A stretch of DNA of 64,000 nt from an uncultured delta proteobacterium (lineage in GTDB: Bacteria > Myxococcota_A > Polyangia > Haliangiales > Haliangiaceae). The notes under the pieces were generated by a model that saw nothing but the letters and a program-made list of their open reading frames with translations, was not told where the DNA came from and did not search any database. Shown here piece after piece: positions 1 through 64,000 of the stretch. Each line of letters opens with the position of its first letter. Positions within the stretch are counted from its first letter, which is position 1. A program made the position numbers and the translations under genes. The stretch spans positions 576,001 through 640,000 of the forward strand of contig CAWKDB010000002.1 in NCBI GenBank assembly GCA_963848295.1, read 5' to 3'.

Positions 1-469
1 CTCGCTGGTCGAGGACGCCCTCACGGTGTTCGACGTCGAGATGGGCCAGGTCCGGGAGCAGGCCGAGGTCGCTCGCCGGTTGCGCGACACCTGGTCGATC
101 CTGGTCCGCTGGGCCGAGCGCGACGCCGAGGGTCCGCGGATCCTTCGCTTGCTCGCTCAGCCGGCGATTCGTCCGCAGCTATCGGACGAGGTCGTGACCG
201 CGGTATCCGCGGGCATTGCTCGCGTCCAGGACCACATCGGCGCCTGCATCGCCGACGGCATTCACGCGGGTCTGTATCGCCAAGTCAACGCGAGAGAGAT
301 CGCGGACTTGGCATGGTCGGTCCTGCTCGGCAGCCTCGACGCGGCCGAGATGGCGACCAACCTGGGTACCCCCTCCGAGGTCCTCGTCACGCGGACCGAC
401 CGGGCGCTGCACCTGCTCGAGACGGCGCTGATGCCTGCGGTCGCCGCCGGCCTGCGCGCCGTCGCGTAA
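1..469 (+). CDS. Probable TetR/AcrR-family regulator, C-terminal part (5' end likely outside window)
   Basis: Helical ORF with 'IADGIHAGLYRQVNAREIADLAWSVLLG', typical of TetR C-terminal domains; no HTH visible. Confidence 0.5.
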   Translation, partial: SLVEDALTVFDVEMGQVREQAEVARRLRDTWSILVRWAERDAEGPRILRLLAQPAIRPQLSDEVVTAVSAGIARVQDHIGACIADGIHAGLYRQVNAREIADLAWSVLLGSLDAAEMATNLGTPSEVLVTRTDRALHLLETALMPAVAAGLRAVA

Positions 470-514
470 CGACCGGTAGCAGATCCTGACCGGCGCTCGT
501 GCGTCGGATCGGGG

Positions 515-1180
515 ATGAGCTATCGCGATGACGTCGCCGCGCTGACCGCACGCCACCAGGCCCTCGCAGCGGAGCTCGCGGAACGCGATCGCGAGCTCGC
601 CGCGAGCAAGGCGATCCTCGACGAGGCCACCGCTCGAGCGAATCGGCCGATCCTCGATTCGATCCGAGTCGCGGCGCCGTGCAAGGCGTCGTGGGACGAC
701 ATGGCCGGCGACGATCGGGTGCGCCACTGCGCCGGTTGCGACAAGGACGTGTTCGATCTCTCGGCGCTGACCCGCGACGAAGCCGAAGCGTTGATCCGCG
801 AGCGAGTCGGCAACCTGTGCGGCCGTTACTATCAGCGCGCCGACGGCACGATCATCACGAGCGACTGTACGGTCGGCATCTCGCAACGCCGCCGCCGCCG
901 GGTGATGGCAGCCGGGCTCGCCGCGTTGCTCGCGAGCGCCGGCGGCCTCGCGATGGCGTTGTCGCGGCGATCTGGCGAGCCCGCTCCGGTCGCCGTCTCG
1001 GGCGCCGTAGCGATCGACGCGGTGCCGTCGCTGCAGGTCAGCCACGTCGAACCGCCGCCACCCGCCGGCACGACGGCAGACAACACCGCACCGCCACGAC
1101 CCGACCGGCTGATGGGTCACATCCACGTGACACCGGCGTCGGTCGCCAAGACGATGGGCCAGATCGCACTGCGGCGATGA
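515..1180 (+). CDS. Membrane protein with Cys-rich putative metal-binding domain (paralog 1)
   Basis: PCKASWDDM..RHCAGCDKDVFDLS..LCGRYYQRADGT..DC, then RRRRR and a TM helix. Confidence 0.8.
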   Translation: MSYRDDVAALTARHQALAAELAERDRELAASKAILDEATARANRPILDSIRVAAPCKASWDDMAGDDRVRHCAGCDKDVFDLSALTRDEAEALIRERVGNLCGRYYQRADGTIITSDCTVGISQRRRRRVMAAGLAALLASAGGLAMALSRRSGEPAPVAVSGAVAIDAVPSLQVSHVEPPPPAGTTADNTAPPRPDRLMGHIHVTPASVAKTMGQIALRR

Positions 1181-1878
1181 GCGAGCGCGACGATGTCGAT
1201 CGAACCGCAACGGCCCCGGGCGACGCTGCGCGAGCCCCCGACGTCGAGACCCTCGCTGCCCGTCACGCCGCGCTCGCGGCCGAGGTCGCCGAGCGCCAAC
1301 GCGAGCTCGCCGCGACCGAGGCGCTCCTCGTAGAAGCGTCGGCGCAGCGCAGCCGACCTCTGCTCGATAATCTCAAGATCGCCTCGCCGTGCCACGTCGC
1401 GTGGGATGACATGGACGGCGGCGATCGCGTTCGCCACTGCGCGAAGTGCAACAAGGACGTCTTCGATCTCTCCGCGCTCACGCGTGACGAAGCGGAGGCG
1501 CTGCTCCGCGAGCGCGCCGGCAACTTATGCGTCAGCAATTACCAGCGCGCCGACGGCACGGTGATCACGAGCGACTGCACGGTCGGCATCGCGAAGCGCC
1601 GGCGCCGGCGCGTGATGGCCGCGGGCCTCGCCGCGATGCTCGCGAGCGCGGGCGGGCTCGCGCTGTTCTTGTCACGGCGGTCTCACGACACGCTCGCGCC
1701 TACCCACCCGACGTCGGAGATGCGCGCCGCCGGCGGGGTGGTAGCCGTGCCGCGGCCCATCGAGCAGCCGGTGCTCCGCGCGGGTGGAGCCGCCCCGGTG
1801 CGGATCGAGCGGATGCCGCTGCGTGCGGCTGGAGCACCCCCGCGGGGTACCAGCAATGAGCTATCACGAAGACGTTAA
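1177..1878 (+). CDS. Tandem paralog 2 of the Cys-rich membrane protein
   Basis: ATGA overlap with previous stop; PCHVAWDDM..RHCAKCNKDVFDLS motif; true stop may be 1859 if a C is missing from the C-run near 1840. Confidence 0.8.
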   Translation: MSERDDVDRTATAPGDAARAPDVETLAARHAALAAEVAERQRELAATEALLVEASAQRSRPLLDNLKIASPCHVAWDDMDGGDRVRHCAKCNKDVFDLSALTRDEAEALLRERAGNLCVSNYQRADGTVITSDCTVGIAKRRRRRVMAAGLAAMLASAGGLALFLSRRSHDTLAPTHPTSEMRAAGGVVAVPRPIEQPVLRAGGAAPVRIERMPLRAAGAPPRGTSNELSRRR

Positions 1879-1922
1879 CGCCCTCGCGCTCCCCATCACG
1901 ATGGAGCTCGACGAGTAACTCC

Positions 1923-3491
<1,569 letters not shown>

Positions 3492-3521
3492 CGCCCGGCA
3501 CGGCCCGGCCGGCGACGTCCG

Positions 3522-4061
3522 CTAGTCGCCGCCCTTGGCGTCGTCGTCGCTGAAGTTGACCTTGCCGTTGTAGTGCTCGCCCTCGCCCAGGATCTTGAAC
3601 CGGCCCGAGGCGAGCACGCGCCCCTTGTTCTCGAGCGTCATGTAGAGTTCTTTGTTGACGCCGACCTGCTCCTTGTCGAGCTTGAGCGTCGACAGGATCG
3701 ACTTCTGGCCGCGCATGTCGGTGTACTGATCGAACGTCGTGAGCAGCTGCTGACTGCGGCCTTGGAGCTCGTACAGCTTGACGACGTACTCGACGTCGTT
3801 GAGCGGCGTCTTCAAGAACGCGGCGAAGTAGATCTTCCAGGTGTGCGTCGCCTTGTCTTCGTAGAAGTTGGTCTGCGAGAGCTTGCGGACCGCCTGGGTG
3901 TACGCGCTCGCGCTCTTCGAGGTCGTGGGGAAGCTCTTGGTCGACAAGATGACCCTGCCGCCGAACGCCGCATTCGGATCTTGTGCGGCGGCGGTGCGCG
4001 CGAACCCGAGCGCGACAGCGAGGACGGCAACGACCGAGAACAGCGAGGTGCGTGCGCGCAT
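3522..4061 (-). CDS. Exported hypothetical protein
   Basis: Signal peptide MRARTSLFSVVAVLAVALGFARTAAA|Q; protein-like composition. Confidence 0.8.
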   Translation of the reverse strand: MRARTSLFSVVAVLAVALGFARTAAAQDPNAAFGGRVILSTKSFPTTSKSASAYTQAVRKLSQTNFYEDKATHTWKIYFAAFLKTPLNDVEYVVKLYELQGRSQQLLTTFDQYTDMRGQKSILSTLKLDKEQVGVNKELYMTLENKGRVLASGRFKILGEGEHYNGKVNFSDDDAKGGD

Positions 4062-4104
4062 GGTGGCGATGCTAGCGCAGGTCGCCGGGCGAATCGACGG
4101 GGAA

Positions 4105-4992
4105 CTACGCGAGTAACGCTCGGATCGCGTCGAGCCCGGCGCGATCGGGAGCGTCGCTGCCGTCGATCCGCATCGCGATCTCGACCGCGTGTCGCGCAAG
4201 CGCTCGATAGATCTCGGCAAGGTCCGGCTTACCTTTAAGTGCATCGAGGTGCCGCTGGATCGTCGCCGCGTCGCCGCGCCGAACCGGCCCGGTCAGGCCG
4301 CGAGTCGTCCCTGCGAGCTCGACGTTCTTGACCGCGCCTTCGGCGAGCGGGATCAGCGCTTTGGCCGCGTGCTCGGGCGTAATGCCGACGCTGGCGAGCA
4401 CCTGCGCCGCGGCATCGATCGCGGCGACGAGGTAGTTCGACGCGAGCGCGGCGGCGCAGTGATAGGCGGCCATCTGCGTGATCTCGAGCGGCAGCACGAT
4501 GCAACCGATCGCGGTGACCAGCTTGTGCGCGGCGGCCCGGCCGAGCTCGTTGCCCTCGATGCCGAACACCGTGCCCTTGAGCGTGCGCATCGCGGCCTTG
4601 CCGTCGGCGATCGCGGACAACGGGTGGAACGTCGCGATACCGCCGACCTTGTCCGCGACCGGCCCGAGCAGCTCTTCGGCCGACGCCGCGCCTGCGCAGT
4701 GCAACAACACGTGGCGCTTACCGACCAGGCCCGTGCCCACGATCATCTGCGCGACCTCGGTGATGTGCTGATCGCGCACCGCGAGGATCACGACCTCGGA
4801 CTCGAGCAGGATGTCGGGCGGCGCCGACGAGAACGCCGCGACGCCGGCGGTCGAGCCCGCCGCGCGCGCGGGCCCGGGCTTTCGGGCCCACAGGCCGAGC
4901 ACCGGGACACCGCCGAGCCGCAGCGCGCCGGCGAGCGCGGTCGCGACCGGGCCAGCGCCGACGACAAACGTGGTGGGACTGCGCGCGGTCAC
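4105..4992 (-). CDS. Rossmann-like/DUF2520 oxidoreductase (PanG-like)
   Basis: VVGAGPVA, LAVRD, HCAGA, TFHPL, YHCAAALASN, LTGPVRRGD; GTGA overlap with nadD stop. Confidence 0.85.
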   Translation of the reverse strand: MTARSPTTFVVGAGPVATALAGALRLGGVPVLGLWARKPGPARAAGSTAGVAAFSSAPPDILLESEVVILAVRDQHITEVAQMIVGTGLVGKRHVLLHCAGAASAEELLGPVADKVGGIATFHPLSAIADGKAAMRTLKGTVFGIEGNELGRAAAHKLVTAIGCIVLPLEITQMAAYHCAAALASNYLVAAIDAAAQVLASVGITPEHAAKALIPLAEGAVKNVELAGTTRGLTGPVRRGDAATIQRHLDALKGKPDLAEIYRALARHAVEIAMRIDGSDAPDRAGLDAIRALLA

Positions 4993-5570
4993 TGGTAGAG
5001 CTTTCGCGAGCGGATATACCTCAGGACCGACGTCGGCAGTAGCCCGGCGACGTCGCGGCCCTGCCGGATCCGCTTGCGAATCTCGGTCCCCGAAATCGCG
5101 GGCATCGCCACGCCGGTTGCGGTCTTCCCTTTCACCGCGACGCCGCTGCGGCCCACGACGATCGCGGGCGCGCGCTTCATCAGCTCGTCCCAGCGATACC
5201 ACTTATCGGTCTCGGCCAAGATGTCGGCCCCGACCACGAGGCGAAACGCCGCCGCCGGCTCTCGCGCGCGCAGATAATCGACGAGGTCGAGGGTCCGACT
5301 CGCGACGAAACCGGGTCGCTTGGCGAGGGTCTGCTCGGCGAGGCTCACGCGCACGCGCGGCTTGCTCGCGAACACCGCCGCGACGCGCTTGCACATCTCG
5401 ACGCGGTCTTCGAACGGCGCGAGCTGCTTCGCGAACGGATGCGTGTAGGTCGGCACGAACCACAGCTCGTCGATCGGCTGGGTCGAGAGGACATAGCAGG
5501 CGACCAGCTGATGCGCGACGTGCGGCGGATCGAAGCTGCCGCCATAGAGCGCGATCGTCCGCTTACTCAT
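4989..5570 (-). CDS. nadD: Nicotinate-nucleotide adenylyltransferase
   Basis: YGGSFDPPHVAH, VGAD, ISGTEIR motifs. Confidence 0.92.
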   Translation of the reverse strand: MSKRTIALYGGSFDPPHVAHQLVACYVLSTQPIDELWFVPTYTHPFAKQLAPFEDRVEMCKRVAAVFASKPRVRVSLAEQTLAKRPGFVASRTLDLVDYLRAREPAAAFRLVVGADILAETDKWYRWDELMKRAPAIVVGRSGVAVKGKTATGVAMPAISGTEIRKRIRQGRDVAGLLPTSVLRYIRSRKLYQ

Positions 5571-6741
5571 ACAACAGATATTCCGCGCGCTCCTCGCCGA
5601 ACGCGCCCTCGTCGCGCGGCCAGCGTTCGCACAGCTCGTCGAGGCTCGCCCCCGCGGCGATCCCTTCGCGCAACCATGCCCCGCCGGCGAGTAGATCGAT
5701 CGCGGGGATCTGGTCGACGAACTCGTATGCCTTGTCGCGCCACTCGAACCGGTCGGGCGCCTGATCGCGACACGCCTTCACGAAGGCGACCCCGGTGCGA
5801 TACGAGCGGAACAGCTCGCGATCGGTCACGTGGAGCTGGACGCCGGCGCACACGGTCTTCGCGTGCTTCTGAAATTGCGGCAGGAACCCGCACGGCCGGA
5901 ACGTCACGCCCGGCAGCTGCATCGCGATCAGATCCTTCGCGAGCCGCGCGCCATCGAGGTGCGGCGCCCCCGCGAGCTCGAACGGCCGGGTCGTGCCACG
6001 GCCCTCGGACAGCTCGGTGCCTTCGACCAAGCACATGCCGGGGTAGACCAGCGCGGTATCGGTCGTCGGCATGTTCGGCGATGGCATCACCCACGGCAGG
6101 CCGGTGTGCTCGAACCACAGGTCGCGAGTCCAACCTCGCATCGTGATCACGTAGAGCTCGACATCGAGCTCTTCGACCGCGTGGCGCCAACGGGCGATCT
6201 CACCGGCGGTGAGGCCGTGGCGGACCGGACAGGACATGAGGCCCACGAAAGACTCGAACCCCGCCGCGATCCCGTTGCCCTCGACATGACCACCGCCGAG
6301 CGGGTTCGGCCGGTCGAGCACGACAAACGCTTTGCCCGCCTGCGCACATGCGCGCATCGCGAGCACCATCGTCCACACGAACGTGTAGTAACGCGCGCCG
6401 ATGTCCTGGACGTCGAACACGACGACGTCGAGGTCCTCGAGCATCGCGGCGGTCGGCGCCAGCGACGCGACGGTCTGGCCGTACAAGCTGTGAACCGGCA
6501 ACCCGCTCGCCGGATCGCGCGCATCGCCGACCGCGATCATGTCTTGCGCGTCGCCGCGCACGCCGTGCTCGGGCCCGAACAACGAGACCAACTTCAGCTC
6601 GTTGCGGCCGCGAATCAACTCGATCGCGTGGCGCAGCTCGGCGTCGACCGAGGTCGGATTGCAGACGAGGCCCAGCCTGCGCCCGGCGAGCAGGGGACTG
6701 CCGTCCGCGGCAAGTCGTGCGAGCCCGGTCTGGACGGTCAC
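5563..6741 (-). CDS. namZ: Exo-beta-N-acetylmuramidase NamZ / DUF1343 family
   Basis: LFGPEHG, DVQDIGARYYT, LDRPNP, PSPNMP, SEGRGTTRPFE. Confidence 0.9.
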   Translation of the reverse strand: MTVQTGLARLAADGSPLLAGRRLGLVCNPTSVDAELRHAIELIRGRNELKLVSLFGPEHGVRGDAQDMIAVGDARDPASGLPVHSLYGQTVASLAPTAAMLEDLDVVVFDVQDIGARYYTFVWTMVLAMRACAQAGKAFVVLDRPNPLGGGHVEGNGIAAGFESFVGLMSCPVRHGLTAGEIARWRHAVEELDVELYVITMRGWTRDLWFEHTGLPWVMPSPNMPTTDTALVYPGMCLVEGTELSEGRGTTRPFELAGAPHLDGARLAKDLIAMQLPGVTFRPCGFLPQFQKHAKTVCAGVQLHVTDRELFRSYRTGVAFVKACRDQAPDRFEWRDKAYEFVDQIPAIDLLAGGAWLREGIAAGASLDELCERWPRDEGAFGEERAEYLLYE

Positions 6742-6782
6742 CGCATCACCATAGCGCCTAGCGCGCGCAGATCACGGGTCGC

Positions 6783-8304
6783 TCAGGCGAAGATCGGCAC
6801 CGGCTTCAAGGAGACCTTATTGTCCTTGGTCACGACGCGGAACCGGACGGCGCGGCACTGGTACTGCGCCTTCAGCTTGCCCTCGTTGACCTTCAACTTC
6901 GCGATGAAGTTCTCGAACGACACGTCGTCGGGCTGCCCGACCGACTTCCGCGCCGCCTGGTACTCGGTATAGACGCGCTTGTAGTAGTCGGGCTCGGCTT
7001 CCTGCGCGAGCGCGGCGAGGTCTGGATCCGGCGCCTTGGCTTGCGCCGCGCCTTCGTCGCCTTCGTCGAACTCGACGCGACCGGGCACGATCGGATTGCC
7101 GTCGTCGTCGAACTCTTCTTCACCCGGCTCGGGGCGACCGAGCAAGCGCGCGAGCATGACGTTGAGCCCGTTCGACAGCCCGTCGAGCTCGGGCCCGACC
7201 GGGCGGAACGTGCGATCGAGGTTGCCGCTGATGATGTCGGTGACCCCGAGCTCCACTTGATCGATCTGCGCGATCAGCCGGCGATTCGACAGATACAGCC
7301 CGAGCATCGCGAGCGCGAGCGCGCCGCCGCCGAGCAACAGGATCGCGAGCTTGATCGTCGACGACGAATTGCCGGACTCGACGATCGGCGCGAGCACGAC
7401 CGCGCCGGCGGTGACCGGCGGATACGTCGAAGGGATCCGCTTCGAGTTCGTGAACGCCCGCGGCATCGGTACGCTCGACGCGTAGTAGTCGGTGCCGCCG
7501 ATCGTCACCTTTTGGACATCCATCGACTGCGGGATCTTGCCGGTCTTGAGGAAGTCCGAGAGCTGCTTCGCCCTGCCCGTGTCCTCTTCGCTGCCGCCGC
7601 CCAGGGTCGTGAAGCTCGTCGCGACGACCGTCGGGCCGCTGTAGTAGGCCACGTCGGCGCCGAGCAGCGCCTTGTCGTTCTGCGCTTCCTTCGCGGTCTG
7701 CGCGTACGCGACGACGACGGCGCCGATGATCGTGACGCCGTCCGGATCGTTCGCAGGCGGGGCCTGGTTCGGATCGATGATCGGCGCGACGCCGACCTTC
7801 ATCATCCGATCTTGGTAGTACCAGACGTCGCTGATGATGACCTTGCCGCCGAGCACCGCGTCGATCGCGGGGAGGATGTTGTTGCCCTTGTCATCCTTCC
7901 ACTGCTTCGGGAACGACGTTCGCCACGTCGTTCATCGCGATCAGGTTGCCGTTACCTTCGGCGCTGACCAGCGCGATGATGTCCGGGCGAACCTCGCCTT
8001 CCTTGTCGTTCGCGGTGAACTTCGTGAAGCCCAAGCGCGCCTGATGTTGGCGCTCGCCCGGGTTGTCGACCGCCTTCAACGCCGCGACAAAGCTCGGCTC
8101 CGCGGCGAGCCGCTCGGCCTTGTTCTGAACGTCGATCGCCTCGAGCTGTGCGAGCTGACCGATGACCTGGTACGCGCGTTGCGCCTGGTTATGGGCGTCC
8201 CGCTTGATCTTCTCGTCCAAGTTGGCAGATGTGACAAACAGCGCGATGGCCGCGAGTGCGGCAATCACGACAGCAACGACGGCGGCTATGACCACGCGAG
8301 GCAT
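6783..8304 (-). CDS. MXAN_5187-like membrane protein with periplasmic domain and conserved C-terminal domain; split by an apparent +1 indel near 7910
   Basis: C-terminus 'YYKRVYTEYQAARKSVG..FIAKL..YQCRAVRFRVVTKDNKVSLKP'; removing one base in the G-run at 7909-7911 joins ORFs 7891-8304 and 6783-7856 (NVVPKQWKDDKG). Confidence 0.75.
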
Positions 8305-8366
8305 GATCCCTCCGGCGCGGATTATTCGTGCGTTATCGCGGGGCTGTCAATCGAACCACCCTCGAA

Positions 8367-10025
8367 CTACGGCGCGGTGCCGAACTTCTTCGCCATGTCG
8401 CAGATCAGCTTCAGCGCATCTCCCGCGCCCGGTTGTGCCGGGTCGAGCGGCTGAAACTCGCAGACGGCGGCCGCGAGGCCCGTGCGCAGCGCGTCATCGA
8501 GCACGGACGGATCGTCGACGATCAAGAGATTGTGGCTACCGTGAGCACCGATCGCCTGGGCGGCGAGCGTGCCGTGGCAGTCTTCTGGCGCGGCCGCGAC
8601 CGGGTACGCGCTCGGCTCGCACATCGCGGCCTGAGGGATCACCACGATCTCGTCGATCACGTCGAGCTTGGCCTGGAGCTTCGGATCGAATGCGCGCAGC
8701 TTTTCGAGCGTCGCGCGATACGCGGCCGCGACCGCGGTCGGCGTCTCCTTGCTGTCGGTCTCGATCAGCACGTGGAGATCGTTGAACCGCTTGCCAGCGG
8801 TGAGCGTCACGCCGCGAATCACGGTGACCGGCTCGTAGCTGGCGGCATGGCCGCGGATCACGAAGAACGCGACCGCGGCGCCACCTAGCACGAGCAGCCC
8901 GGCGATCCCGGCGAGCGCGTAGCGCCACGAGCTCCGCACCGCCGGGTCACGCCGCGGTGGCCCCGGCTCGAGCTGATCGGCGAGCTCGTTCGCGGTGACG
9001 AGCCGGGCGGGCGGCAGCGGTGTCGCCGGCGGCGGGATCGAGGTCGCGGCCCCACGCGCCGCACCGAGGACTTCGCGGCTGACTCGCTGGGTCTCGACCA
9101 GGCCGAGGTCGCCGTCGCGCAGCGCGCTCTCGAGCAGCTTGCGCATGTCGCGCGCGGTCTCGTAGCGGTCGTCGGCCTTCTTCGCGAGGCTCGTCAGCAC
9201 GACCTCCTCGACCACACTCGGCAGCGCGATGCCGAGCGCGCTCGGCCGCTTCGGCGCGTCCGAGAGGTGCTTCGTCATGATCTCGAAGTGCGTGCTGCCG
9301 TCGAACGGCGTATCTCCGACGAGCGACTCGTACATCGTGGCGCCCAGCGAGTACAGGTCGGTGCGCAGGTCGACCTCCTGGCCTCGGACCTGCTCCGGCG
9401 ACATGTAGCGCACGGTGCCCATCGTCTGGCCGGTCGCGGTCAGCTTCGTCGACGTCGTCATCTTGGCGATGCCGAAGTCCATGACCGTCGCGGCGCCGTC
9501 GGGCTCGCGCACGAGCACGTTCGAAGGCTTCATGTCGCGATGCACGACGCCGCGACCGTGTGCGTACTCGAGCGCCTTCAACACGTCGATCGCGATCCGG
9601 CACGTCGCGACCCAATCGAGGCGCTGCGATTCGAGGATCTGGCGCTCCCAGGTCTTGCCCTGGACGAACTGCATCGCGAGCACGAAGCTGCCGTTCTCTG
9701 AGCCGAAGTTGTACAGGTGGACGATGTTCGGGTGATCGAGCGCGGCCAACGCCTTCGCCTCTTCGAGGAACCGCGACTTGACCTGGCTGTGCGCGGCGAG
9801 CTCGGGCGGCAGGATCTTCAGCGCGACCTCTTGGTCGGTCATCTTGTGCCGCGCTTTGAACACCACGCTCATTCCGCCTTGGCCGAGCACGTCGACCAGC
9901 TCGTATTGGCCAAGGACGGTCTGGCCGAGCATGCGATGGGCGCCGGTCGCGCCCAGTGCGGCACCGCAGTGAGCGCACTTGACGTCGATATCGAGCACTT
10001 CGGAGTTGCACGCCGGGCAGTTCAT
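8367..10025 (-). CDS. Ser/Thr protein kinase with zinc ribbon and TM helix
   Basis: MNCPAC..CAHC; LGQGGMSVVF, HRDMKPSN, DFG, GTVRYMSPEQ. Confidence 0.93.
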   Translation of the reverse strand: MNCPACNSEVLDIDVKCAHCGAALGATGAHRMLGQTVLGQYELVDVLGQGGMSVVFKARHKMTDQEVALKILPPELAAHSQVKSRFLEEAKALAALDHPNIVHLYNFGSENGSFVLAMQFVQGKTWERQILESQRLDWVATCRIAIDVLKALEYAHGRGVVHRDMKPSNVLVREPDGAATVMDFGIAKMTTSTKLTATGQTMGTVRYMSPEQVRGQEVDLRTDLYSLGATMYESLVGDTPFDGSTHFEIMTKHLSDAPKRPSALGIALPSVVEEVVLTSLAKKADDRYETARDMRKLLESALRDGDLGLVETQRVSREVLGAARGAATSIPPPATPLPPARLVTANELADQLEPGPPRRDPAVRSSWRYALAGIAGLLVLGGAAVAFFVIRGHAASYEPVTVIRGVTLTAGKRFNDLHVLIETDSKETPTAVAAAYRATLEKLRAFDPKLQAKLDVIDEIVVIPQAAMCEPSAYPVAAAPEDCHGTLAAQAIGAHGSHNLLIVDDPSVLDDALRTGLAAAVCEFQPLDPAQPGAGDALKLICDMAKKFGTAP

Positions 10026-10957
10026 CGCGCCTTGCGTTCCCAGCCCGGGATGCGATCGAGCAGCTTGCCGAGCTCGTCGTTGACGATCGCCGGGTACTCG
10101 ACCGGCGTGTAGTGCGTGCCGCCTTCGATCACGACGAGCCGCGACCCGCGAATCAGCCGGTGCATGTGCTCGGCGGTCGCGGGCGGCGTCATGAGATCGC
10201 CGTCGGCGGTGACGATCGAGACCGGCACGGTGATCGTCGGCAGCACGTCCTCCGCGTCGTGCTCGTCGAGCCGGCTCAACAGGTCGGTATAGATCCGCCA
10301 GTCGACGGTGTGGAACCCGGCCGCGACCTGGCGAAAGATATCGACGTCGATCGTGTCCGACACGAGGCCGAAGCGCTTCATCGCCGTGATCAACGCATCG
10401 GAGCCCGCGACCACGCGTGTCGCGCGACCGATGAAGTCCGCCTGCGCGCGGATCAGGCGGAGCAGCATCGGAATGGTCTGGCCGATCAGCCGGCTGCCGA
10501 GCACGGTGCGGAACGTCCGACCGTAGGTCCCGTTGATGGCGAGCATGCCTTTGACCCGCTCGCGGTGACGGCGGATCGTCTCGAACCCGACCTGGACGCC
10601 CATCGACCATCCGATGATGACGAAGTCGCCGATGTGCTCCTGCTCGAGGATCGCCATCAGATCTTCGACCTGATCAGCGACGGTATTGGCGCGCGGGTCC
10701 TTCGGTGCGCCCGAGGTGTAGAGACCGCGGTAGTCCCAACACACCGTGCGATAGTCGGTCAGGGCGCGATAGAGGTGAGTGAACGCGACGTACGTGCCGC
10801 CCAGCCCGTTTGCGAGCACGACCGCAGGACCCGAATCACCGCTGACCTGGTAGCCGATCCTCGTGCCGTCGCGCGCCGTGACATGGCGCTGCTCGATCAG
10901 TTCGCGCCGGGCGCTACCGGTGGCGGGCAAGCCCCCGACGCTCGGTTCCGATCCCAT
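10022..10957 (-). CDS. Alpha/beta fold hydrolase
   Basis: LANGLGG, WDYRG, GWSMG nucleophile elbow, GGTH. Confidence 0.9.
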   Translation of the reverse strand: MGSEPSVGGLPATGSARRELIEQRHVTARDGTRIGYQVSGDSGPAVVLANGLGGTYVAFTHLYRALTDYRTVCWDYRGLYTSGAPKDPRANTVADQVEDLMAILEQEHIGDFVIIGWSMGVQVGFETIRRHRERVKGMLAINGTYGRTFRTVLGSRLIGQTIPMLLRLIRAQADFIGRATRVVAGSDALITAMKRFGLVSDTIDVDIFRQVAAGFHTVDWRIYTDLLSRLDEHDAEDVLPTITVPVSIVTADGDLMTPPATAEHMHRLIRGSRLVVIEGGTHYTPVEYPAIVNDELGKLLDRIPGWERKAR

Positions 10958-10984
10958 CGCTCGTCATCGTAGCCCGAACGTCCG

Positions 10985-11021
10985 AAAAACAACAACGGGC
11001 GCCCGGTTCCGGGGCCCGTTG
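10985..11021 (-). terminator. Rho-independent terminator
   Basis: Minus strand CAACGGGC...GCCCGTTG stem followed by TTGTTTTT, just after the stop at 11044. Confidence 0.75.
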
Positions 11022-11043
11022 CAAGGTCAGCGACCCTGTCGCT

Positions 11044-12036
11044 CTAGAAGTAGAGGATCGCCGCGAGCCGACCGCGCGTGTAGTCCTCGCTGTCTCCGCT
11101 GTTCGCCGCCGGCGGCGTCGCGACACGGGCGCTCGCCCCGGCCGGACCCGTCGTGCCCGCATCCTGCGACACGGTCGAACGGCTGCCCGCTCGGATGTCG
11201 AGCGTGATGTGGAAGTGCGGCGTGATCGCGTAGCGCAAGCCGGCGCCGATCTCGGCGAAGTCCTGGGTCGTGTTGTAATCGCCGTCGACGTTCGCTTGCT
11301 GCACGCCGAGCCCGACCAGCACGTATGGGGCGAGCTTGTTACGCGCGCCGATTTCATAGAGCAGCGATCCGCCGAGCCGGCGATCGACGCGCTCGTTCGA
11401 TTGATACGTCGTCTTGCCGAGCTCGCCTTCGATGATGAGGCCCTCGGTCAGACGGAAGCGCGCGAGTAGACCGTAGTCGCTCGAGCCCGTCGCCGAGTTC
11501 TGCGGTGCATTGTTGACGTCGGCCATGCCGCCGAACAGGCCGACGCCGAACCGTGGCAGCGGCTGCTGGACGACGAGCGCGGCGCCGACCGAGGGATCAG
11601 CGTAGCCCGGCTGGACCGGGTAGTAGCTCGAGCCGTAGTACGACGGGACGTACTCGGGATAGTAGTAAGCGTACGGGTTGTACCAATACGGGTAGCCGCC
11701 GACCCAGACGTGGCCGTTGACGCCCCAGTGATAACCGCCGCCGTAACCTCGACCGCCGTAACCGTGGCCGCGATAGGCAAAGGCGCCGCCACCGCCGACG
11801 TGAACGCCACCGTAAGCGCGGACGCCGCCACCGCCGACGTGGACGCCGCCCGAGAAGTGAACGCCGCCTCCGAAATGGCCGCCGCCGCTGAAATGGCCGC
11901 CGCCGCCGAAATGGCCGCCGCCACCGCCGCCGTGGCCACCTCCGCCGCCGCCGCCGCGGCCTGCCTCTGCGGTCCCGAGCTGGAACATGGTCGCGACCGA
12001 GAGAACACCGATAAGAATTGGTAGGCGACGAGTCAC
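11044..12036 (-). CDS. Outer-membrane beta-barrel protein with Gly/His- and Tyr/Pro-rich N-terminal region
   Basis: Signal peptide, GGGHF/GGVH repeats, amphipathic strands (APYVLVGLG, GAGLRY), terminal YF; start codon inferred. Confidence 0.8.
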   Translation of the reverse strand: MTRRLPILIGVLSVATMFQLGTAEAGRGGGGGGGHGGGGGGHFGGGGHFSGGGHFGGGVHFSGGVHVGGGGVRAYGGVHVGGGGAFAYRGHGYGGRGYGGGYHWGVNGHVWVGGYPYWYNPYAYYYPEYVPSYYGSSYYPVQPGYADPSVGAALVVQQPLPRFGVGLFGGMADVNNAPQNSATGSSDYGLLARFRLTEGLIIEGELGKTTYQSNERVDRRLGGSLLYEIGARNKLAPYVLVGLGVQQANVDGDYNTTQDFAEIGAGLRYAITPHFHITLDIRAGSRSTVSQDAGTTGPAGASARVATPPAANSGDSEDYTRGRLAAILYF

Positions 12037-12104
12037 GGCATTATGCCTTTCGACGTAAGGACCATCGTGCAATGGGACGCGTGGGCGCACCCGTTGGTTT
12101 AGTT

Positions 12105-12120
12105 TGCACTGGGCGGGCCA
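12105..12120 (-). promoter_or_regulatory. Putative sigma54 -24/-12 promoter
   Basis: Minus strand TGGCCCGCCCAGTGCA (GG-N10-GC) upstream of the OMP gene. Confidence 0.5.
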
Positions 12121-12330
12121 GCGCGCCAAGCGCGGATCCCCCACCCAAAGGTTCTTAATAATCGCGGCTTAGGTGTTCTTAATGCGGTGATCTTTTCGGT
12201 CGCGGTGTGTCCTGGGCTTCACGAGCCAAGCTACTGTGGCGCAACGACGACAGAGCGCAACCGTGGCAATCCTGGGGCATCCTTGACAGTTGCGACGGCT
12301 GGTCCCTAAAGTGCCAGCCCGGAGGCTTAT

Positions 12331-13560
12331 TTGAGCGACTCGAAGAAGAGCGGTAGCCGAGACATCAGCGAGCTCAAGCAACGCCTTGGGCTCAAGAAAG
12401 GGGCCGCGCCCGGCGCCTCGACGCCGCGCAGCCAATCCGCCGGCGTGGTGCCGCCTCCCGGCTTGAACCTCCAGCCCCCGCCTGGGCTCGCTCCGCCCGC
12501 ACCGGCGCAGCCCGCGATTCCGAACGCGCACGACGATCCGTTCGGCGCGATGAACGCGATGGCCGCGGTCGGCACGGTGCAACGCGCGCCCGAGATCGTG
12601 ATCGTCAACGACGGCAGGCCGGTCGAAAACGTCGGCTCGGGCTCGGGCTCGATCGTCAAGATCATCATCCCGGCCGTGCTCGCCCTCGCGATCGGCGCGG
12701 CGATCGGCAACATCGGTGCGAGTGCGAGCGCGTACAACCGCGAGGTCGTCGGCGCCAAAGCAATCCTCGGCGACAGGGCGACCGGTCCGAGCTTCCTCGG
12801 TCTACGCGCGTCGCTGTCGTCGCTCGACTCGCTGCTCGAACAAGCGAAGAAGTCGAACTTCGCGCCCGACGCTGCGGTCGACAAGCAACTCGAAGCGCTC
12901 GCGGCAAAGCTCGACGTCGACGACAGCAAGATCTTCAGCACGAAGCTCGATGCATTCGAACCGGCGGAAGCGAGCCAGGTCGTCGGGTTCTACGCCGGCG
13001 TCGCCGAGATCAAGCAGATGCTCGACGACCACATGAAAGCGGCCAAGAGCGATGACCTCGCGATCAAGGCCGGCAAGAAGGCGACCCAGGACGCGACGCT
13101 CACCGACGCCGAGAACGCCTCGCTCGCCGGCAGCCTCCGTTACGCCTTCCTGATGTCCGCACCGACCGACACCGAGCAAGCGGCCTTCGGCGCCAAGCTC
13201 GTCGAGCTCGGCCCGCCGTACTGCAACGACAAGCTGTCGACCACCGGGAAGTGCGCGGAGGGCGAATCGCCGTCGGCATACACCTATCGCAACGAGCCGG
13301 GCGCGCTCTGGTCGAAGGGCGAGCTCGCGTCGCCTGGCACCGACAGCGTACCGACGAAGAAGCTCGTGATGCTGCTGCCGAACGGCATCCGCGACGCGGT
13401 GATCAAAGGCAGCGACCCGGGCGCGTCCGAGGCGCTGTACGTCCATCGCCTGAGGGCCATCTCCGAACGGACCAAGAAGCTGTTGGCCGACTCGGTGAAG
13501 CTCGAGACGACGATCTCGACCGTCGCGAACAAGGGCAAACGCTTTTCGTTCTTCATGTAG
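12331..13560 (+). CDS. Hypothetical membrane-anchored protein (Pro-rich N-terminus, one TM helix)
   Basis: 409-aa ORF, GGAGG RBS, upstream TTGACA-18-TAAAGT at 12283-12312. Confidence 0.8.
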   Translation: MSDSKKSGSRDISELKQRLGLKKGAAPGASTPRSQSAGVVPPPGLNLQPPPGLAPPAPAQPAIPNAHDDPFGAMNAMAAVGTVQRAPEIVIVNDGRPVENVGSGSGSIVKIIIPAVLALAIGAAIGNIGASASAYNREVVGAKAILGDRATGPSFLGLRASLSSLDSLLEQAKKSNFAPDAAVDKQLEALAAKLDVDDSKIFSTKLDAFEPAEASQVVGFYAGVAEIKQMLDDHMKAAKSDDLAIKAGKKATQDATLTDAENASLAGSLRYAFLMSAPTDTEQAAFGAKLVELGPPYCNDKLSTTGKCAEGESPSAYTYRNEPGALWSKGELASPGTDSVPTKKLVMLLPNGIRDAVIKGSDPGASEALYVHRLRAISERTKKLLADSVKLETTISTVANKGKRFSFFM

Positions 13561-13723
13561 CGGCGCCCGCAAGCGGGCGGCCCCTCGCGCCGAGGTGTCG
13601 GCCGTCCTTGCTTCGCCGGACAGCCGATTGATCAAATGCGCTCGGGGCTGAATTCCTCGCCCGGGTTGCTCGTCTGCCTTGAGCGGTCAGACTCGTGTGA
13701 GTACGATGCGCTCCGGAGGACAT

Positions 13724-14596
13724 ATGGCACGGTTCCGTAACGCTCTCGCTCTCTCGACGGCCTTGGCCCTGGTGTCCGCGAGCGCGCTCGCGGCCGGCAC
13801 CAAGCCAGCTCCCGCCGCGAAGGCCGCACACGCCGCCAAGAGGAGGCCGGCTCCGCCGCTGTCCGCCAACCACAAGAAGGCGCTCGCCGAGCTCTATGCC
13901 GGCTTCAAGTTCGGCATGACGAAGGACGACGTGCTCGGTGTCCTGCAGAAACAGATCGACGAAGCGTCCGAGGACAAGCTCAAGGCGACGACCGACATCG
14001 CCGCCCAGGATCGCATCCGCAGGGACAGGAAAGCCGAGCTCGCGCGCATCGCATCGAGCTACACCGCGTTTGAAACGAAGAGCACGGGTTGGGACGTGTC
14101 GATCATCGCCGGCGAGTTCGCCCACAACACCGGCGAGTCGTTGATGGACCGCTGGGAGAACTCGGGCGGCAAGAACCAGCGCCGGTTCTTCTTCTTCTAC
14201 AACGGCAGGCTGTGGAAGATGTTCGTGTCGCTCGACGTGTCGATCCTTCCCGAAGACAAGAAGAACTTCGAGACGTTCCGCGGCATCCTCGAGGGGAAAT
14301 ACGGCGGCGGTGACGTCGGCGACACCACGATCACGTGGCGCGCGGGCGACTTCGACGTGCGCGCCATCGATCGGCTCAAGGACTACGACGCGCTCGGCCT
14401 CGTGATCGAGGATCCACGTACGCGCGGCGAGGTCGAAGCGCTGCGCGTGACGAAGGCACCGCCGAAAGAGCAGATCAGCCCGGTGATCAAGGCGATCGTC
14501 GATCCCGACGATAAGGATCATCCGAACGTCAAATCGGACTCGGGCGCGGTCGACGCCGTGATCAAGGCCCAGGGCGGCCCGGCCCCGAGGAAGTAA
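13724..14596 (+). CDS. Exported hypothetical protein
   Basis: GGAGGA RBS; signal peptide MARFRNALALSTALALVSASALA. Confidence 0.82.
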   Translation: MARFRNALALSTALALVSASALAAGTKPAPAAKAAHAAKRRPAPPLSANHKKALAELYAGFKFGMTKDDVLGVLQKQIDEASEDKLKATTDIAAQDRIRRDRKAELARIASSYTAFETKSTGWDVSIIAGEFAHNTGESLMDRWENSGGKNQRRFFFFYNGRLWKMFVSLDVSILPEDKKNFETFRGILEGKYGGGDVGDTTITWRAGDFDVRAIDRLKDYDALGLVIEDPRTRGEVEALRVTKAPPKEQISPVIKAIVDPDDKDHPNVKSDSGAVDAVIKAQGGPAPRK

Positions 14597-14610
14597 ACGC
14601 CGACCGGCTC

Positions 14611-17600
14611 CTAGTTGCCGATCGACTGCGGGCTGTTGGACATCGAGGCGGACTCGCTCGCCGTGGTCAGCGCATCTGGCGTCACGTTGACGTCGAGCTC
14701 GCTGCCGCTGACCGAGCCGTGGCAACCGGCGCACACCGAGTCGAAGAGGCGATCGCCTTGCGCATTCGTCTGCTGCACGCCCATCGACATGTGCTCGCCA
14801 GGTCCGAGCTGATGCTCCTCGCCCATCGTGACGACCGGGTTGCCACTGCTGTCTTGCAGCTCCAGCACGACGCCGGTCTCCGCCGGTAGCTTGACGAGCA
14901 CCGAACCGTCGCTCGCGAGCGGCGCGGTGCCGAGCAGCGTCCGCATCTGGTAGATGCCCATCGTGTTCGCGGTGCACGAGGTGCCGGGCGGGCACATCCC
15001 TTCGGAGTACACCGCGAGCTGCGTCGCCTTGCGGAACTGATCGACCGGGCGGCCGAGGCGCAGATTCCCGGTGAGCATGGTGAACAGCATCGGCGCGTCC
15101 GGCATGTGGAGCGTCGCATGTGCGTTGTCCATCGGGTCGACCGTGCCGTTGCCGAACACGAGCTGGCGGCGGTTGTTGTACATCTCGCGCGCCGGGTACT
15201 TGTACGCGAGCACCGCGTCGACGCCGCCGTTGATGAGCACCCGGTAGTAGTTCGGATCGGTCGCGGGGTCGCGCCGCGGGTTGACCGCGACGATGTCCCA
15301 GCTGGCGCCCCCATCGGTCGTGTACGACACCATGATCTCGCCGCTCGGGAGATAGAACGGCGCGCGATAACCGGTGGTGACGCCGGCGCGGCCGGTCGCG
15401 GCCGGATCGCCGAGGAACTTCACCGAAGGTAGATAGCCTGTGTCGTCGCGGCCGAGCGAGAACGGGCCGACGCTGCGATTGAACGTCGCGAGCGCGCCGA
15501 GCGCGCCATCGGCATCGGACAGGATGATCGTGAACGAGCCGTCATTGCCCTCGCGGATATCGGTCGCCGCGCTGTAGCCGATCGACGGCAGCGTCTTGGT
15601 CAGGTCGGTGAGATCCGCGTACGGCGAGCTCGAGCGCTGCGCGAGCAGCGGGTGGTAGTCCGTCATGTCCCAGTTCATGCGCCGGCCCGAGAGCTGGTAG
15701 AAGCCGGGGCTCACCTTCTCGGTCGTCATCGTCATCCGGCCTTCGCGCATGAAGTGCGGCGAGATCTCCGAGTTCGACAAGAACGTCATCTGCACCGGCG
15801 GCGGCATCGGACTGCCGAGGTCTTGGCGCCAGATGTCAGACTGCGGACCGCCTGCCGCGAGTCGCGCGCGCGTCAGCGACGGGCCGACGCCGGCCTTGCC
15901 GCGAGTCGAAGCGTAGACGACCGACAGGCCGTCGGGCGACCACGCCGGATCGAAGTTGTCCACGTTCAGGCCACCGACCGCCGGCTCGTCCGGCGTGAAT
16001 TGCGTGCACACGCCGGTGGAGATCACGACGGTGTACACGCTGAGCGGCTGATTCGGGCCCTTGCGTGCCGCGAACACGACGGTGTCGCCATCGTTCTTGA
16101 CGTCGGGCGCATGCACATCGGCCGTGCCGGCGACGAGCCCGGCGCAGTTCGCGAGCAGCGACACCGGCGCGCCGACCTTCACCATGCCCTGGCCGAACTT
16201 GTCGGCGAAGCTGACCGGTTGCGCGAGGAGATCGGAGCCGCCTTCGTCTTGGTCGTACTCCAGGCGGCCGAGCTTCGAGCCACCCGGCCGGCTGACGTAG
16301 ACGATCGAGACCGACGTATCGGTCGGATCCATCGCGGACACCGCCGGGCCCAGCGCGGCGCGCTCGACGTCGAGCCAGTCTTGCAACAGGCAGAACGCCG
16401 GCGTGTCGGTCGCGGGCGTCGGGGCCGCCGGATCGAACGCCGGGCACGTCGCCGGATCCGCGACGGGCCTTTGCAGCGGCGCACTGCACGCCGGGCAGTT
16501 CGGCGTCTCGAGCACCGAGCCCGCGCGGTGAGCGATGCCACCGACCTGAGTCGGATCGTTGTCGCTGATCCGCGCGTCGTCGAACAAGATCGTCTTGGCG
16601 ACCGCGCGACCGCGACGGACGTCGGGGTACTCGAGCGCCATGAAGTCGTTCCTCAGCAGCTCGTAGTTCTTCTCGAGCGAGACGTTCGAGAAGAACCCTT
16701 GGGTACCGCTGCGCAGCTTGAAGTCGTTGAACGCCTGTGGGCTGTGACACGCCTGGAACTCGCAGCCGCGCTGCAGCAACACCGGCTGGACGTAGGTCGC
16801 GAAGAAGGTCCGGCCCGGATCGCCCACGCCGAACACCGGTTGCGAACCCGCCACCGAGGTCGCCCAGTTCAGCAGCGTCACGTAGTCGCCGTCGGTCGTC
16901 GACGCGAACTGATCGCCACCGGTGTGGCCGCGACCGCCCGCGGCAACCGCGAGCGGCACGCGCAACAGCGACGAGTCGGACACCGTCGGTGCGACGAACT
17001 TCGCCGCCTGGGTGAAGTTGAACGCGATCTGAGTGTCGTCGTTGCCGCACGTGATGTAGAAGTCCGATTGCTGGGCGCCGTGGCAGTTGCTCGAGGCGCA
17101 GCCGTGATTGCCGAAGTCGGTCAGGATCGGCTGGACGCCCGACTTGAACGCGCCGAAGTTCGGATCGGCTTGCGCCGCCGTCGGGTCGAACGCCGAGCCG
17201 TCGGGGTTCGGTGGGATCAGCGTCGAGCACGCGCCGTTGCCGGTCTGCGCCGGGGTCGCCGGCTTGAGCCCGTCCTCGGTCGCACCGTTCTCCAGCCATG
17301 TCTGCAACGTGTTGAAGCCGTCGGAGTCGACCGCGAAGATCGCCCCGCCGCCGTGGAACACGTCGATCGGGATGAAGCCGTCGCCGTACTGCATCTGCAG
17401 CTTCGTGGAAGCGTCGGCCGGGTTCGGATCGAGGGTCAGTGGCGCGACCGCCTTGATCAGCAGGAGCGGATACGGATACGCGCCGAACCGGGTCAGCACG
17501 TCGCGCCGCTTCGAGATCGAGGCAAACGACGTGACGTCGAGGTTGCCGACCAAGATCTGGGCCGGGCCCTCCGTCGGATCCACGGCATGACAGCCCGAGA

Positions 17601-17751
17601 CGTTGCCGGCGCAGTGCTGCTTGAGCACGGGCTCGACGACGCGGTCGAAGTACGTCGTGCCTGGCGCCGAATCGCACGAACCGCAGCCGCCGACTGCGAT
17701 GCTCCCAGCGACACCAAGGGTGACGAGGAAGCTTACCCAACGTAGCTTCAT
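14611..17751 (-). CDS. Putative multiheme lipoprotein with PD40/TolB-like propeller and hydrazine synthase alpha-like region
   Basis: Lipobox-like AVGGC; CAGNVSGCH, CASSNCH, CEFQACH, CAGCH; NFDPAWSPDG; LLGTAPLASDGSVLVKLPA. Confidence 0.8.
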   Translation of the reverse strand: MKLRWVSFLVTLGVAGSIAVGGCGSCDSAPGTTYFDRVVEPVLKQHCAGNVSGCHAVDPTEGPAQILVGNLDVTSFASISKRRDVLTRFGAYPYPLLLIKAVAPLTLDPNPADASTKLQMQYGDGFIPIDVFHGGGAIFAVDSDGFNTLQTWLENGATEDGLKPATPAQTGNGACSTLIPPNPDGSAFDPTAAQADPNFGAFKSGVQPILTDFGNHGCASSNCHGAQQSDFYITCGNDDTQIAFNFTQAAKFVAPTVSDSSLLRVPLAVAAGGRGHTGGDQFASTTDGDYVTLLNWATSVAGSQPVFGVGDPGRTFFATYVQPVLLQRGCEFQACHSPQAFNDFKLRSGTQGFFSNVSLEKNYELLRNDFMALEYPDVRRGRAVAKTILFDDARISDNDPTQVGGIAHRAGSVLETPNCPACSAPLQRPVADPATCPAFDPAAPTPATDTPAFCLLQDWLDVERAALGPAVSAMDPTDTSVSIVYVSRPGGSKLGRLEYDQDEGGSDLLAQPVSFADKFGQGMVKVGAPVSLLANCAGLVAGTADVHAPDVKNDGDTVVFAARKGPNQPLSVYTVVISTGVCTQFTPDEPAVGGLNVDNFDPAWSPDGLSVVYASTRGKAGVGPSLTRARLAAGGPQSDIWRQDLGSPMPPPVQMTFLSNSEISPHFMREGRMTMTTEKVSPGFYQLSGRRMNWDMTDYHPLLAQRSSSPYADLTDLTKTLPSIGYSAATDIREGNDGSFTIILSDADGALGALATFNRSVGPFSLGRDDTGYLPSVKFLGDPAATGRAGVTTGYRAPFYLPSGEIMVSYTTDGGASWDIVAVNPRRDPATDPNYYRVLINGGVDAVLAYKYPAREMYNNRRQLVFGNGTVDPMDNAHATLHMPDAPMLFTMLTGNLRLGRPVDQFRKATQLAVYSEGMCPPGTSCTANTMGIYQMRTLLGTAPLASDGSVLVKLPAETGVVLELQDSSGNPVVTMGEEHQLGPGEHMSMGVQQTNAQGDRLFDSVCAGCHGSVSGSELDVNVTPDALTTASESASMSNSPQSIGN

Positions 17752-17828
17752 AGCTTGATCCTACTCCTAAAATGCGACGAGCCGCGCTTTGCAAGCGCGG
17801 CCCGGATCACGACTCTAGGTCCCGGAGC

Positions 17829-18659
17829 TCAGTGCAACGAGGCGAGCGCGGCTTTGGCCACACCGCTGACGAAGCCCGACGGGTCCTTCGATGCCGCGGT
17901 CAGCGCCTCACGCGAGCTCTCTGCGCCGATCTTGCCGAGCGCCCACGCCGCGTTGTGGCGAACTTGCGAGTTGGCATCGTTGACGACCATCGCATCGAGC
18001 GCCCCGACCGCCGCGCCGTCGCGAAGCGCCCCGACCACAGCCGCCGCTTGAGCGCGCACCCCCGCGTCCGAGTCGGCCAACAGCGGCTCGACCGGTTGCG
18101 CGGAGAGCTGGTTCGATATTTCGCGCCACGCAGCGACCGCCGCCGCGCGGACCGCAGGATCGGCGTCGGCCATCCCGGCCTGCAAGACCCCGTTGCCCTT
18201 CACCGTGCCGAGGCGTTTGATCGCGCGGACGATCGCGAGCTTCGCGTCGCTGTTCACCTTGCCGAACGCCGTCTGCATCGCCGGCAGCGTATCGTACTGG
18301 CGCAGCGTGCCGAGGAAGTCGGCCGCGTTGCGGACCGACGTCGAGTCACTGCCCGCGAGGTTCGCCTTCATCGTCACGATCATCTGGTTGCGCAAACCAA
18401 TGCGTTTGCCGAACCACCAGGCCGCGACTTCGCGGATCTCGTAGCGCGAGTCGGTGAGCAGGCTGCCGACGGACTGCACGCAATCGCCGCAGACCAGCCC
18501 TTCGGCGCGCTCTACCTCAGCGATGATGGCGTCCGTCGAGTTCGATGCAATCGCGCTCTGAATCGCTGCCGCACTACCACCCTTACCAGCGACGGCCGGG
18601 GCAGACGAAGCAGCGATAGCGAGGGCAACCGCGGCGAGTTTTTTACCGATGTTCTTCAT
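17829..18659 (-). CDS. Exported HEAT-repeat protein
   Basis: Signal peptide; repeated 'D..VR..AA.ALG' units; GGAG RBS. Confidence 0.88.
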   Translation of the reverse strand: MKNIGKKLAAVALAIAASSAPAVAGKGGSAAAIQSAIASNSTDAIIAEVERAEGLVCGDCVQSVGSLLTDSRYEIREVAAWWFGKRIGLRNQMIVTMKANLAGSDSTSVRNAADFLGTLRQYDTLPAMQTAFGKVNSDAKLAIVRAIKRLGTVKGNGVLQAGMADADPAVRAAAVAAWREISNQLSAQPVEPLLADSDAGVRAQAAAVVGALRDGAAVGALDAMVVNDANSQVRHNAAWALGKIGAESSREALTAASKDPSGFVSGVAKAALASLH

Positions 18660-18683
18660 GGTTGTTCTCCTTGGTTCCCGCGG

Positions 18684-20957
18684 TTACTGCGCGTTCTTCG
18701 GGTTGTTCTCGCGAGCGTAGAAGTTCACGCCCATGTCAGCAGCGAGGATCAACTTGTAGAACTCCGTCGGAGTGAGCTCGGCGTAGTTCGCACCGTTCAT
18801 CGAGTGCGGCGGGTTGGCCGCGACGTCGAACGCGCGGACCGTCGAATCGGGGTTCGGGAACAGCTGGGTCGGGTTGACCTTCTGGATGACCGGGGAGTGC
18901 GCCGCGTCGGTGGGCAGCATGTAGATCTTGAAGTCACCGACGATCATCAGGTTGTTCTTCTCGATGGCTTCCATGTCCGGGCCGGCCATCGTGAAGTACG
19001 AGTTCGAGAAGGTCTCCATGTTCGCTTCGGTGTCGTCGGCGCCGTAGTTGACGGTCATCGGCGTGTTCGACAGGTCGAAGTGCCAGTTGAGGACGACCGC
19101 GCCCGTCGCCGGGTTGATGATCTGGTAGGCGCCGATGTCGGTGCCGGTCGTCGCGTTGTGGCAGCTGACGCACTTGGCGTCGAACACCGGTTGGACGACG
19201 TCATCCCAGCCCATGCCGACGAGCTTGGCCGTCGAGGCCAGCGTCGTCGCCGCGTCGCCCGCGGGGTCGATGATGTCGGGGTTGGCGAAGTCAGCGGCCG
19301 CCATCATGCGGTCGGCGCGAGCGATGGTGCCCATGTCAGCGGTCGGGCCAACGGCGCCGGCTTGCGTGATGCCCGGGTTGATGACGGTGGTCGCGGCGCG
19401 GTCTTCGTGGCAACCGCCACACACGCGCGATTCGTTCGCGCGGCCCGAGAACCACACGGGCTCGTTGAACAGCGACATGCCGAACTTGTCGACCGTCTGG
19501 AGGTGAACCGGGATGTTGGCCGGCACCGAGGCGAGCCAGCTGCCGTCCGGTTGGACCGGGTTGACGCCGAGGTTCGCATGGCCTTCGAACATCGTCGTGC
19601 CGAACATCTCGGGGAAGCCCTCTTCCGACGAGAAGCCTTCCATCGCGCGGACGCCGAAGATCTCGCCCGGGTTGAACGTGTGGAGCGTCGAGTCGTAGAC
19701 GTTCATCGAGCCGATCAACGTTTGACCGTTGAGCGTGTTGTCGCTGGTCGAGCTCGCCAGCGCCGGCGCGTTACGCGGGGCGAGCGGGCGAGCGAAGATG
19801 TCCCACATGTTGGGATCGTCGAGGATCGGGCTGCGAGTCTGGGTCTCCGTGTTGTAGAGGTAGATGCCGAAGTTCGCCGACAGGCCAGCGGCCGCGAGCG
19901 TACCCGACTCGACCGGGCCATCGGCCCACGACACGAGCAGGTCGGCGTTCTCTTTCGCGTTCAACGGGAACGCGTCGTAGTAGCGGCCGATGGTGTCCGC
20001 CGACGGCGAGTTGTCGAGCGGGACGTCCGGGGTCCAGTTGACGTAGCTCGCGTTCGCTTCCGACATGCGGTCGGCCGCGCTGACGTTTCCGTCGGAGTCC
20101 GTCGACGGGAAGCCGAGGCGGACATCGAGCAGCGCACCGGCGTTGATCGTGCGGTTACGAGCCGTGCCGATCGCGACGAACCGGCCGGGCGAAATCTCGC
20201 GCGCCTTGAGGGTCGAGTTCGACGCCGCGGTGCCTTCTTTGCCGAAGGCTTCACGCAGGTCCGTCATGTCCGAATCGACGAACATGAGGTGGCCGGCGTT
20301 CATCGGGCCGAGGTGGTCCCACTGGGTCATGATCACGCGACCATCGGACGCAAGGCTGATGCCGGTGCGGTGCGACAGGTTGCGCGGTCCGAGGTTTTCG
20401 TTCGTGCCGTCGATACCGATCGTGCCGAGCTGCGTGGTCGTGCCGCGCTCGTATTCGTCTTCGAACTGGTTCGCGCCTGGCTCGACCACGGCGTTGCTGG
20501 TGAACATGATCTGATCGCCGGGGAGGTAGATCGGCGAGACGTAATCACGTTGCGGGTCGGTCGCGAGCGCGGTGACCGTGCCGTCGGCGATGTTGACGCG
20601 GTAGAGGCCGTACGTGCCGCTATCCGACAGCTTGCCAGCGAACACGATCTCCTTCGCGTCGAAGGACAGGTCGTAGCTGTTGATGTCGATGTTGGCGTAC
20701 TCCGGGCCCGCCTGATCGCAGCAGATGGTCGTCAGCGTGCCATCGGCCGTCGGCGGCGAAAGCTCCACGATCCTCGCGCCGGCGATGTACGAGGTGTACT
20801 GGAAGATGTCACCCATGTCGTTGCGCTTTGGGCGCTGCAGGATGATCAGGGAGTCGACATTGCCGAGCGGTCCCGTATTGTCGTCGCCACCACAGCCCAT
20901 CTGGGCGCTGGTGAACAGCGCGGCGCCGATCGCGATGCTCTTCAATTGGTTCTTCAC
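18684..20957 (-). CDS. Hydrazine synthase alpha (HzsA)-like lipoprotein with two CxxCH motifs
   Basis: AQMGC lipobox; SFDAKEIVF; VQPDGSWLASVPANIPVHLQTVDKFG..CGGCH; VVQPVFDAKCVSCH; GGAGGAG RBS. Confidence 0.85.
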   Translation of the reverse strand: MKNQLKSIAIGAALFTSAQMGCGGDDNTGPLGNVDSLIILQRPKRNDMGDIFQYTSYIAGARIVELSPPTADGTLTTICCDQAGPEYANIDINSYDLSFDAKEIVFAGKLSDSGTYGLYRVNIADGTVTALATDPQRDYVSPIYLPGDQIMFTSNAVVEPGANQFEDEYERGTTTQLGTIGIDGTNENLGPRNLSHRTGISLASDGRVIMTQWDHLGPMNAGHLMFVDSDMTDLREAFGKEGTAASNSTLKAREISPGRFVAIGTARNRTINAGALLDVRLGFPSTDSDGNVSAADRMSEANASYVNWTPDVPLDNSPSADTIGRYYDAFPLNAKENADLLVSWADGPVESGTLAAAGLSANFGIYLYNTETQTRSPILDDPNMWDIFARPLAPRNAPALASSTSDNTLNGQTLIGSMNVYDSTLHTFNPGEIFGVRAMEGFSSEEGFPEMFGTTMFEGHANLGVNPVQPDGSWLASVPANIPVHLQTVDKFGMSLFNEPVWFSGRANESRVCGGCHEDRAATTVINPGITQAGAVGPTADMGTIARADRMMAAADFANPDIIDPAGDAATTLASTAKLVGMGWDDVVQPVFDAKCVSCHNATTGTDIGAYQIINPATGAVVLNWHFDLSNTPMTVNYGADDTEANMETFSNSYFTMAGPDMEAIEKNNLMIVGDFKIYMLPTDAAHSPVIQKVNPTQLFPNPDSTVRAFDVAANPPHSMNGANYAELTPTEFYKLILAADMGVNFYARENNPKNAQ

Positions 20958-21109
20958 AGTGCTCCTCCTCGAAAACGAGTGAAGGGCACTAGTACAAGCT
21001 CCAGGCCAAGCTTAAATCTCGTGATTTCAGCCGGTTGATTGTGGGATCGCTCGGGGTCAGAGCCCCCTATTCGGACCCTTCGGGGGCCGGGAGCCCCAAG
21101 CCGCTGTAG

Positions 21110-23671
21110 TCAAACCAACGACTTGAGCTCTACCAGTAGGTTGAGCGCCTCGATCGGCGTCAAGCGGTTCGGATCGACGGCCACGAGCCTCGCGAGCGCG
21201 GGCGCCAACGGAGCCGCCGGGATCAGCGCGAGCTGCGCGGTCGAGCCGAGCTGCGCGCCGCCCTCGAGCTTGCCCATGATGTCGCGGGCGCGCGCGATCA
21301 CCCCGCCCGGCAAGCCCGCCAGGCGCGCGACGTCGATGCCGTAGCTGCGATTCGCGCCGCCCGGTACGACGCGGCGCAAGAACACGATCTCGCGCTTGCG
21401 CTCGTCCTCGCGCACCGCGACGTGAACGTTGCGGACCCGCGGCCGACTGTCGGCGAGCGCGACCAGCTCGTGATAGTGGGTCGCGAACAACGTGCGCGCG
21501 CCGATCGCGTCGTGGAGATGCTCGGCGACCGCCCACGCGATCGCGACGCCGTCGAACGTCGACGTGCCGCGGCCCACCTCGTCGAGCACGACCAGCGAGC
21601 GCCGGGTCGCTTGCGCGAGGATTGCCGCGGTCTCGCGCATCTCGACCATGAACGTCGAGTCGCCGCGCGACAGGTTGTCGGCGGCCCCGACGCGAGTGAA
21701 CACGCGATCACAGACGCCGACGGTCGCCGACGCCGCCGGCACGAAGCTGCCGATCTGCGCGAGCAGCGCGATCTGGGCGACCGCGCGCATGTAGGTCGAC
21801 TTGCCCGCCATGTTCGGGCCGGTCACCAGGACGAGCTGCTCGCGATCCGGATCGAGCCGGCAGTCGTTCGGGACGTAGCTGCCCGCGGCGAGCACCGCCT
21901 CGATCACGGGATGACGACCGTCGACGATGTCGAGGATGCCCGCATCGTCGACGAGCGGCCGGCAGTAGCCTCGGCGCGCGGCGACCTCGGCGAGCGAAGC
22001 GGCGGCGTCGCACACCGCGAGCGCGGCACCCGCGGCCGCGATCGGAGCGGCGAGCGTGGCGACCGCGGCGACCTCGGCCCTGAACAGCTCGAGCTCGCGT
22101 TCGGCGAGCCGTTCTTCGGCGGTCAACACCTTGCGCTCGAGCTCGGCGAGCTCGGCGGTGACATAGCGCTCGCCGTTCGCGATCGTCTGCTTCCGGACGA
22201 AGTGCGCCGGCACCTTGCCGAGGTGGCTCTTCGTGACCTCGAGGTAGTAGCCGAACACCCGGTTGTAGCGAACCTTGAGGCTCGCGATGCCGCTCGCGGT
22301 TTGCTCGCGGGCCTCGATCGCGAGGATCTCGTCTTTGCCGCCGTCGGCGAGGCGGCGGCATTCGTCGACGGTGGCGTCGTAGCCGGCGCGGATCGTTCCG
22401 CCGTCCTTGAGCTGAAACGGCGGCGCGTCGGCGAGCGCGCGGGTCAGCCGTTCGCAGATCACCGCGAGCCGCGAGTCGCTCGCGGCGGCGAGCTCGAGCA
22501 ACCCCGGCAGCTCGGCGAGGGCCCCGCGCGCTTCCGAACGCACGAGCGCGACGAGCTCGGGCAACAGATGGAGCGCGTCGCGCAGCCGGCCGAGGTCGCG
22601 CGGGGTCGCGACGCCGAGCGTGGCCTTGCCGGCGAGCCGCTCGAGATCCGCGATCCGCGACAGCGCGCGCCGCAGCTGCTCGGTCAGCGCCGGACGCGCG
22701 ACGAGATAGCCGACGGCATCGTGGCGCCGGCGGATCTGCGCGACGTCGACGAGCGGGTACAGCAGCCAACGCCGGAGCAAGCGCGCGCCCGGCGCGGTCA
22801 CCGTCTGATCGATGACGTCGAGCAGCGAGCCGGTGCGTTGCCGGCCGATCAGCGTCTCGACGAGCTCGAGGTTCGCGATCGCGGCTTCGTCGAGCACGAC
22901 CGAGTCGCCGGGTCGATACGCGACCAGCCGAGCGATCGGCAGCGCGCCGGTGGGCTGAGTCGCCCGGGCGTAGGCGACGACCGTCGCCGCGGCGCGGACC
23001 GCGAGCGGCTCGGCGTCGGTCGGCACCGCGATCGTGCGCAGCTCGGTCACCGCGCCGGCGTCGCTCGGCACGACCGCGGGATTCCACGCGACGCGATAGC
23101 GCGCGCGCACCGCCGCGAGCACACCGTCGAGCTCCTTCGCCGCGCCGAGCACCTCGCGCGGCGCGACCCGGACGAGCTCGTCGGCGATCGCGGCGAGCGG
23201 CAGCTCGGTCGCGAACAGCTCGCCGGTCGTCGCGTCGAGGTACGCGAGGCCGCAGCGCTGCTTCGTCGGCACGAGCGCGGCGACGAACCGCGGCGTCTTC
23301 GGATCGAGCACGTCGTCGTCGAGCACGATGCCCGGCGTCACGATCCGCACGACCTCGCGCCGCACGAGGCCCTTCGCGAGCCGCGCGTCTTCGACCTGCT
23401 CGCAGATCACGACCTTGTGGCCGAGCTCGGTCAGCTTCGCGATGTAGCCGCGCGCCGCGTGGTACGGCACGCCGCACATCGGCACCGCGTCGTCCTTGCC
23501 CTTGTCGCGCGTCGTCAGCGTGAGATCGAGCAACCGGCTCGCGAGCACGGCGTCCTCGAAGAACAGCTCGTAGAAGTCGCCGAGCCGGAACAGCACGAGC
23601 GCATCCTCGTGACGCTCCTTGACGTCGAGGTACTGCCGCATGAGCGGCGTGTCGGCAGGGCTGCGAGCCAC
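21110..23671 (-). CDS. mutS: DNA mismatch repair protein MutS
   Basis: [46 protein letters not shown]. Confidence 0.98.
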
Positions 23672-23702
23672 CGCGGAGCCGTATCACGCCCCTACGACAG
23701 CG

Positions 23703-24401
23703 TTACTTGCACGCGTCGGCGCAGTGGCTCTCCATACACTCGTCGGTGCTCTTGATCTCGCTCCAGCAATCGTCCGCGGGGTCGCAGGTCTCGAAGCACG
23801 CACAGGCGGCGGTGGGCGACATATTGGCGCACTGCGCAGAGCAGCTCGATCCCGCACACCCCTGCGGCCCGCACATCGAGTCTTGACACGCCGTGCAAGC
23901 GCTGCTGTACAAGTTGGAGTAGCTCTCCACGACGATGCACGCGTTGGTCGCCGTCGCGGCGGGGACTGCCTTGGACGCGCTATGGCCCATCAGGTCGTCG
24001 TACTCCAGCATCGTCCCGGTCTGGCCGGAGGGAAGCTCGAACACGACGTCGCACGACAGGCTGCCGCCGGCGGCGACCGATGCATTTCCGATGCACGGCG
24101 TCGCGAGCTCGGTCTGCTGCGCGGCGACGTCGAGGACCAAGGCATGATCGGTCTCGAGCGTGAACAGCGTCGGCAAGGTCGATAGCGGCGTCGCGCTCGA
24201 GTCGTTGTGGAGCGTGAGCGAGATCTGCTCGAACGTCGACCCCGTGGGCGGAGCCTGCCCTGCGATCTGGTCCGGCGACGTCGCGCTCTTGACCGATAAC
24301 GTGGCGCTACTCTGCGAGCCGTCGGTGCCACAGCCGACCACGATCATCAGCGCCGCGCGTATCACCGAGCTGCGCCAGGTTCGGTTCGGTCGAGCATCCA
24401 T
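23703..24401 (-). CDS. Lipoprotein with DUF4352-like beta-sandwich and Cys-rich tail
   Basis: IVVGC lipobox; ISLTLHND..CDVVFELP; many C-terminal Cys; start uncertain (24365 or 24401). Confidence 0.7.
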   Translation of the reverse strand: MDARPNRTWRSSVIRAALMIVVGCGTDGSQSSATLSVKSATSPDQIAGQAPPTGSTFEQISLTLHNDSSATPLSTLPTLFTLETDHALVLDVAAQQTELATPCIGNASVAAGGSLSCDVVFELPSGQTGTMLEYDDLMGHSASKAVPAATATNACIVVESYSNLYSSACTACQDSMCGPQGCAGSSCSAQCANMSPTAACACFETCDPADDCWSEIKSTDECMESHCADACK

Positions 24402-24472
24402 GGAGCGGTTCATCGCACGACTAACGCGAATCGGCGGCGGCAGTCGCACGATGTCTCGGAGCTGTTACTCGC

Positions 24473-25935
24473 TCAGCCCGCCGCGATCCGCCCCGACATG
24501 CTCACGCCCGCCCCAAGATCTTCGTTCGCATCGAACGGTAGGCTCGTGCCGTCGCGCCATTGCCGGAGCTCGACCTGCGGCGGGCCACCGACCCGCGGCT
24601 GGATCTTGACGTGCGTGAAGCTGCGACGCAGTCCAGGCCGGGTCGCCGGCAGCCATGTGCCGGCGTTGACGTAGAGGCCGCCGCCGCGGATCGGTTGCCA
24701 GCGCGGGTCGTGGGTATGACCGAACACGACGAGTGGGGCGTCGACGAGCTTGCCGATCCGCTCGGGAATCGATCGCATCGGCAGCTGCGAGGTCACCATG
24801 TGCTTGCCGAGCCAGCGCTGGGTCGCGACCGCGCCCGCGACGACCGCGGCGGTCCCGAGCAGCAGCCACAACAGCGGCGCGAGGATCAGCAGCGCGAGGA
24901 TCACGACCGCACCGCCGGTGATCAGGCCGAACTTGTCGAGCATCAGCATGCGGCCGAGCCGGCGCCAGCTGATCGTGAGCGGCGAGCGCGCGAGCCGATC
25001 GATCGCACGCGCGGTATCGAGCGGCACGCCGCCGGCCTCGGCGACCTGGACGATGCGCTCGCGATGGACCCGGCGTCGGCGATCGCGGCGGCGCAGCGAC
25101 TGATGCAACGCGCGCGCCCCGACGAGCGACCACGCGAACCGCGCGTACGCGACCCACAACCGGGTCGAACGAGCGAATGCCCGAGCTCCCACGCGTAACG
25201 CAGGTAGCCGCTGAAGCCCCACTCCTCGATGCCGTGCGGATCGAGATCGGGGACCGCCCTGCCGAGGTAACGGATCGCCGCGTAGTCGGCGTTGTAGACC
25301 AGGCGGCCGTCTTTGGGATCGGTCGGCGCGAGGTTGAACTCGAACGAGCAGCCCTCGTCGTAGACGTGGCCGTGCTCGATCCAGGCGACACCCGGCACGT
25401 AGATGAACCACGGCACGACGCGGATCCGCGCGAGCGCCCGATCGGCGGCGGCCCGGCCGCTGCGGGTGACGTCCGACGGCGTCGCGCTCCGCAGCTGGCG
25501 CTCGAATTCGGCGATGACCTCGGGCTCGAGCAGCTCGACGTCGTGGTTGCCGACGATGACCTCGATCGTGTGCCCCGCCGCCGCGAACCGCACGAGGTCG
25601 GCGAGCAACGGCACGTGGTGCTCGCAGATCTCCCGGACCCGCACGACGCCCGCCTTCACGCCGCGCCCGAGGCCGAGCCGACGCTCGTCGGCGGACCGCG
25701 CCGGCAGCTCTTTGGTCGAGGCGACCACGACCGACATGAAGTCGAACAAGTCGCCTGCGATCACCAGCCGCCACGGGCGACCGTCACTGCGCCGCGCCGC
25801 GTGGTACCGCAAGAACTCGCGAAACGCGGCGTCGCCGAGCTCGACCGCGCGCCGGCGCTCCGACGATGCTCCGGGCAAGAGCTCCTCGCCGAAGTGCAGA
25901 TCAGACACGACCAAGATGTTGGAGACTTCAGCCAC
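24473..25935 (-). CDS. Calcineurin-like metallophosphoesterase with TM segment; frameshifted near 25165-25185
   Basis: SDLH, GDLFD, GNHD, EHGH in ORF 24943-25935; VFGHTH and YVNAGTW in the frame ending at 24473. Confidence 0.85.
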
Positions 25936-26070
25936 GCGCGCTCACTCTCACTGTGACGGTTCGAGCGGCACGGTACAATGATCAGATCCGCATCGCGACC
26001 CGTTATCCGCGATCCAGCATCTGTGGCTAACGCCGCGCCCGGACAGTAGATTCCGTGGTATTTCGGCACG

Positions 26071-28217
<2,147 letters not shown>

Positions 28218-28221
<4 letters not shown>

Positions 28222-28589
28222 TTTCGCGCTCGATGACTCGCTGGCTGTTGTTGTGCCTGGTCGCGGGCGCGTGTGGTGGAACGGGGGCGCGCTCGGAGTG
28301 CGCCGAGGGCGGCGCGCTCACCGATTGTCCCGACGCCGATCACACGCCCGAGGCGGCCTGTTGGCGGCTCGTCGATTGCGGCGCGATTCCGGCACAATCG
28401 ACCGGGGACAACAATGCATTCGATTACGGCCGATGCATCGATCGGATCGAAGGCCTCGACGACGCGGCGGAGGAGCTCGCGATCGATTGCATCGCCGCCT
28501 CGACGTGCGACGCGCTCAAGGTCGACGGCTCACCGGATCAACCGAACGCCGGCCAGATCCATTGCTTCTTGATCGCGGGGCAGAACTAG
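28218..28589 (+). CDS. Cys-rich lipoprotein
   Basis: LVAGAC lipobox; ATGA overlap with the upstream stop. Confidence 0.75.
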
Positions 28590-30316
28590 TGCGCGCGGTC
28601 GTCGTGGTCGGCGTCGCGCTCGCGGTGCTGATCGGTGCCGGTCGTGCCCACGCTCAGCCCGCCGATGTTCCGGGCCTGATCAAGCTCATCACCGATCAGC
28701 CGGCAGACATGGATCGGTCGACGTGGAAGGAGAAGCGCCGCGACGCCGCGCGCAAGCTCGCCGAGACCAAAGACAAGCGCGCGACGCCGGTGCTCACCAA
28801 GCTCGCCGAATCCGAGACGTTCGACATCATCGGCGAGATCGCGATCGAGGGGCTCGGCACGCTCGGCGACCAGGACGCGGTCCCGACCCTGCAACGGATC
28901 GCGGCCGACAGCTCGCGCGACAAGGATCAGCGCGACCTCGCCCGCAAAGCGCTGGCCAAGCTCGGCGCGGCGGAGCTGCCGCCCGGCGCGACCGGCGGCG
29001 GCACGACCGGAGGTAGCGGCGACACCGGCACGACCGGGCTCGACACCGGAAAGCCGCTCGACACCGGGACCACGCCGCTCGACACGGGATCGACCGGCTC
29101 GGATCTGACCCGCAGCCATGGACCGACCGATCTGCCGCCGCTGCCGGAGCTGCCCGACGACACGCTCGCGTCGTACGACCGGCTCCAGATCGCGGGCGGG
29201 ACCGCCGGGCTGCAATACGACACGGTCCGCAAGGAGCTCGACTTCAACGCCGACATCGCGGCGAGCTTGCAGCGTCGCGTCGAGCGCACGAAGCTCGCGT
29301 GGGGCTACGATGCCGGCGGCGAGCTCGTGACCGGGTTCATCAACCCCGAGGGTCGCGCGCAGTCGCGCGGTGCGCAACTCGATGTCAGCGGCGACGGCGA
29401 GGGTCGCTACTACCTCGGCGACGCCTACGGCATCGCGCGCGCCGCGGTCGCGGTGCAGATGGACTACACCGCGTATATCGACGGCAACAATCCGGGCAAC
29501 GACTTCAAGGACACGCGGTTCTCGGCCGATGGCGAGATCGCGGTCGGCGGTGGCTATGGTCGCCAGCTCGATGTCGGCTCGGCGATCCGCGTGCGCCGGC
29601 TCGCCCGCGCGCTCGACGCGAATCGCGCGCTCGGCCGACCGATCGACGCCGCGACCGCGAAGAAGCTGCAGCTGACCTGGTGGGCGCTGCGCTCGGAGCG
29701 GACCACGTATCGCACGCTGATCGCGACCGTCGCGATCCTGCGCGAAGCCGGGATCTTGTTGAGCGAGCCCGACGCCGGCCTGACCTACGAGATCCTCAAC
29801 GTCTTGCGCGACTCGTGGCTGTACGCGCGGCCGAGCGGGTTCGATGCGAACCTCGTGTTCGGCGAAGGCTACTTGCAGCGCCCGGCCGACCCGATGATCG
29901 AGAGCGGCCAATACTCGCAGCTGCTGCTCTCGGCCGGCTACGCCACGAGCATCGACGACGACAAGTTGCAGCTGTCCGGCAACGCCTACGGGCGCTATCG
30001 CCTGCTCGCCCCGATGGGCGCGCCCTCGCCGTGGGCGCTCGGTGCGACCGGCGAGCTCCAGCGCTTCACGTATGCCGAGCACGGCGATCCGATCGGCGCG
30101 ATCGACCTCACCGCGACGCTCGCGACGTCGAGCGACGACATCATGGGCGTCGACAAGGGGCTGAGCATCGGCGGGCAGATCGGATTCACGTATTTTCTGA
30201 ATCCGGCGTCGGGAATTCGGCTCGCGGGATCCCTGGTGGAAGATGGCGGGAACCTATTTGTCGGGGCGCAGCTGCAGGCGACCTACGGGCTGCTCGAAGG
30301 ATCGTTTGCGAGGTGA
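28589..30316 (+). CDS. Exported protein: HEAT repeats, Gly/Thr linker, probable beta-barrel
   Basis: Signal peptide ending AHA|QP; HEAT units (ARKALAKLG); amphipathic beta-strand C-terminal half. Confidence 0.8.
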   Translation: MRAVVVVGVALAVLIGAGRAHAQPADVPGLIKLITDQPADMDRSTWKEKRRDAARKLAETKDKRATPVLTKLAESETFDIIGEIAIEGLGTLGDQDAVPTLQRIAADSSRDKDQRDLARKALAKLGAAELPPGATGGGTTGGSGDTGTTGLDTGKPLDTGTTPLDTGSTGSDLTRSHGPTDLPPLPELPDDTLASYDRLQIAGGTAGLQYDTVRKELDFNADIAASLQRRVERTKLAWGYDAGGELVTGFINPEGRAQSRGAQLDVSGDGEGRYYLGDAYGIARAAVAVQMDYTAYIDGNNPGNDFKDTRFSADGEIAVGGGYGRQLDVGSAIRVRRLARALDANRALGRPIDAATAKKLQLTWWALRSERTTYRTLIATVAILREAGILLSEPDAGLTYEILNVLRDSWLYARPSGFDANLVFGEGYLQRPADPMIESGQYSQLLLSAGYATSIDDDKLQLSGNAYGRYRLLAPMGAPSPWALGATGELQRFTYAEHGDPIGAIDLTATLATSSDDIMGVDKGLSIGGQIGFTYFLNPASGIRLAGSLVEDGGNLFVGAQLQATYGLLEGSFAR

Positions 30317-30320
30317 GGTT

Positions 30321-30393
30321 TGGGCGTTCGGGGAAATTGATCAATTGATCAACAGGCGACGGGCAACAGGCAACAGGCAACAGCAGGCGTTTG
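30321..30393 (+). repeat. Arm type L of paired REP/MITE-like element
   Basis: GGGGAAATTGATCAATTGATCAACAGGCGACGGGCAACAGGCAACAGGCAA. Confidence 0.85.
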
Positions 30394-30440
30394 CGCGCGC
30401 GTTCGGAGCGCAGCGGCTCATCTCCTCCGAACGGAGACCG

Positions 30441-30803
30441 CTACTGCGAGTAGGGCGTGCCGTCCCAGGTGATGACGTCGCTCTCGACGTCGTAGCTCGC
30501 GCCGTTGGCGAGCGCCGGGGTCGTCCCGACGATCACGACGCCGGAGCACTGGAGCGTGCCGGTCGCGTCCACGTCCATGATGAGCGACTCGAAGGCGGTA
30601 TCGGTCGCGTCGGCGGCGCTGAACCGCAGCGTCCACCGGCACGGCGGCGTGTCGCTGGGTCCGCAGGTCATCGCGTTGACCGACTGATAGGTCGTGCCCT
30701 CGAAGATCGAGCAGCGACCCGGGCCGGTGATCGGCGCATCGACCGCGACCGCCGCGCCGCCACCGCAAGCTGCTACCGCACACAGCAACGAGGCTATACG
30801 CAC
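30441..30803 (-). CDS. Small lipoprotein enclosed by the inverted repeat arms
   Basis: VRIASLLCAVAAC lipobox; 120 aa. Confidence 0.75.
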   Translation of the reverse strand: MRIASLLCAVAACGGGAAVAVDAPITGPGRCSIFEGTTYQSVNAMTCGPSDTPPCRWTLRFSAADATDTAFESLIMDVDATGTLQCSGVVIVGTTPALANGASYDVESDVITWDGTPYSQ

Positions 30804-30887
30804 CCGCAAATCGTAACGCCGTTTCTCCAGCTCGGGCGGGCCCGACCGCCGACTGCCGCGATCGGCGATCGGTCGTGCGAGCCCCGG

Positions 30888-30943
30888 GCAAACCTCCGGC
30901 ATTGCCTGTTGCCTGTCGCCTGTTGATCAATTGATCAATTTCC
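30888..30943 (-). repeat. Arm type R of paired element, inverted relative to the 30321 arm
   Basis: Reverse complement GGAAATTGATCAATTGATCAACAGGCGACAGGCAACAGGCAATGCCGGAGGTTTGC. Confidence 0.85.
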
Positions 30944-30982
30944 GCCCTTGAATTGGTCGGACCTTTCGGGCAAGCTGTCGAT

Positions 30983-32884
30983 ATGAGCCGACTAAGCGCG
31001 CGCCAGCACGAGACCCTCGTGGCCGTGGCTGAGGCCGCGCTTCCCGCCGGACGGATCTTGCCGGCGGCCGGCGAAGCGACAGTCGACAAGGTCGAGCGCT
31101 TCCTCGATCACCTGCCGAGCATGCTCGCGCACGGGCTCGGCGGCTTGCTCGCCGGGCTCGACGCCGCGGCGTGGCTCCATGGCTCGCGATCATTCGCGCG
31201 GGCGTCGGCGGATAAACGGCTGCGGATCTTGGAGAGCTGGCGCACCGGCGACGCGGTGCGTCGACTGGCGCTGCGCGCGGTGGTCAGCCCGCTCAAGATC
31301 TCGCACTTCGACAGCCCGGACCTTTATCGCCAGCTCGGTTGCGTCTACGACACGAGCATCAAGGCCGAGGCGAAGCCTGCCTACATGCGCGAGCGCGTCC
31401 ATCGCGGTGATCAGCTCGGCGGCGACCTCGCGGTCGAGTGCGATGTCGTCGTGATCGGGACCGGCGCGGGTGGCGCGGTGGTCGGGCGCGAGCTCGCCGA
31501 GGCGGGCCTCGCCGTGGTGTTCGTCGAGGAGGGTCACTACTTCGACCGCTCGCACTTCACCGGTCGCTCGTTCGACATGCAGCAACGGCTGTATCGCCGC
31601 GGCGGTTCGACGTTCTCCATCGGCAACGTCGCGATTCCGATCCCGATCGGCCAGAGCGTGGGCGGCACGACGACGGTGAACTCCGGCACCTGTTACCGCA
31701 CACCCGAGCGCGTTCTCGAACATTGGCGCACCGAGCTCGGGCTCGACGAGCTCGGCGCCGCCGCGATGGCGCCGTACTTCGATCGCGTCGAAGCCGTGCT
31801 CGGCGTCGAACCGGCGAAGCGCGAGCTGCTCGGCGGCAACGGCCGCGTGATCGCGCGCGGTTGTCGCGAGCTGGGATTCACGAAGCACGGGCCGCTGCGC
31901 CGCAACGCGCCCGCGTGCGACGGCCAAGGCGTGTGCTGCTTCGGCTGCCCGACCGACGCGAAGCGGTCGACGAACGTGTCGTACATCCCGCTCGCGTTGC
32001 GCGCCGGCGCGGAGCTGTTCACCGGCGCGAAGATGACGCGCGTGATCGTCGAGGGTGGCCAGGCGCGCGGCATCGTCGCGCACACGCCGGAGGGCGCGAC
32101 CCTGACGGTCCGCGCGCGCTCGGTGGTGATCGCCTGCGGCACGTTGCTGACGCCGCTCGTGCTCGGCGCACAGCACCTGGGCAACGCGAGCGGCCAGCTC
32201 GGCAAGAACCTCTCGATCCATCCGGCGGCCGGCGCGCTCGCCGAGTTCGACGAACAGATCCTGCCGTGGAACGGCATCCCGCAGGGCTACGCGATCGAAG
32301 ACCTGCACGACGAGGGCATCCTGTTCGAAGGCGCGATGGTGCCGCTCGAGCTGTCGATGAGCATGACCCAGCTGATCGGCCCCGAGCTCGTGCGACTCGC
32401 CGAGAGCTTCGATCACGTCGCGAGCTTCGGCTTCATGGTCTCGGACACGTCCCGCGGTCAGGTCACCGAGCTGATGGGCCAGCCGGTGATCCGCTACTGG
32501 CTGGGCGATGCGGACATCGCCCACATCAAGCGCGCGCTCGACGTGCTCGCCCAGATCTTCTTTGCGGCCGGCGCGCGTCGCGTCCACTTCCCGATCGCCG
32601 GCTTCGACGTCATGAGCTCCCCCGCCGACCTCGCGGCGCTGCGCCGCTCGAAGGTCAACGCCTGGGATCTGGACCTCTCGGCGTATCACCCGCTCGGCAC
32701 CGCGCGGATGGGGCGCGATCCGGGGAGCTCGGTCGTCGATGGCGACCACCAAGTGCACGATACCCGCGGGCTGTATGTCGTCGATGGCTCGGCGGTGCCG
32801 TCCGCGCTCGGTGTCAACCCGCAGGTCACGATCATGGCGCTCGCGACGCGCGCCGCCGAGAAGATCGCGGCTCACCTCGGCTGA
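30983..32884 (+). CDS. GMC-family FAD oxidoreductase
   Basis: VIGTGAGG, GGTTTVN, YHPLGTARMG, VVDGS, GVNPQVTI. Confidence 0.92.
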   Translation: MSRLSARQHETLVAVAEAALPAGRILPAAGEATVDKVERFLDHLPSMLAHGLGGLLAGLDAAAWLHGSRSFARASADKRLRILESWRTGDAVRRLALRAVVSPLKISHFDSPDLYRQLGCVYDTSIKAEAKPAYMRERVHRGDQLGGDLAVECDVVVIGTGAGGAVVGRELAEAGLAVVFVEEGHYFDRSHFTGRSFDMQQRLYRRGGSTFSIGNVAIPIPIGQSVGGTTTVNSGTCYRTPERVLEHWRTELGLDELGAAAMAPYFDRVEAVLGVEPAKRELLGGNGRVIARGCRELGFTKHGPLRRNAPACDGQGVCCFGCPTDAKRSTNVSYIPLALRAGAELFTGAKMTRVIVEGGQARGIVAHTPEGATLTVRARSVVIACGTLLTPLVLGAQHLGNASGQLGKNLSIHPAAGALAEFDEQILPWNGIPQGYAIEDLHDEGILFEGAMVPLELSMSMTQLIGPELVRLAESFDHVASFGFMVSDTSRGQVTELMGQPVIRYWLGDADIAHIKRALDVLAQIFFAAGARRVHFPIAGFDVMSSPADLAALRRSKVNAWDLDLSAYHPLGTARMGRDPGSSVVDGDHQVHDTRGLYVVDGSAVPSALGVNPQVTIMALATRAAEKIAAHLG

Positions 32885-32885
32885 G

Positions 32886-32946
32886 TCACGGATTTCTGAG
32901 AGGCGCGCTCGGGTTTCCGCGCGGTTGCGCCGGCACGGCTCGTGCT
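32886..32946 (+). promoter_or_regulatory. Upstream box plus sigma54-type promoter, copy 1
   Basis: TCACGGATTTCTGAGAG at 32886; GGCACGGCTCGTGC at 32932-32945. Confidence 0.65.
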
Positions 32947-32958
32947 GTGCACCAGGCC

Positions 32959-33501
32959 GTGCGCACCCTCGCCCTCGCCGTCGTCGCGTCCCTCGCAACC
33001 ACCGCCGGCGCGAGCCCGTTCACCGTGGGTGTCGCGGGCGGGTGGACGCAAAGCGCGAGTGACTCGAGCTCGGCCCCGAACGACGATTGGCAGCTGTGGG
33101 CCCGGCTCCATGTCTGGCGCGCCCTGTCGACCCAGCTCGAGTGGCACAAGCTAGACAACGACAACGCGGTCGCGATGGGCACGGTCAACGCGATCGCGAT
33201 CCTCGACCTGATGCACGGCCAGTGGGTCCCGTTCGTGCTCGCCGGCGTCGGCGTCGATTACGGAGAGAACACGAGCGCGGCGGGCAATGGCGCGGACGTC
33301 GCGGCCGGCGTCGGGTTCGAGTACCGCAGCCCGGGCGGCGTCGTCGTCGGGATCGATGCGCGGATCGGCACGCGCGCGGTCAGCCAACCGGAATACGCTA
33401 CCCCGATATGCAACTTCTGCGCGTTCCAGGCGCCGCCCGACCTCGCGCTGGCCAACGGTGAATACCGCGCGGTCCGGCTCGCGGTCGGGCTTCACTTCTA
33501 G
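32959..33501 (+). CDS. Small outer-membrane beta-barrel protein, paralog 1
   Basis: Signal peptide ending AGA|SPF; PFVLAGVG, AGVGFEYR; terminal LHF. Confidence 0.8.
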   Translation: MRTLALAVVASLATTAGASPFTVGVAGGWTQSASDSSSAPNDDWQLWARLHVWRALSTQLEWHKLDNDNAVAMGTVNAIAILDLMHGQWVPFVLAGVGVDYGENTSAAGNGADVAAGVGFEYRSPGGVVVGIDARIGTRAVSQPEYATPICNFCAFQAPPDLALANGEYRAVRLAVGLHF

Positions 33502-33527
33502 TCAGCGGTCGTTCGCACGTCTAGCGC

Positions 33528-33588
33528 TCACGGATTTCTGAGAGCGCGCGACCCGATCCCCGCGGCTTACGCCGGCACGAGTCGTGCT
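33528..33588 (+). promoter_or_regulatory. Upstream box plus sigma54-type promoter, copy 2
   Basis: TCACGGATTTCTGAGAG at 33528; GGCACGAGTCGTGC at 33574-33587. Confidence 0.65.
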
Positions 33589-33600
33589 GAGTGCGACTCC

Positions 33601-34149
33601 ATGATCGGGACAAGACTCCTCGCTTCGACGGTCGCTGCGGTGTCCGCCGTCTCGGCGGTCGCCACCGCGAGCCCTTTCTCCGCCGGCGCCAGCATCGGCC
33701 GCGCGCAGAGCGCTGATGACTCCGACAACACCGACCCGAACACGACGTGGGGCCTGTGGGGTCGGATGCGCGTGGCCGGGCTCTTGTCGACTCAGGTCGA
33801 GCTCTACAAATACGACAACGTCGACGGTGCGGCGATGGGCACGTTGAACGGCGTCGCGATCGTCGACTTGAGACGGCACGGGCACTTGATTCCGATCGCG
33901 CTCGCCGGGGTCGGCGTCGACTGGACCAACGGCGACCAGAGCGGGTTCGACGTCGCGGCCGGCGTCGGGCTCGAATATCGGGCCGATGGCGGGTTCATCG
34001 TCGGGCTCGACGCGCGGCTCGGCACGCGCTCGGTGTCGTCGCCGGATGAGCCGACCGGCTGTAACGAGTGTCTGTACGCCGTCGCGCCAACCGACTTCCG
34101 CGGCGGCGAGTACCGCGCGGTCCGCCTCGCGGTCGGCGTGCATTTCTGA
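33601..34149 (+). CDS. Small outer-membrane beta-barrel protein, paralog 2
   Basis: Homologous to 32959-33501 (SPF.., GEYRAVRLAVG.HF). Confidence 0.82.
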   Translation: MIGTRLLASTVAAVSAVSAVATASPFSAGASIGRAQSADDSDNTDPNTTWGLWGRMRVAGLLSTQVELYKYDNVDGAAMGTLNGVAIVDLRRHGHLIPIALAGVGVDWTNGDQSGFDVAAGVGLEYRADGGFIVGLDARLGTRSVSSPDEPTGCNECLYAVAPTDFRGGEYRAVRLAVGVHF

Positions 34150-34259
34150 TCCGGCGCGCATGTCAGCGCTTTCGCGTCGGCCACGGTAACGGCAACGGCG
34201 TCGGCTCCGGCGCGTTTGAGTCCGGTAAAGGGTGCCGGAATCATCGTCGGCGGGCGCGC

Positions 34260-34580
34260 TCACCGCGTGAGCCGGAACAGCATCGCGCGCACGCGATCGA
34301 GCGGCGCCTCGATCGCGGCGAAGTCGTCGGCGGAGATGTAGCCGCGCGCCTTCGCGATGAGCAGCGCCGCGGACAGCTCGCGCGCGCTGCCGAAGGCGCG
34401 GCGGAACATGTCGGGCCGGTCGAGCCCCGCGCGCGCGCTCGCCTCGGCGATGTTGAGAGCCACGCTCTCGGCGGCGCGGCCGATCTCGTCGGCGAGCGAC
34501 TTCCGGCGCGAGCGCAGTTTCGGCTCGACCGGGGCGAGCTGTTCGAGGACGGTGAGCGACTGGGCGAGGACGTCGAGCAT
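34260..34580 (-). CDS. Four helix bundle protein (TIGR02436 / 23S rRNA IVP / Avd-like), copy A
   Basis: [30 protein letters not shown]; 106 aa; GAAAGG RBS. Confidence 0.88.
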
Positions 34581-34609
34581 GGCGTGGCCTTTCGTGGATG
34601 AGCGGACGC

Positions 34610-34794
34610 CCGATTCGCCGGGGCCGTCTCGCCCGTCGCGCCGCACTCGCGCCGGCGCCGTGACGAGCGCGGGCACCCAACACCGCACACCCCGTCGATC
34701 CAACTCTGCGGCGGTGCTTCGCATGCGTCGGTAGTCCCGGCGCTCGGCGCGGCGCTGGCGCGAAGCGGCGCAGGGCGACGGCCCCGGCGATCGG
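34610..34794 (-). ncRNA. Conserved rod-like hairpin (candidate structured RNA), copy A
   Basis: CCGAT..ATCGG-bounded 185-nt imperfect hairpin homologous to 35247-35441, with compensatory stem changes. Confidence 0.7.
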
Positions 34795-34817
34795 AAGCCG
34801 CGAGGCGCGAAAGGTGG

Positions 34818-35219
34818 CGGCGTCGGCCTCGGCCTCGGCCTCGGCATCGGCCTCGGCGACGGCTGCGGCTCCGGCTGCGGCGTCGGCTGCGGCTCCGGCT
34901 TCCGCACCGGCTTCGGCTGCGGCGTCGGCTGCGGCTCCGGCTTCCGCACCGGCTGCGGCTGCGGCTTCGGCTGCGGCTCCGGCTTCCGCACCGGCTTCGG
35001 CTGCGGCTTCGGCTGCGGCTCCGGCTTCCGCACCGGCTTCGGCGTCGGCTGCGGCTCCGGCTTCCGCACCGGCTGCGGCTGCGGCTTCGGCTGCGGCTCC
35101 GGCTTCCGCACCGGCTGCGGCTGCGGCTTCGGCTGCGGCTCCGGCTTCCGCACCGGCTGCGGCTGCGGCTTCGGCTTCGGCTCCGGCTTCCGCACCGGCT
35201 TCGGCTTCGGCGTCGGCTT
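34818..35219 (+). repeat. CGGCNN hexamer tandem array with 42-bp higher-order unit
   Basis: CGCACC marker at 34903, 34945, 34987, 35029, 35065, 35107, 35149, 35191. Confidence 0.95.
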
Positions 35220-35246
35220 TAGACCCTCGATCCTCCTTCGCTCTCG

Positions 35247-35441
35247 CCGATGGGCGGAACGTCTCTCTCGCCCTGCGCCGCTTCGCGCTTGTCCCGCGCC
35301 GAGCGCCGAGTGCGCCGGCGCCTGCGATCGATCGCCGCGGAGTTGATCGGCCGGCGATTGCGGTGGTCAGCGCCCGCGCTCGTCACGGGACCCGCGCGAG
35401 TGCGGCGCGACGGGCGAGAGAGAGACGTTCCTACCCATCGG
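35247..35441 (+). ncRNA. Conserved rod-like hairpin (candidate structured RNA), copy B
   Basis: CCGAT..ATCGG-bounded 195-nt hairpin; outer stem GGAACGTCTCTCTC/GAGAGAGACGTTCC. Confidence 0.7.
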
Positions 35442-35463
35442 CCACTCACTTCGGAGGATCTTC

Positions 35464-35787
35464 ATGTCGTTCTACGCCCTCGACTTCGCCCTCGCCGTCC
35501 TGCACCAGCTCGCCCCGATCGAGGCCAAGGTCCGCCGCGCGCGCAAGTCACTCGCCGACGAGATCGTCCGCGCCGGCGAGAGCGTCGCGCTCAACCTCAG
35601 CGAGGGCCGCATGCGTGTCGGGCTCGATCGCCCCGACTTCTATCGCCGCGCCGCCGGCAGCGCGAGCGAGCTCACGACGGCGCTGCTCATCGCCCAGGCG
35701 CGCGGCATCATCTCCGCCGAGGACTTCGCCGCGGTCGACGAGCCGCTCGATCACGTCCGCGCGATCCTCTGGCGCCTCACCCACTAG
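35464..35787 (+). CDS. Four helix bundle protein, copy B
   Basis: LADEIVRAGESVALNLSEG..YRRAAGSASEL; GGAGG RBS; 68 of 106 residues identical to copy A by manual count. Confidence 0.9.
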   Translation: MSFYALDFALAVLHQLAPIEAKVRRARKSLADEIVRAGESVALNLSEGRMRVGLDRPDFYRRAAGSASELTTALLIAQARGIISAEDFAAVDEPLDHVRAILWRLTH

Positions 35788-35942
35788 CGTTCGCGCCGGC
35801 CACACTGACTTGGCACCTGTCGCGCGAAGCAAACGACAGCCCGAAGAGCGGTGCACGGCGTAAGCGGGGTGTCAGCACCAGAAGGCCGCGCTGTCTACAG
35901 GATCGCGACGTATGGGTCAGCGATGTCTTGAGCACTTCCGAA

Positions 35943-36224
35943 GCGGTTGCGGCTTCGGCTTCGGCGGCGGCGACGGCTTCGGCCACGGCTACGGCTTCGG
36001 CGGCGGCGGCGACGGCTTCGGCCACGGCTACGGCCACGGCTTCGGCCTCGGCTTCGGCCACGGCTTCGGCTTCGGCGGCGGCGGCGACGGCTTCGGCCAC
36101 GGCTACGGCTTCGGCCACGGCTTCGGCTACGGCTTCGGCTGCGGCTACGGCTTCGGCTTCGGCTTCGGCTGCGGCTTCGGCTTCGGCGACCGCGACGGCT
36201 TGCGGCTTCGGCGACGGCTTCGGC
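35943..36224 (+). repeat. Second CGGCNN hexamer array
   Basis: CGGCTT/CGGCCA/CGGCTA/CGGCGA units, same orientation as the first array. Confidence 0.93.
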
Positions 36225-36233
36225 AGAGTCGGG

Positions 36234-37808
<1,575 letters not shown>

Positions 37809-37877
37809 CCCAAGCCAAATTCTCGCAGAACCATCGGTGATTCGCACCTATGTTTCGAGGTTTTAAGCGGCATCCGG

Positions 37878-38315
37878 TCAGCACTTCGCGAGCAGGATCA
37901 CGAGCAACAGGATCGCGATGGCGCCCGATACCGCTGGGACTACCCAGACCGGGCGCGCGCGCTCGATCGGCGGTGGCGGCAGCCCGGCGATCGCGTCGTC
38001 ATCGCCGACAAACAGCCGGACTCGTGGCCCGCCGGGTCCGAACTCGACCTTGACCGGCACGTTGTGCGCGACTGCCGATTCGGTGATCCGTGTGCCCTCG
38101 ACGTACGTGCCGTTGGAGCTGCCGAGATCGACGAGCACCCAGCCCGACTCGAGCGCTCGCAGCTCGGCGTGACGCGAGCTCGCGTCGATGTCGCGGTGGG
38201 GATCGAACGACACTTCGCAGTCCGGATGGCGGCCAAATCGGACGCGCTCCCCCTCGCCGAACTCCTGACGTTGTCCGCGCCGGCTTCCCGCAACGTGGTC
38301 GATGACGACCCGCAC
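37878..38315 (-). CDS. FHA domain protein with C-terminal TM helix
   Basis: FGRHP, SSRHA, DLGSSNGTYV. Confidence 0.9.
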   Translation of the reverse strand: MRVVIDHVAGSRRGQRQEFGEGERVRFGRHPDCEVSFDPHRDIDASSRHAELRALESGWVLVDLGSSNGTYVEGTRITESAVAHNVPVKVEFGPGGPRVRLFVGDDDAIAGLPPPPIERARPVWVVPAVSGAIAILLLVILLAKC

Positions 38316-38324
38316 GCCATGATG

Positions 38325-39450
38325 TTACCTCCCGCCGACCACCCAAGCGATCCCACACGCCACCACGCCGGCCACGACGTACCACCACCAGGTGATTCGG
38401 CTGGCCACGAGCTTGTGAGCCGGACCATCGAAATCAGCGATCGGCAGCGCGGTCGCGGGCACGCGAATGCCGATGCGGGATCGCAGGATCGCGTGCTGGC
38501 CGGTGACCGGGATCGACGGCGGGATCGTCGTCGTCGTCAGTCCGATCCGCGCGGCGAGCCGGCTCGCGACGTGCGAGGTCTCGGTCATCGCCGGATCGCC
38601 CTCTTTTTGCGGGTCGAACTCTTTGAACGTCGGAAGATCGTCATCGCCGTCGGGTGGGCGCAGCCGATCGCCACTGACCTCGGCGACGACCGCGGTGATG
38701 TTGTCGTTGCCACCGGCCGCGCGCGCCGCGGTGACGAGCAGCATGACCGCCTCGGCGACCGTGTGCGGCTCGGACATCAGCAGGTTGATCGCCGGATCGC
38801 CGACCAGGCCGTGCAAGCCGTCGCTGCACAGCAAGATCCGGTCGCCGCGCGCGGAGCTCGAGGATCGACAGCGACGGATCGACGTCCTCGCCGACCCCGA
38901 GCGCCTGCAAGATCGCGTTGCCGGCCCCCGCGGCCTCGAGCGGGCTGTGCCCCGCGGCGACGAGGGCCTGGGCGAGCGACTGATCGCGCGTGACCTGCAC
39001 CAGCACGCCGGACCGCAACACGTACGCCCGGGAGTCGCCGATCGTGGCGATGATCAGCTTGGTGCCGACGACGCCGGCCGCGGACAACGTCGTCCCCATG
39101 CCGCGCAGGCCGGGCTCGCGCCTGCCGACCGCGTGGACGTCGTGGTTCGCGACTCGTGCAGCGCGGCGCAGCAAGCGCGCGAACACCTCGGCGTCGCGCG
39201 TCGCGGGGGTCGCGCGCATCTCGCGCCACACCGACTTTGCCGCGAGCTCGGACGCGACCTCGCCGCCCACGACGCCCCCCATGCCGTCGCACACGACGAG
39301 CAGCGGGCCGCGCACGGCTTCGGAGTGCCACGACCCGAGCATCTCGACGACGCGATCGCCATCGAGGTCACCGACCAGGAGATGATCCTCGTTGTGCTCG
39401 CGGACCTCACCGACATCGGTGGCTCCCGCGACCGCGACCCGCAGCGTCAC
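38325..39450 (-). CDS. PP2C-family Ser/Thr phosphatase; apparent +1 indel near 38850
   Basis: TDVG.VREHNED, CDGMGG, GMGTT, GDSRAY, then LCSDGL and GGNDNIT in the next frame. Confidence 0.9.
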
Positions 39451-40727
39451 CGCAGCTCGATCCGCAACAACTGATCGCCGAGCCGGATGTGATCGCCGTG
39501 CTTGAGCGCGGTTGGCACTTGAACGCGAACGAACGTGCCGTTCGAGCTCCCGAGGTCGGTCAGCTGACAGGTCTTGCCGTTCCAGTTGAGCGCGGCGTGG
39601 CGGCGCGACATGAATGCGTCGTCGCGATAGACGATGTCGCCGTCTTCGCGGCCGAGGACGATCTCCTCGCCGAACAGGTGCCGGACGTCGCGGTGACCGC
39701 CGGACGGGATGATCTGCAGCACGCGGCCCCACGGCTCGCGCGGGGGCGATCCGAACAGCGCGACGCCATGGCGGATCAGCGGATGCACGGTGCGCTCCTC
39801 GGCGGAGACCCGCTCGAACCGCAACACCTCGCGGCCGACGAGGAACGTCGCGCCATCGACGAGCTCGACCGGGACATCGGCCTTGCGGAACACGCCGTTC
39901 AACGTGTCGAGCGGATGCACGCGCACGACGCCGTCGGCTCGCTCGATCCGCGCGTGCTGGCGCGCGAGGAACCGATCGTCGTCGAACGCGATGTCGGCGC
40001 CGTTGCGGCCGAGCACGGTGTCGTCGGAGACGAGCGCGAAGCGTTGGCCGTCACTGCCGTCGCGGTTGACGAGCACGGCGCTGCCCCACTGTCCGACGGC
40101 CGGACCGGGCGCGATCGCCGGCCCCGACGTGCGCACGGCCGCGGCGGCGCGCGGCTGATCCGGCTGCGCGAGCGTGCCGGCATGAGGATCGATGCCGCCG
40201 GAAACCGCGACGAGCTGCGCCGGCGGCGGCGATGCCGATGGCGTGCGCGGTCGCGCGGCGGTGCCACCCGGATCGGTCGGAGCGATCCCCTGCATGTGCA
40301 GGCCGCACTGCTGGCAATACGCGAACCCGACCGGCGTCGACGTGCCGCAGCGCGGGCACGTGATCATCGCGTTGCTCGACGGCCGCGGCGTTGCGACGAC
40401 GACCGGCGGCGGTCCGATCGCGGGCGCCGACATCGGTGGTGGTGGCATCAACGGCGCACCGCCCTGGATCATCGGCGAGCTGCCCAGCGGCGCGCCCATC
40501 ATCGGAGCGCCGCCGGCCATGGCAGGTGATCCGGGCGTCGTCTGGCCCAGGCTCGTGCCACACGATCGGCAGAACTTCATGCCGAGCGGGTTCTCGCCGC
40601 GACACACCGAGCAGATCACGGGCAACCCCGAGGCTGCGACGGGAGTCTGCGCCAGAGCACTGCCGCAGTTGAGGCAGAACGACGACCCAGGTGGGCTTTC
40701 GTGGCCACAGACAGAACAGCGCATCAA
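39447..40727 (-). CDS. Zinc-ribbon plus tandem FHA domain protein
   Basis: Three CxxC..CxxC ribbons; LGR..ARQHA..NGVF and LGR..SRRHA..SSNGTFV. Confidence 0.9.
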   Translation of the reverse strand: MMRCSVCGHESPPGSSFCLNCGSALAQTPVAASGLPVICSVCRGENPLGMKFCRSCGTSLGQTTPGSPAMAGGAPMMGAPLGSSPMIQGGAPLMPPPPMSAPAIGPPPVVVATPRPSSNAMITCPRCGTSTPVGFAYCQQCGLHMQGIAPTDPGGTAARPRTPSASPPPAQLVAVSGGIDPHAGTLAQPDQPRAAAAVRTSGPAIAPGPAVGQWGSAVLVNRDGSDGQRFALVSDDTVLGRNGADIAFDDDRFLARQHARIERADGVVRVHPLDTLNGVFRKADVPVELVDGATFLVGREVLRFERVSAEERTVHPLIRHGVALFGSPPREPWGRVLQIIPSGGHRDVRHLFGEEIVLGREDGDIVYRDDAFMSRRHAALNWNGKTCQLTDLGSSNGTFVRVQVPTALKHGDHIRLGDQLLRIELR

Positions 40728-40850
40728 ACCCCTCTGTCCGTGAGTCTCGCAGCAAGGCCGACGATCGGGAATGGCGCTGGGCCGGTTCTTGGTGCCCGGG
40801 TTTGCAACGCCCGGAGCGACTTGCTAAGACGGCTCCGGCCCGTGGCGCGC

Positions 40851-41900
40851 ATGTTCTCGACGCTGTTGATCGCGATCGCGCTGGCGGCAGGCTCGGGGTG
40901 CGTCGACACCGCGATTCGCACCGCCCCGTTCCGCGTCCGGCCCGACGCCGCCGAGCCGGGCTCGCTGCGCGGTCCGTTTACCGGCCGGGTCGTCGACGGC
41001 ACGACGCACGCGCCGATCGCCGGCGCGCTGGTCTATGCCGCCTGGGCGCTCGAGCGCGGCAGCGCGCTGGTCGAGCCGGCCGGTGCGCGCGAATTCGTCG
41101 GGTCCACCGACGCCGGCGGCAACTACAAGGTGCCGGTGATCGCGGCCCTGCCCGCCGGCGCCCGGATCGCCGACTTCACCATCCTCATCTACAAGCGCGG
41201 GTTCGTGGCCTATCGTAGCGATCGCCGGTTCACCGACCTCGGGCCGCGGATGGACTTCGCCCAGACCGATAACCAAGTCCTGCTCGAGCGCTGGCGCAAC
41301 GAGCTGTCGCACGCGCGTCACCTGCGGTTTGTCGGCGGCGGCACGGCGGTCGCCGCGCTGACCAGCTGGGAGCTGTCCGACGCGAGCGCGGAGCTCGAGG
41401 GCAAGCGCGCGAGCATCGACGACGTCCGCCCCGGTCGTGGCGAAGGACCGTTCATCGTCGCGGCGCAGCTGTTGACCGAAGCGGACATCAAGAAGCGCAC
41501 GAAGTACGACGGCGTGTTCGAGACCGGCCCCTTGTCCGACGAGCCCGACACGGCGACGTACTCGTCGCAGCACTTCAAAGCCCTCGCGCGGCCCGAGACC
41601 TGGGACGTCGCGCTCCGGGTGTGGCGGCTCGATCCGGTCAAGGCGCAGGAGCAATACGACGGCTTGCTCGGATCGCTGCCCGGCGTCGCCGAGAAGGACG
41701 ACATCGCCAGCCGATCGTTCCTGGCGAGCGAGACCGATATTCGCGGCATCGGCTTCGTCGATGTCCCGCACGGCGTGGTCGTGCTCTTGACGTGCGGCAC
41801 GAGCCAGTGCGTCACCGCCGACGACGCGACGTCGCTCGCGAACACGGTGTACGCGCGGCTCAAGCAGATGATGCCGGCGCCCGGGAGCTCGAAGCCGTGA
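40851..41900 (+). CDS. Lipoprotein with carboxypeptidase-regulatory-like domain
   Basis: AGSGC lipobox; GRVVDGTTHAPIAGALV..TDAGGNY. Confidence 0.75.
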   Translation: MFSTLLIAIALAAGSGCVDTAIRTAPFRVRPDAAEPGSLRGPFTGRVVDGTTHAPIAGALVYAAWALERGSALVEPAGAREFVGSTDAGGNYKVPVIAALPAGARIADFTILIYKRGFVAYRSDRRFTDLGPRMDFAQTDNQVLLERWRNELSHARHLRFVGGGTAVAALTSWELSDASAELEGKRASIDDVRPGRGEGPFIVAAQLLTEADIKKRTKYDGVFETGPLSDEPDTATYSSQHFKALARPETWDVALRVWRLDPVKAQEQYDGLLGSLPGVAEKDDIASRSFLASETDIRGIGFVDVPHGVVVLLTCGTSQCVTADDATSLANTVYARLKQMMPAPGSSKP

Positions 41901-43304
41901 GACGCCTCCGGACCACAGCCCGGAACGGAGCCATCGTCTTGTTCGCGTTGGTGTGCGCGCTGCCGCAGCGTGCGTCCGCGTGGGAGGCCGAGACGACCCA
42001 AGCAGGCCTCGCCGAGCAAGCCGCGCTCGGTTCGAAGCTGCATCGCCGGATCGTCGCACTCGGCTTTGGCGGCGGGTTGTTCGAGCAGCTGACGATTCCG
42101 CCCGCCGACGCGCACGCGCTCGTCGACGATCTGCACTTGTTGTCGCCGTCTCAGGGCATCGTGCCAGATGCGCGCGGCCGTCAGACCGCGCTGTCGTGGA
42201 TCGCCGCCGGTGCCGCGCTCGCCGACGTCCGTACGGCCTATGGCGCGAATCACTTCTTCGATCCCGCGACCGGTCAAGGCTGGGAGCGCCCCGACCGGGG
42301 CTTCATCGCGTCGATCGTCGCGGCGTTTCGCGCGCCGTTGCCGGCGCATGGCGTACCCGCACCCGATTGGGTCGTGTCGAACAGCAACCCGATGGGCCTC
42401 GGCGCGTTCCTCGATCACTACGCCAAGGCGGCCTCCGCGCCACTTCCCGGTGAACGTTCGCGCCATCTCGCCGCCGCCTTGCTCGCCGCCGGCGCGATGA
42501 TGCACGTGCTCGGCGATCTCGGCTCGCCCTCGCGCGTGCGCAGCGACGAAGCGGCACATCTCGATCCGCTCGGCGGCGGTCCTCAGGATCTCGGCTCGCG
42601 GTTCGAGCGCATCGCGGCGCTCGCCTACGGCCGGCTCGGGATTCCGGCGCCGACGCGCCCGGTCACGCGCATGCACCTGCGCGACTACTACACGGCGAAG
42701 GACGGCTCGGGTCTGGCCGACGTGATCTCGCGCAGCTACTTCTCGCCGCACACCCTGCCGAGCGATGCGCGCGTCGGCGGCGACGAGGTACCACGGCTCG
42801 CGCGCCCGCTACCGGCGTTGCCCAGGCGCCTCAACTTGATGGCGGCGAGCCGCGACGACGGCGCGAAGCTCCTCAACGCTGCCGGCGTCTGCCTCGCGCG
42901 CTACAAGGTCGCGCACAGCCGGGTCACGTTCTCGCTCGACGACGAGTGCATGCTCGAAGCAGGTCACCGCGATCCTGCCCGAGGTCGTGAGCTACGAGGC
43001 CGGGCTGCTCGACTTCTTGCTGCGTGGCGAGCTCACGGTCGCGAACAACGGCGGTGCGCTGACCGTCACCGGCAGAGACCTCGGCCCGGGCTCGATCCAG
43101 CTCTACCTCGAGGACGAACGCGGGGTGCGCTCGCCGCTCGGTGCGGCGATCCCGGTCACCACGACGGTGGCGCCGCCGGCCGGCACGCCGCTCGCTCGCC
43201 TGCCGCTGCCGTCGACCGGGAATCGCGTCGTCGCGGTGTTTCGCGGCACCGATCCGAACGGCGAGGCGCTCGTCGCGATCGGTTCCATGCCGCTGGTGCG
43301 CTGA
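41897..43304 (+). CDS. Exported protein with degenerate Zn-phospholipase C/P1-like motifs; apparent +1 indel near 42959
   Basis: ASA|WE mature start, NHFFDP, HVLGD; removing one A joins to ORF 42987-43304 (MLEQVTAILPEVVSYEAG). Confidence 0.65.
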
Positions 43305-43309
43305 CCGCG

Positions 43310-44266
43310 ATGGCCAAGCGCCGAGATCGAGACTTCGGCGATCCGATCGATCGCTTGTTCGCCTCGCTCGACGCGGCGCCGCCCGGGTTGCACGACATCG
43401 CGCCGCCGAACCCCGAGCTGCCGGCCGGGTTGCCCGAGACGCTGATCGAGCTCTATGCGCGCTGCGACGGCGCGCGGATCTACGGCGACAGCATCGAGAT
43501 CGCCGCGGCCGCGGACGTGGTCTACGAGGACGGCCGGTGGAGGTTCGCGACCTACGAGGGCGAGGCGATCGCGCTCGACGTGCGCGGCCGCGTGTGGCGC
43601 ACCGATGACTCGATCGACGATGCGGTGTGCGAGGCGACGCGGCTCGATCGCTGGCTGGTCGGAGCGGTCGACTCGCAGGCGATGATGTTCGATCACGACG
43701 GCGAGTTCGCCGAGGACGTGTTCGACGAAGACGGCGAGTTGTTGCTCGCGATGCGCGAGAAGCGGCTGCGCGCCCAGCTCAAGCGCGACCAGGGGGCGCC
43801 CGGGCCGCGCTGGCGACTCGCTCACGTGCTCGTCGAGCAGGGTGCCGCCGAGAACGCGCGCGACATGCTCGAGCAGGTCGTCGCCGACGATCCTGCGATG
43901 GCGTGGGCGTGGCTCGATCTCGCGCGGATCTCCGAGAAGATCGGCGAGATGTCCGCCGCGATCGACGAAGCGCGGATGGCCGCCGATGCCGCCGAGGGCC
44001 TCGGCCACCCGCAGGCCGGCTACTTCTGGGCCCAGCTCGCTCGGCTGGCGGTGCGCGGACGCGACGAGCTCGTGCGCGCCGAGGCCGCGACGAAGGTCTC
44101 GTTGCTCGCGCCGAGCCTCAAGCAAGCGCAGCTCGGCGGTGCACGCGAATCGCTGGCCGCCGGCGATCGCGCCTCCGCCGAGGGCCTGATCGCGCTGCTC
44201 CGCGCGGTGTGGCCGCGCGATCTCGAGGTGCTCGAGCTCGCGCACCAGCTCGACTCGAGCTCGTGA
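43310..44266 (+). CDS. SMI1/KNR4-like N-terminal domain plus TPR-like helices
   Basis: LPETLIELYARCDG; ARDMLEQVVADDPAMAWAWLDLAR. Confidence 0.6.
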   Translation: MAKRRDRDFGDPIDRLFASLDAAPPGLHDIAPPNPELPAGLPETLIELYARCDGARIYGDSIEIAAAADVVYEDGRWRFATYEGEAIALDVRGRVWRTDDSIDDAVCEATRLDRWLVGAVDSQAMMFDHDGEFAEDVFDEDGELLLAMREKRLRAQLKRDQGAPGPRWRLAHVLVEQGAAENARDMLEQVVADDPAMAWAWLDLARISEKIGEMSAAIDEARMAADAAEGLGHPQAGYFWAQLARLAVRGRDELVRAEAATKVSLLAPSLKQAQLGGARESLAAGDRASAEGLIALLRAVWPRDLEVLELAHQLDSSS

Positions 44267-44292
44267 AGACGCGGCTCGAGAAGCTCGGCGCG

Positions 44293-46503
44293 CTAACGAA
44301 ACACGGCTTGGTCAGCAGGAATCCCGCGCGCTGCGAGATCGCCGTAGAACCGAGGCACCGTGCCGGTCGCGGCGAATCCGCCGTCCTTGAGCTGGAACAC
44401 GACCTGGGTCTCGAACCCGACGTCGGTCGTGCCGACCACCTCTTCGACCGAGTGCACCTTGATCGTGCCGTCGGAGTGCCGCGCCACGTGCACGATGATC
44501 TCGAACGCCGACGCGACGAGCTCGCGCGTGGCCGCGACGTCGCCGGTCGCGGGTTGCGTGATCCGGACCAAGTTCACGAGCCGGTTGAGCGCCGAGCTCG
44601 CGCCCTCGCCGACGACGCCGACGACCGCGCCGTCGACCGCCGAGGTCAACGCGGTCACCACGGTCATCGCCTCGGCGCCGCGGACATCGCCGATCACGAT
44701 GCGATCCGGGAGCAGCCGCAGCGCGGTGTCGATCAAGTGAGCCATCTCGATCGCGGGCGAACGCGGCGTCGCCGGCCGCGCTTCGAGCTGCACCCATTCG
44801 TCGCGTGCGATCGCGAGCTCGGAGATCTCTTCGACCGAGACCACGCGCTCGCCCGCGGGCGATGCCGCCGCGAGCGCCGCGATCAGCGGGGTCTTGCCCG
44901 AGCCCGGGCCGCCACACACGAGCACGTTGCGGCGCGCGGCGACGCAGGTCGCCATGAAGTCGGCCATGCCGCTCGACAGCGCGTGCTGCGCGACGAGATC
45001 GGCGAGCGTCGGCATCTGCGTCGGCGGCTTCTTCAGCACGAGGCAGGCGCCGCGAGTTGCGACCGGTGCGAGCGCCGCGGTCAGCCGCGTGCCGTCGCGC
45101 ATCCGCAGATCCACGATCGGACGCGTGTCGTCGAGCACCGCGCCGGCCTCGGCGACGAGCCGCTTGACGACGCGCTCGAACGTCTCGTCACTCGAGAACG
45201 CCTTGCCCGATCCGCGCAGCTGGCCGTCCTTGCCAACGACGACGCGGTCCCGGCGATCGATGATGATCTCGTCGACCTTTTCGTCGGCGAACAGATCCTC
45301 GAGCGGTCCGAGGGCGAGCGCCTCGTTGAGGGTCTCTTTGATCAGCGTGTCCTGATCGATGTACTTCGGGAGCTCGCCCGAGCCTTCGAGGGTCTCGACG
45401 AGGTCGATCGTCGCGCGCTCGGCGCGTTGCCAGAGATCTTCTTCATGCAGGCGATCGGCCGGCACCTTGTCGAGGTCGAGCTTCGTGCGCAGTCGCTCGA
45501 GAATCGTCGACTGCAGATCGAGCATCTTGACGATCTTCGGGTCGAGCGGCTCGAGCTGCACGCCGCGCTTGCTCTTCGTCGGCAACGACCGACCGACGAC
45601 CTTGCGCGCGCCGGCCCCGACGAGCCGACCGCGAGCAGGTTGCTGGCCCGGTCCGGTCGGTAAAGGCACCACCGGCGCGGGTGCCGGCTGCGGCGCTGGA
45701 GCCATCTGCGGCGGCGGCGGTGCCGGCGCCGGCGTGGGAGCCGGCGGCAACGGCGCCGAAAATGGCGCGGGTTGCGGCGCCGAGAACGGCGCCGGCTGCG
45801 CAGCGAACTGCGGCTCGGCCATCGTCGGCTGGGGCGGCGGTGCGATCGGCGCCGGGATCGGCGGCACGAGCGGCGGCGGCATCGTGCCACCAGGCCGGCC
45901 ACCGAGTGGGCGACCCTGCGATGGAGCCGCGATCGGCGGAGGATTCGGCACCGGCGCGGGACGCGGCGGCCCGGGGCGCAGCGTCTGCCCTTGCCCGGGC
46001 CCCGGGCCCGGATTGAACGCCGGCGGCGGTGGCGCCATCGGCGGCGGTGCATCGGCGTGAAGCCGATCGTTGCCCATCGGATTGCCCATCGGCATCGGCA
46101 TCGGCATCGGTGCCGCTTCGGTCGGACGCGGAGGACGCCCGTCGAGATGCTGCGGCGCATTGTTCGGTCCGGGAGGCGAAGTCGTCGTCTCCGATGGTCC
46201 GTCGCCCTCGGCTCCCGCCTCGTCGACGCCGACGATGAAGTCACCGATGTAGATCTTGTCGGAGTCTTTGACCACGAGCGGACTCGTGATCTTGCGACCG
46301 TTGACGTACGTGCCGTTCGTGCTCTTGAGATCGACGATGATGAACTTGCCGTCTTTGAGCACGATGCGCGCGTGGCGCTTCGACACGTTGCCCTTCGGCA
46401 GCACGATATCGTTGCCTTGCACGCGGCCGATGGTGACCTCAGGCTTGTTGAACACCATGCGGCGCTGCTCGCCGCCTTTTTCCTGAATGAGTATGGTGAA
46501 CAT
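44293..46503 (-). CDS. FHA domain, Pro-rich linker and TadA/CpaF-like ATPase (degenerate)
   Basis: IGRVQGND..SKRHA..STNGTYVNG; GGPGSGKT; PDRIVIGDVRG. Confidence 0.88.
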   Translation of the reverse strand: MFTILIQEKGGEQRRMVFNKPEVTIGRVQGNDIVLPKGNVSKRHARIVLKDGKFIIVDLKSTNGTYVNGRKITSPLVVKDSDKIYIGDFIVGVDEAGAEGDGPSETTTSPPGPNNAPQHLDGRPPRPTEAAPMPMPMPMGNPMGNDRLHADAPPPMAPPPPAFNPGPGPGQGQTLRPGPPRPAPVPNPPPIAAPSQGRPLGGRPGGTMPPPLVPPIPAPIAPPPQPTMAEPQFAAQPAPFSAPQPAPFSAPLPPAPTPAPAPPPPQMAPAPQPAPAPVVPLPTGPGQQPARGRLVGAGARKVVGRSLPTKSKRGVQLEPLDPKIVKMLDLQSTILERLRTKLDLDKVPADRLHEEDLWQRAERATIDLVETLEGSGELPKYIDQDTLIKETLNEALALGPLEDLFADEKVDEIIIDRRDRVVVGKDGQLRGSGKAFSSDETFERVVKRLVAEAGAVLDDTRPIVDLRMRDGTRLTAALAPVATRGACLVLKKPPTQMPTLADLVAQHALSSGMADFMATCVAARRNVLVCGGPGSGKTPLIAALAAASPAGERVVSVEEISELAIARDEWVQLEARPATPRSPAIEMAHLIDTALRLLPDRIVIGDVRGAEAMTVVTALTSAVDGAVVGVVGEGASSALNRLVNLVRITQPATGDVAATRELVASAFEIIVHVARHSDGTIKVHSVEEVVGTTDVGFETQVVFQLKDGGFAATGTVPRFYGDLAARGIPADQAVFR

Positions 46504-46580
46504 GCGCTCCTGAGGGCCGCTTGACGGTTCCCCCCTAGGAACCGTACTAAGCTCCGGCAATCACGGTCAAGTTCGCGGGG

Positions 46581-46757
46581 CTATGTCTGACCAGAAGGTG
46601 CGGTGACTGGGTCCGTCGGCGATCCGCCAGATCCGCTGCCCGGACCGAGGTGCAGCGCGTCCCGCACATCGTCCCACCACATCGCCCACACCCCGACAAC
46701 CAGGAGCGCGGCAATCGCGAACCCGATCGCAAGGTCGTGCCAGCGCGGCCGTGTCAT
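46581..46757 (-). CDS. Small single-TM protein
   Basis: LAIGFAIAALLVVGVWAMWW hydrophobic helix; co-oriented with the TadA-like gene. Confidence 0.55.
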   Translation of the reverse strand: MTRPRWHDLAIGFAIAALLVVGVWAMWWDDVRDALHLGPGSGSGGSPTDPVTAPSGQT

Positions 46758-46792
46758 CTGAATCAAAACTACCACGCAGCGTCGATTGAGGC

Positions 46793-47380
46793 ATGATGCG
46801 CACCATGAAGCGCCTCGCGTTATGCGCGCTCGGGCTATGCGTGCTGTCCGCGACTGCCCTCGCCGCTCCCAAGTCGAAGAAGTACCACTTCGAGCTCGCC
46901 GCGCTGACCCCGAAGCCCGAGGTCAAACCCGACATCGCCAAGATCGCGCAGCCTCGGGTCCAGGCCCAGATCACGAAGGCGTTCGAGTCGAATCCGCAGC
47001 TCGTCGCCGCGCTCGACGGGGCGCCCGATGCCAAGAACGCCGACGCGTACCGCAGGTTCCTCGCGCACAAGGGCCTGTCCGGGTCCTACCTCGTCACGGT
47101 CGAGATCACCGAAGCGTCCGAGACGGTCGAGCCGATCACCGACAAGCCGAACACGCAGCGGCTCGACGTCCACGTCGCGATCCACATGCTCGGCGAGACG
47201 ATTCCCGGCCGGACGATGGGCTTCACCGGCGACGGTCAGGCGACGGTCAAGCAAGAGGTCGGGATGAAGATCCGCGACAAGGACCGCGATTATGCGTGGG
47301 ACTCCGCCGCCGAAGTTGCGGTCGGAGACGCGTTGAAGACGTGCTTCGTCCAGCTCGATAAGCCGGCGAAGAAGCAGTAA
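46793..47380 (+). CDS. Exported hypothetical protein
   Basis: Signal peptide ending ALA|AP; protein-like composition. Confidence 0.8.
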   Translation: MMRTMKRLALCALGLCVLSATALAAPKSKKYHFELAALTPKPEVKPDIAKIAQPRVQAQITKAFESNPQLVAALDGAPDAKNADAYRRFLAHKGLSGSYLVTVEITEASETVEPITDKPNTQRLDVHVAIHMLGETIPGRTMGFTGDGQATVKQEVGMKIRDKDRDYAWDSAAEVAVGDALKTCFVQLDKPAKKQ

Positions 47381-47383
47381 GAG

Positions 47384-47574
47384 AATTGATCAATTGATCA
47401 ATTGATCAACAGGCAGCAGGCAACAGGCAATGCCGGCAGATTTGCACGCTGGAGTTGTCCCGCTTGCGCGCTCTGATCTGAACTTCCGTAAAACGCCCGC
47501 CGCGCAGCGGCGCACCTGCATTGCCTGTTGCCTGTCGCCTGTTGATCCATTGATCAATTTCCCCGAGCAACCCA
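47384..47574. repeat. Empty copy of the paired REP/MITE-like element between convergent genes
   Basis: (AATTGATC)3-AACAGGCAGCAGGCAACAGGCAATGC ... GCATTGCCTGTTGCCTGTCGCCTGTTGATCCATTGATCAATTTCCCC. Confidence 0.88.
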
Positions 47575-47581
47575 CACGATC

Positions 47582-50488
<2,907 letters not shown>

Positions 50489-50508
50489 CGCGGCGGGTCG
50501 CCAGGTTG

Positions 50509-50694
50509 TTAGCGTGACCCGAGCCGCAGGTCCACCTGCCCCGGGAGCTGATCGCGGTACTTCTCGAGCACGAGATCGATGCCTTGGCGGATGTACTCGG
50601 CGACCGGGACTTTCGTCCGTTCATGCAATGCCTTGAGCTGCGCGTCCTGCTCCGGCGTGATGTACACCGTCGTCGAGATCTTCTTGCGCGCCAC
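50509..50694 (-). CDS. Ribbon-helix-helix DNA-binding protein
   Basis: [16 protein letters not shown]...[14 protein letters not shown]. Confidence 0.8.
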
Positions 50695-50772
50695 GGCAGC
50701 CGTGACCCTACGTGACCATATGCGGGGGGTCAACAGCTTGCACGACCGGAGCGAGCCGTCTACGCTGCCTGG

Positions 50773-51508
50773 GTGCTAGCGAAGCTCTCGAAATTCGTCG
50801 TGTTGACAGCGGGGTTGGCAGCCTGTGGTGGCTCGAAGGCGGCGCCGAAGAACGCCTCGCTCGAGACCAGCATCCCGGCGGTCGATCCGACGCTGTGCGA
50901 CACGACCGGCAAGAACGTCGTGACGTTCGACCTCAACCACGACAACAAGCCGGACGAGTGGATCCTCTACAAGACCGAGGACGAGGGCGGCACCAAGGTC
51001 GAGTTCATGACCTGCAAGCAGATCGACTTCGATCACGACGGCCGCAAGGACTACGTCGTCGCGTACAACCGCAAGGGCAACCCGATCTACGAAAAGGACG
51101 ACTTCGACTTCGACGGCAAATGGGACGACTCGAAGGTGTTCGACCCGAAGACCGGTCAGGTCGCGGAGGTCGAGCGCGACGAGCGGGTTCGACGGCAACT
51201 TCGACATCAAAGACACCTACGACAGCACCGGTCAGCTCGTGGCCTCGGCCCGCGATCGCAACCACGATGGCAAGGCCGATATGTGGGAGCAGTACAAAGA
51301 CGGTGTGCTGATCGCGATCCTCTACGATGACGACTTCGACGGCAAAGTCGACCGGCGCGAAGAGATTCCCGGGGCGCATCCGAAGGTCGAGATGCCGACC
51401 TCGATGGACCCGACCGCGACCTCGAATATCAACGAGGCCGGCGCGGGTTCGGGCAGTGCCGCACCGGCGACGCCGGCTAAGAAGCCAGCGCCCGCACCGA
51501 AGAAGTGA
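50773..51508 (+). CDS. Lipoprotein with repeated DxDxDG-like loops; apparent +1 indel near 51181
   Basis: LAAC lipobox; DLNHDNKPD, DFDHDGRKD, DFDFDGKWD, DRNHDGKAD, DDDFDGKVD. Confidence 0.8.
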
Positions 51509-51909
51509 CGGAGCGCGACAAGTCGGGCGAACGCCCGACGCGTAGCGCCGCCGATGGCGGGCCGGAGGTGATCGCCAAGCCCTGGGGCCACGAGCTGATC
51601 TGGGCGCAGACCGACCGCTACGTCGGAAAGATCCTGCATGTCCGCGCCGGCGAGGCGCTGTCGCTGCAGTTTCATCGCGAGAAGGACGAGACGATCATGG
51701 TGCTCACCGGCAAGTTGCGGTTCGAGCACTTCGTCGATGGCCAGCCGCCGCACGTCCACGAGCTCGGTCCGCGCGAGCCGTTTCATATCCCACCGGGGAC
51801 ACGGCACCGGATGACCGCGATCGAGGACACCGAGATCGTCGAGGTGTCGACGCCCGAGCTCGACGACGTCATCCGCCTCGAAGATCGCTACGGCCGCGCG
51901 CCGCGCTAG
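51505..51909 (+). CDS. Cupin domain protein (mannose-6-phosphate isomerase-like)
   Basis: [33 protein letters not shown]. Confidence 0.88.
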
Positions 51910-52658
51910 GTGCCGCAGCACCTCTTGTACTTCTTGCCCGAGCCGCACGTGCACGGATCGTTGCGCCCGATGCTCGGGGCGAGCAGGCGATGCACCGCCG
52001 CGCACAACATCTCGATCGGCTTGCCGGGGCGGAGCGCATGATGCAGGACGCCGCGCAACGACTCCTGCCGCTCGTACGTGTCCTCGGTTTCGGCGTGCTG
52101 GTAGTACTTGACGTCGCCGCCGTCGGCGCCGCAGTGCGCGTTCGTGAACAGCGCGTGCGCCTTGCGGCATAGCCCGGGCCGCACCGGGTAGATCGTGCAC
52201 GCGCCTTCGTGGTTGAACGCGCACATCGCGCGGCGCTGCTTCGCTTCGATCGCCCACGCGCGCTGCGCCGCCTCGGTCTTCGCCGCACCGGCGCTCGCGA
52301 CGAGCGGACCGAGCGTTTGTCGCCACGCCGGATAAGCGGCTTCGTAGCGCGAGCGCACCGCGGCGTTCGCCGGATCGCGTAGCCATTCCGCGACCGCGAC
52401 CGCCTCGCCTTCGGTGACGATCAGCGGCGACACGCAGCACGAGCTGCAGCCGCGCGAGCACGCGATCGGCAGGTGCTCGCTCACGGCGGCCGCTTCGCGC
52501 CGCTCGATCGCGGCGTCGAGCTCGGCGTGGGTCATCGCGATCAGGCCCGCGGCGTCGCGCGGCTGGACGACCGGGAGGCGCACGCGGCCGTGCTCGTCGG
52601 GATGCGCGGTCGCTTCGGCGAGGCTCGCCGCCACCTCGCGCAAGCGCTCGGTTGCCAT
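51906..52658 (-). CDS. YkgJ-like cysteine-cluster protein with SEC-C motif
   Basis: [43 protein letters not shown]. Confidence 0.88.
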
Positions 52659-52667
52659 CCCGCGAGC

Positions 52668-53162
52668 TTACTCTGGCGTCGCCCGCTCGCGAAACGCCGA
52701 CAGCAAGTCGCCCCACCACATCCCGATCCCCCGAATGAACACGGCGACCGGCTTGCCGTGCCGGACCGGGTGATCGGGCCGCAGTGCCGCGAACCCGCGA
52801 TGCACGAGCACGACCTGCGTCGCGCCGCTGGCGGTGGGCGTGAACGACACTTCGACGTGCGTCGACTCGCCGGGCGCGAAGTTGCTGCCGCGCCACTCGA
52901 ACGCGAACCGCGACGGCGGTTGCCACGCGGTCACCCTGCCCGCCTCGTGGACCGCAGGTCCATGCGGGCCGGCGTACTCCTCGAACAACCGGCCGCCGAG
53001 CTCGGGCTCGAGCACGAGCACACCTTGCGCTTTGCCCGATGCGCGAAACGCGATGCCGCGCCGCCACCACAGATCGATCTCGGCGGTGAACACTTCGAAC
53101 GCGACCTCGGGCGCGACCTCGACTCGAACCGTCACCGACACCTGGTCGCCGGCGATCGTCAT
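52668..53162 (-). CDS. SRPBCC/AHSA1 domain protein
   Basis: PEVAFEVFT..IDLWW, GRVTAWQPPSRF, TQVVLVHRG. Confidence 0.88.
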   Translation of the reverse strand: MTIAGDQVSVTVRVEVAPEVAFEVFTAEIDLWWRRGIAFRASGKAQGVLVLEPELGGRLFEEYAGPHGPAVHEAGRVTAWQPPSRFAFEWRGSNFAPGESTHVEVSFTPTASGATQVVLVHRGFAALRPDHPVRHGKPVAVFIRGIGMWWGDLLSAFRERATPE

Positions 53163-53476
53163 CGTCTTCGTTCGACGTGCGTCTTGAACGCGGCGAGCTG
53201 CACCGTCCAGAACGCCTCGACGTGCTCGAGCCAGTCATGCAGCTGCGTGAACGGCTGTTGGCGCAGGCGATAGATCCGCTCGCGCGCGTCGCCGTCGTTA
53301 CCGGCTTGGACCAGCCCGGCCGAGCGCAGCACGCGCAAGTGTCGGCTCATCGCGGGCGGGCTCGCGGCCAGCGCCTCGGCGAGATCGCCGGCGCGCATCG
53401 GCGCCTTGCGCAGCAGATCGACGACGCCGCGACGCGTCGGATCGGCGAGCGCGGTGAATGTCTGGTCGAGCGTCAC
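53159..53476 (-). CDS. ArsR/SmtB family regulator
   Basis: FTALADPTRR, MSRHLRVLRSAGLV. Confidence 0.92.
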   Translation of the reverse strand: MTLDQTFTALADPTRRGVVDLLRKAPMRAGDLAEALAASPPAMSRHLRVLRSAGLVQAGNDGDARERIYRLRQQPFTQLHDWLEHVEAFWTVQLAAFKTHVERRR

Positions 53477-53967
53477 TCGACGCCCGGGACCTGCGCCCGG
53501 GCGGCAGCATCGCCGGATGGCGATGCGGTTCGATCGAGGCGTTGCATGAACCACCAGTGGTGGCCTTCGGGATCGATCGCCTCGTAGCTGCGATCGACCC
53601 AATAGCCTTCGCCGTAGTCGGTCGTCTTCGGCTCCTGCGCGATCGTCGCGCCGCCTTTGCGCGCGTGCTCGCAATGCGCGTCGACGTCGTCGACGTAAAA
53701 ACACAACGTCTGGGTGTTCGCGCCGCCGAGCATCTTCGGGCTCTGCCGCCACTCGCGGCCCTTCGCGACATCGCCGAGCGTCACGAGTCCGCCGCCGAAC
53801 ACGAGCTCGGAGTGCTCGATCCGCCCGCCCTCGCCGTCGACCTTGAGCTGGATCTCGAACCCGAACGCCTTGCACAGGAAGTCGATCGCCGGCGCGGCCT
53901 TTTCGTAGGCGATGCTGGCGGACATGCGGGGCCAGCCCTTCGGCGGCGGTTTGGATGTGAACGTCAT
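53473..53967 (-). CDS. VOC/glyoxalase (PhnB-like) protein
   Basis: AIDFLCKAFG, HSEL, YVDDVDAH, DPEGHHW. Confidence 0.9.
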   Translation of the reverse strand: MTFTSKPPPKGWPRMSASIAYEKAAPAIDFLCKAFGFEIQLKVDGEGGRIEHSELVFGGGLVTLGDVAKGREWRQSPKMLGGANTQTLCFYVDDVDAHCEHARKGGATIAQEPKTTDYGEGYWVDRSYEAIDPEGHHWWFMQRLDRTASPSGDAAARAQVPGVE

Positions 53968-53973
53968 GCCCAC

Positions 53974-54002
53974 TAGTTAACCGTTAAGTTAATTAACGTC
54001 AA
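53974..54002 (-). promoter_or_regulatory. AT-rich palindromic operator and -35 box for the VOC-ArsR-SRPBCC operon
   Basis: TAGTTAAC-N6-GTTAATTA inverted repeat; TTGACG on minus strand at 53997-54002. Confidence 0.7.
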
Positions 54003-54021
54003 GGTGAAACATCGCCGATCG

Positions 54022-55716
54022 TCAGGGCTTCTTCTTGGCCTGCGACATCTTCTTCTTGAGCGCCGCGAGCTCGTCATCGACATCGGCCGGCGCGGAGGAC
54101 TTCGTCCGGCCGCTCGATGGTTTCGGAGCGGCTTGCTTCGGTGCCGCGGCGGCGCCGCCGCCCGAGCTGCGCTTCATCTGCTCGAGCTGGTCATCGATCG
54201 ATGCGACCGGCGCAGCCTTGGCCCGCTTCGGCTCCGTCGCCGCCGCCTCGGCTCGCGGCGGCGCGGTCCCGACCTGGGCGATCGCGCGCTCGAGGTCCTT
54301 GAGCTCGGACTCGAGCGTCGCGAGCTCGGACAGCAGCGAGTGCATCCGCGCGCGCTCGGCGTCGGCCCGGCGGTCGAGCTGGGCCGCTTCGTCGGCCTGG
54401 CCGCGCGCGGTCGCGCCCTTGGCCTTGTCGGCGAGGTCGCCGGCCGCATCGCGCGCCGCCATCATCGACTTCGTCATCTCGCCGACGCGCTGCGCGACCT
54501 CGCGCCGCAACCGCTCGAGCTCTTCGCGATCGGGCAGCCCGGACAGGTCGGCCGCGCCGCCGCCATCGCCGCCGAGATCTTCGAGCTCGCCCGGCGGTGC
54601 GGTCGACGCGGCCGCCGCTTGCGCCGCTGCACTCGCCGCGCGGACGCGGTCGCGAGTCGCCGCGTGCGCGGCAGCTCGGCGCTCGTCGATCACGGCGCGC
54701 TTGTCGCCGGCGACCGCCGCGATGATGTCGGCGATGTGATCGGCGCCGTCGTCGGTCGGGGGCGGGGGACTGCCGGTGAACGCGGTGTCGAGCGCGCTCG
54801 ACAGCATGAGCAGGCCCTTCGCCGCGATCGCGCGGCGCCGGGCTTCGAGCGCAGTCGCGGCCTTCGCGCCGCCCGCGACTTGATCGTCGATGATCGCGAC
54901 GAGCCTGCCGCCGACCAGCATGACGCGCGCGATCGTCTCCGGCTTGGGTCGCGCGACGATCACGTCGGCGGCGCGCCATAACAGCGCGGCATCCGCGGTC
55001 GCGCCGAACAGCTTGGCCTTGAGGCCGAGCGTCGGGACCTGCCGGCGCAGCACCGCCGCGGATTCGGCATCGCCCGCGGCATCGAACAGGAACGTCGTCG
55101 CATCGCCGCCGTCGAGCAGCGACAGCTGGAGCGCGAGCTGGCCGGTCTGCTCCGCGCCGAGGCCGGCGACCTCGACCAGCGCGACCTTGCCGCTGACCTT
55201 GAACCGCGAGCGCAATGCCGCGCGATCCTGCGCGCCGGCTTCGGCGAACGCGCGCTCGCCGATCGCGCCGACGACGAGGATCCGATCCGCCTCGACGCCG
55301 AGGTCCGCGAGCGCGACCGCCGCCAGCTCGTCGACCGCGACGAACCGATCCGCATCGGTCTGCGCCCACGCCGCGGCGGGCTCGAGATCGCCGACGATCG
55401 CGATCACCGGCGCGGTGCCGGCGATCAGCGGAACTTGATCGCGCGCGACCGTCAACGCGAGCGCGGCGTGCGGATCGAACGCGACCGACGCATCGGGCGG
55501 CGACAGCTCGAGCTCCTTGCGCAACCGCCGCTCAGCGCCTTCCCCGAGCAGCGCGCGCCGCACGCGATCGGCCATGCCACCGCCCCCGCCGCCTGCCGCG
55601 CCGAGATCGATCGCGCGCACCCGCATCCCCGCCGCTTCGATCGCCGCGAGCACCGGCACGATCGCCGCGGGCGACGCGCCGCTCGAGGTCACGACGAGGA
55701 CGTGGAGCTCAGCCAC
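54022..55716 (-). CDS. GT-B/MGDG-synthase-like domain fused to PspA-like coiled coil
   Basis: AIVGDL..AAAW..DADRFVA, LWRAADVIVARP; C-terminal DVDDELAALKKKM. Confidence 0.6.
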   Translation of the reverse strand: MAELHVLVVTSSGASPAAIVPVLAAIEAAGMRVRAIDLGAAGGGGGGMADRVRRALLGEGAERRLRKELELSPPDASVAFDPHAALALTVARDQVPLIAGTAPVIAIVGDLEPAAAWAQTDADRFVAVDELAAVALADLGVEADRILVVGAIGERAFAEAGAQDRAALRSRFKVSGKVALVEVAGLGAEQTGQLALQLSLLDGGDATTFLFDAAGDAESAAVLRRQVPTLGLKAKLFGATADAALLWRAADVIVARPKPETIARVMLVGGRLVAIIDDQVAGGAKAATALEARRRAIAAKGLLMLSSALDTAFTGSPPPPTDDGADHIADIIAAVAGDKRAVIDERRAAAHAATRDRVRAASAAAQAAAASTAPPGELEDLGGDGGGAADLSGLPDREELERLRREVAQRVGEMTKSMMAARDAAGDLADKAKGATARGQADEAAQLDRRADAERARMHSLLSELATLESELKDLERAIAQVGTAPPRAEAAATEPKRAKAAPVASIDDQLEQMKRSSGGGAAAAPKQAAPKPSSGRTKSSAPADVDDELAALKKKMSQAKKKP

Positions 55717-56638
55717 GGAGCGTCACCTCGCGATTGACGAGGTTGCCCGGCCGGCGCCCGGACAGCACCGCGATCACCGCATCCGCGCACAACTGAGCCA
55801 TCGCCGTTCTAGCCTCGGTGGTAGCCGATCCCAGGTGCGGCGCCAAGACCACCCGGGGATCCGCTCGCAACCGAGCGTCGAGTTTCGGCTCGGCCTCGAA
55901 CACGTCGAGCGCCGCGCCGAAGATCTGGCCGCGCCCGATCGCCTCGGCCACCGCCGACTCGTCGACGCAGCCGCCGCGCGCGGTGTTGACCAGGATCGCG
56001 GTCGGCTTCATCTGCGCGAGCCGCGCCGGGTTCACGAGGTGGCGGGTCTCGGCGGTCAACGGGCAGTGCAAGCTGACCACGTCGGCGGTCGCGAACAGCT
56101 CGTCGAGCGTGATCCCGTCGTGGCCGGCGGCGATCACGCGCATGCCGAGCCCGACCGCGCGGCGAGCGACCGCTCGCCCGATCCGGCCGAGGCCGACGAT
56201 GCCGAGGGTCCGGCCCGCGATCGGCTGGCCGAGCAGCTGATCGAGCCGCCAGCCCGGCCATTGGCCCGAGCGCACGAGCTGCGCCGCCTCCGGCAGCCGG
56301 CGCGCCGCGGCGAACATCAGCGCGATCGCGAATTCCGCGGTCGCCTCGGTCAGCACGTCCGGCGTGTTCGTCACCGCAATACCGGCGGCGGTCGCGGCGT
56401 TGACATCGATGTTGTCGTAGCCGACCGCGCAGTTCGCGATCACGCGCAGCTTCGGCGCGCGCCGGATCACGTCGCCGTCGATCCGATCGAGCAGCAAGCA
56501 GACGAGCGCGTCCGCGTCGCCGAGCTCGGCCGGAACGCCGGTCCACTCGGTCGGGACTTCCACGCGCGCTCCCGCGAACGCCGCGCCGACCTGCGCCGGC
56601 AGATCGATCGGCAAGCTCGACGTCGAGATCACGCGCAC
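55709..56638 (-). CDS. D-2-hydroxyacid (glyoxylate/D-glycerate) dehydrogenase
   Basis: AVGYDNID, GIVGLGRIG, LHCPLT, NTARG, DVFE.EP, PHLGSAT. Confidence 0.95.
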   Translation of the reverse strand: MRVISTSSLPIDLPAQVGAAFAGARVEVPTEWTGVPAELGDADALVCLLLDRIDGDVIRRAPKLRVIANCAVGYDNIDVNAATAAGIAVTNTPDVLTEATAEFAIALMFAAARRLPEAAQLVRSGQWPGWRLDQLLGQPIAGRTLGIVGLGRIGRAVARRAVGLGMRVIAAGHDGITLDELFATADVVSLHCPLTAETRHLVNPARLAQMKPTAILVNTARGGCVDESAVAEAIGRGQIFGAALDVFEAEPKLDARLRADPRVVLAPHLGSATTEARTAMAQLCADAVIAVLSGRRPGNLVNREVTLRG

Positions 56639-56692
56639 GGACGGAGCGTATCGCGTCGTAGCGCGCGACGCCGAGGTGCTACGCTTGGAGTC

Positions 56693-57712
56693 GTGCGGTT
56701 GGCGCTGATCTCGTGCGGAGTCGCGGTCGCGGCTGGCGCGGTGCTCGCGCAGCCGGCACCGTCCGCCGACAAGCCCGCCGACAAAGCAGCCGACAAGCCG
56801 GCCGAGCCCCCGCCACCACCGGTGCTGACGCCGCTCGGCGAGGCGGTGAATCCGGCGCTCGATCCGAAGAACCTGATGACGCTCACCGACGACCCGATCT
56901 TCGGCAAGGCGCCGCGGATCAACGGCGACGAGATGCCCGGCGTCGTCGCGTTCACGTTCGACGACGGCCCGAACCCCGCGACATCGCCGGCGGTGATCGA
57001 CGCGCTCGTCAAGTACGACGTGCCCGCAACGTTCTTCATCGTCACCCAGCGGATCGTCGGCAAGCACGGCCAGGCGTCGCGCGAGGTGCTCGCGCGCGAG
57101 CTCGCGTCGGGGTTCACGGTCGGCAGTCACTCGGTGACGCATCCGAACCTGCGCGACGCGGTCGGCGAGCAACTCGACAAGGAGATCAACGGCTCGATCC
57201 GCACGCTCGCGACCACGGTCAATCATCCGATCGGGCTGTTTCGCCCGCCGTACGGTGCGCTGTCTGGCGCCGGGCGCGTGCGGCTCAAGAAGCTCGGCGT
57301 CACCGAGGTGATCTGGTCGATCGACACGCTCGACTGGCGCGCGCACGACCCCGACAAGCTGCGCAAGAAGGTCGGCATGATGATCTGGAAGCAACACGGC
57401 GGGGTGGTGCTGATGCACGACGTCAAGCCGATCACCGCGAAGGTGATCGATGGCGTGCTCGACGACCTCGAAGCCGCGAACTGCCAGGCGCTCGCCGAGG
57501 GCAAGGAGCCGATCGTGCCGGTGTCGCTGCACTACTTCTTGCGCGACGGCAAGCTGCCGCGCGACGTGCCCGATGCGGTGAAGGCGCGAACCGCGGACTA
57601 CAGGGCGAAGCTCCCGAAGCGGTGCGAAGCGAGACCGAAGCTCGAGCCACCGACGCCGGGCGCTGACCAGGTGCCTTGCCTCGATAACCCGCTCGCGAAG
57701 GGCTGCCGCTAG
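56693..57712 (+). CDS. Exported polysaccharide deacetylase (NodB-like)
   Basis: FTFDDGP, HSVTH, FRPPYG, DTLDW, VLMHD. Confidence 0.93.
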   Translation: MRLALISCGVAVAAGAVLAQPAPSADKPADKAADKPAEPPPPPVLTPLGEAVNPALDPKNLMTLTDDPIFGKAPRINGDEMPGVVAFTFDDGPNPATSPAVIDALVKYDVPATFFIVTQRIVGKHGQASREVLARELASGFTVGSHSVTHPNLRDAVGEQLDKEINGSIRTLATTVNHPIGLFRPPYGALSGAGRVRLKKLGVTEVIWSIDTLDWRAHDPDKLRKKVGMMIWKQHGGVVLMHDVKPITAKVIDGVLDDLEAANCQALAEGKEPIVPVSLHYFLRDGKLPRDVPDAVKARTADYRAKLPKRCEARPKLEPPTPGADQVPCLDNPLAKGCR

Positions 57713-58377
57713 CAAACTGGCTTGACCCTCGCGTCGGCGAACTGCTCGTGCGGTCCGATCTCGACGAACGCCCAGACGTACTCGGACGCGTCCATCGACT
57801 CGGTCTGCCAGAACATCACGCGAAACCGCGCGTTCGCGGTGCCCCACGTCGCGGTCACGACGTTGACCGCGCGCGCACAGCTCGGCTCGGCGACGACGAA
57901 GCGATCGGCGCGCGGGTCATCGCGACGCGTCACGCCGCGGGTGATCGCCGGCTTGCCGTAACGGCGAGACAGCTCGGCGATCAGGCCATCGGCGGCCTTG
58001 ACGCACGCCGCGAACTGGTCGCGACCGAACCCCATCTGACACGAATGGTCGGCGGTCCACACTTCGCGATGGTCCGCATCCTCGATCGAGGCATCGGGCT
58101 GGAACACGTAGCCGGCGAGCCGGCCGTTGTCGAACTCGAAGCTCCACACGCCGTCGATCGCGTGAACGACCTCGCGGCGATCCCATCGCCGGATCGTGGG
58201 ATCGTCCGGATCGGCGACGACCGCTTGCGGCGTGAGCCCGGGGTGGACCGCGACGAGCTCGGCGATCGTCATGCCGGGGTGAACCACCGCTGGCATCTCG
58301 ATCACGGTGGGATGGCGAACCGGCGCGGCGCTCGCCACCGAGCTCGCGGTCAGGGCAACGATGACGAGCGCTCGCAT
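57709..58377 (-). CDS. Exported hypothetical protein
   Basis: Signal peptide MRALVIVALTASSVASA. Confidence 0.65.
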   Translation of the reverse strand: MRALVIVALTASSVASAAPVRHPTVIEMPAVVHPGMTIAELVAVHPGLTPQAVVADPDDPTIRRWDRREVVHAIDGVWSFEFDNGRLAGYVFQPDASIEDADHREVWTADHSCQMGFGRDQFAACVKAADGLIAELSRRYGKPAITRGVTRRDDPRADRFVVAEPSCARAVNVVTATWGTANARFRVMFWQTESMDASEYVWAFVEIGPHEQFADARVKPVC

Positions 58378-58470
58378 GTCATGTAGCGGACGCGGCGAGC
58401 AATCGGATGGTCGCAGGCGCGGCTGCAACCGCTGTAGTCCGGCTTGCAGATCACCGGGAGCTGAGGAAAC

Positions 58471-58510
58471 TTCGATGTGAGTTGACAACTACATCGAACC
58501 ACACTAGGGT
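58471..58510 (+). promoter_or_regulatory. Sigma70-type promoter overlapped by a palindrome
   Basis: TTGACA(58482)-17-TAGGGT(58505); TTCGATGT-G-AGTT-GAC-AACT-ACATCGAA. Confidence 0.65.
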
Positions 58511-58556
58511 CCGCGCACTTACCAGGGTTGGCACTCGGGAGAAGCGTGGAAATCTC

Positions 58557-61333
58557 ATGGAACAATCGACTGTTATGTCCAAACTGGACGCGGATTGGCT
58601 GATCATGCCGCCGCTAACCTGGGACAGCCAATCGCCCACTCCGGACGTTTCGACCGAGCAGACCCCTTTGTTCGAGTCGAGCGAGTTCGAAGGCGACGGT
58701 ACCATCGTCACGAGCGCCGCGTACGTCTTGAAGCCGGCCTTCACGGGGCGGGTCGCCTCCCTGACCAAGCTCGCGACGCTCGCCTCGCACGCGTTCGAGC
58801 ACCGCGAGATCGCGTTCGCCGTCATCATCGGCGACAGCGGCCTCGGCAAGAGCCGGATCGTGGCCGAGCTGGTCGCGCGGATGCGCACCGCGCGCCCGAA
58901 CCTGGCGGTGATCAGCGGCGCGAGCGACGACGGCTTGTCGTACGGCCCGATCGCGCGCGCGCTCGCCACCCACATGGGGATCCCGCTCGGCGAGGACGCC
59001 GCGACGACGCGCGACAAGATCCAAGCCGCGGTCGCCGAGGTCGTGACCGCCTCGAAGGTCCCCGAGGTCGCGCACCTGCTCGCGCACATCATGCGCGCGC
59101 CGTTCGACGACAGTCCGGTCGTGGCGCCGCTGCTCGAGTCGCCGCAGCGGCTCGAAGCGCGCGTGTTCATGGCGGTCCGCCGCTACGTGCTCGCGATCGC
59201 CGAGCGAGCGCCGGTGATGTTCGTGATCGAGAACCTCGATCAGTGCGGCAGCGAGACGATCAACCTGCTGCAGTACCTCGCCGCTGGCCTGCGCGAGCAA
59301 CCGGTCGCCTTGATCGCGACCGCATCGCCCGGCCTGTTCGAGCGCCACGCCGCGTTCGGCGACGGCGAGGTCGCCCCGACGAGGATCGAGCTGCCGGCGC
59401 TGACGCCGAACGAATCGGAAGAGCTGCTGCGCGAGCTGTGCAAGCAACTGCCGCAGGTGCCGGCGCGGGTCGTCGCCCACGTCCGCGCGCTGCTCGACTC
59501 GCCGCGCTCGATCCACGAGCTCGTTCGCCTGCTGCTCGAGAGCGACGTGATCGTCCGAGAAGGCGTGATGTGGCGGATCGAAGAGTCCAAGCTCGCCGGG
59601 CTCGCGCTGCCCAAGACGTACGCCGATCTCGTCGCCGAGCGGCTGCGCGTCATGGAGCCGACCGAGCGCCGCGTCGTCGAGATGGCGGCGGTGATCGGCG
59701 AGACGTCGTGGCTCGACGCGATCCTGTCGCTCGACCGCTCCGGCCAGCGCACCGACGATCCCGATGGCCCGACGCTCGCGCAGATCGCGTCGTCCGGCGA
59801 CCACGGCCGGATCGCGGTCGTCGCGGCGATCGGCAAGCTGATCGAGCGCGGCATGCTCGTCGAGGTCACGCAGTCGACGATCGCCGGCGAGCGCGAGCTC
59901 CAGTTCTCGTATCCCGGGCTGTGGCAGCTGATCTACAAAGGGCTCGACGAGGTGCGGCGGCGCAACTATCACGCGGTCGTCGCGCGCTGGCTCGAGCTCC
60001 ACCCCGAAGGCAAGGCGCCGTCGGCGCAAGAGGAGATCGCGCGTCACCTCGCGCTCGCGGGTGATGCCCGCGAAGCGGCGAGCCGTTATCAGCGCGCCGC
60101 CGAAGCGGCGAAAGAGCAGTACGCGAACGAGCGCGCGATTCGCCTCTACGACCGCGCGCTCGCGTGCGTCGGCGATAGCGATCTTGCCGCGCGGCTGCAC
60201 ATCTGGCACGACCTCGGCTCGATCTACGAGCTGATCGGCGACTTCGAAGCGGCGCTCGGCGCGTTCGAACGGATGCTGCGGTTGTCGTGGGTCGCGGCGA
60301 GCAAGACCAAGGCCGCGGTCGCGTTCAACAAGATGGGCCGCGTCTGGCGGCGTCAAGCGGCGACTTGAAGCTCGCGCTCGAGTATCTCGAGCGTGGGCTC
60401 GAGCTGTTCCGCGGCGCGGGTGACGGCCGCGGCGTCGCGGGCTCGCTCGACGACATCGGCAAGTCGCTGCACATGCTCGGTCGGCTCGACGAGGCGCACG
60501 CGAAGATCACCGAGGCGCTCGTGCGTCGCGGTAAGGGCGGCGACAAGCGCGCGATCGCGACGTCGCTATCGCGCCTGGGCGACGTGCAGCACGATCGCGG
60601 GCAGTTCGAAGCCGCGTACAACTGTCACAAAGAGGCGCTCGACCTGCGCAAGCAGACCGGCGACCGCTGGGGCCAGATCGTGTCGCAGAACAACCTCGCC
60701 GCGCTCGCGTTCGACCTCGGCGATCTCGCGCAGGCGCGCGCCGGCTGGCTCGCGGCCCTGCCCGATGTCGAGGCGATCGGCGCGCTGCCGTTGAGCGCAC
60801 TCGTGTTGAGCAACCTCGGCGAGCTCGCGCTGGTCGAGGGCAAGCTCGAAGAGGCGCGCAGCCGGCTCGACAACGCGCTCGAGATCATCGAGGACATCGA
60901 GGATCGCGGGCTCGAGACCGAAGTGTGCCGCCACCTCGCCGCGCTCGAGCGGGCCCTGGCCAAGCCGACCGCGGCTCGCGAGCTCGCCGAACGCGCGCTC
61001 GCGGTCGCGCGCAAGGCGGGCCTGCGCGAGAAGGAAGCGCAAGCGCAGCTCGCACTCGGCGACGTGCTGTCGACCAGCATCTACGACACGACCGACGACG
61101 GCGCGGCGAACGATGCCGCGGTCGCGTATCGCTGCGCGGTCGACCTGCTGCGTGCGATCGGCAACGACGCCGCGCTCGGCCGCGCGCTGTTCTCCTACGG
61201 CCGGTTCGCAGCCGAATCGGGCAAGCTCGACGACGCGAAGGACATGCTGCGCCAAGCGCTCGCGACGTTCACGCGGCTCGGGCTCGCCAAGCCCGCCGAG
61301 TCCGCCAAGCAGCTGCTCTCGACGTTGTCGTAA
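58557..61333 (+). CDS. STAND-like AAA ATPase with TPR repeats; frameshifted near 60355
   Basis: FTGR, GDSGLGKSR, FVIENLD, TPR array; ORFs ending 60368 and 61333 join as WRRKGDLKLALEYL. Confidence 0.88.
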
Positions 61334-61374
61334 CGCCCGCCCGGGCTTGCGCCGGACGCATCTAGCCGGCATCG

Positions 61375-62370
61375 TTGAGCGACAGCTCGATGATCTGGTT
61401 TTGGCTCGGGTTCTTCGCGCTGGTCGCGCTGCTGTTGGTCTTCGACCTCGGCGTGCTGAACCGCACCGCGAAAGAGCCCACGCTGCGCAGCGCCGCGCTG
61501 GCGACCGTCGGCTGGGTCGTGCTCGGGCTGTCGTTCGTCGCCGTCGTCTACCCGATGTACGAGAACAACTGGCTCGGCGCGCGCCTCCACGGGGGCCCGC
61601 TCGATCACGCCGACGGCGCCGACGCGTCGATCACGTACGTCTCGGCCTACCTGCTCGAACAGGCGCTCAGCGTCGACAACATCTTCGTGATGTCGCTGTT
61701 GTTCACCACGTTCAAGGTCCCGCTCAAGTACCAGCACCGCGTGCTGTTCTGGGGAATCCTCGGGGCGATCGGATTCCGGCTCGCGATGCTCGGCGGCGGC
61801 GCTTATCTCGCGGCGCGGTTCGATTGGATCTTCTACATCTTCGGCGGCTACCTCGCTTATCAGGGGCTCAAGCTGTTCCGCGATGAGGGCGACGGCGACG
61901 ACGAGGAGCGCGACAAGAGCGTCGTGCTGCGGATCCTGCGCAGGTTCGTGCCGATCGTCGACGGCGACCACGGCGGCAAGTTCACGGTCAAGCTCGACGG
62001 CCGCCGCGCGCTGACCACGATCGCGGTGTGTCTCGTCGTGATCGAGCTGACCGATATCGTGTTCGCGCTCGACTCGATCCCGGCCGTGCTGTCGGTCAGC
62101 CAGGACACGTTCATCATGGTGACGTCGAACGTGTTCGCGATCATGGGCCTGCGCTCGCTCTACTTCGTGCTCGCCGGCGCGATGTCGAAGTTCAAGTATC
62201 TGAAGATCGCGCTCGCGGTGCTGCTCGTCGGCATCGGCGCGAAGATGATCGCGCACAAGTTCTATCCGATCTCGCACACGGTCTCGTTGATCGCGATCGC
62301 CAGCATCCTCGCGGTCGGCGTGCTCGCCTCGGTGATCGCCGCCCGCCGCGCCCCGAAATCCGCAGCGTAA
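61375..62370 (+). CDS. TerC/Alx family membrane transporter
   Basis: LLEQALSVDNIFV, YQHRVLFWG, DIVFALDSIPA, SNVFAIMGLRSLYF. Confidence 0.95.
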   Translation: MSDSSMIWFWLGFFALVALLLVFDLGVLNRTAKEPTLRSAALATVGWVVLGLSFVAVVYPMYENNWLGARLHGGPLDHADGADASITYVSAYLLEQALSVDNIFVMSLLFTTFKVPLKYQHRVLFWGILGAIGFRLAMLGGGAYLAARFDWIFYIFGGYLAYQGLKLFRDEGDGDDEERDKSVVLRILRRFVPIVDGDHGGKFTVKLDGRRALTTIAVCLVVIELTDIVFALDSIPAVLSVSQDTFIMVTSNVFAIMGLRSLYFVLAGAMSKFKYLKIALAVLLVGIGAKMIAHKFYPISHTVSLIAIASILAVGVLASVIAARRAPKSAA

Positions 62371-62374
62371 GCTC

Positions 62375-64000
62375 CTACTCCTGGCACGCGAACGGATCGG
62401 CGCACGCGTCCGAGCCCGTGGTCGCCGGACGCGAGTCGAGCGTGGTCCCGGCCGCGCGGCACGCGGTGATCACGGCGTTGCGGTGCCGGCGCACCAACGC
62501 GAGCCACTTGTGGGCGCGCCCGGAGTCGTGGGTGCGACACGCGGCGAGCACGCACGTTCCCGCTTGGGTCGCGACCAGGTTCGCGTCGGCGCGACACAGC
62601 GCGATCGCATCGGCGAACCGATTGTTCTGCATCGCGCTCGCCAGATCGGCTGACGGGTCCGCCGCCGGCGGACTCGGACGTGGCGTCGGGTGCGGACGCG
62701 GGTGCACCACATCGACGGGCTTCGCCGAGCCCGCATGCGCGACCGACGGATCACCAGCGGCGCTGCCGACCGGCTCGGTGACCGCGGCATCTAAATTTAG
62801 CTCGACGCGAGCGACGACCGCAGCGTCGGGCGGCGGTCGCGGCGCAGGCGCCGGCGCGATCGCGACGATCGCGCTGTCGACGGGGGCGCGAGCTTTTCGG
62901 CCGCCGCCGCGCAGCGCGACAAACGCACCGATGCCGACGCCGACCGTGGCGAACGCGACCATGATGATGGTGAACGCGCGCCGGCGGTTGCGAATCCCGA
63001 GCGTCGAACCGGTGTACGCGGCGTTGAACGGCGGAGACGCCGAGATCGGGTGGCGCTGCGAATCCACGAGGCCGGCCGCGGACGGATAGACCGCCGCGCC
63101 GATCGCGGACAGCAACGGTTGCGTCACCGCCGGGCCGCCGGAGGTCACCGGCGCGTACCTCGGACTATCGATCGAACCGCGCCGCCCTTCGGCTCCGCTG
63201 CCGGCCGGGGCCAAGCCCCGGCCCTCGACGACGCCCGCCGCACTCGCGATCTGTTCGATGGGAACCGTGAGCTGGCCCGTCATGCCGAGTCCGTACACGG
63301 TGCTATCGATCTTCACGGTCGGGAACGCCGCCCCGTTCGCGACGGTGCTGGGCATCCCCGAGCCCGGACGACCCCCGACGGTAGGAGCCTGCGCACCTGC
63401 CGCGCTGCCGGATGGCGACGCGGTCCGCTCGACCAGGCCGCCGGCCGCGAGGTCGATGACATGTGCGAGCGCTCGCTCGACCGGATCGAGCCCGACTGCC
63501 GCCGGCAACTCGACCGCCATCGCGGTCAGCGTGTGACCGACCGTGTACGGCCCCGGGCGCTGGAGCTCGACCCACGGCTCGGGCCGTTGCCCGAAAAGCT
63601 CGCGCAGAAACTTCGACATCCCGCTGACCGACATCGACACGCCCGCGCGCACCGCGATGCGATCGATGTCTTCGTGCAGCTCGTCGCCGGTCTGATAGCG
63701 CGCCGCCGGCATCTTCGCGAGCAGCTTGTGGACGAGGTCGTCGAGCTCCGGCGGCACGTCCGGCCGGAAGTTCGTCAGCCGCGGGGCATCGTCGCTGACG
63801 ATCGCGTGCATCGCGTCGAAGTCGCTCGTCCGCCGATACAACCGCGTACCCGAGATCGTTTCCCACAGCACGATGCCGAGCGAGAACAAGTCGCTGCGGC
63901 GATCGACGTCGTTGCCGCGGCACTGCTCCGGCGACAGATAGCTGATCTTGCCTTTGACCGCGCCGGATCGGGTCTCCGCGCTGCGATGCGTTGCTTTCGC
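62375..64000 (-). CDS. Ser/Thr protein kinase with TM helix (5' end outside window)
   Basis: KGKISYLSPEQCRG..DRRSDLFSLGIVLWE read from the window end. Confidence 0.9.
   Translation of the reverse strand, partial: AKATHRSAETRSGAVKGKISYLSPEQCRGNDVDRRSDLFSLGIVLWETISGTRLYRRTSDFDAMHAIVSDDAPRLTNFRPDVPPELDDLVHKLLAKMPAARYQTGDELHEDIDRIAVRAGVSMSVSGMSKFLRELFGQRPEPWVELQRPGPYTVGHTLTAMAVELPAAVGLDPVERALAHVIDLAAGGLVERTASPSGSAAGAQAPTVGGRPGSGMPSTVANGAAFPTVKIDSTVYGLGMTGQLTVPIEQIASAAGVVEGRGLAPAGSGAEGRRGSIDSPRYAPVTSGGPAVTQPLLSAIGAAVYPSAAGLVDSQRHPISASPPFNAAYTGSTLGIRNRRRAFTIIMVAFATVGVGIGAFVALRGGGRKARAPVDSAIVAIAPAPAPRPPPDAAVVARVELNLDAAVTEPVGSAAGDPSVAHAGSAKPVDVVHPRPHPTPRPSPPAADPSADLASAMQNNRFADAIALCRADANLVATQAGTCVLAACRTHDSGRAHKWLALVRRHRNAVITACRAAGTTLDSRPATTGSDACADPFACQE

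What the first reader, a model, noticed from the sequence alone, without database searches (positions are those of the whole stretch)
34260..35787. Candidate new system: covarying 190-nt rod-like hairpin paired with a four-helix-bundle (Avd-like) gene, in two divergent copies
Seen: each gene has a hairpin ending 29 nt (A) or 22 nt (B) before its ATG, bounded by CCGAT..ATCGG. The outer stems differ in sequence yet pair perfectly (A: CGCCGGGGCCGTC/GACGGCCCCGGCG; B: GGAACGTCTCTCTC/GAGAGAGACGTTCC), each with a GA bulge. The core is identical (TCGCCCTGCGCCGCTTCGCGC / GCGCGAGTGCGGCGCGACGGGCGA; CGAGCGC/GCGCTCG). An inner stem covaries (GCGCCG/CGGCGC versus GTCCCG/CGGGAC) and the apex keeps CGCCGC.GAGTTG(G)ATCG. 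G-U pairs mostly favour the gene-sense strand. Known: this fold includes the DGR accessory protein Avd, which binds structured RNA, and 23S rRNA intervening-sequence proteins. No reverse transcriptase or rRNA is in this window. Inference: a selected RNA or ssDNA structure plus its cognate binding protein, forming a small spreading module or autoregulatory RNP. I do not recognise it as a described family.
Basis: partly seen in the sequence, partly recalled or inferred. Interest (0 to 1): 0.88.

Follow-up and report, generated by a model that had tools for sequence, protein, structure and literature searches.

The report
Hairpin-led gene modules with swappable cargo
A long folded DNA or RNA hairpin spreads through the genomes of one group of soil myxobacteria, and where it has a passenger gene (a four-helix-bundle protein here, one of two DNA-cutting enzymes elsewhere) it points at it, so it looks like the handle of an undescribed mobile element rather than one protein's partner RNA.

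Summary
The hairpins and genes are real. The locus is one of 10 back-to-back A+B copies in this genome; all 24 hairpin copies sit before a four-helix-bundle (PF05635) gene or its remnant. The stem covaries strongly, the genes are under purifying selection (dN/dS 0.12-0.16), and two tested sites are empty in most relatives. The hairpin is not specific to this protein. Of 77 motif matches in 29 relatives, 33 face a four-helix-bundle gene, 27 a DUF222-HNH nuclease and 6 a GxxExxY nuclease. All 24 hairpins beside HNH genes face the gene, from either end, and two genomes carry hairpins with no PF05635 gene found. Across the family G-U pairs do not favour the gene strand. Best reading: the hairpin is the polar end of a mobile module, probably read as folded single-stranded DNA, with exchangeable cargo; DUF222-HNH is the best candidate mobiliser (unproven; this genome's two HNH genes lack the hairpin). 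It fails tests for rRNA intervening sequences, DGRs, integron cassettes and REP/IS ends.

The parts
33601..34149 (+). Left host gene, outer-membrane beta-barrel (PF13505); not part of the element, ends just outside it
34178..34213 (+). Short left (CGGNNN)n tract
34214..34259 (-). Conserved 3' tail of unit A (small stem), shared by the other A copies
34260..34580 (-). Four-helix-bundle gene A, 106 aa, PF05635/TIGR02436; 93-98% identical to 8 other full A copies
34588..34593 (-). Purine-rich ribosome-binding-site-like motif before gene A
   Evidence: sequence
34610..34794 (-). Hairpin A (185 nt): outer stem, GA bulge, GCGC stem, covarying stem, conserved CGC/TCA loop, 7-bp core at 34746-34740 with 34670-34664, about 70-nt apex
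34818..35219 (+). Central (CGGNNN)n tract shared by the two units; about 96-372 bp and different in make-up in each copy
35247..35441 (+). Hairpin B (195 nt), same architecture; core at 35300-35306 with 35376-35382, invariant TCA at 35383-35385
35453..35458 (+). Shine-Dalgarno-like GGAGGA before gene B
   Evidence: sequence
35464..35787 (+). Four-helix-bundle gene B, 107 aa, about 67% identical to A; 92-98% identical to 9 other B copies
35788..35940 (+). 3' segment of unit B, present at full or partial length in several B copies and absent from others (ragged far end); not found elsewhere in the genome
35944..36226 (+). Right (CGGNNN)n tract, running to the stop codon of the convergent host gene
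36234..37847 (-). Right host gene, Ser/Thr protein kinase (PF00069), convergent; not part of the element

Best explanation
The ~190-nt hairpin is the polar, cis-acting end of a small selfish module of this myxobacterial genus; the window holds two such modules back to back (A and B) that have spread as a pair. SHOWN: many dispersed intergenic copies, empty sites in relatives, a fixed hairpin end and a ragged far end, no target duplication found, purifying selection on the cargo, shuffling of polymorphisms among copies, and the same hairpin facing three unrelated cargo genes (about 0.85 that it is a mobile module). INFERRED: the hairpin is recognised as a folded single strand, more likely DNA than gene-strand RNA (about 0.55). 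A nuclease nicks at or near it, and copying runs from the hairpin into the cargo and stops at variable points. Copies land in gaps between genes, often behind a stop codon, where the hexamer tracts then change by slippage. The best candidate for the nicking enzyme is the DUF222-HNH protein, whose genes are bounded by one or two inward-facing hairpins in 7 genomes (about 0.3). The four-helix-bundle protein is a selected passenger, probably an Avd-like binder of single-stranded nucleic acid that helps its own copy spread.
For: 10 A+B pairs, 1 more distant pair, 1 solo unit and 1 remnant in different gene contexts. Flanks lie <200 bp apart in 21 of 28 relatives at one site, and the 7 larger gaps hold no cassette. 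At a second site they lie <100 bp apart in 10 of 13. dN/dS is 0.12 (A) and 0.16 (B) over 9 copies; 55-58% of informative site pairs are four-gamete incompatible. Motif census: 33 four-helix-bundle, 27 HNH and 6 GxxExxY of 77 matches; reversed-pattern control 1. 24 of 24 hairpins near HNH genes face the gene, 14 from the 5' and 10 from the 3' side. Hairpin clades follow cargo (7 switches vs 26 shuffled), with one 86%-identical pair across cargos. The stem is almost pure Watson-Crick: 1 one-sided change in 774 cells, G.T 49 vs A.C 52 on the gene strand, against 7.8% G-U in this genome's tRNA stems. The opposite strand folds better in 50 of 53 (DNA) and 38 of 53 (RNA) hairpins, and the conserved C.A mismatch is a G.T wobble there, the kind of asymmetry described for ssDNA attC sites (PMC5027507, passages).
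Against: No movement, nicking or binding was observed. This genome has 24 hairpins but only 2 full-length DUF222-HNH genes found, and neither has the hairpin. Copy numbers do not track each other: G004 has 44 HNH matches and only 2 overlapping, chance-like motif matches. Only 4 of the first 28 HNH loci carried the hairpin; the 15 of 20 in the second batch came from loci I picked afterwards, 12 of them from one genome. Hairpin-to-HNH distances vary from 340 to 1689 nt. The energy difference between strands may partly reflect base composition. No exact insertion junction could be read, because the nearest relatives are only about 80% identical. A and B trees are not congruent, so movement as a pair rests on the constant layout alone.
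Confidence: 0.45

Rival explanations
1. RNA processing or insulator signal. The hairpin works in read-through transcripts from host genes: it is cut (RNase III-like) or stalls transcription, giving promoterless cargo genes their own mRNA and shielding neighbours, by the same logic as rRNA intervening sequences. Spread happens by another route.
For: The outer side of the hairpin follows a co-directional host stop codon in 16 of 19 HNH cases and 20 of 28 callable four-helix-bundle cases (7 more not callable). 6 of 11 pairs here lie between convergent genes, vs about 21% of gene pairs. In short-type hairpins the stem runs over the ribosome-binding site and ATG. The protein family is known from RNase III-excised IVSs (PMC4990558, passages).
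Against: No G-U excess on the gene strand and a better fold on the opposite strand. Invariant bases suggest sequence-specific reading. It does not explain dispersal or the fixed 68-76 nt apex.
Confidence: 0.2
2. One reading: a leader RNA bound by its cognate four-helix-bundle protein, forming an autoregulatory or spreading RNP.
For: 24 of 24 hairpins here precede the gene or its remnant. The fold matches Avd, which binds the RT and the template RNA (PMC8632793, passages). The gene is under purifying selection.
Against: 44 of 77 motif matches in relatives do not face such a gene. G005 (95% complete) and G003 (91%) have hairpins but no PF05635 match. A 64%-identical protein (L007) has no hairpin, only inverted hexamer arms. 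At the 3' side of HNH genes the hairpin cannot be a leader of that gene.
Confidence: 0.15
3. The hairpin is a shared landing site. It spreads with the four-helix-bundle or GxxExxY gene, and DUF222-HNH elements insert downstream of it in either orientation, often displacing the first cargo.
For: A four-helix-bundle gene lies directly upstream of an HNH gene in L071 (with hairpin) and L236. Spacing is variable. Targeting of stem-loops is seen in this genome, where group II introns sit right after the end of another cassette family.
Against: HNH-linked hairpins form their own multi-copy clades in G023, G003, G043 and G005, and hairpins from the two sides of HNH genes group together, which fits co-amplification better than independent landing.
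Confidence: 0.15
4. Retro-mobilisation: the transcript is copied in trans by a resident reverse transcriptase with the Avd-like protein as helper, and the tracts are slippage tails.
For: Avd-like fold. Three group II intron-type RTs in the genome.
Against: No DGR-type RT found. The fixed end is 5' and the ragged end 3', the reverse of usual retrocopies (general knowledge). Tracts lie on both sides. The apex motif is not a template that could give the two variable tract positions.
Confidence: 0.05

Closest known systems
ORF-bearing 23S rRNA intervening sequences (Coxiella, Leptospira; S23p = PF05635; PMC4990558, passages read)
   Same: Same protein family; long stem beside the ORF; short tandem repeats next to it (heptamers in Coxiella); selfish, patchy.
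   Different: Not in rRNA; the ORF follows the hairpin instead of sitting in its loop; multi-copy and intergenic; the ORF is under purifying selection, not decaying; the hairpin also serves nuclease genes.
Integron gene cassettes with attC sites (PMC5027507, passages read)
   Same: One long imperfect hairpin per small ORF; conserved unpaired bases; variable terminal part; one strand more stable through G.T wobbles and purine-rich mismatches; exchangeable cargo.
   Different: No RYYYAAC/GTTRRRY cores (0 of 23), no integron integrase over cut-off in 5 genomes, hairpin upstream of the ORF, dispersed singles and inverted pairs rather than arrays.
REP/REPIN/BIME elements with RAYT (Y1 HUH) transposases (recalled)
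   Same: Intergenic, biased to gaps behind stop codons, inverted doublets, folded single strand as likely substrate, mobilised in trans.
   Different: Five to ten times longer, carries genes, and none of 6 Y1 loci scanned carries this hairpin.
DUF222-HNH repeat elements (REP13E12 family of mycobacteria; family properties recalled, search listing only)
   Same: Multi-copy DUF222/HNH ORF with no recognised transposase; found in 25 of 29 relatives searched.
   Different: In this genus a subset is bounded by the inward-facing hairpin; I found no report of such an end. The window's own element carries no HNH gene.
DGR accessory protein Avd (4dwl, 8ub7; PMC8632793, passages read)
   Same: Same four-helix fold (TM 0.81-0.86, 10-11% identity); basic, arginine-rich sequence.
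   Different: No DGR RT found in the genome, none beside the element, and no target gene; the closest structures are the S23-family proteins 2rld and 2gsc.

Membership tests
PF05635 / TIGR02436 four helix bundle protein | Profile score above curated cut-off | tested here: met
   51.5 and 45.2 bits vs 33.8; 47.7 and 45.6 vs 24
[quoted passage not shown]
   pLDDT 95.5, four helices; top hits 2rld and 2gsc, TM about 0.8
PF05635 / TIGR02436 four helix bundle protein | Homopentameric ring | not tested
   Stated for the Xanthomonas protein in PMC4990558; no complex job run
23S rRNA intervening sequence | Inserted in a 23S rRNA helix | tested here: not met
   All 11 pairs lie between protein genes; no rRNA match in 34100-36300
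23S rRNA intervening sequence | ORF enclosed in the loop of the stem | tested here: not met
   The ORF starts 22-29 nt after the hairpin; outer tracts are direct, not inverted
23S rRNA intervening sequence | Excised by RNase III | not testable with these tools
   No RNA data
Diversity-generating retroelement | DGR reverse transcriptase beside avd | tested here: not met
   3 RTs over cut-off, all read as group II intron type from sequence and intron ends, none beside these cassettes; genome 85% complete
Diversity-generating retroelement | Template and variable repeats differing at adenines | not tested
   No dedicated search; no such pair seen in the repeat scan of 32000-38000
Integron cassette (attC) | RYYYAAC and GTTRRRY core boxes | tested here: not met
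   0 of 23 hairpins
Integron cassette (attC) | Integron integrase in the genome | tested here: not met
   0 of 5 genomes over the TIGR02249 cut-off
Integron cassette (attC) | Strand-asymmetric fold with conserved unpaired bases | tested here: met
   Opposite strand more stable in 50 of 53 (DNA parameters); bulged bases 299 vs 78 on the two arms; C.T in 49 and C.A in 37 of 53 at fixed places
REP/REPIN with RAYT | The repeat flanks a Y1 transposase gene | tested here: not met
   9 Y1 genes found; no model hit in 6 Y1 loci; none of the 23 genome-wide hits lies at a Y1 gene; apex-motif scan gave no Y1-upstream site among 2367
Classical IS or MITE | Terminal inverted repeats and target-site duplication | tested here: inconclusive
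   No consistent direct repeat at the outer ends of 11 pairs; ends blurred by tracts; no near-identical empty site available
Described Rfam RNA family | Score at gathering threshold | tested here: not met
   Best 25 bits vs 197 needed, E 0.068
DUF222-HNH (REP13E12-like) element | Encodes the DUF222-HNH protein | tested here: not met
   Window element encodes only PF05635 proteins. HNH neighbours in relatives: DUF222 over cut-off in 1 of 4 and HNH over cut-off in 1 of 4 tested; Atlas neighbours HNH/DUF222 at 0.98

The most novel reading that the evidence does not exclude
The hairpin is a structure-specific single-stranded recognition site that defines a new class of transposase-free mobile cassettes. 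DUF222-HNH (and in some lineages GxxExxY) nucleases act on it to copy whatever lies on its inner side, from either end. Three very common families of unexplained bacterial genes (four-helix bundle, GxxExxY, DUF222-HNH) would then spread by one shared mechanism, with the Avd-like protein as the single-strand chaperone from which DGR Avd and rRNA-IVS ORFs were recruited.
Probability: 0.25. Interest if true: 0.92.

Novelty: new variant of a known kind. Interest (0 to 1): 0.74.

Why it matters
PF05635, GxxExxY and DUF222-HNH genes are common, often multi-copy, and have no accepted means of spreading. One conserved, polar, covarying hairpin now ties all three together in one genus and gives a defined 190-nt substrate, with invariant unpaired bases to mutate, for binding, nicking and mobility assays. 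If the hairpin is read by shape on single-stranded DNA it would be another natural system of that type beside integron attC sites, with possible use as a gene-delivery handle. It also bears on the hexamer-repeat load and rearrangements of these genomes.

Tried and rejected
Rfam: no family. Viral contigs: no relative of protein B. RNA-model searches over class, order and five handles gave no answer, so range rests on an exact pattern that misses diverged forms such as the similar leaders seen by eye in G037. Y1/RAYT as mobiliser: a likeness between the apex motif and the region upstream of Y1 genes, seen by eye, vanished in a weight-matrix scan. Telomerase-like or adenine-mutagenic synthesis of the tracts from the apex motif: the motif lacks the two adjacent adenines this would need, and no suitable RT was found. 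Target duplication: none consistent. Empty site at the window itself: the flanking genes were not syntenic in the listed matches of 60 relatives. Sequencing runs: no RNA holder listed; four DNA runs gave only short contig pieces and no informative joint. AlphaFold model of a DUF222-HNH protein (pLDDT 73, pTM 0.42): no PDB match at E <= 0.001. GxxExxY: not found in this genome. The B-downstream segment matched nothing outside B copies. No complex prediction was run. One search returned no count (parsing slip) and was repeated.

Full report
Observation. The stretch holds two divergent 106-107 aa genes (34580-34260 on -, 35464-35787 on +), each preceded by a long hairpin (34610-34794, 35247-35441), with a 400-bp (CGGNNN)n tract between them and shorter tracts outside. 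The hairpins fold far better than shuffles (z -8.6 and -7.4). The proteins are PF05635/TIGR02436; the model of B matches 2rld, 2gsc and, more weakly by E-value, Avd. Rfam has no match.

It is a dispersed element. The genome holds 10 A+B pairs in the same layout (one with A truncated), one more distant divergent pair, one solo unit and one deleted remnant. A covariance model finds 23 hairpins (150 candidates scored) and an unfiltered profile search 24 at E < 1e-10; all precede a four-helix-bundle gene or its remnant. All 11 pairs are intergenic, 6 of them between convergent genes against about 21% of gene pairs in a crude count. Of 55 tracts of 60 bp or more, 26 lie at these cassettes. Over 9 intact pairs dN/dS is 0.12 for A and 0.16 for B; A and B distances are uncorrelated and 55-58% of informative site pairs are four-gamete incompatible, so copies exchange sequence.

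Empty sites. At the C10:4855k copy, 28 of 60 relatives had both flanking genes on one contig among the listed rows (an unpublished genome and G074 left out). In 21 the gap is under 200 bp against 2080 bp here, and the 7 larger gaps contain no gene, hairpin or tract of this kind. At the C11:698k pair, 10 of 13 relatives have under 100 bp; the other three gaps (360-740 bp) were not read. I found no consistent target duplication; the far ends of B units vary in length, while the hairpin end is fixed.

The structure is selected. In a 31-sequence alignment, 9 of 18 core pairs show changes on both sides; those rows were picked by a motif, so invariant columns are partly by construction. In 44 distinct model matches from a pattern scan of GTDB genomes, 98% of 774 cells pair, 10 pairs covary and two pattern-free pairs change on both sides in 22 and 24 of 43 sequences; no shuffle or slid control comes close. 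That set includes 4 antisense echoes and some DNA also in the training set. Model-positive records are Kofleriaceae or unclassified deltaproteobacterial MAGs, bar one short contig labelled otherwise. In a phylum draw the exact motif gave 7 matches in one same-genus genome and 8 scattered matches in 7 of 198 genomes of other families, control 2. The apex between the core arms is 68-76 nt (pattern allowed 64-80; 44 of 64 at 70-72) or 37-39 nt in a short type, with a CCGCCGCA-like motif at a near-fixed offset.

Which strand. In 53 non-redundant hairpins of 93 (a few mis-anchored rows kept), G.T and A.C mismatches outside the core are equal on the gene strand (49 vs 52), together under 4% of pairs, against 7.8% G-U in 64 tRNAs of this genome. 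The fixed core mismatches are C.T (49 of 53) and C.A (37; most of the rest T-A), which on the opposite strand are G.A and G.T. The opposite strand folds better in 38 (RNA) and 50 (DNA) of 53. For the two window hairpins alone the gene strand has slightly more G-U and lower RNA energy. The family pattern resembles that reported for attC ssDNA sites (PMC5027507, passages), but attC cores and integron integrase are missing.

The hairpin changes cargo. Among hairpins found without reference to the protein, one led a GxxExxY gene (TIGR04256, PF13366) and 7 of 12 other gene-less ones lay within 1.2 kb of a DUF222-HNH ORF. A census of 29 relatives (unpublished G010 left out) gave 77 matches in 19 genomes: 33 face a four-helix-bundle gene, 27 a DUF222-HNH gene, 6 a GxxExxY gene, 7 nothing recognised (3 look like chance), 3 a contig end, 1 unchecked. 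From the HNH side, 4 of the first 28 loci (the tool's best hits, query locus and one unpublished locus left out) and 15 of 20 loci I chose afterwards carry the hairpin. All 24 hairpins, from 7 genomes, point at the HNH gene, 14 from the 5' and 10 from the 3' side, and 4 loci have both. In G023 closely related HNH copies keep the hairpin at opposite ends, with remnants at the other end in two. G015 has three convergent GxxExxY pairs, with hairpins found at both ends in two. G005 and G003 have hairpins and HNH genes but no PF05635 match. On a tree of 81 hairpins cargo changes 7 times against 26 for shuffled labels; kin share labels, so this shows co-amplification, not co-evolution, and one FHB/HNH pair is 86% identical.

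Against the HNH reading: the two full-length DUF222-HNH genes found here lack the hairpin, G004 has 44 HNH matches and no clear hairpin, and spacing is loose (340-1689 nt). The outer side of the hairpin usually follows a host stop codon (16 of 19 and 20 of 28), which also fits an RNA-processing role, though no hairpin was seen co-directional behind an HNH gene.

Reading. I take the hairpin as the polar end of a mobile module with exchangeable selfish cargo, read most likely as folded ssDNA, with DUF222-HNH the best candidate nuclease and the four-helix-bundle protein a selected helper or passenger. Dispersal, polarity, covariation and cargo exchange are shown; strand, enzyme and chemistry are inferred.

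Literature and earlier notes. Ten searches found no description of this element or of a hairpin shared by these genes. The library lacks most subscription papers and I opened no supplements (those of preprints are closed), so large RNA-motif catalogues could hold it. I read passages, not whole texts, of PMC4990558, PMC8700078, PMC8632793, PMC4692102 and PMC5027507; all other papers were seen as listings only. REP/RAYT, IS4 ends and REP13E12 properties are recalled. The scan noted another copy in this genome (e1-3910770) and similar cassettes in other genomes; a word search for the HNH link returned nothing.

Verdict. Interest 0.74.

Noticed in passing
G000 C2:270980-271540, C2:797050-797610, C10:3467450-3467990 and fragments at C10:2647k, 3176k, 4056k, 4408k, 2117k, C2:437k, C11:722k: A second four-helix-bundle cassette family with 15-17 bp terminal inverted repeats (resembling IS4 ends, recalled), inner hexamer arms and apparent 10-12 bp duplications containing CTAG. 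Group II introns sit directly after its end in at least three copies. Some fragments may be assembly chimeras.
   Followed up: partly
G000 C8:9470-9870: A third four-helix-bundle gene enclosed by short inverted hexamer arms.
   Followed up: no
G000, 9 loci, e.g. C10:3445500-3446600, C2:1374300-1375150: Y1 (PF01797) transposase-like genes, most preceded by a conserved folded region of about 250 nt that also occurs at several other places; a piece of it lies behind the DUF222-HNH gene at C10:2181k.
   Followed up: partly
G000 C10:1111600-1112750 (L080): Six tandem copies of an about 185-bp unit between the solo cassette and a tRNA-like gene, each carrying a piece like the tRNA end.
   Followed up: no
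window 32947-34149: Two tandem paralogous outer-membrane beta-barrel genes left of the element.
   Followed up: no
G000, 29 sites: (CGGNNN)n tracts of 60 bp or more with no cassette within 2.5 kb; whether coding, targets or remnants was not examined.
   Followed up: no
L007 (G021:C539): A protein 64% identical to B with no hairpin, enclosed instead by long inverted hexamer arms: the same gene lineage uses both layouts.
   Followed up: partly
L265-L276 (G023): DUF222-HNH genes have a TTGACA promoter-like site and end in repeated GTCCCATGGGAC-type palindromes; hairpins show tandem copies and exact deletions of the core between GCGC repeats; L276 has a host gene end duplicated into the hairpin apex.
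   Followed up: partly
L318-L320 (G015): GxxExxY genes after the hairpin carry long repeat-expanded N-terminal extensions, and occur as convergent pairs of two distinct subtypes, like the A/B pairing.
   Followed up: partly
L215-L217 (G053), L061, L064, L219, L060, L036: Pairs of unlike units recur in relatives, both divergent (long-type with short-type hairpin) and convergent.
   Followed up: partly
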